Positions 1 through 32,000 of a stretch of 32,000 nucleotides of DNA are shown here, piece after piece. The stretch comes from Vibrio cholerae ATCC 14035. Lineage in GTDB: Bacteria; Pseudomonadota; Gammaproteobacteria; Enterobacterales; Vibrionaceae. The stretch covers positions 90,001 to 122,000 of the forward strand of contig NZ_JHXR01000014.1 in NCBI RefSeq assembly GCF_000621645.1. The letters run 5' to 3'. The position numbers and the translations under genes were made by a program. Each line of letters opens with the position of its first letter. Position 1 is the first letter of the stretch. The notes under the pieces were generated by a model. The model was not told the DNA's origin and did no database searches. It saw only the letters and a program-made list of their open reading frames with translations.

Positions 1-36
1 ATCCGCAATAACATCCGCAATAACATCCGCAAAACG
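1..36. repeat. 12-bp tandem repeat (atccgcaataac, two perfect copies plus one degenerate copy) at the window edge
   Basis: Read directly: atccgcaataac / atccgcaataac / atccgcaaaacg. It is truncated by the window start, so its true extent is unknown. Confidence 0.5.
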
Positions 37-51
37 ACCATAAACGAAACT

Positions 52-94
52 CAAAAAATGCAGCACGCCATCCGCATTGGATTGACGTGCTGCA
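52..94 (-). terminator. Rho-independent terminator downstream of the alcohol dehydrogenase gene
   Basis: 8-9 bp stem gcagcacg (60-67) / cgtgctgc (86-93). On the minus strand it is followed by a T6 run (plus-strand aaaaaa at 53-58). It lies about 50 nt past the stop codon at 145. Confidence 0.6.
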
Positions 95-144
95 AGAGTG
101 TAACAGGATTTATCGTTTAGCGAATAGCGCTGCTTGGCTCAGAT

Positions 145-1293
145 TTAATACAAGGCGTTTTCTAAGATCTTGCGTGACTCTTGTAAGTCAATCGTGCCTT
201 GTTCACCCAGTTTATGCATACCGTGGGCTGTCAGTTGCTGCAATACCGCATCGACGGCAGCCTCTTTTGCCATGCCGTGTTCACCAAATTGGGTCGCCAC
301 ATTCAGTTGGTGGTAAAAAGCTTCAATGGCCGCAATGGTTTTTTCCGCTAAATCATCGGATTGCGGTAAACCAAAGACATTTTTGCCCATCTGTTCGAGT
401 TTGGCTTTTTTATGCTTCAGTTGATTGCGTAGCAGCCAAGGTTGCACAATCGCTAGCGAACGAGCGTGGTCGACATGCCATAACGCAGTGAGCTCATGAC
501 CGATCATATGCGTTGCCCAGTCTTGCGGTACTCCAGTGCCAATTAAGCCATTTAGCGCTTGGTTGGCTGTCCACATGAGGTTAGCTCGCCATGCGTCATT
601 GTCTCGATTTACAAAATCTGCGCCTAAGGCTAACAGGTTGCGTAGCAGCACTTCGGCATAGCCTTCTTGCACCATGGCTTGAGTGGGGAGTGTCAAATAC
701 TGTTCACACACATGCACCCAAGCATCGACTAAACCATTCACCAACTGGCGTTCTGGCAAGCTCTTCATCACATCAGGGTCAAGCACGGCAAAACGTGGCT
801 GAACGGCGGGAGAGAGAAACGCCAATTTATCTTGTGTTTCCGCTTTGGTGATGACCGCACCAGTATTGGATTCAGAGCCGGTAGCGGGCAGAGTCAAAAT
901 CGCGCCGATCGGTGTGGCTTGTTTTACGGTGTGTTGCCCGGTCAAAATATCCCAACCATCGCCTTCATAAAATGCTGCGGCGGCCACGTACTTTGAGCCA
1001 TCGATGACCGAGCCACCGCCGACGGCAAGAATAAAGTCAATGTGTTGGTTTTTCACTATGTGCACCGCTTTATCCAGTGTTTCCTTGGTTGGGTTAGGCT
1101 CAACACCGGAAAATTCAACCCATTGATGTTCACTTAGTGCCTCAACCACTTGGTCATAAACGCCATTACGTTTAATGGAACCACCACCATACAGCACTAA
1201 CACTTTGTGATCTTTTGGAATATCCCGACGGATGCTGGCGATCTGCCCCTGTCCAAAATGGATCATGGTTGGGTTGACGTAACTAAACTGCAT
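145..1293 (-). CDS. yqhD: NADPH-dependent iron-containing alcohol dehydrogenase / aldehyde reductase, YqhD-like (382 aa)
   Basis: Full-length ORF with an ATG start. Colinear with E. coli YqhD as I recall it (YGGGS, GGGSVIDGSK, LTLPATGSESN, QDWATHMIGHELTA). Confidence 0.85.
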   Translation of the reverse strand: MQFSYVNPTMIHFGQGQIASIRRDIPKDHKVLVLYGGGSIKRNGVYDQVVEALSEHQWVEFSGVEPNPTKETLDKAVHIVKNQHIDFILAVGGGSVIDGSKYVAAAAFYEGDGWDILTGQHTVKQATPIGAILTLPATGSESNTGAVITKAETQDKLAFLSPAVQPRFAVLDPDVMKSLPERQLVNGLVDAWVHVCEQYLTLPTQAMVQEGYAEVLLRNLLALGADFVNRDNDAWRANLMWTANQALNGLIGTGVPQDWATHMIGHELTALWHVDHARSLAIVQPWLLRNQLKHKKAKLEQMGKNVFGLPQSDDLAEKTIAAIEAFYHQLNVATQFGEHGMAKEAAVDAVLQQLTAHGMHKLGEQGTIDLQESRKILENALY

Positions 1294-1422
1294 CTGCTCA
1301 CCTCATTAGTATGGTTTTTGGAGTAGCCGTGAATCGGAAAAACGAGCAGCCCAAGCTGCCGTTAGCCCACAAGTTTATAGGCTGAATGCTATTACGCATC
1401 TGCAAAACACAATAGGTCATTT

Positions 1423-1455
1423 TGCGAGGAAATTTTGTGTATTGTGCGAGGAAAT
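1423..1455. promoter_or_regulatory. Two 11-bp direct repeats tgcgaggaaat, 22 bp apart start to start, in a divergent promoter region. Candidate operator.
   Basis: Exact copies at 1423-1433 and 1445-1455, about 130-160 bp upstream of the yqhD-like ATG. No binding factor is known to me. Confidence 0.25.
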
Positions 1456-1466
1456 GGGCATTTCAT

Positions 1467-1592
1467 ATCCCCTTCCTACTTGAAGTTGCCGCGGTGTTGG
1501 CTACGTTCGTTCACCCCAATCACATAGTTTGCCTATGCTCATGGGGAGTCACTCACTTGCTGCCTACCTGTAACTCCAAGTTGTTTGGGTAT
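1467..1592. repeat. ERIC / IRU imperfect palindromic repeat, copy 1 (126 bp)
   Basis: The reverse complement matches the ERIC core as I recall it (..gcaagtgagtgaatccccatgagc...gtgattggggtgaacg..). Terminal inverted repeats atcccc../..gggtat. About 8 mismatches to copy 2. Confidence 0.85.
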
Positions 1593-1710
1593 CGCAAGGG
1601 TTAACAAAAGAGGAAGTAAAATTATTGATGTTTTACTCTTTTGTAACAATAAGCATAGTTGTAGGCTTGTGCTCCCTCTTAGGAAAAATTGTCACACAAA
1701 AATTGTTGAA

Positions 1711-1746
1711 CCCCGTATTTTGTTCTGAAAAACGGGGCTTTTTTTA
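1711..1746 (+). terminator. Orphan Rho-independent terminator in the yqhD/chitodextrinase divergent region
   Basis: Stem ccccgt (1711-1716) / acgggg (1732-1737), followed by c-ttttttt. There is no annotated plus-strand gene upstream of it. Confidence 0.55.
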
Positions 1747-1964
1747 TGGTGAAAAATTTATGAGTAATTCGTTGTTGATGCAAAATAACTCGCTTTGATT
1801 TGCATAAATCAGACACTCGTTTGCGAGTCATTATTAAAATTCACACTTTTTTGAGTGCCAAATTATCCCTCTATTCTAAAGTTGTTTTACGCAAGATTTT
1901 AAGTGAGCCGATGTCGACGTGGTTTATTTAATGGTTGAAATAATAACTTGAGGGAAGAACAACA

Positions 1965-4900
1965 ATGCGTGTACTCGAAGGAAAAGCAGGGAAGAGTGTT
2001 TTTACACTAAGCACTTTAACCGCTTCATGTTTAATGGCTTTTAGCAGCTATGCTGCGGTGGATTGCTCGACGTTACCTGAATGGCAATCGTCTGCGGTGT
2101 ATACCGGTGGTGCCAAAGTGCAGCACAAGGGCAATGCTTACCAAGCCAACTACTGGACTCAAAACAACGATCCTGAAACCTTTTCTGGTAACTATGCCCA
2201 ATGGAAACTGTTGGATTCATGCAGCACATCGGGGGGGACTAACCAAGCACCGAGTGTGACGTTAACCGCACCGCTTGCCACTGCGCAGGTGAAAGCCGGA
2301 GAGGTCATGACACTCGCAGCAAACGCCTCTGATGCAGATGGTTCTGTCGCGCGTGTTGAGTTCTCAGTGGATGGCGTATTGGTTGGTCAGGCAACCAAAG
2401 CCCCGTACAGCGCGAGCTGGACAGCGACCAAAGGAACGCATGAATTTAGTGCGGTTGCCTTTGATGATAAAGGGGCTGTCAGCACCAAAAATGCAGTCAC
2501 TCTGACGGTGAGTGACGCTGGTCCAGCGAATCAAGCGCCAACCGTGGCGGTGGCTCTCTCTGCATCAAGCGTGGATGTTGGGACGGTCGTAACGTTGAGC
2601 GCAGAAGCGGCGGATGCAGATGGCTCAGTAGAGAAAGTCGATTTCTATGTTGGTGGTGCGCTTGTCGGCACTTCAGCAAAAGCACCTTACACTCTCAATT
2701 ACACGGCAACCAAAGCAGGTTCACTAGCGGTTTACGCGCGTGCTACCGACAACTTAGGGGCAGCCACAGATTCTGCACTGACCACGCTGGTGGTGAATGG
2801 CGTCGCACCGGTTGCGAATTGCCGTCCGGATGGTTTGTATCAAACGGAAGGCGTACAAGTGCCATACTGTACCGTTTACGATGCAGATGGCCGTGAGAAA
2901 ATGGGCGTGGATCATCCACGCCGTGTGATTGGTTACTTTACCAGCTGGCGTTCAGGCGATGATCCGCAAGCCGCTTACTTGGTTAAAGACATTCCTTGGG
3001 AGCAACTGACACACATTAACTATGCGTTTGTCAGCATTGGTTCGGATGGCAAAGTGAATGTCGGTGATGTCAACGATCCAAATAACGCGGCCGTTGGTAA
3101 AGAGTGGCCAGGGGTAGAAATCGATCCAACGCTAGGTTTTAAAGGTCACTTTGGTGCTCTAGCCACTTACAAACAAAAATACGGTGTAAAAACCCTGATC
3201 TCTATCGGCGGATGGGCCGAAACCGGCGGTCACTTTGATGCAAATGGTAACCGTGTGGCTGATGGTGGCTTCTACACTATGACCACCAATGCTGATGGTT
3301 CCATCAACCACGCAGCGATTGAAAAATTTGCGGCATCTGCAGTTGAGATGATCCGTAAGTACAAATTTGATGGTGTGGATATCGATTACGAATACCCAAC
3401 CTCCATGGCGGGCGCAGGAAATCCCGATGATAAAGGTTTTATGGAGCCACGTCGTGCTTACCTGTGGGCTTCTTACCAAGAGTTGATGCGTGTTCTGCGT
3501 GAAAAACTCGATCAAGCCTCGGCGCAAGATGGCCATCACTACATGCTGACGATTGCCGCACCATCTTCTGGTTACTTATTACGTGGTATGGAAACATTCG
3601 ATGTCACCAAGTATCTCGACTACGTCAATATCATGTCTTACGACTTGCATGGTGCGTGGAACGATCACGTTGGTCACAACGCCGCGCTCTACGATACAGG
3701 TAAAGACTCTGAATTGGCGCAGTGGAACGTTTACGGTACAGCGCAATACGGTGGTATCGGTTACCTGAATACGGACTGGGCATATCACTACTTCCGTGGC
3801 TCAATGCCTGCAGGTCGTATCAACATTGGTGTGCCTTACTATACCCGCGGTTGGCAAGGTGTCACCGGTGGTGAGAATGGACTCTGGGGCCGAGCGGCAC
3901 TGCCGAACCAAAATCTCTGTGCACCGGGTACTGGTGAAGGGGAGAAAAACAACTGTGGTCACGGTGCAACCGGTATCGACAACATGTGGCATGACGTTAA
4001 CGCTGCAGGTGACGAAATGGGCGCAGGCTCTAACCCAATGTGGCATGCGAAGAACCTAGAAAAAGGCATTTGGGGTTCATACGCAGCGGCTTATAAGCTC
4101 GATCCAACCACCACACCGCTGATTGGTACTTATGTACGCAATTATGACAGTGTGGCCGTGGCTCCTTGGTTGTGGAACGCAGAGAAGAAAGTGTTCTTGT
4201 CGACCGAAGATAAACAGTCAATTGATGTGAAAGCCGATTACGTTATCGACAAAGAGATTGGCGGTATCATGTTCTGGGAGTTGGCGGGTGACTATAGCTG
4301 TTACAACCTTGATGCCAACGGCAAGCGCACCTCAGTGGACCCTTCTGAGCAAGCGTGTGCCACCGGTAAAGGTGAGTACCACATGGGCAATACCATGACC
4401 AAAGCCATCTACGACAAGTTCAAAGTCGCCACGCCTTATGGTAACAAGGTGGCAACGGGCGCAATCCCTGCTGAAGCGGTGAATATTGCGGTGAAAGTCG
4501 GTGGCTTCAAAGTCGGTGACCAAAACTACCCAATCAATCCGAAGATTACCTTCACCAACAATACAGGGATTGATATCCCGGGAGGAACGGAGTTCCAATT
4601 CGATATTCCTGTTTCAGCGCCAGATAACGCGAAGGATCAATCGGGTGGCGGCTTGAAAGTGATTGCATCAGGTCATACCCGTGCCAATAACATTGGCGGG
4701 TTAGACGGTACGATGCATCGCGTGGCGTTCTCTCTACCCGCTTGGAAATCACTTCCTGCTGGGGCAACCTATGAATTGGATATGGTTTACTACCTGCCGA
4801 TTTCAGGTCCAGCGAACTACACAGTGAAAATCAACAATGTGGAGTACGCGTTTAGCTTTGAGCAACCGGATCTCCCTGTCGCCGATTTGACTGCAGGTGG

Positions 4901-5120
4901 CAATACGGGAGGTAATACCGGCGGTAACACTGGTGGTGGTACGGGTGGTGGCTCAACGGGTGATGTCATCCAGTGGGTTCCCGGTTCGACCCAAGTCCAA
5001 AATGGCACAACGGTGACTTACAACGGTAAATGCTTTGTAGCTCAAAATAACCCCGGCGTATGGGAATCACCGACACAATCTAACTGGTTCTGGAAAGAAG
5101 TGACTTGCCCTCAGGCGTAA
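1965..5120 (+). CDS. Secreted modular GH18 chitodextrinase/chitinase (1051 aa). Domain order: signal peptide, N-terminal CBM5/12, two Ig-like repeats, GH18 catalytic domain, Gly/Asn/Thr linker, C-terminal CBM5/12.
   Basis: GH18 catalytic motif [14 protein letters not shown]5/12-type segments [13 protein letters not shown] and [24 protein letters not shown]. Two repeats of about 95 aa, each containing SDADGSV / ADADGSV. SD gagggaag lies before the ATG. Confidence 0.9.
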
Positions 5121-5139
5121 CTGTTCGAATCAGGTCATT

Positions 5140-5170
5140 AAGAACCCCCGCATTGCGGGGGTTCTTCTTA
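5140..5170. terminator. Bidirectional Rho-independent terminator between the convergent chitodextrinase and glgC genes
   Basis: Perfect 12-bp stem aagaacccccgc (5140-5151) / gcgggggttctt (5155-5166) with a 3-nt loop. The flanks are T-rich (cttatt). Confidence 0.75.
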
Positions 5171-5238
5171 TTCAGTCACTAAAGAGTGTATGGTTTGCGA
5201 TAGATGAGCCATGAACGGCCTAATATATTAAACGGTAT

Positions 5239-5364
5239 ATACCCTTCCTACTTGAAGTTGCAGCGGTGTTGGCTACGTTCGTTCACCCCAATCACATAGT
5301 GTATCTATGCTCATGGGGATTCACTCACTTGCCGCCTACCTGCAACTCCAAGTTGTTTGGGTAT
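5239..5364. repeat. ERIC / IRU repeat, copy 2 (126 bp)
   Basis: The best-conserved copy. Termini ataccc../..gggtat and internal arms acttgaagttgcag / ctgcaactccaagt. It lies 22 nt past the glgC stop, before the terminator. Confidence 0.9.
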
Positions 5365-5385
5365 AGACCCCACTTTCCGGGAAAG

Positions 5386-6609
5386 CTACTCGGTCGAAAA
5401 CTGATAACTTTCTGGTACGACAACAACGCCTCGCTCTGAGATATGAAAGCGTTTTCTATCCTCGATAGGATTAAGGCCAATTTCGGTATAGGGCGGAATT
5501 TTTACGTGTTTATCGATAATGCAATGAATGAGCTTACACCCTTCGCCCACTTCAACATCATCAAACAAAATACTGTCGACGATCAGCGCAGAATCATTGA
5601 TGCGAACATTGGAAGAGATGATCGAATGTTGCACCGAGCCGCCCGAGTTGATGACGCCGTTAGCAATGATTGAATTGATAAAAATCCCTTCGTTACCCGT
5701 GGCCGATGAAACGGTTCTTGCTGGCGGGTACTGCTGCTCATAAGTGCGGATTGCCCAGTTTTTTTGATACAAATTCATGGGCGGAACGGGCTGCAACAAA
5801 TCCATATTGGCATCATAGAAAGAGTCTATGGTTCCGACATCTCGCCAATAGCAATCCCGAGCGACGCGGCCTTTACCAGAGCAGAACGAGTAGGCAAAGA
5901 CACTGCCTGTCGCGATCAATTTAGGAATGACGTCTTTCCCAAAGTCGTGGCTGGATTGCTCAATTTCAGCATCTTCGGTTAATGCTTTTTTCAGTACATC
6001 CATATTGAAAATATAAATCCCCATCGAGGCTAAACTGTGATCGGGTCTGTTGGGGATACAAGGGGGATCCGCGGGCTTTTCAACAAAGCAGGTAATACGA
6101 GAGTCGTCATCAATCGCCATCACGCCAAACGCAGAGGCTTCATGTCGAGGCACTTGCATACAGGCAATGGTTAAAGTGGCATTTTTGCTGATGTGTTCTT
6201 CGAGCATGGCAGCATAATCCATGCGATAGATGTGATCACCAGAAAGCACCACGACGTATTTGGCATCACTACGCGCAAGTAGCCACATATTGTGAAACAG
6301 CGCATCGGCGGTTCCTTCGTACCATTTTCCTCCCTTACGCATTTGCGGCGGCACCACGGTGATGAATTCACCAAGCTCGGGATTGAATATGGACCAGCCA
6401 TTACGAAGATGTTTATGTAAGGAGTGCGATTTGTATTGAGTTAACACCAAGATGCGGCGTAATCCAGAATGCAGGCAATTGGTTAAGGTGAAATCGATAA
6501 TCCGATATTTTCCACCAAAAGGTACAGCGGGCTTGGCTCTGTCATCCGTCAGCGGGGAAAGGCGTGAGCCCATTCCTCCTGCGAGAATCACAGCTAAAGT
6601 GTCCTGCAT
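5386..6609 (-). CDS. glgC: Glucose-1-phosphate adenylyltransferase (ADP-glucose pyrophosphorylase), 407 aa
   Basis: N-terminal [35 protein letters not shown] and a left-handed beta-helix C-terminus. ATG start. No other glg genes are adjacent. Confidence 0.92.
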
Positions 6610-6638
6610 AAAGCGTCTCCATGAATCGATCTGTGACT

Positions 6639-6764
6639 AACTCCTTCCTCCTTGAAGTTGCAGTGGTGTTGGCAATATTCATTCACCCCAGTCACATAGT
6701 TTGTCTACGTACACGAGAATTTATTCACTTGCCGCCTACCTGCAACACCAATGAGTTTAGGTGT
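6639..6764. repeat. ERIC / IRU repeat, copy 3 (diverged)
   Basis: Same orientation and layout as copies 1 and 2 (..ccttgaagttgcagtggtgttggc...ttcaccccagtcacatagt...cacttgccgcctacctgcaacacca..). The centre and right end are degraded. Confidence 0.75.
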
Positions 6765-6911
6765 GTTTGTAGTAAAACCAACCTATGAAGCGTAGTACAA
6801 GACGCAAAAGTTAGCGGAGGGCTTAGGCGCACACTCGATAAGGCTGAGTGAAAATCGCTACAAGCTGTGAGGTATCTCCTAATAATCTTTGCTGCATACA
6901 TCGATTTTGCA

Positions 6912-8795
6912 TCACGCAAAGTGATGCATTTCCATGGCGGTGAGTACTGATATTTGGTTGCGTCCCGATGTTTTGGATTCATATAAAGCCAGATCGGCTC
7001 TTTTGTAGCTTTGGTCGGGTGATGTGCAAACATCGGTAACACCACCACTTAGGGTCACTTGTTGATGGTGTAATGAAGCGATATGCAGGCGTACGCGGTT
7101 AAGTACTTGTTCGGCTTCTTCAATGGAAGTGTAGGGGAAAATAATGGCAAACTCTTCTCCGCCAATCCGTGCGATAAAATCCGATTCCCGTAACTGATCT
7201 TGGATGCCTTTCGCAACGGTCCGTAACACTAGGTCCCCTTCGTTGTGTCCGAATTTGTCGTTAATGCGTTTAAAGTGGTCGATATCAATGATAGCAAGGC
7301 AGCTCTGGGCTTGATCGGGATAACGGCGACGCTTAGCGCACTCTAAAGAGATGGTTTGATCGAATTTACGTCGATTCCACAAATCGGTTAACGCATCTTT
7401 TTCGCTCAGCTCACGCAGGCGATTCTCCAGCGCCTTGCGATGTGAAATATCCACAAAAGAGGCAACGTAGAATTGAATGACATTGTCTTCATCGCGGATG
7501 CTTTGAATACGGAGAATTTCGGTGATGCTTTCGCCATCTTTGCGTTTGTTGATCACTTCACCTTCCCATACGCCATTGTCTTGCAGAGCTTTCCACATCT
7601 GCATATAGAATTCGACTTTGTGTAATCCAGAAGCAAAAATGGACGGCTGCTTACCTTTGACATCTTCAAAAGTGTAACCACTTAGGCGGGTAAATTCGTT
7701 GTTTACTTTGATGATGCGATTCTGGCGGTCGGTAATGACCACCGCTGACATGCCATCCATCGCTGCTCGAGCCAATTTACTGTCAAGGCTATTTTTTAAA
7801 TGGTTGATGTTCCATGCCGCAAATCCAGCCGCAATGATAGAGAGTAGCGATAACACTGTCACCGCTTGACTCATCAGTGCCCAGCGCGCATTTGCGTAGG
7901 TCTTATCTATTTCTGCCTTATTGATGCGCAGTACCAATACCAAAGGTTTAAAGTCAGGTAAGACAGAACTGAGATCCACTTTGATATAGCTAAACCAGGT
8001 TTGATTGGATAGAGCAAAGCCTTGTTGGTTGAGTTGGATTTTTTGCCAAAGCTCTGGGTGTTGGGCTGAAAAGTGGAGTGAAGAGGTTGAACGTGTACCG
8101 GATGGCTTGTGTTCACTGAGCAGTAATTCTCCTGCCGAATTCAAAATATCCGGTGAATCAAACTGATCATAAATAAAAGAGAGACGTTGATAGAGAGACT
8201 GTAGCTTCACCGTCACGACAAGAAAACCTTGCCGTTGGCCTTGATGCTCAATACCCGTCACAAAACGAAAGGTCGGCAGCATACCAGAAGGCGTATCTGC
8301 TGACATCGCGACTTGCGTTGCCCAAACTTGAGGCGTCGTGAGTTGGGCGTATTGAGCCACAATTTGCTGGCTGAACGGATCTGTCGTTTGAGCAGATTCA
8401 ACAAAGGTGACTTGGTGCCCATCGTAAATCGCTTTAAGTTGTTCTTTTCCTTGTCTATCCAGCAATCTGAATGAAGAGAAAATCGCTTGCGATCTTAACG
8501 TCACATCCCACAATGTTTTGAGTTGACTGAGTGCTTCTTTACTTGGTGTGGTGACAGCCGTGAATAAAAGGTCATTTTTAGCTAACAGCTGGGTGGCTTG
8601 GTGTGTGCTTTCCAGCATTCGTAACAAGTCATGCTGACTGAACTCAAGTTGTAAGCGAGTCTGTTTTTCAACGCTGCTGACCGCTTGAGTCTCAAGCTGG
8701 CTAGCAGCATGTATGAAATACAGTGTAGGAATGAAACCAAGTACAAACGCAACAATGGCAAATTGTATGAAATATTTACGGGCAGAGGTGTACAT
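6912..8795 (-). CDS. cdgD: Membrane sensor diguanylate cyclase with TM, large periplasmic domain, TM, PAS and GGDEF domains. The ORF track opens at TTG 8840; ATG 8795 is preferred.
   Basis: GGEEF active site with an RxxD I-site (RESD) five residues upstream. The PAS segment follows the second TM. The cdgD symbol comes from my recollection that V. cholerae VCA0697 is CdgD. The start codon is uncertain because neither candidate has a good SD. Confidence 0.8.
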   Translation of the reverse strand: MYTSARKYFIQFAIVAFVLGFIPTLYFIHAASQLETQAVSSVEKQTRLQLEFSQHDLLRMLESTHQATQLLAKNDLLFTAVTTPSKEALSQLKTLWDVTLRSQAIFSSFRLLDRQGKEQLKAIYDGHQVTFVESAQTTDPFSQQIVAQYAQLTTPQVWATQVAMSADTPSGMLPTFRFVTGIEHQGQRQGFLVVTVKLQSLYQRLSFIYDQFDSPDILNSAGELLLSEHKPSGTRSTSSLHFSAQHPELWQKIQLNQQGFALSNQTWFSYIKVDLSSVLPDFKPLVLVLRINKAEIDKTYANARWALMSQAVTVLSLLSIIAAGFAAWNINHLKNSLDSKLARAAMDGMSAVVITDRQNRIIKVNNEFTRLSGYTFEDVKGKQPSIFASGLHKVEFYMQMWKALQDNGVWEGEVINKRKDGESITEILRIQSIRDEDNVIQFYVASFVDISHRKALENRLRELSEKDALTDLWNRRKFDQTISLECAKRRRYPDQAQSCLAIIDIDHFKRINDKFGHNEGDLVLRTVAKGIQDQLRESDFIARIGGEEFAIIFPYTSIEEAEQVLNRVRLHIASLHHQQVTLSGGVTDVCTSPDQSYKRADLALYESKTSGRNQISVLTAMEMHHFA

Positions 8796-9198
8796 AATTC
8801 GATGTATAAGTCGTTGAGTGCATACTATAGAACGAATCAAATGAGATTTCGCTTCCAGAATTTTACTTCGTGCACTCGATCATAGTTTGTGTTTGTTAAT
8901 AAACGAACCATGCTCAATTTTTCAGCAGAGGATCCGATTAAGAGAGGCAATCCGATGATGCCTGCCGCATTTACATTGTAAATCTCGCATTCATTTTGGG
9001 TGTCGATTGGGCGACGCGGTGACGGATGATCTTCCATAACCGCAGCATGAAGTGTGTCTTTACTTCAAAAAATCTTTTTATCAGAAGATTTCTGGTCAAG
9101 CTTTGTTCAAATATCCCGCTATATTGATAAGAAAGTAAGATTCGTCGCATTTTCGTATTAATGACGTTGTGCTAGAGAAATTTTACGAGCGGGGGAAA

Positions 9199-9870
9199 AT
9201 GAAAAAAATACTCATGCTACTCGTGCTGATACTCGGATTAGGCGGAGCAGGTGCGGGATTTTATCTGTTTTATCTCAAGCCGCAGATGGATGCGGAAGCG
9301 GCTAAAGCCAATGAAGTACCTGAAACTGCGCCTGAGACTCCTGCAGAGCCAACTCCCGCTATCGAAGCCAAACCTGAGATTATGGATTTTTATGTCGATG
9401 CGGTGACATTAAGTATTCGTGATCAACCCGATCCCAATGCTTATCCGGATGTTGATAAGCAACTCTATCGTGGTGACAAGGTTCATTTACTTGAAAAAAA
9501 AGGGGGATGGGGGCGTATTTCGGATTATTACGTGTATGAGGACGGTGGGCCTGAAGTGGCAGAGTGGATCCCCTTAGAAGGATTGACCGTCGAACCGCCT
9601 GTGATTACGCAAGAAGAGCGCACTAAAACCTTAACAGGTTATATCGAAAGCTCGGATGATTTTCTTTTGCATCAAGAAAAATTCCTGACTACAACCGATA
9701 CCTTATTAAAAGAGGGAAATTGCTCGCCCAAAGATTTTGAAGAGCTCGGAGGCTGGGTGCGCTCAGTCACTTTCGGAGAGCAGCCGGTGTATTTTATCTA
9801 CTGCGGAGGTTTGAGCCAGACACATAAGATCTACCTGAACGTGCAAACTGGCCAAATTTTCTATCGCTAG
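9199..9870 (+). CDS. Hypothetical membrane-anchored or secreted protein with an Ala/Pro/Glu-rich linker and an SH3-like segment. The track opens at GTG 9169.
   Basis: MKKILMLLVLILGLGGAGAGFYLF anchor. SD ggggga precedes ATG 9199. The SH3b-like stretch is LSIRDQPDPNAY...LYRGDKVHLLEKKGGWGRISDYY. Confidence 0.6.
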   Translation: MKKILMLLVLILGLGGAGAGFYLFYLKPQMDAEAAKANEVPETAPETPAEPTPAIEAKPEIMDFYVDAVTLSIRDQPDPNAYPDVDKQLYRGDKVHLLEKKGGWGRISDYYVYEDGGPEVAEWIPLEGLTVEPPVITQEERTKTLTGYIESSDDFLLHQEKFLTTTDTLLKEGNCSPKDFEELGGWVRSVTFGEQPVYFIYCGGLSQTHKIYLNVQTGQIFYR

Positions 9871-9946
9871 ATCACATTTTTTCGCTTGAGCTTCACTGAG
9901 CATCGGCCTACACTGCTCACTTATCTAAGAGGCGAGATCTGAAGTC

Positions 9947-10402
9947 ATGTACTTGCGTGTTCTGATCCAGTGTTGGTTTGCTTTACTTGCGGTGGTGCTA
10001 CCTTCGCAGGTTTTTGCTTATGCGCTGGAAAGTGAAGCAAGCTCTGCATGTCCAGAAGCCAGCATTTCGACAAATCCGATCCTTGAATCCGATTGGCTTT
10101 TGAGTTCAGCTCCGCAGCCTGCCATACCGAGTTCGCAGTCGCACGTTAGTCATAGTGCTTATGCAATTTTAAATCATTCGCGTCACGCCCCGACACAACG
10201 TCTTCTCGTAGGGTGTGGCTCTGATCTGCCGTTGGACGCTGATTTTGATGAGCCCCAATTAGGCACTTCTCACAGTCGGCCGCTTTTTGCTACAACGACC
10301 GACTACTGCAACCGAAGTTACGACTTTTTCACCTCCTCTCACCGACTTGCGGGTTGGAAAGAGAGTAACGCTATGTATGTAGCGCTCAACAGCCAATTCT
10401 AA
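9947..10402 (+). CDS. vemP: VemP-like export-monitoring translation-arrest peptide (151 aa) upstream of secDF
   Basis: Signal peptide MYLRVLIQCWFALLAVVLPSQVFA. The C-terminus HRLAGWKESNAMYVALNSQF-stop matches the V. alginolyticus VemP arrest motif as I recall it. The ORF sits 71 nt upstream of secD on the same strand. Confidence 0.8.
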   Translation: MYLRVLIQCWFALLAVVLPSQVFAYALESEASSACPEASISTNPILESDWLLSSAPQPAIPSSQSHVSHSAYAILNHSRHAPTQRLLVGCGSDLPLDADFDEPQLGTSHSRPLFATTTDYCNRSYDFFTSSHRLAGWKESNAMYVALNSQF

Positions 10403-10473
10403 CGTTCCCACATTCATTTTTTAGTGTGACATTGTCACTTGTTGAATCACTCAGTTTAGGCTGAGAGGGAACT
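10403..10473 (+). promoter_or_regulatory. vemP-secD intergenic RNA element predicted to occlude the secD Shine-Dalgarno sequence
   Basis: gttccc (10404-10409) is complementary to gggaac (10467-10472), which overlaps the SD gagaggga. A local hairpin ctcag (10450-10454) / ctgag (10461-10465) also covers the 5' half of the SD. Pairing was checked by hand only. Confidence 0.5.
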
Positions 10474-12312
10474 ATGAAGAAAAAAACACAAAATCAGGCG
10501 GCGAAACGCCTGATCAACCACTATTCCGCTTGGAAGTATGTGGTTCTGATAACCACCATCATCATTCTAACCTTAAGTGCTATTCCTACTTGGTATGGCG
10601 AACAACCTTCTATTCAGTTGCAATCTAAAGATGCAACGAGTGTATTACGCAACGTTCCTGAGCTGACGCAATTGCTCAATAAGCAAAACATTCAGGCCGA
10701 TGAAATTACCCAACAAGGGGATAACACCACCTTGGTTTTTGCCAACGAAACGCAGCAATCACAAGCCAGAAATGTACTGGATGCGCTTGTGAAAGAAGGG
10801 GATACGATCACGTATTCTTATGTGTCTGTTGCGCCAAAGTGGCTAGGCAATTTGGGTTTTTCACCCATCAAATTAGGCTTGGATTTACGCGGGGGCGTAC
10901 AGTTTCTGCTGAATGTGGATGTCGATAAGGCCTTCCAAGAACAGCGCGACAGTATGATGGATGCAGTAAAAGATTCGCTGCGTACAGAGCGTTTGCGCGG
11001 TGTCTCGGTGCAAGCGATGGGTAATGATGCTTTTGAGGTCAGAACTGAACAGCCGCAAGCCTTGAGCCATGTACGCAAATACTTGCAAGAAAATTATCGA
11101 GGCTGGGAGATTCGTCAAGGCTCAGATCAGTTGCAGGTTCAGCCATCACAACAAAATAAATCCGAGTTTCAAACTGCGACGATTCAACAGAACTTGAAAA
11201 TCATGCGTGATCGGATTGAAGAACTTGGGATTACAGAAGCTCTGGTTCAACGCCAAGGTGAACATGCGATCCGTATTGAGCTGCCCGGTGTGCAAGACCC
11301 CTCACAGGCGAAGAATGTGATTGGTGCGACCGCAAGTTTGGCGTTTTATGAAGCAAAATCTCCAACGGATGCGCGCAGTTACGACGATTTAATCCTAGAA
11401 GATGGCAATGGACGTCCTGTGATTCTGGCTAAGCGTCCAGTGCTGAGTGGCGAGCATATCGTCAATGCCCGTGCGGGTGTGGACAACATGGGTATGTCTG
11501 AGGTGAACATTTCACTGGATCACGCAGGCGGCAAAATCATGAGTGATTTTTCCGGTAAACACATTGGCAAACCGATGGCGACCGTCTATCGCGAATATAA
11601 AACCAATGCGCGTGGCGAAACCGTTCGCAGTGAGAAAGTGATCAGCGTTGCCACCATTCAATCTCAATTGGGGAGCCAATTTCGTATTACGGGCGCAGGT
11701 TCAATGGAAGAAGCACAGCAGCTCGCCCTACTGTTGCGTGCAGGCTCGCTGACGGCACCTGTCACCATTGTTGAAGAGCGCACCATCGGTGCTTCTTTGG
11801 GTGAAGAAAATATTGCCAACGGTTTTGCTGCTTTGGCGCTTGGTATGGCAATGACGCTGACTTTCATGGCGCTTTGGTATCGCCGCTTGGGTTGGGTGGC
11901 AAATGTCGCTTTGTTGGTCAACATGGCTTGTTTGTTGGGTCTGATTGCTTTATTGCCAGGGGCAGTATTGACCCTACCAGGTATTGCAGGTTTGGTGTTA
12001 ACCGTGGGTATGGCGGTGGATACTAACGTGCTGATCTTTGAACGTATTCGCGACAAACTCAGTGAAGGGCGTAACTTTGCACAAGCTATTGATACCGGTT
12101 TTGACAGTGCTTTCAGCACGATTTTAGATGCCAACATTACCACCATGATCACGGCAGTCATTCTGTATTCGATTGGTAATGGTCCTATCCAAGGCTTTGC
12201 TTTGACTTTGGGCTTAGGCCTACTCACCAGCATGTTCAGTGGCGTATTCGCTTCACGAGCATTGATTAATTTGGTTTGGGGACGCGATACGCGTCGTGAT
12301 GTGAGGGTATAA
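10474..12312 (+). CDS. secD: Protein translocase subunit SecD (paralog-type, 612 aa)
   Basis: N-terminal YSAWKYVVLI TM, a large periplasmic P1 domain with LDLRGGV, and a C-terminal 6-TM RND-like region. Confidence 0.92.
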   Translation: MKKKTQNQAAKRLINHYSAWKYVVLITTIIILTLSAIPTWYGEQPSIQLQSKDATSVLRNVPELTQLLNKQNIQADEITQQGDNTTLVFANETQQSQARNVLDALVKEGDTITYSYVSVAPKWLGNLGFSPIKLGLDLRGGVQFLLNVDVDKAFQEQRDSMMDAVKDSLRTERLRGVSVQAMGNDAFEVRTEQPQALSHVRKYLQENYRGWEIRQGSDQLQVQPSQQNKSEFQTATIQQNLKIMRDRIEELGITEALVQRQGEHAIRIELPGVQDPSQAKNVIGATASLAFYEAKSPTDARSYDDLILEDGNGRPVILAKRPVLSGEHIVNARAGVDNMGMSEVNISLDHAGGKIMSDFSGKHIGKPMATVYREYKTNARGETVRSEKVISVATIQSQLGSQFRITGAGSMEEAQQLALLLRAGSLTAPVTIVEERTIGASLGEENIANGFAALALGMAMTLTFMALWYRRLGWVANVALLVNMACLLGLIALLPGAVLTLPGIAGLVLTVGMAVDTNVLIFERIRDKLSEGRNFAQAIDTGFDSAFSTILDANITTMITAVILYSIGNGPIQGFALTLGLGLLTSMFSGVFASRALINLVWGRDTRRDVRV

Positions 12313-12315
12313 GCC

Positions 12316-13218
12316 ATGGTTGACTATTTAAAATCTCGAATCCGTCCGATTCGCTACATCACTGGCATTATTTCGGTCTTGTTGATGGTGATCTCGCTAG
12401 GGGCTTTTGCAATCAAAGGCTTGAATATGGGCTTAGATTTCACCGGCGGGATGGTCACGGAAGCGATCATTAATCACTCGGTGACCAAGTCTCAGCTGAT
12501 GGATCAATTACAGCCGGTACTGGGGGAGTCGGTTTCTGTCACGCCTTCGGGAGAAGAAGGGCGTTGGGTGATCCGTTATCCATTAGCTGCTGAAGATGCT
12601 ACGCCTGTAGACATTGCGACAGAGCTGCATCACATCTCAGATCAAGTGCAAATTGTCAGTAACAGCATGGTGGGATCGCAAGTTGGGCAAGAGTTGATCG
12701 ATCAAGGCGGACTCGCTTTGTTGATTTGTCTGCTCTCAATACTGGCTTACTTGAGCTTTCGTTTTGAATGGCGTTTAGCGAGCGGAGCCCTATTAGCTCT
12801 GCTGCATGACGTGATTTTGGTACTGGGTTTCTTTGCGATAACGCAAATGGAATTCAACTTGACGGTATTTGCCGCAGTCTTAGCGGTGCTCGGCTATTCA
12901 TTGAACGACTCGATCATTATTTCGGATCGTATCCGAGAATTACTGTTAGCGAAGCAGCAGACGCCAACCGCAGATATTAATGACCAAGCCATTATTGCGA
13001 CCTTCTCACGTACAATGGTGACATCAGGTACCACTTTGATGACCATTTCGGCACTTTGGCTGATGGGCGGTGCCCCGTTACAAGGTTTCGCCATCGCCAT
13101 GTTTATCGGCATAATTTCAGGGACTTGGTCATCGATTTCGATTGGTACTGTGTTACCTGAATGGTTAGGTTTGGAATCGAAGCACTATCTCCCTGTTGAG
13201 TTGGATGCAGCACCATAA
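12316..13218 (+). CDS. secF: Protein translocase subunit SecF (300 aa)
   Basis: GLDFTGG motif and 6 TM segments. The ATG lies 3 nt after the secD stop. Confidence 0.92.
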   Translation: MVDYLKSRIRPIRYITGIISVLLMVISLGAFAIKGLNMGLDFTGGMVTEAIINHSVTKSQLMDQLQPVLGESVSVTPSGEEGRWVIRYPLAAEDATPVDIATELHHISDQVQIVSNSMVGSQVGQELIDQGGLALLICLLSILAYLSFRFEWRLASGALLALLHDVILVLGFFAITQMEFNLTVFAAVLAVLGYSLNDSIIISDRIRELLLAKQQTPTADINDQAIIATFSRTMVTSGTTLMTISALWLMGGAPLQGFAIAMFIGIISGTWSSISIGTVLPEWLGLESKHYLPVELDAAP

Positions 13219-13239
13219 ATTGCTCATATAAAATAGAAT

Positions 13240-13268
13240 AAAGCCAGTTTGTACTGGCTTTATTTGTA
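13240..13268 (+). terminator. Rho-independent terminator after secF
   Basis: Stem aaagccagt (13240-13248) / actggcttt (13253-13261), loop ttgt, then atttgtattt. Confidence 0.7.
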
Positions 13269-13888
13269 TTTGAAGATATTAAATCTATTATTTTGCTAAA
13301 TGTATCTATAGTTATATTTGTTAATTCAATATTTGCTGGTTTAATTGCTGATAATAATAACGCTATCCTGATATAAAATGATTAATGTCAGTCCTGTTAA
13401 TAGTACGTCTGTAATCAGAGACTAAATCGCTACTGTTCGAATCTGTGTTATCTATCATTAACACATCGAAAATGTGTTACGTTTAATGTTTCTTATGTAA
13501 CCATTTTTGATTTTAACTCGCTGATAAAATTGATTTATTTTTATTTCACTCTGAATTTTTGAGTTAAAACCTCTTATCTTTCAAGAACATTTATTTATTT
13601 AACATTTTATTATCATTTCATTTGAATAGCGATATTGATCAACTTTTATAAAAATACACGAAACTGAATTTGAAATGTCATAAACCTCGATTAGGGTTAA
13701 ATAGGGTAAGTAATTCGAATAACCTATCTAACTGATTATTTAATAAATAATTTGGTTATAGAACTACTTACTAATAAGCATTTTTTATTTCATGTTGAGC
13801 GTAATATACGTTCGCCAATTCGAACCACACTGAGTGTCAGAGTTGGAGAGGTATAAATCTAATATTGCTGTTGAGAATGGAGTCTTGA

Positions 13889-14629
13889 ATGAGAAAAATC
13901 GCTTTGATCACAGGATCGAAAGGCGGGATTGGTTCTGCAATTTCAACCCAGTTGGTCAGTGAAGGTTATCGAGTTATTGCCACTTACTATACGGGCAATT
14001 ACCAATGTGCGTTAGATTGGTTTAATGAAAAGCAATTTACCGAGGATCAAGTGCGCCTCTTAGAGCTAGACGTCACCAATACCGAAGAGTGTGCTGAGCG
14101 TTTAGCCAAACTGCTTGAAGAAGAAGGCACCATTGATGTGGTGGTTAACAACGCAGGTATCACGCGTGACAGTGTGTTCAAAAAAATGCCCCATCAAGCA
14201 TGGAAAGAGGTCATAGATACTAACCTCAATAGCGTATTCAATGTTACCCAGCCTTTGTTTGCCGCTATGTGTGAAAAAGGGTTTGGTCGAATCATCAATA
14301 TCTCCTCGGTTAATGGTCTCAAAGGTCAGTTTGGTCAAACTAACTATTCGGCAGCCAAAGCTGGGATGATTGGTTTTTCTAAAGCATTAGCTGCAGAAGG
14401 CGCACGCTACGGTGTGACGGTTAACGTGATTGCACCTGGCTATACGCTGACGCCAATGGTTGAGCAAATGCGCGCTGAAGTTTTGCAATCCATTGTGGAT
14501 CAAGTACCCATGAAACGCTTGGCTAAGCCGGAAGAGATAGCTAATGCCGTCAGTTACTTAGCCAGCGATGCCGCCGCCTATATCACAGGGGAAACCTTGT
14601 CGGTGAACGGCGGCTTATACATGCGCTAA
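13889..14629 (+). CDS. phaB: Acetoacetyl-CoA reductase (SDR family), 246 aa
   Basis: TGSKGGIGSA cofactor motif, NNAG, and the catalytic YSAAK. Clustered with thiolase, phasin and PHA synthase genes. Confidence 0.9.
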   Translation: MRKIALITGSKGGIGSAISTQLVSEGYRVIATYYTGNYQCALDWFNEKQFTEDQVRLLELDVTNTEECAERLAKLLEEEGTIDVVVNNAGITRDSVFKKMPHQAWKEVIDTNLNSVFNVTQPLFAAMCEKGFGRIINISSVNGLKGQFGQTNYSAAKAGMIGFSKALAAEGARYGVTVNVIAPGYTLTPMVEQMRAEVLQSIVDQVPMKRLAKPEEIANAVSYLASDAAAYITGETLSVNGGLYMR

Positions 14630-14641
14630 GTAGGAGGAAGT

Positions 14642-15847
14642 ATGGAAAAGATCTATATCGTGGGAGCAAAGCGCTCAGCTATCGGAGCCTTTGGTGGTTC
14701 ACTTAAAGAGTGTTCGGCAGGCGCTTTGGCAGGACAAGTCATCCAAGCCGCTCTTGAAGCCGCACAAGTCAAACCTGAAGCTGTCGATGAAGTGATTGTT
14801 GGTAACGTTGTGAGTGCCGGACAAGGCATGGGTGTTGGGCGTCAAGCGGCTTTAGTGGCTGGTGTTCCACAGTCGGTTCCAGCTTACAGCATCAACATGG
14901 TGTGTGGCAGTGGGATGAAATCGGTGATGGATGGGGTTGCGCACATCAAAGCGGGAGATGCTTCTGTCGTTGTGGCCGCTGGTGTTGAGGTCATGTCACA
15001 AATCCCATTTGTTACGCCTGCCAGCTTACGAGATGGGCAGAAAATGGGCGCGTTTGAAGTGAAAGATCTGCTCATCCATGACGGTCTGACCGATGTCTTC
15101 AATCAATACCACATGGGTGTGACGGCAGAAAATATCGCTAAACAGTACGACATCGCTCGTCAAACACAAGATGAGTTTGCGTTGGCCAGCCAAATGAAAG
15201 CGACAGCGGCCATTGAAGCCGGACATTTTAAGCGAGAAATTGTGCCTATTTCGGTCAAAAAACGCCGTGAAACCGTCGTGTTTGATACGGATGAATACCC
15301 TAAACCGACGACCACGTTGGCAGCATTGCAAGGCTTACGCGCCGCCTTCGATGCACAAGGTACGGTTACCGCAGGTAATGCTTCTGGAATTAACGATGGT
15401 GCCAGTGCGGTGATTATCGCCAGCGAAAGTGCGGTAAAAAAACTAGGCTTAACCCCTATCGCAGAAATTATGAGTTATGCACAAACAGGGTTGGATCCGA
15501 AAGTCATGGGCTTAGGGCCTGTGAGTGCAGTCACTCAAGCATTAGCGAAAGCAGAATTATCTATCACTCAGGTTGATCTGTTTGAACTTAACGAAGCGTT
15601 TGCCGCTCAAGCATTAGGTGTCGTTTACGGTTTAGCTGATCAACACGCGATTCAACCTGAGGCGATTTTAGAAAAAGCCAACGTCAATGGCGGTGCCATT
15701 GCGTTAGGGCATCCACTAGGGGCATCGGGTAACCGCATTCTGGTTACTCTGCTTCATGAATTACAGCGTCGCCAAAAACATTATGGCGTCGCTTCACTCT
15801 GCGTCGGCGGTGGCATGGGCACCGCGATCGTGATTAAAACAGTTTAA
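14642..15847 (+). CDS. phaA: Acetyl-CoA acetyltransferase (biosynthetic thiolase), 401 aa
   Basis: Active-site NMVCGSGMKS, GHPLGASG, CVGGGMG. SD aggagg. Confidence 0.92.
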   Translation: MEKIYIVGAKRSAIGAFGGSLKECSAGALAGQVIQAALEAAQVKPEAVDEVIVGNVVSAGQGMGVGRQAALVAGVPQSVPAYSINMVCGSGMKSVMDGVAHIKAGDASVVVAAGVEVMSQIPFVTPASLRDGQKMGAFEVKDLLIHDGLTDVFNQYHMGVTAENIAKQYDIARQTQDEFALASQMKATAAIEAGHFKREIVPISVKKRRETVVFDTDEYPKPTTTLAALQGLRAAFDAQGTVTAGNASGINDGASAVIIASESAVKKLGLTPIAEIMSYAQTGLDPKVMGLGPVSAVTQALAKAELSITQVDLFELNEAFAAQALGVVYGLADQHAIQPEAILEKANVNGGAIALGHPLGASGNRILVTLLHELQRRQKHYGVASLCVGGGMGTAIVIKTV

Positions 15848-15876
15848 CTTTAGATTCATTCACTAGGAGATAACGT

Positions 15877-16224
15877 ATGTACACGGAATTTTTTAAAACA
15901 TTCAGCGATCAAACTGAGAAGAACTTCGAACCGTATATCAAGTTCAACAAGTTGGTGACCAAGAATGTTGAAGTGCTGACTGAGCTGCAACTGAATGCTA
16001 TCCGCACATACAGCGATCTGGGTTTGGCGCAAATGAAAGCGGCCAGTGAGATCAAAGATGTGACTTCCTTAACCTCGTTCAACTCTCAACAGTTGGGCGT
16101 ACTGAACAAGCTCTCTCAGCAAATGATGGATGACAGCAAAAAACTGCAAAACATCGCGAAAGAGTTTAAAGATGATGTAGAAAAACTTGCCTCTGAAAAC
16201 CTTAAGACAGTGACCCCTGCGTAA
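15877..16224 (+). CDS. phaP: Phasin (PHA granule-associated protein), 115 aa
   Basis: A small amphipathic helical protein between phaA and phaC, of the Phasin_2 type (FEPYIKFNKL...). SD aggaga. Confidence 0.75.
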   Translation: MYTEFFKTFSDQTEKNFEPYIKFNKLVTKNVEVLTELQLNAIRTYSDLGLAQMKAASEIKDVTSLTSFNSQQLGVLNKLSQQMMDDSKKLQNIAKEFKDDVEKLASENLKTVTPA

Positions 16225-16235
16225 CACTGTATTTC

Positions 16236-16268
16236 GCGCCGCCTTCGGGCGGCGCTTTTTTCTGTTTT
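16236..16268 (+). terminator. Strong intra-cluster Rho-independent terminator between phaP and phaC
   Basis: Perfect GC stem gcgccgcc (16236-16243) / ggcggcgc (16248-16255), a ttcg tetraloop, then ttttttctgtttt. The phaC SD aaggag starts about 15 nt after the stem. Confidence 0.8.
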
Positions 16269-16281
16269 AAGGAGTAAGTGT

Positions 16282-18057
16282 ATGTTCCAACATGCCTTTA
16301 CGGACTACCTTGTCCAATTACAACAAGTGAATCAACGTTGGTGGAAAGAGGTTGAACAGAGCAAAGCGACCGTAAATTCCCCACTCAACAAAGCGATGCA
16401 AGAAGTGAATCTGGAAGACTCACTTAAGTTTTTTGAGCAAGCGGTCAACCAACCGGCTGCCTTGTTAAAATTGCAAACTCAATGGTGGGAGCAACAACTT
16501 CAGATTTGGCAAAAAGTGGTGCTAGAGTCCAAAGTTCAATCTATCATGGAAGCCGAAAAAGGAGACAAGCGTTTTAGCCATGAAGCGTGGCAGCAAGATC
16601 CTTTCTTCAATTTCATCAAACAATCCTATCTGTTGTTTAGCAAAACGTACCTCGATACCATCAACGCTATCGAAGGCCTCGATGAGAAATCCAAAGAGCG
16701 GATTTTGTTCTTCTCACGTCAGATGATCAATGCGCTTTCTCCGAGCAATTTCATTGCGACGAACCCAGAGTTGCTGCGTCTAACCTTAGAGAAAAATGGT
16801 GAAAACTTGATTGCGGGTCTTGAGCAACTGAAAGAGGACGTGGCTTCCAGTGCGGACATTCTCAAAATCCGCATGACCAACAACAATGCTTTCCGTCTTG
16901 GCGAAGATGTGGCCAACACGCCGGGTGAAGTGGTGTTCAAAAATGAGGTGTTTGAGCTCATTCAATACAAACCTCTGACTGAGCAAGTGGCAGTAACGCC
17001 ACTGTTGATCGTTCCGCCTTTTATCAACAAATACTACATCCTTGATTTGCGTGAGAAAAACTCCATGGTGCGCTGGCTAGTCGAGCAAGGGCACTCTGTG
17101 TTTATGATCTCATGGCGCAATCCGGGTGCGGCGCAAGCCCAACTCAATTTTGAAGATTATGTGCTAGAAGGCGTCGTTAAAGCGGTGAATGCGATTGAAT
17201 CGATCACTGGACAAGATCAGATCAACGCGGCAGGTTATTGCATTGGCGGAACAGTATTAGCGACAACCATTGCTTACTACGCGGCTAAACGCATGAAAAA
17301 ACGCATCAAAACCGCGAGCTTTTTCACCACGTTGCTCGATTTCTCTCAACCGGGAGAAGTGGGAGCCTACATCAACGACACCATCATTCGAGCCATTGAG
17401 CTGCAAAATAATGCCAAAGGCTATATGGATGGCCGCTCACTCAGCGTGACATTCAGTTTGCTCCGTGAAAATAGCCTGTACTGGAATTACTACGTGGACA
17501 ACTACCTGAAAGGGCAGAGTCCGGTTGATTTTGACCTTCTGTACTGGAATAGCGACAGCACTAACGTGGCAGGTGCTTGCCATAACTTCTTGTTACGAGA
17601 GCTCTATCTTGAGAACAAGTTGGTTCAGGAGAAGGGCGTCAAAGTCGGTGGTGTCTGGATTGATTTAGATAAAATCAAAGTGCCGAGTTATTTCATTTCT
17701 ACCAAAGAAGATCACATTGCTCTATGGCAAGGCACTTACCGTGGCGCATTGCGTACGGGGGGTAACAAAACCTTTGTGCTGGGTGAGTCTGGGCATATTG
17801 CGGGAATCGTTAACCATCCTGACAAACGTAAGTATGGTTACTGGGTTAACGACACCTTGGATGATTCTGCGGAAGATTGGCTGGAAACGGCCCAGCACCG
17901 AGAAGGTTCATGGTGGGTGCATTGGAATGAATGGTTAAACGGCTTTGCAGATGGCAGCAAAGTTGAACCTTATCCATTAGGTAATACCGACTATCCGGTG
18001 TTGTACAGCGCACCGGGTGAGTATGTAAAACAGGTCTTACCCATTCAAGACGCCTAA
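16282..18057 (+). CDS. phaC: Class I poly(3-hydroxyalkanoate) synthase, 591 aa
   Basis: Lipase-box GYCIGGT, an alpha/beta-hydrolase core, and a size typical of class I PhaC. Confidence 0.92.
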   Translation: MFQHAFTDYLVQLQQVNQRWWKEVEQSKATVNSPLNKAMQEVNLEDSLKFFEQAVNQPAALLKLQTQWWEQQLQIWQKVVLESKVQSIMEAEKGDKRFSHEAWQQDPFFNFIKQSYLLFSKTYLDTINAIEGLDEKSKERILFFSRQMINALSPSNFIATNPELLRLTLEKNGENLIAGLEQLKEDVASSADILKIRMTNNNAFRLGEDVANTPGEVVFKNEVFELIQYKPLTEQVAVTPLLIVPPFINKYYILDLREKNSMVRWLVEQGHSVFMISWRNPGAAQAQLNFEDYVLEGVVKAVNAIESITGQDQINAAGYCIGGTVLATTIAYYAAKRMKKRIKTASFFTTLLDFSQPGEVGAYINDTIIRAIELQNNAKGYMDGRSLSVTFSLLRENSLYWNYYVDNYLKGQSPVDFDLLYWNSDSTNVAGACHNFLLRELYLENKLVQEKGVKVGGVWIDLDKIKVPSYFISTKEDHIALWQGTYRGALRTGGNKTFVLGESGHIAGIVNHPDKRKYGYWVNDTLDDSAEDWLETAQHREGSWWVHWNEWLNGFADGSKVEPYPLGNTDYPVLYSAPGEYVKQVLPIQDA

Positions 18058-18092
18058 AAGTAACGCCACCTTAGGGTGGCGTTATTCTTGTT
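18058..18092. terminator. Bidirectional terminator between the convergent phaC and ABC ATPase genes
   Basis: Stem aacgccacc (18062-18070) / ggtggcgtt (18075-18083), with T-rich sequence on both sides. Confidence 0.7.
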
Positions 18093-18142
18093 GTACTTGA
18101 GTTTAAATGTCGAGAGAGACGGCTTTACTCAAGGTGTTATCA

Positions 18143-19198
18143 CTATTTTGCATAGGGCAGCAAAAATAGGCCACGAGGGTTAAAGACTACATACGCGTGC
18201 TGAGTTAATGCGTGATTAAACTGCGCGGAATTGAGCTGTAACAGCAGTTCTTGATCGTGCCATTTTACGGTCACTTCATACATTGAACCCATATACGCTG
18301 ATTTGAGGATTTGGCAGACTTGGCTTTCGCTGCCTTGCGTATGCAAGGTGATCGCTTCCGGGCGCACACCAATTTGGTATTCACCAGTAGGCTTATTCCG
18401 CGTCACTTCTGGATCGGCATCAATTGCGTAGCCATGAATATGAATCTGCTGCCCGTCAAAATGGCCTTGGAACATATTGGCCTCACCCATAAAGTTCGCC
18501 ATAAACATCGACTTAGGCGCTTTATACAACTCTTGTGGCGTGCCAATTTGCATAATATCGCCCTGTTTCATCACGATAACGGTATCTGATACCGCAAAGG
18601 CTTCTGCCTGATCGTGCGTCACGTAGAGCGAGGTAATATCAAAACGCTGCTGCAGTTCGCGAATGGTTTCACGCATGCTGCGACGCAAGTTGGCATCTAA
18701 GTTACTCAACGGCTCATCAAATAGCAGTACCTTAGGTTTGAGCACCAAAGCCCGGGCAAGGGCAACACGTTGCTGCTGACCGCCGGAAATCTGGTCAACA
18801 TAGCGTTCACCCATTCCTTCGAGATCAACAATTTTAAGTGCTTCATCAACTCGCTGACGCACTTCTTCACTCGGTAACTTGAGCATTTTCAAGCCATAAG
18901 TCACGTTTTCGTACAGAGACATGTGCGGGAATAGGGCGTAAGACTGAAACACCATACAGATATCGCGTTGTTGGATGGAGCGTTCGGTGACATCTTCACC
19001 ATCGATGAAAATCTGCCCGCTGGTCGGTTTTTCTAAGCCAGCCACCAAACGTAAAACGGTGGTTTTCCCACAACCGGAAGGGCCAAGTAACGTAACCAAG
19101 CTGCCTTTTTTGATCTCAAGATCCAAGTTGCCAATCACGGTATTGCTACCAAAGCGTTTGCAGATGTTTTTGAGTACAACAAAGTTTTGTTTTTCCAC
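18143..19198 (-). CDS. afuC: ABC transporter ATP-binding subunit (FbpC/AfuC family). Probable hexose-6-phosphate importer ATPase. GTG start.
   Basis: Walker [10 protein letters not shown], signature [14 protein letters not shown], Walker [11 protein letters not shown] aggaga lies 7 nt before GTG 19198. Confidence 0.9.
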
Positions 19199-19209
19199 GG
19201 TGATGTCTC

Positions 19210-21306
19210 CTAAGAATCTTGATTGGTGGCTTTGGAACGAGAAACACGAGCTTCACCGACCAGTAAATCAAACAACAAAATGATGGCTAACATCACGACA
19301 ATCAGCACGGAGCCGTAGGCGATAGCGATGCCGTACTCACCATCTTCGACTCGGTTCAGAATGTAGGACGTTGCAACGCGGGTTTCCGGTGTAACCAGAA
19401 AGATGATCGCACTGACCGTGGTCATCGCCCGCACAAAGCTGTACACCAGCGTGGAAAGAATCGCGGGGCGCAGCAGTGGCAAAATAATGTAGCGAATGGT
19501 TTGTAATGAGCTGGCACGTAAGCTCAGTGAAGCTTCATCCAATGATTTATCGAGCTGCCCGAGTCCTGCAATACCAGAGCGGATCCCCACAGGCACGTTA
19601 CGCATCACCATTGAGATCACCACAATTGCGGCGGTGCCAGTTAAATAAATCGGCGCATCGTTAAACGCCAAGATGTAGGAAACCCCTGCCACTGTACCGG
19701 GTACGGCAAAGCAGAGCATGGTGGAAAACTCGATCACTTTTTTGCCGTAGAACTGTTGTCTCACCACCACATAAGCAATCAATAAGCCGAACAGGGCAGT
19801 AATCGGAGCCGCCACACCCGCATAAATCATGGTAGTGATGAGTGAAGGCCAAGCACCATCAGACATGCCATTCCCAAACAGATTGAGGTAGTTTTTGAAG
19901 GTCAGGGTGTAATCGACGCCCCAGTTAACCGTAAAGCTGCCGAAGAAGATGCTGCCGTAGAGCAGAACGTTAAAGATCATCCACGCATATAAAGTTACAG
20001 TGACGCCCAATTTCAGTGAGGCTGGCATCTCTTGCACATCGCCGCGGTAGGCTTTACCAGAAATGGTGACGTAGGAACGCTGGCCGATCCACAGATACTG
20101 CACCACAAAAATCGCGAGTGAGAACAGCAGCAGAACCGAGCCGAGTGTACTGGCTGAAGCGTAATCCAGTTGCGCCCCTGCAATATAGAAATAGATTTGT
20201 GTTGCGAGCACATCAAAGCTGCCGCCCAGTACCAAGGGGTTACTGAAATCTGCCAATGATTGCACGAATATGATCAAAAATGAGTTGGCTAACGCGGGCT
20301 TAAGCAGCGGCATGATAATGCCGAAGAAGGTTTGATAGCGGTTGGCTTTAAGCGTATAGGAAGCCTCTTCCAATGAAGGATGCAGTGATTTAAGTGCGCC
20401 ATCCAAAATCATGAAGGACATAGGCGCAAACGCCAGCACTTGCGCGAGCCAAATGCCCGTGAAGCCGTACAACCAGTTGGTTTTCTGTAAACCAAACCCA
20501 TCGACCATCAACTCAGTGATATAACCTGAACGCCCCAGCATTAAAGTCACGCCCAACCCGACAATAAAGGGCGGTGTCACGATCGGTAAAATGGAAAACA
20601 CGCGCGCGATAAAGGCGGAGCGTTTAGCAATACGTGTGGTGTAAATGGCAAAAATCAGTCCGAAGAAGGTTGCACCAACACCTACCGCAATGCCGAGTGC
20701 AATCGAGTTGTAAATGACGGTGAGGGTATGAGATTGAGAAAGGATCGTCATGAACTGCCATGCCGTCCAGTTGCCCACGTCATCTTTAAACATCGGCAGG
20801 AAAATGGCGATGCTCGGATAAACAATAAAAATCACAATCAGCAGAATGATGCTGATCAGCGAGCCAATGACAAAATGGTCGCCACCGAGGTATTCCAAGC
20901 GGGCGAAGGCCAGCGTCATAATAGCACCAAGGGCAGTGAACAGAATGATGCTGGAATAACCCAATCCTTTGCCGCTTAGCCATGCGCTGAGCAAAATAGC
21001 CAGCATACAGAAGCCAGAATACGCAATGTCGAGATAGTGGCGGTTTGTGGACTGACGTCCCTGAGCTTGCCGAGGCCGAAAAGCCAGCAATAAAGGCAAA
21101 CTAAACCAGAACCAGGAAATGTTTGGTTCACTCCAACCCATGGCGGCATAAAATTCATCTGGAGTGGATTCAAATAGCCCATAATCCAGAGCAAAGGATG
21201 GCAGAAGAATAAAGCTAAACAGCACCGCAGCCAGCCAGTAAAAAACCGGATCGGTTTTGACTGGCTGGTGGAGTGTCAATTTCAGCGCTTGAGAAGGCTC
21301 ATGCAT
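19210..21306 (-). CDS. afuB: ABC transporter permease, fused two-domain type (FbpB/AfuB family), about 698 aa. The track opens at TTG 21312; ATG 21306 is preferred.
   Basis: About 12 TM segments in two duplicated permease halves. SD aagg lies before ATG 21306. Confidence 0.88.
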
Positions 21307-21329
21307 GGTCAAACCTTAATATTGAGTCG

Positions 21330-21366
21330 CACTTAACCTGCCCGCAAGCTGTGAGCAGGCTAAGTG
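21330..21366 (-). other. Intercistronic stem-loop between the binding-protein and permease genes
   Basis: 12-bp stem 21330-21341 / 21355-21366. The single plus-strand A:C mismatch becomes a U:G wobble on the sense (minus) RNA. Loop of 13 nt. Confidence 0.5.
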
Positions 21367-21415
21367 TCATGAGAGAAATACCGCCACCGAGTGGAGGTGC
21401 GACTACGATTTCGGG

Positions 21416-22450
21416 TTAGTTACCCATTTTGATTTCGTTAACCCACTTGGTGATCAAACGCTTACGCTCATCAGAAGAGCCGTAGGCTTCCATATCGTAA
21501 TTGATCAGTTTGAGTGTTTTCGGATCGAGCGCATTCGGCGACTGTTCCGCTTGGGTGTTGGTCAAGATTTGGTAGGAATCACCTTGTTTCCATGCCACTT
21601 CTTGGCCTTCTTTTGAGAGTACCCAGTCAACAAATAGCTTGGCATTATCGAGGTTGCGCGCGCCTTTGATGATGCTCACGCCACCTAACTCATAACCTGT
21701 ACCTTCACAAGGAGAAATGAGCTCCAGCGGTGCACCTTTGGCTTGCTCCAGCGAGTAGTCATGCAGGAATCCAATACCAATCGCCACTTCACCACGTGCC
21801 GAGTTGCGTGATGGCGTCACCCCAGATTTGGTGTATTGAGAAACGTTTTTGTCGAGCTTTTTGAAATACTCAAATGCGGTGGGTTCATCCCAGAGCTGGA
21901 TGAAGGTTGCGAGTGCGGTATAAGCAGTGCCAGAGCTTTGTGGGTCGGAGATTTGAATTTCGCCTTTATATTCTGGTTTGGTCAAATCCGCCCAGCAACG
22001 CGGGATCGGAATGCCTTTTTGTGCCAAGCGTTCGGTGTTCACACCAAAGCCCAAAATGCCCATGTATACCGCAGAAGAGTAGTTACCTTTGCGTTTGGCA
22101 GGATCACGGAAACCTTCCATGATGTTGGCCAGTTCTGGGGATTGGTAAGCTTGGAGTAAGTCCATTTCACCCGCTTGTGATTGTGGGTCAAGCGTGCCGC
22201 CGTACCAAACATCCGCGCGTGGGTTGTTTTTCTCTGCATCAATTTTTGCGAGTGTACTGCCTGAACCGTTGCGTACAAAGGAGGTGTTCACATTGTATTT
22301 TTCAGCGAACGCTTTGGTTCCGGCTTCACACATCGCATTGGTTGCACTGCAGTAAACCACCAAACGGCCTTCCGCATGAACCAGCGGCGCAGTCATCATT
22401 GAACCAAGAACACTGAGTGCCAGCAGCGTGCGTTTTGCATTAACAATCAT
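21416..22450 (-). CDS. afuA: Periplasmic substrate-binding protein (FbpA/AfuA family), 344 aa. Probable hexose-6-phosphate binding protein.
   Basis: Signal peptide ..APLVHA-EG, a type II PBP fold family, first gene of the ABC operon, immediately downstream of uhpC. Confidence 0.88.
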   Translation of the reverse strand: MIVNAKRTLLALSVLGSMMTAPLVHAEGRLVVYCSATNAMCEAGTKAFAEKYNVNTSFVRNGSGSTLAKIDAEKNNPRADVWYGGTLDPQSQAGEMDLLQAYQSPELANIMEGFRDPAKRKGNYSSAVYMGILGFGVNTERLAQKGIPIPRCWADLTKPEYKGEIQISDPQSSGTAYTALATFIQLWDEPTAFEYFKKLDKNVSQYTKSGVTPSRNSARGEVAIGIGFLHDYSLEQAKGAPLELISPCEGTGYELGGVSIIKGARNLDNAKLFVDWVLSKEGQEVAWKQGDSYQILTNTQAEQSPNALDPKTLKLINYDMEAYGSSDERKRLITKWVNEIKMGN

Positions 22451-22487
22451 TGGGTTTTCCCTCTGGTTGATGCTCCCTTGTGTCCTT

Positions 22488-22512
22488 GTCAGGTCAGTAC
22501 TGCGTCAGGTCA
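22488..22512 (-). promoter_or_regulatory. Two exact 9-bp direct repeats (sense tgacctgac) spaced 16 bp apart, upstream of afuA. Candidate regulator box or 5' leader element.
   Basis: Plus-strand gtcaggtca at 22488-22496 and 22504-22512, flanking the palindrome cagtactg. The repeats lie 38-62 nt upstream of the afuA ATG. Confidence 0.3.
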
Positions 22513-22562
22513 TAAAGTGGAGCACAGTTACGTTATTGGATGGTAAAGATTGGTTATGTTTA

Positions 22563-23873
22563 TCACTCATCTTCCGTCACCGGTTGCTGAGCTTTTATAA
22601 AGGGCAGCAGTTGTAAACTGATCACGGCTGCTGCCGCAGTAATTAGGCAGAAGAAACCTTCCCAGCCCCATGCTTCAATAGCCAGTGACATGGGGTAGCT
22701 GGCTAACGCTGCACCGAGATAGCTAAATAGCCCAACAAATCCGGTCGCGGTGCCCGCCAAATCTTTCCTTGCGCATTCTGCGGCGGCCATACCAATCATC
22801 ATTTGCGGGCCGAAGACAAAAAATCCGATACAGAAGAAGCAGCCAGCCAAAAACCATAAATGATCGATAGGGGTTAGCCATAAGGCCGCAGCGGAGGCAA
22901 AAATGCCTAACGCAAAAATCAAATTCATCGGGGCGCGGTTGCCGCGAAAGTAATAGTCGGAACCCCAGCCACCAAGCAATGAGCCCAAAAATCCGCCCAC
23001 TTCAAACATGGCTACTGCGCTATTGGCACTGAGAATGTTGTACGCGTGCCGCTCAACCAGATAAAGCGATCCCCAGTCGTTAATGCCAATTCTGACCACG
23101 TACACCAGCAAGTAAGATCCACACAACAGCCAAATGTAGCGATTAGTCAGTACATAGCGATAAACCGCGACGCGGAAGGCGAGACCTTGGCCTTCTTTTT
23201 CGTGCTCGAGTTCGAGAGCATCACCGCGCCATTCACCGACCGAAGGCAACCCCATTTCGCTTGGCTTCTCTTGGATGCGATAACAGAGCCAAAGCCCAAC
23301 GAAGATCGCAACTCCGCCGGCAAACAAGAATCCGTAACGCCAGCCAAAGGATAAGCTGATAAAACCAATCACGATGGGGATCAATGCGCCACTTAAGTTG
23401 TGGCAAGTATTCCAAATTGACCACCAAAAGCCCCGTTCGCTACGTGAATACCAGTGGGTGAGCACCTTGGCACACGCAGGCCAGCCCCAGCCTTGAAAAA
23501 AAGCGTTCGCTGTCCATAACAAGGTAAAAGCCAGCAAGGACGAGCTAAAACCAAAAGCGATGTTGATGATGCCGGTAGCCATTAATCCCAACCCCATGAA
23601 ATAGCGCGAGCGGGAGCGGTCGATCATCAAACCAGAAACAAATTTAGACACCCCGTAAGTGAGGTAGAACAGCGTACCGAGAAAACCCAAATCGGAATAA
23701 TCGAGTCCTAACTCACTGAGCATTTGCGGCATCGCAAAGTTGAAGCTTTTACGAGTGAGATAGAACACGCCATAACCGACATACATGGAAATCATTAAAT
23801 GAATGCGCCAGTGGCGATAAGCCTGATCGATTTCCATTGCCTGAATGGGTTGCACCATAGGTACAATCTTCAT
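22563..23873 (-). CDS. uhpC: MFS sugar-phosphate sensor UhpC, 436 aa
   Basis: 12-TM organophosphate:Pi antiporter family protein, with UhpC-like size and position directly downstream of uhpB. Confidence 0.85.
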   Translation of the reverse strand: MKIVPMVQPIQAMEIDQAYRHWRIHLMISMYVGYGVFYLTRKSFNFAMPQMLSELGLDYSDLGFLGTLFYLTYGVSKFVSGLMIDRSRSRYFMGLGLMATGIINIAFGFSSSLLAFTLLWTANAFFQGWGWPACAKVLTHWYSRSERGFWWSIWNTCHNLSGALIPIVIGFISLSFGWRYGFLFAGGVAIFVGLWLCYRIQEKPSEMGLPSVGEWRGDALELEHEKEGQGLAFRVAVYRYVLTNRYIWLLCGSYLLVYVVRIGINDWGSLYLVERHAYNILSANSAVAMFEVGGFLGSLLGGWGSDYYFRGNRAPMNLIFALGIFASAAALWLTPIDHLWFLAGCFFCIGFFVFGPQMMIGMAAAECARKDLAGTATGFVGLFSYLGAALASYPMSLAIEAWGWEGFFCLITAAAAVISLQLLPFIKAQQPVTEDE

Positions 23874-23940
23874 ATTGCTTATCCTTATTGAGTTTCATCC
23901 TAATCAAGCGAGGTGGGAAAAACATGGGAAGGAGTTGTAT

Positions 23941-25524
23941 TCATCTAGGAATATTTCCTAGTTTTTCGCTGGTTATTGAGCGTTTTGTGGGTAAGTTAAC
24001 AATTATTCGCGTGCCAGTTTGGAAAGTGGATGAAGTCATCTTTAATTGACCGCCGAGTGCGGATACGCGCTCGCTCAATCCTTTTAAGCCTTGCCCACGC
24101 ACCCGCCAGTCGGTAGGCAAACCAATGCCATCGTCTTTGACTTCCAAAACCATTTCACTTCCCGGAAATAGGCTGATGTGTACGCGGGTGGCTTTGGCAT
24201 GTTTGCAAATGTTGTTCAGCAACTCCTGCACAATCCGATACAGAGTGACTCGCGTGGTATCGTCCAGCTTTTGCGGATTGACCCCCATATTGAGGCGAAC
24301 CGTCATACCTTGTTCGGCAAAACGCATTTCTTGCACCAGCTGACGAATGGCATGTTCTAACCCGAGTTCATCCAAAATGTGCGGGCGTAGTTGCTTTAAG
24401 AGCTGACGTGTGGATTGATGAATCCGCATGGCGAGCGACTGCACGCTGGAAGCTGCCTGTTTGGCTTGATCATTACTGGCTAAACGTTCAGCGAGCATGG
24501 ATTGAATTTGAATCGCGGTAATGTTTTGGCCAATCTCATCGTGCAGTTCACGGGCAACGGATTTGCGAATCTGCTCTTCTACAGAAACGAGCTGGCGCGC
24601 CAGATCTTGCTTTTCACGCAGCTCTTTGGCTAAGCGGGTGTTCATTTTTTGCAGCAATAAAGCGAGCTGATGCTGGCGGCTAATGGCGATACCCAATCCA
24701 AGCCCGACAAAAGCTTGGCTCGACATAAAAATCAGCAGCTCTTGATCCGAAGAGAATGAACCACTGAACTGGCGTGCCGTCGCTAGCAGAATGCAGTTTA
24801 AACTGCTCGCCAATACACCGCCTTGCCAGCCATAACGATAGGCAAGAAAAATCGTCGGGAGCAAGATGATCAATAGGGCAAACGGCTTCATCTGCTCAAG
24901 TAAGGTCAGCTCCGCCAGCAGTCCTAAGCTGAAAAACAGTAAGCTCCACATCAACATTTTCGGTTTAAGTTTCACATCGTGGTGAATCAGTTGTGGAGAA
25001 AGCGGATGCCATGTTTGGTGACGGAGATAGTCGGCCACCAGATACAAAAATGGGGTCAGCACAATGCCTCCCGTGAGCGAAGCGATACTCACGGTAATTA
25101 ACGTCTCCGCCTCCATGTGTAGCGGTTTCGCCAACAAGGTAAAAGTGATACCCACCAAAATAGTGTGCAGCAGCACCAGTGCCACAATCAGTAGCAACTT
25201 TTGCCAGTACAAATGTAATTTCGGCCAGTGTTGGCGGGCAATGACTGCGGCTAGCCAAACCACCCAAGGCATGAGCAGCATCAACGGGCTGGATTGGTCT
25301 GGAAGCAACACCAAGATCGCGCCAGCCAAAAGCATGTCACTCAGTAACCAAACCCAAGCATAGGTTGGGCGAGCTAACAAATAGACCGCCAAGCGTAAGC
25401 CTGTGGGAAAAAGTAAGTAGGCTTGGAGCGGATTGTGGCTCAAATATTGGCTGACATTCCATAGACTAAATTGGCTAATACTGTAGAGCACAAAAGCAAA
25501 AATCAGTGGAAACAGCTTGGCCAT
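23941..25524 (-). CDS. uhpB: Sensor histidine kinase UhpB, 527 aa
   Basis: Polytopic N-terminal domain, a HisKA_3 H-box ELHDEIGQNITAI and a C-terminal HATPase domain. Colinear with E. coli UhpB as recalled. Confidence 0.88.
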   Translation of the reverse strand: MAKLFPLIFAFVLYSISQFSLWNVSQYLSHNPLQAYLLFPTGLRLAVYLLARPTYAWVWLLSDMLLAGAILVLLPDQSSPLMLLMPWVVWLAAVIARQHWPKLHLYWQKLLLIVALVLLHTILVGITFTLLAKPLHMEAETLITVSIASLTGGIVLTPFLYLVADYLRHQTWHPLSPQLIHHDVKLKPKMLMWSLLFFSLGLLAELTLLEQMKPFALLIILLPTIFLAYRYGWQGGVLASSLNCILLATARQFSGSFSSDQELLIFMSSQAFVGLGLGIAISRQHQLALLLQKMNTRLAKELREKQDLARQLVSVEEQIRKSVARELHDEIGQNITAIQIQSMLAERLASNDQAKQAASSVQSLAMRIHQSTRQLLKQLRPHILDELGLEHAIRQLVQEMRFAEQGMTVRLNMGVNPQKLDDTTRVTLYRIVQELLNNICKHAKATRVHISLFPGSEMVLEVKDDGIGLPTDWRVRGQGLKGLSERVSALGGQLKMTSSTFQTGTRIIVNLPTKRSITSEKLGNIPR

Positions 25525-25526
25525 CG

Positions 25527-26153
25527 TTAACCTTCCACGAGCAGGTGGTGCTGCAAAGCAAAGCGGATCACATCCACGTTATTGGTTAGGTTTAATTTGC
25601 TCAAAATGTTGGCTCGGTGAACGTGAACGGTTTTATGGCTGAGAAACAGCGTTTGCGCGATCTCTTTCACCTCTTTGCCTTGTACCAATAAATCAAACAC
25701 TTCAACTTCACGCTTGGTAAGGTCGGCAAGCACATTATTGATATCGGGATTACTCAAATTGACCAAGGCATCGGCGCACAAATAGCGTCTGCCAGAGGCA
25801 ACGGTACGAATCGCACTCACTAGCTCGCTTGGGCCACAACGTTTTGAAAGATAACCTTGTGCTCCTGCATCCAAGGCTTTTTTCACAAATGAAGCCGAGT
25901 CATAAATACTGAGGATGATCGCTTTGAAACGCGGGTTATGTTGGCGCAGGCGCTCAAGCAGACTCAGTCCATTTTCATCCGGCATTGAAATATCGATGAT
26001 AGCGACATCGACTTCCGCTTGGGTGAGGGCATGAAAGGCCGCTTTTGCACTTTCGTACTCTCCTTGCACCCTAATATCTTGCTCAAGATTGAGTAGCTGA
26101 GCGAAGCCTGAACGTACAATCGTGTGGTCATCCACCAGCGCGATGGTAATCAT
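25527..26153 (-). CDS. uhpA: Response regulator UhpA (NarL/FixJ family). The track opens at GTG 26165; ATG 26153 is preferred.
   Basis: MITIALVDDHTIVRSGFAQLL closely parallels the E. coli UhpA N-terminus. REC domain DISMPD and a LuxR-type HTH. Its stop lies 2 nt from the uhpB ATG. Confidence 0.9.
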   Translation of the reverse strand: MITIALVDDHTIVRSGFAQLLNLEQDIRVQGEYESAKAAFHALTQAEVDVAIIDISMPDENGLSLLERLRQHNPRFKAIILSIYDSASFVKKALDAGAQGYLSKRCGPSELVSAIRTVASGRRYLCADALVNLSNPDINNVLADLTKREVEVFDLLVQGKEVKEIAQTLFLSHKTVHVHRANILSKLNLTNNVDVIRFALQHHLLVEG

Positions 26154-26311
26154 GATGTTTATCACCTAGTAAAATCAAATTCACAAAAGTGTAATATTTT
26201 TATTGTGCGATGGCTGCGACTTGTCGCACGAAGCATCACTGACAGGCAGAGTTGGTCATTTCGTTGGGCAAAATTGGGGTGGTCTACTACATTCTTATTA
26301 TGGGATGAGCA

Positions 26312-27607
26312 ATGAGATGGTCAGAAATAGGCTGCACTATGAAATCGGTAAATATCGAATGGAACGTCAATCTAAGGCAGGCATTTTTTTGTATCGCAAG
26401 AGCGCTCGACTCGGTCGGTGTGGATGATATCAATCACGGGCATCGTGTCGGTTATATGGCCTATTCTTGTGCTCAAGCCATGGAGTGGAGCGAAGAGGAG
26501 TGTCAACTGGTGTTTGCGCTGGGTTTGATTCATGACTGTGGCGTGGCTCAGAAGCGTGATTTCTATCGTTTACTCGAAAATATGCAACCCGACAATACCC
26601 AGCAGCATTGCGTGCGAGGCAATGAGTTGCTGTCGAATTGTCCACCGCTTGCGCCGTTTGCGGATGCGATTTTGTACCACCATACGCCTTGGGATGAGCT
26701 GAAAAATATTGCTATTTCGGATCGAAACAAACGGTTCGCGGCGTTGATTTTTTTAGCGGATAGAGTGGATTACCTTAAAGAGCTCTATCCAAGAGATGAG
26801 TATGGCAATGTGACTCAGGAAGCTCGTAATCAAGTCTGTTTAGAAATTGGTCGATTGAGCGGAAGCTTGTTCGAGCGTGACTTGGTACGCACCATGCAAC
26901 ATTTGCTGAGTAAAGAGTTCATCTGGTTTTCAATGGAGCATCATCATATTGAAGCGATGGGTCACAATTTGCCACCCACCCCATTTTTTGAGCAGAAGTT
27001 GGGGGTGGAAGAGATCATGTCTATCGCGATGTTAATGGCAAACGTGGTGGATGCGAAAAGCCAGTTCACTTTTCAGCATTCGCAAAAAGTAGCAGAGCTC
27101 TGTCAGCACTTAGCGAAAGAGCTGGGGCTAAACGTGGAGATGCAAAAAGCCCTTTACCTGACAGGATTGGTTCACGATATCGGCAAGCTGCACACCCCAG
27201 AAGAGATCTTGCATAAACCCGGTAAACTCAACGAGAGCGAGTATCTTTGTATTCAACGCCATTCGACCGATTCTCGTTATACCTTGCAAATGGTGTTTGG
27301 CCAGTCTGTGGTGTGTGAGTGGGCAGGAAACCACCATGAGCGTTTAGATGGTTCGGGTTACCCAAGAGGACTCCAAGGATCGGCGATTGATCTGCCTTCA
27401 CGGATCATTGCGATTGCGGATGTGTTTCAGGCGCTTACCCAAGCAAGGCCATATCGCGGCAGCATGTCGCTCAACGAGGTGATGAATATCATGCGTCACG
27501 AAGTGAGTTGTGGTCGGTTAGATAGCCAAGTGTTTGATGTGATTGTGCGCAATAGCCAGAAATATTATCAGCTCTCGATAGCGGAAAGCTCAACCGAATG
27601 GGCATAA
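26312..27607 (+). CDS. Tandem HD-like plus HD-GYP cyclic-dinucleotide phosphodiesterase, 431 aa. An alternative start is at 26339.
   Basis: The C-terminal domain has HDIGK and HHERLDGSGYPRGL. The N-terminal half has a second HD-type motif set (HGHRVGY...LIHDCG...YHHTPW). Confidence 0.88.
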   Translation: MRWSEIGCTMKSVNIEWNVNLRQAFFCIARALDSVGVDDINHGHRVGYMAYSCAQAMEWSEEECQLVFALGLIHDCGVAQKRDFYRLLENMQPDNTQQHCVRGNELLSNCPPLAPFADAILYHHTPWDELKNIAISDRNKRFAALIFLADRVDYLKELYPRDEYGNVTQEARNQVCLEIGRLSGSLFERDLVRTMQHLLSKEFIWFSMEHHHIEAMGHNLPPTPFFEQKLGVEEIMSIAMLMANVVDAKSQFTFQHSQKVAELCQHLAKELGLNVEMQKALYLTGLVHDIGKLHTPEEILHKPGKLNESEYLCIQRHSTDSRYTLQMVFGQSVVCEWAGNHHERLDGSGYPRGLQGSAIDLPSRIIAIADVFQALTQARPYRGSMSLNEVMNIMRHEVSCGRLDSQVFDVIVRNSQKYYQLSIAESSTEWA

Positions 27608-27640
27608 AAAATCCGGTGCGAATAGCACCGGATTTTCTCT
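27606..27640. terminator. Bidirectional Rho-independent terminator shared by the HD-GYP gene and the nap operon
   Basis: Stem atccggtgc (27611-27619) / gcaccggat (27625-27633), loop gaata. A-run on the left and T-run on the right. Confidence 0.8.
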
Positions 27641-27650
27641 CTCGGCATTC

Positions 27651-27779
27651 CTATTTGTCTTTGGTCATGGCGAGCAAGCCAATTGAGACGACGGCAACCC
27701 CAAGGAAACCGGCCAGAATGATGACTGGCATGGCGCTGTAACCGAGCACGTGCCAAAAAATCGATTCAAGAGTACTCAT
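27651..27779 (-). CDS. Small single-TM membrane protein (42 aa), last cistron of the nap operon. Below the ORF-track length cutoff.
   Basis: ATG 27779 lies 11 nt after the napC stop and is preceded by ggagag. Translation: MSTLESIFWHVLGYSAMPVIILAGFLGVAVVSIGLLAMTKDK. TAG at 27651-27653, then the terminator. Confidence 0.55.
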   Translation of the reverse strand: MSTLESIFWHVLGYSAMPVIILAGFLGVAVVSIGLLAMTKDK

Positions 27780-27790
27780 AGTGGCTCTCC

Positions 27791-28366
27791 TTATTGCCAG
27801 CCTTCAACACCATGCATGTCGGGTAGATTGTGTGCGATGCCTTTATGGCAATCCACACAGGTTTTTTCACCAGAGGCGAGTGCGGTCGAGTGTTGCTTCG
27901 CTGCTCGGCTACTCTGCTCAGAGAAATCCATGTAGTTGAACTGGTGACAGTTTCGACATTCCAACGAATCGTTCTTTTTCAAGCGTGCCCATTCGCGTTC
28001 AGCTAAGTGTGCGCGGCGTGCTTGGAACTTCTCTGGCGTATCAATCGTGCCGATAAAGTGTGCCACCAATTCCTTGGACGCTTGCACTTTACGCACAATT
28101 TTATCCGTCCATTCATGGGGGACATGGCAGTCAGAACAGATGGCGCGAACCCCAGAACGGTTTGAATAGTGAATCGTCTCTTGGATTTCGGCCACAATCG
28201 GCGCGTGACAGCCCGAGCAAAACTCTTCGCTGTTGGTCGCTTCCATTCCTGTATTGAAGGCGCCCCAAAATAACAGGCCGCCGACAAAACCCATCAGCAG
28301 AACCACACCGACGGCGGCTTTACTTGGGCTCGATAGACGAAGCCAAAACGCTTTTAGAAATTTCAT
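27791..28366 (-). CDS. napC: Membrane-anchored tetrahaem cytochrome c quinol dehydrogenase NapC (NapC/NirT family), 191 aa
   Basis: N-terminal TM plus four CxxCH motifs (CSGCH, CSDCH, CRNCH, CVDCH). Confidence 0.93.
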
Positions 28367-28383
28367 AAATGGCCTCTTTTCGG

Positions 28384-28839
28384 TTAACGAAGTGAATCAA
28401 CACGTTCGAAATCGTTCTCAACCAGCGGTTTTGCATCCGCCTGAAGGACGTGACACTGCAAACAGAAGTAGCGGCGTGGAGAGACGTCCGACAGTACCGC
28501 ATCTTCGCGGTTCACAAAGTGAGTGACACTGATCTTGGTGGCGCCCATTTCTTTGGCGTTTTTCCAACTGTGGCACGCAAGGCACTTGTTGGCGTTCAAC
28601 GACACTTCATAGTTGCGAATGTTGTGCGGGATGAGTGGTGGTTGATACACAAAATCACTCTCTAGCGCTTGTTCGCGTGGGTATTTCTTCATTGGATCAG
28701 CGGCGCGAGTTGCTTCAATTTCTGTTGCTCCGCGCAGTGATTCTAGACCTCCGATACCGCCTGGATTGTTCAGCTCAGCATGAGCAATGCCAGCCAGTAC
28801 GGTAAACACTGAAAGTAAGGCAATGAGTTGTTTTTTCAT
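28384..28839 (-). CDS. napB: Dihaem cytochrome c NapB, 151 aa. The track ORF opens upstream at 28899.
   Basis: Signal peptide [21 protein letters not shown], two CxxCH motifs (CLACH, CLQCH), and SD ggagaa 7 nt before ATG 28839. Confidence 0.9.
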
Positions 28840-28905
28840 CGTAAATTCTCCGCCTTGCGGCTTAATACTTGGTCTGGGCTGACGGGCAGCCCAGTGCAAT
28901 CAGGG

Positions 28906-31395
28906 TTACGCGACTTTGGTGATCTTAACCGGACACTTCTTGAAGTCAGTCTGCTTCGAGAGTGGGTCGGTCGCATCGAGGATTAACTTGTTGACCAAAA
29001 TGCGAGCATCAAAGAAAGGCACGAACACCAAGCCTTTTGGCGGCTTATTACGACCGCGAGTTTCTACGCGCACTCGAACTTCACCACGCGAGTTGGAGAT
29101 CAGCACTTCATCGCCACGGCGTAAACCGCGCGCTTGCGCGTCTTCATGGTGCATAAAGCACAGCGCATCCGGTACCGCTTTATACAGCTCAGGGACACGA
29201 CGGGTCATAGTGCCAGTGTGCCAGTGCTCAAGAACACGGCCAGTACAGAGCCATAAATCGTACTCTTCATTGGGCATTTCTGGCGGCGCTTCATAAGGTG
29301 AGGAGATGATCCACGCTTTGCCATCCGGTTTGCCGTAGAAATCCCAACCTGAACCGGCTTTGGCATAAGGGTCAGAGCCTTCTTTAAAGCGCCATTTAGT
29401 TTCTTTGCCATCGACAACCGGCCAACGCAGGCCGCGTACTTGGTGGTAAACATCGTAAGGCGCTAAATCGTGACCATGGCCGCGGCCAAACTCGGCATAC
29501 TCTTCAAACAGACCTTTTTGGATATAGAAACCAAAGTGGTGCGCATCATCGTTGAGTTCACGTGCTTCGCTCAGTGGGAACTTGTCCACCTGACCGTTTT
29601 TGAACAGCACGTCATACAGGGTTTTGCCGCGGTATTGCGGTGCTTTTGCCAGCAGTTCTTCCGGCCACACGTCTTCGACTTTGAAGCGTTTTGAAAACTC
29701 AATCACTTGCCATGAGTCGGAGTGAGATTCACCGACAGTCTTCACTTGTTGATACCACACTTGGGTACGGCGCTCGGCGTTGCCGTACGCGCCTTCTTTT
29801 TCTACCCACATGGCGGTTGGCAAAACAAGGTCAGCCGCTTGCGCCGTTACGGTTGGGTAAGCATCCGATACCACAATGAAGTTTTCAGGGTTGCGGTAGC
29901 CCGGTAAACGCTCTTCATTGATGTTTGGACCGGCTTGCATGTTGTTATTACATTGCACCCAGTAACAGTTCAGTACGCCGTCTTTGAGCATGCGGTCTTG
30001 CTGCACCGCATGGAAGCCCGGTTTCTCAGGAATCGTGCCTTCAGGCAATTTCCACACTTTTTCGGCAATCGCACGGTGTTTAGGGTTAGCCACCACCATG
30101 TCGGCTGGCAGACGGTGTGCAAAGGTACCCACTTCACGCGCCGTACCACAGGCTGATGGCTGACCGGTCAGTGAGAATGGGCTGTTGCCTGGAGTGGCGA
30201 TTTTGCCAGTAAGTAAGTGCAGGTTGTACACCAAGCTTTGCATCCAGACACCGCGAGTATGTTGGTTCATCCCCATGGTCCAGAGTGACATCACTTTGGT
30301 GTTTGGATCGGCATACTGCTTCGCGAGCGTGATCAGTTTATCCGGTGATACTCCGGAAATTTCAGACGCTTTTTCAACCGTGTAAGGCGCAACCGATTTT
30401 TTGTACTCTTCAAACGAAATATCGCTGACATCACCGGAGTTGGCGTTTTTCGCCTTTTTCTGTAGAGGGTGATCGTCACGCAGACCGTAACCGATGTCTG
30501 TGACCGCTTGTTTGAAATGGGTGTGCTTGTTGACAAAGTCCCAGTTCACCGCATCGTTTTGAATGATGTAGTTGGCGATGAAGTTGGCAATCGCTAAGTC
30601 AGACTGTGGGTGGAAAATGTAGCCATGATCCGCCAACTCAAAGGAACGGTGGTAATACGTTGAGAGCACATTCACTTTGACATGAGGATGGCTTAGGCGA
30701 CGGTCAGTAATGCGCGTCCAGAGCACTGGGTGCATTTCCGCCATGTTGGAACCCCAAAGCACAAACGCATCGGCGTGTTCAAAGTCGTCATAACAGCCCA
30801 TAGGCTCATCAATACCAAAGGTACGCATAAAGCCCACTACCGCAGAAGCCATACAGTGACGTGCGTTGGGGTCAATGTTGTTAGAACGAAAGCCCGCTTT
30901 CATCAGCTTCACCGCCGCGTAACCTTCCATCACTGTCCACTGGCCAGAACCGAACATACCCACGCTGGTTGGGCCTTTGGTTTTAAGCGAAGCTTTCCAT
31001 TTTTCAGCCATCACATCAAATGCGGTATCCCAAGAGACTGGGGTGAATTCACCGTCTTTGTGGTATTGACCATCTTTCATGCGCAGCAGCGGCGTTTTTA
31101 AGCGATCTTGACCGTACATGATTTTGGAGAGGAAGTAGCCCTTAATGCAGTTAAGGCCTTTGTTTACTGGAGCTTCAGGATCACCTTGTGTGGCGACAAC
31201 GCGACCATCTTGGGTTCCGACCAGCACAGAACAGCCTGTACCACAAAAACGGCAAGGTGCTTTGTCCCAATGAATTGCGGTTTGATCGGAGCTAGCGATC
31301 AAGTTGGTGGCAGATGCGGGGAGGGTGATCCCTGCAACCGCCGCAGCTGAGGCGGCTGCGTTTGCTTTCACAAACGCACGTCTGGTCATTTTCAT
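28906..31395 (-). CDS. napA: Periplasmic nitrate reductase catalytic subunit NapA (Mo-bisMGD, 4Fe-4S), 829 aa
   Basis: Tat signal [20 protein letters not shown] and an N-terminal CRFCGTGC cluster motif. Length and colinearity are typical of NapA. Confidence 0.95.
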
Positions 31396-31712
31396 ACATT
31401 ACCCTCGAGTTCAGAAAAGGTATTTCCAGTGTGTAATTGTTCTTCTTCCGTTACCGTCTCTATCTGATGAAACACCAGAAAAGCGTTGAGCACATTGGGA
31501 AGATTATTAATATGTTCTATGGTTTCGGTGATGAAGCCTTGACGATCGGTTTCAATCACAACGACGAGTTTGCCTTGCGGATCCTCGCCGTAAATTTCCA
31601 CATCACGCAGCTCGCTCACCTGCTGTTTCACTGTGAGCAAATGCTCTGGCAAGGTGTGAACCACCAAGCTGGAAATGTGTACTTCGTGCAGTGAAGCTGA
31701 GGGTTGTGACAT
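31392..31712 (-). CDS. napD: NapA chaperone NapD, about 106 aa. The track opens at GTG 31733; ATG 31712 has SD ggagag.
   Basis: A small acidic protein whose TGA overlaps the napA ATG (ATGA). Positioned between napF and napA. Confidence 0.8.
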
Positions 31713-31738
31713 CTTGCTCTCCAATTTATCCACGCCGT

Positions 31739-32000
31739 TTAAGCGATGTGTTGGGTGTAGTGAACCGTCATTGCGTTACTGGGACAAACCGAAACGCAAG
31801 CTCCGCAACCGGAGCACTGTTCGCTGTTGACCTGCGGGCTTGCGGTGCGGCCGATTTGCAAAGCAAAATGAATCGCCTCTTCTGGGCAGGCATCTTGGCA
31901 AGAGCGGCACTCCACTTGCTGTTGAGCCAAACAGTGATGGGTAATGTGCACCTTTGCTTGCCATGGCGCTTCGCTTTGCGCCACGAAGAGGGGTTCCGGA
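31739..32000 (-). CDS. napF: Ferredoxin-type protein NapF, C-terminal part. The 5' end lies beyond the window.
   Basis: Two 4Fe-4S motifs, CRSCQDACP and CSGCGACVSVCP. The frame is open to the window edge. Confidence 0.8.
   Translation of the reverse strand, partial: PEPLFVAQSEAPWQAKVHITHHCLAQQQVECRSCQDACPEEAIHFALQIGRTASPQVNSEQCSGCGACVSVCPSNAMTVHYTQHIA

Follow-up and report, generated by a model that had tools for sequence, protein, structure and literature searches.

The probable vemP leader of the secD2–secF2 operon on chromosome II of Vibrio cholerae

Genes of the vemP–secD2–secF2 locus

The window, by which we mean the whole 32-kb stretch of V. cholerae DNA that was analysed, carries three consecutive genes on its forward strand: vemP (VCA0694) at positions 9947–10402, secD2 (VCA0693) at 10474–12312 and secF2 (VCA0692) at 12316–13218. 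The vemP ORF comprises 151 codons between an ATG at 9947 and a TAA at 10400–10402, and its product begins with MYLRVLIQCWFALLAVVLPSQVFA and ends in ...SSHRLAGWKESNAMYVALNSQF, just as the earlier note had read the ORF and both of its termini. A spacer of 71 nt separates the vemP stop from the secD2 ATG. The label VCA0694 was established through published PCR primers, which map to 10038–10059 and 10172–10191 and give the published 154-bp amplicon; VCA0694 lies at 633.5–634.0 kb of NC_002506.1, on chromosome II. The identical vemP sequence is present on V. cholerae replicons of 1.02–1.14 Mb, and the gene order vemP–secD2–secF2 is also found on V. cholerae replicons.

When 177,635 PDB sequences were searched with the vemP product, the sole significant match was the ‘VemP nascent chain’ 5nwy_s. 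Its E value of 6.7e-10 against a database of that size places the match beyond chance, and the alignment to V. alginolyticus VemP that had been proposed as a check is therefore significant. SecM, which has no sequence similarity to the vemP product, was absent from the search results. The vemP gene is annotated as ‘hypothetical’ everywhere that we saw it, including a V. cholerae ‘hypothetical protein’ cluster with 99% identity to the product. Scans of the ORF against Pfam and NCBIfam matched no family, and an Rfam scan of positions 9800–10600 at E <= 1 returned no match. With no model for either the peptide or the leader, and VCA0694 called hypothetical, annotation pipelines will go on missing vemP. 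We fetched 66 related loci and analysed 64, all from other species, and secD lies downstream in every one of the 64.

The downstream genes are intact. The 612-aa product of secD2 matches the Pfam families SecD-TM1, SecD_1st, SecDF_P1_head and SecD_SecF_C, as well as NCBIfam NF009545 (1096 bits, against a cut-off of 728), and aligns to E. coli SecD (5mg3_D) with E = 8e-146; its N-terminus is conserved among the loci. The 300-aa product of secF2 matches TIGR00966 (265 bits) and Pfam SecD_SecF_C. Both genes have domain matches above the cut-offs, open frames and the lengths seen at other loci, and secF2 (VCA0692) is likewise intact in re-sequenced N16961 (PMC9876793). The secDF genes are duplicated in V. 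cholerae (PMC9876793), secD1F1 lying outside the window, and the ion specificity of SecD2/F2 (H+ rather than Na+) has been described as putative (PMC11470409). A scan upstream of vemP reported no convincing sigma-70 promoter; by eye, a weak TTGAGC-N17-TACACT can be seen at 9886–9914, below the scan threshold, which we do not claim as a promoter. After secF2, a 12-bp palindromic, terminator-like hairpin found by pattern scan (13237–13264) is a candidate for the end of the operon.

Signal peptide, mid-protein elements and arrest motif

The system with which this locus invites comparison, VemP–SecD2/F2 of Vibrio alginolyticus, is said to have been described by Ishii and colleagues in 2015 and by Mori in 2018. 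Its ribosome structure was reported by Su et al. 2017 (PDB 5NWY; PMC5449182), and further work came from Miyazaki 2020 and Ikeda 2024. The two species share the vemP–secD2–secF2 order and a signal peptide of the cleavable type. In V. cholerae, the predicted signal peptide occupies residues 1–24 (9947–10018), with R4 in an n-region of charge +1, an h-region at residues 5–19 whose hydropathy peaks at 2.81 over residues 10–18 (KD, nine-residue window), and a c-region P19...VFA24 in which V-F-A satisfies the −3/−1 rule for cleavage before Y25. Hydropathy, charge and the −3/−1 rule agree with the cleavable-looking signal peptide claimed previously, and the N-terminal hydrophobic block is kept among VemP homologs. 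By these signs, VemP of V. cholerae very probably bears a Sec signal sequence.

Two elements in the middle of the protein correspond to regions with known roles in V. alginolyticus. Residues A59-I60-P61 (10121–10129) align in the PDB VemP chain with Q65-S66-P67, the (Hphi)xP motif, which PMC11470409 defines as a hydrophilic residue, any residue and proline. The proline, P61 here, is kept in 62 of the 63 orthologs, and the position two residues before it varies (S 22, Q 11, P 9, A 5 and others) and is not uniformly hydrophilic. V. cholerae has Ala59 at this hydrophilic position, and alanine at Q65 destabilised arrest in V. alginolyticus VemP (PMC11470409). The second element is a short hydrophobic segment, Y72-A-I-L75, followed by N-H-S and R79 (10160–10183), the counterpart of L78ALF81 and Arg-85. 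Arg-85, together with the short hydrophobic segment three residues upstream, takes part in regulated arrest cancellation (PMC7793623, PMC11470409). The arginine is present in 62/63 orthologs, A73 and I74 are nearly invariant and the three-residue gap is kept. From P61 to Q150, the register is offset from that of V. alginolyticus by a constant six residues. The protein has 151 aa in V. cholerae and 159 in V. alginolyticus.

The arrest motif spans H132–Q150 (HRLAGWKESNAMYVALNSQ; 10340–10396). The earlier note had given the V. alginolyticus motif correctly, as the PDB VemP chain carries HRISGWKETNAMYVALNSQF, and had called the V. cholerae C-terminus almost identical to it. This holds for the arrest core, where HRLAGWKESNAMYVALNSQF is identical to V. 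alginolyticus H138–Q156 at 16 of 19 positions, but not further up the chain, where W124, H133 and Q65 are replaced by T118, F127 and A59. The V. cholerae motif, R133-LAG-W137-K138-ES-N141-AM-Y144-VALNSQ150, fits RxxxWKxxNxxY, the survey consensus for VemP (PMC10987492). All seven upper-tunnel and peptidyl-transferase-centre (PTC) contacts seen in 5NWY (R139, W143, K144, Y150, L153, N154 and Q156; PMC5449182) are kept, as R133, W137, K138, Y144, L147, N148 and Q150. One of the three substitutions in the window is S to A at the S141 position, and S141A had no effect in V. alginolyticus VemP (PMC5449182); the other two, I/L and T/S, are frequent natural variants among the 63 orthologs. The lower-tunnel contacts W124–uL22 and H133–uL4 are not kept. 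These raise arrest efficiency in V. alginolyticus and are accessory rather than defining, and the H133 column is variable across the family.

Across the 63 orthologs, R133, G136, W137, K138, N141 and Y144–N148 are invariant, whereas the proteins are only about 30% identical outside the motif. The V. alginolyticus ribosome stalls when Q156 occupies the P site (PMC5449182), and by homology the stall site here would lie at 10394–10402, with the CAA codon of Q150 (10394–96) in the P site, the TTC codon of F151 (10397–99) in the A site and the TAA stop at 10400–02. In 61 of 63 orthologs the stall glutamine is followed by F or Y; V. cholerae shares the Phe with V. alginolyticus but stops one codon after it, so that its tail is F rather than FSA. 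Our literature search found no paper testing arrest of V. cholerae VemP itself.

The leader RNA and its central palindrome

Downstream of the stall site, the spacer is predicted to fold as a three-way junction. The arm GUUCCC (10404–10409), at +11..+16 counted from where the stall codon begins, pairs with GGGAAC (10467–10472), which adjoins the secD2 ATG at 10474. The earlier note had placed this stem correctly, and it appears in both the MFE and the centroid folds. Within it, a predicted inner helix, AUUCA (10412–16) with UGAAU (10443–47), is seen in the MFE fold only and encloses a palindrome (the helix and its contents span 10412–10447). An SD-proximal hairpin, CUCAGU-UUAG-GCUGAG (10450–10465; ΔG −5.8 kcal/mol), is found in both folds. 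The secD2 Shine–Dalgarno sequence (SD), read from the sequence as GAGG(G) at 10465–10469, 5 nt upstream of the ATG, is weak. In the free mRNA its G10465 is held by the local hairpin and G10467–69 by the long-range stem, with pairing probabilities of 0.99–1.00.

The palindrome at the centre of the leader, GTGACATTGTCAC (10426–10438), was overlooked in the earlier note. It fits exactly the matS consensus GTGAC[AG]N[TC]GTCAC, a 13-bp palindrome (PMC3603311), and is a candidate MatP site (Mercier 2008; for V. cholerae, Demarre 2014 and Espinosa et al. 2024). It is the sole exact copy in the 32 kb (0.04 expected), and the window holds three matS-like sites where 0.13 are expected, a local density that matches TerII. 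The TerII macrodomain of V. cholerae covers 546 kb around the zone opposite ori2, and on the 1.07-Mb ChrII the locus is found near 634 kb. V. cholerae matS sites within coding sequences have been reported, and across the family this candidate is conserved either in the spacer (18 loci) or inside secD2 (15 loci), never both.

Other identities for the palindrome fared less well. A CRP site (TGTGA-N6-TCACA) was rejected because the half-sites here are 5 and not 6 nt apart and because most species lack the leading T. A role purely as a structural spacer hairpin was dropped, since the identical 13-mer lies inside secD2 in other clades. We consider it unlikely that the palindrome belongs to the riboregulator as an integral, sequence-specific RNA component instead of being a DNA site. 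It does form the middle hairpin of the predicted junction (five base pairs, ΔG −3.5 kcal/mol), its place relative to the stall codon is constant (+26..+32 nt) throughout the 18 spacer-type loci, and the harveyi clade carries a different palindrome at the equivalent place. Yet the match to the matS consensus is exact, the density of matS-like sites resembles that of TerII, and in the 15 other species the same 13-mer lies 141–156 nt inside secD2 with its synonymous sites frozen, where it would be unable to act on the SD. As far as the evidence goes, the position of the candidate matS site inside a translational leader is incidental to the VemP mechanism.

The response of the SD to a stalled ribosome was modelled by masking 10382–10409, the stretch taken to be covered with Q150 in the P site. 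Going by established ribosome footprints and toeprints, the 5′ arm would lie inside the mRNA channel of a ribosome stalled at this codon. The folds with and without masking that had been suggested gave a predicted cost of opening the SD of 12.3 kcal/mol in the free mRNA and 6.5 kcal/mol with the stalled ribosome, and the pairing probability of the 3′ arm (10467–10472) fell from 1.00 to 0.22–0.59. The resulting ΔΔG of 5.6–5.8 kcal/mol was equalled in only 2% of shuffles. It ranks 13 of 65 loci, at the upper end of the range (1.3–6.4) of the harveyi/alginolyticus clade, in which the secD2 switch was shown experimentally. The SD-proximal hairpin, which the earlier note had described as a second cover for the SD, does hold its first G, but stays folded during stalling. 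As the ribosome leaves this hairpin untouched, the predicted exposure is limited to the spacer and the 3′ part of the SD, and the residual opening cost of 6.5–7.0 kcal/mol exceeds the roughly 3–5 of the harveyi clade. In this modelling, the V. cholerae leader contains an mRNA structure predicted to sequester the secD2 SD and to be opened by a stalled ribosome.

A true, arresting VemP could be accompanied by a stem that is incidental, with secD2F2 controlled mainly by the constitutive local hairpin and by transcriptional or mRNA-stability effects, for example through a stalled ribosome that protects the mRNA or blocks premature termination. The local hairpin does persist during stalling, and the fold of the single sequence is not significant (z = −0.40 against shuffles), which makes its stability uninformative; equally good binding to the SD region is reached by 13% of shuffled 5′ regions. 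Several long-spacer clades have no arm/SD complementarity (ΔΔG about 0 in L008, L010, L021, L028, L030 and L034), which points to other architectures in the family. MAFFT with RNAalifold did not recover the long-range stem, only the two local hairpins; over 17 species, the SD-proximal hairpin showed invariant CUC...GAG pairs and co-varying inner pairs (GC, GU, AU, UG). The long-range stem was missed because the 5′ arm shifts by a few nucleotides between species, putting the alignment out of register.

For the long-range stem, we therefore replaced the alignment with a register-free duplex test with controls. In 65 loci of the Vibrionaceae, co-evolution with the SD/start region is confined to the 30 nt that follow the stall codon: duplexes between a 5′ arm and its own SD region have a mean energy of −9.9 kcal/mol, compared with −7.7 for non-cognate combinations (p = 5e-5). 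Reducing the set to 26 cluster representatives did not alter the outcome, and none of six control segments showed co-evolution with the SD region (p = 0.05–0.99). Other species have equivalent arms at about +6..+33, in coding and non-coding sequence alike, and within the cholerae clade the two arms change together, from GUUCCC/GGGAAC in V. cholerae to GUUUCC/GGAAAC in V. mimicus. This family-wide test is decisive for the significance of the SD-pairing arm. Set against such position-specific co-evolution, and a ΔΔG in the top 2% of shuffles, an incidental stem is quite improbable.

A putative export sensor and its meaning

Taken with a probability of about 0.9, our reading is that the ORF at 9947–10402 is vemP of V. 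cholerae, the export-monitoring leader peptide of the chromosome II vemP–secD2–secF2 operon, with an SD-occluding leader. The identification as a VemP ortholog is supported by sequence, anatomy, in-silico masking, family-wide covariation and the literature. That the ORF encodes a small secreted protein of an ordinary kind, or is a remnant in decay, with a VemP-like tail that no longer arrests or regulates secD2F2, is highly improbable: the ‘hypothetical’ annotation, the lack of a Pfam or NCBIfam model, the altered tuning residues and the absence of a fitness cost in rich medium when secF2 is disrupted (PMC7505983) would suit it, but V. cholerae assemblies contain the exact protein in >1,500 index blocks, the arrest core has stayed invariant in an otherwise diverged protein, and in ΔsecDF1 V. 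cholerae the proteome shows raised SecD2 and SecF2 and secD2 becomes essential (Sit et al. 2022; PMC9876793).

Our analysis documents homology, anatomy, predicted energetics and the co-evolution of the post-stall arm with the SD; by homology we infer that VemP translation arrests in V. cholerae, that pulling releases the arrest and how strongly translation responds. On the model of V. alginolyticus, the signal peptide would direct the nascent chain to SecYEG, while the arrest motif in the exit tunnel would silence the PTC, with the P site holding Gln150-tRNA and the A site the Phe151 codon. Under efficient export, with Na+-driven SecD1F1 and PpiD/YfgM pulling the chain, arrest would be quickly cancelled and translation would terminate two codons later; the leader would then form the three-way junction, with the long-range stem and the local hairpin closing the SD. 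Under poor export, the ribosome would remain parked over 10382–10409 and the 5′ arm would be unable to pair, leaving the 3′ half of the SD and the spacer single-stranded and allowing translation of secD2–secF2.

The predicted sequestration of the SD by sequence just 3′ of the stall site is a further likeness to V. alginolyticus, within a more compact layout: the vemP–secD2 spacer has 71 nt where that of V. alginolyticus has about 165 nt, and the 5′ arm lies fully inside the stalled ribosome, whereas that of V. alginolyticus is at about +12..+32. The stronger residual hairpin on the SD and the matS site in the spacer also set V. cholerae apart. E. coli SecM–secA is likewise a monitoring substrate with a signal peptide and a C-terminal arrest released by Sec pulling, and its stalled ribosome melts a stem hiding the downstream SD (PMC10987492), but the arrest sequence (FSTPVWISQAQGIRAGP) is unrelated and the regulated gene is secA. 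Alteromonas uDF_RQH (Fujiwara et al. 2024), one of the other arrest peptides encoded upstream of secDF2, also carries a localization signal and by its arrest induces the secDF2 copy that follows; its arrest motif belongs to another family, RQH, whereas the V. cholerae ORF has the VemP consensus.

Two further ideas, one or the other of which may apply, are rather unlikely on present evidence. The matS palindrome, via MatP occupancy or as an RNA hairpin at its fixed +32 nt, might modulate transcription of the leader or folding of the SD trap, which would tie secD2F2 switching to the state of the terminus region of the chromosome. Alternatively, V. cholerae VemP might be a retuned sensor: with Ala at (Hphi), no W124/H133 contacts and a stronger residual SD hairpin, arrest lifetime or output could differ from V. 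alginolyticus, in keeping with a low-salinity and host lifestyle as opposed to a marine one. Because the leader overlaps a consensus matS site, leader mutagenesis should separate RNA and DNA functions.

Overall, our work is confirmation and not discovery. Force sensing by the VemP arrest peptide is textbook knowledge, and vemP–secD2/F2 of V. cholerae was already known (PMC11470409, PMC9876793), Ikeda et al. 2024 stating that V. cholerae ‘carries the vemP-secD2/F2 operon’ (PMC11470409). The VemP-type monitor upstream of a secDF paralog that the earlier note proposed is borne out as to ortholog and leader but had been described before. Meanwhile, VCA0694 serves as an anonymous species-specific PCR marker, and secF2, two genes downstream of vemP, has been used as a ‘neutral’ integration site, a practice against which a published caution exists. 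Our analysis backs that caution: this is an intact operon, under regulation, that serves as a backup for an essential function.

A probable VemP-type arrest peptide upstream of secD2 and secF2

The forward-strand ORF running from the ATG at 9947 to the TAA at 10400-10402 encodes 151 residues, as an earlier note had read it, starting MYLRVLIQCWFALLAVVLPSQVFA and ending SSHRLAGWKESNAMYVALNSQF. Searched against every chain sequence in the PDB, the encoded protein gave a single significant match, the 'VemP nascent chain' of 5NWY, 7QG8 and other entries (E = 6.7e-10), an alignment that spans ORF residues 32-151 and ends RLAGWKESNAMYVALNSQF here versus RISGWKETNAMYVALNSQF in the VemP chain. The near-identity of the C-terminus to V. 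alginolyticus VemP, to which the earlier note had pointed, held on alignment, with 16 of 19 residues identical across H138-Q156 (V. alginolyticus numbering). One of the three arrest-window substitutions is S to A, and S141A has no effect on stalling in V. alginolyticus VemP (Su et al. 2017, PMC5449182); the I/L and T/S substitutions each show a near-even split among 63 orthologs. The residues that contact the upper tunnel and peptidyl-transferase centre according to the same study (PMC5449182), R139, W143, K144, Y150, N154 and Q156, are all kept in the V. cholerae ORF, as is L153. The arrest motif also matches RxxxWKxxNxxY, the consensus that defines 339 VemP-like sequences (Fujiwara et al. 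2024, PMC10987492). The protein matches no Pfam or NCBIfam model and is labelled 'hypothetical' in public sources.

The N-terminus carries the features of a cleavable signal peptide: its n-region has a charge of +1 (R4), residues 5-19 make up a hydrophobic core with Pro19 as a helix breaker, and the putative cleavage site is V-F-A24|Y. The arrest-cancellation tuning elements described by Miyazaki 2020 (PMC7793623) and Ikeda 2024 (PMC11470409) are in register with V. alginolyticus VemP: P61 is the counterpart of Pro-67, YAIL72-75 that of the LALF hydrophobic segment and R79 that of Arg-85 (Arg in 62 of 63 orthologs), and the three-residue gap is unchanged. However, the hydrophilic Q65 of the V. 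alginolyticus (Hphi)xP element is Ala59 in V. cholerae (A59-I60-P61, 10121-10129), and Ala at Q65 destabilised arrest of V. alginolyticus VemP (Ikeda 2024, PMC11470409). Two accessory contacts of the lower tunnel also differ, W124 being T118 (10298-10300) and H133 being F127 (10325-10327). These three differences leave the defining core untouched, but judging from the sequence the strength or stability of arrest could differ.

Among the 63 orthologs, 15 have a natural His in place of the stall-site Gln (NSHF, NGHF or NAHY; loci L009, L010, L011, L018, L019, L021, L031, L032, L035-L037, L042, L044, L050 and L064 of our Vibrionaceae set), Met143 is Leu in 24, and Phe or Tyr nearly always follows the stall-site residue. 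In Vibrio kyushuensis two vemP-like matches lie apart, each on its own scaffold (L025 and L066), which recalls the species with two copies mentioned by Fujiwara 2024 (PMC10987492). In V. cincinnatiensis (L048) no ATG-started vemP frame exceeds 71 aa, which suggests a truncated or frameshifted gene.

Downstream on the same strand lie secD2 (10474-12312, 612 aa; NCBIfam NF009545, 1096 bits) and secF2 (12316-13218, 300 aa), a SecF gene whose reading frame is intact in the window. A 2015 diagnostic paper used 'hypothetical protein VCA0694' (NC_002506.1 c634002-633547) as a V. cholerae-specific PCR target. The published length of VCA0694, 456 nt, equals that of the vemP ORF, and both primers map within it (10038-10059 and 10172-10191) with the published product of 154 bp; the three genes are therefore VCA0694 (vemP), VCA0693 (secD2) and VCA0692 (secF2), and Sit et al. 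2022 (PMC9876793) state the last of these assignments directly. A V. cholerae cluster of 340 members matches the VemP protein at 99% identity, and V. cholerae replicons measuring 1.02-1.14 Mb encode the exact VemP sequence beside unchanged neighbours. Upstream, 76 nt from vemP and on the same strand, a gene at 9169-9870 encodes a protein of 223-233 aa that has a hydrophobic segment at its N-terminus and matches no Pfam or NCBIfam model. Beyond it, on the opposite strand, lies a sensor-PAS-GGDEF diguanylate cyclase gene (6912-8840), and past the operon ORF translations point to a putative polyhydroxybutyrate-type pair of acetoacetyl-CoA reductase-like and thiolase-like genes (13889-15847).

A predicted Shine-Dalgarno trap in the leader and its conservation

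All three leader elements proposed for the secD2 Shine-Dalgarno (SD) region are present in the sequence, and both the stem and the hairpin appear in the predicted fold of 10340-10510, a three-way junction at 10404-10472 (-18.7 kcal/mol). Its outer stem pairs GUUCCC (10404-10409) with GGGAAC (10467-10472), directly before the secD2 ATG at 10474; the inner helix (10412-16/10443-47) encloses a 5-bp hairpin (10426-38), and a 6-bp SD-proximal hairpin occupies 10450-10465 (-5.8 kcal/mol). In the free mRNA, SD bases G10465 and G10467-69 have computed pairing probabilities of 0.99-1.00. If the ribosome holds Q150 (CAA 10394-96) in its P site, then, counting from the first nucleotide of that codon, the 5' arm covers +11..+16. 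By established ribosome footprint and toeprint distances, these positions are within the mRNA channel.

Masking 10382-10409 lowered the predicted opening cost of 10463-10476 from 12.3 to 6.5 kcal/mol, a drop matched in just 2% of shuffles of 10400-10425. The pairing probability of G10467-C10472 then fell to 0.22-0.59, but 10460-65 was still paired, and predicted exposure of the SD is partial because the local hairpin (10450-65) stays folded. The stability of the window fold alone showed no excess over shuffled sequence (z = -0.40), so the single-sequence fold evidence is suggestive only.

For the family comparison, 66 loci were taken from different Vibrio, Photobacterium and Thaumasiovibrio species; the stall codon and secD start were located in 64, so that the comparison covered 65 loci once the window was added. 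Because the arm moves by a few nucleotides between species, a register-free test was chosen: the 30 nt past the stall codon were matched against the 21-nt stretch that ends at the start codon, and the best duplex was scored. Cognate duplexes averaged -9.9 kcal/mol versus -7.7 kcal/mol for cross-species pairs (permutation p = 5e-5), an advantage unchanged with 26 cluster representatives, whereas six control segments of these loci, three each from vemP and secD, showed no cognate advantage (p = 0.05-0.99). The family duplexes include at least 10 distinct arm sequences, among them GUUCCC/GGGAAC in V. cholerae, GUUUCC/GGAAAC in V. mimicus, UCUUCCC/GGGAAGA in V. paucivorans, AAUAUUCC/GGGGAUAUU in V. 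furnissii and AAACACCAUCA/UGAUGUUU in the harveyi clade. The distance from arm to stall codon is maintained, whether the arm is non-coding or within a longer ORF tail. This tail ranges from 1 to 9 codons past the stall codon (L002 and L003 versus 10397-10409 in the window), and V. mimicus and V. chanodichtyis have a 5' arm that is coding, still at about +10..+16 nt.

RNAalifold on 17 short-spacer species recovered the SD-proximal hairpin, with an invariant CUC...GAG base and co-varying inner pairs. The predicted drop in SD-opening cost on masking for the window, 5.6 kcal/mol, ranks 13th of 65. Experiments have demonstrated the switch in the harveyi/alginolyticus clade, whose values run from 1.3 to 6.4, and the window falls at the upper end of that range. 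The family is not uniform, since a minority of long-spacer clades has no complementarity between the segment past the stall codon and the SD, and a drop of about 0 (L008, L010, L018, L021, L028, L030, L034 and L036; spacers of 190-250 nt). The leaders of such clades must be built in another way, perhaps as a relay of helices.

A consensus matS palindrome within the leader

The central hairpin of the leader is formed by the palindrome GTGACATTGTCAC (10426-10438), which fits GTGAC[AG]N[TC]GTCAC, the matS consensus bound by MatP (PMC3603311). This palindrome recurs nearly letter-for-letter in 18 spacers from Photobacterium to V. cholerae (the window, L001, L002, L009, L024, L026, L031, L032, L035, L042, L044, L048, L050, L054, L057, L061, L063 and L064), always +26..+32 nt from the stall codon. 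In 15 other species (L006, L008, L010, L011, L016-L018, L020, L021, L027, L028, L030, L033, L036 and L038), the identical 13-mer lies in frame 141-156 nt into secD2 (codons ~48-53) and encodes V-T-x-S. Among 16 loci encoding VTxS[QHP] at this position, Ser is always TCA, the third-codon wobble is always G and Val is GTG in 15, whereas synonymous sites of the neighbouring P-S-I-Q codons vary freely. Spacer and coding copies were never seen together in one of the Vibrionaceae loci compared. These patterns suggest that long-term selection has maintained a MatP site at the vemP-secD2 syntenic position.

MatP ChIP-seq in V. cholerae has placed 35 matS sites on ChrII, some inside coding sequences; across the TerII macrodomain their density is ~6 per 100 kb. 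Our locus lies at ~634 kb of the 1.07-Mb ChrII, and the 32-kb window holds three matS-like sites versus 0.13 expected, consistent with TerII density; the other two, at 18987-18999 (GTGACATCTTCAC) and 21808-21820 (GTGATGGCGTCAC), carry one mismatch each. From sequence comparison, the palindrome is most likely a MatP-binding DNA site retained at the locus, with the RNA hairpin as a by-product.

Status and practical consequences

Overall, the earlier observation is confirmed and its interpretation as a VemP-type monitor over a secDF paralog is supported: the homology, the downstream secD-secF pair and the predicted SD stem all stand, but SD exposure is predicted to be partial. The mechanism, including the SD-sequestering stem-loop, was described in V. 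alginolyticus (Su 2017, PMC5449182; Ikeda 2024, PMC11470409). V. cholerae is already acknowledged to have this known system, which our analysis correctly identifies once more; we found no published test of arrest by the V. cholerae peptide itself. SecD/F is duplicated in V. cholerae and viability needs at least one pair (Sit et al. 2022, PMC9876793). The secF2 gene of N16961 was mis-annotated as a frameshifted pseudogene and VCA0692 has served as a 'neutral' site for integration (PMC7505983), a practice against which Sit et al. 2022 (PMC9876793) caution. Three points are of practical relevance: the annotation gap for vemP, the choice of VCA0692 for integration as if it were neutral, and the overlap of a matS site with a translational leader.
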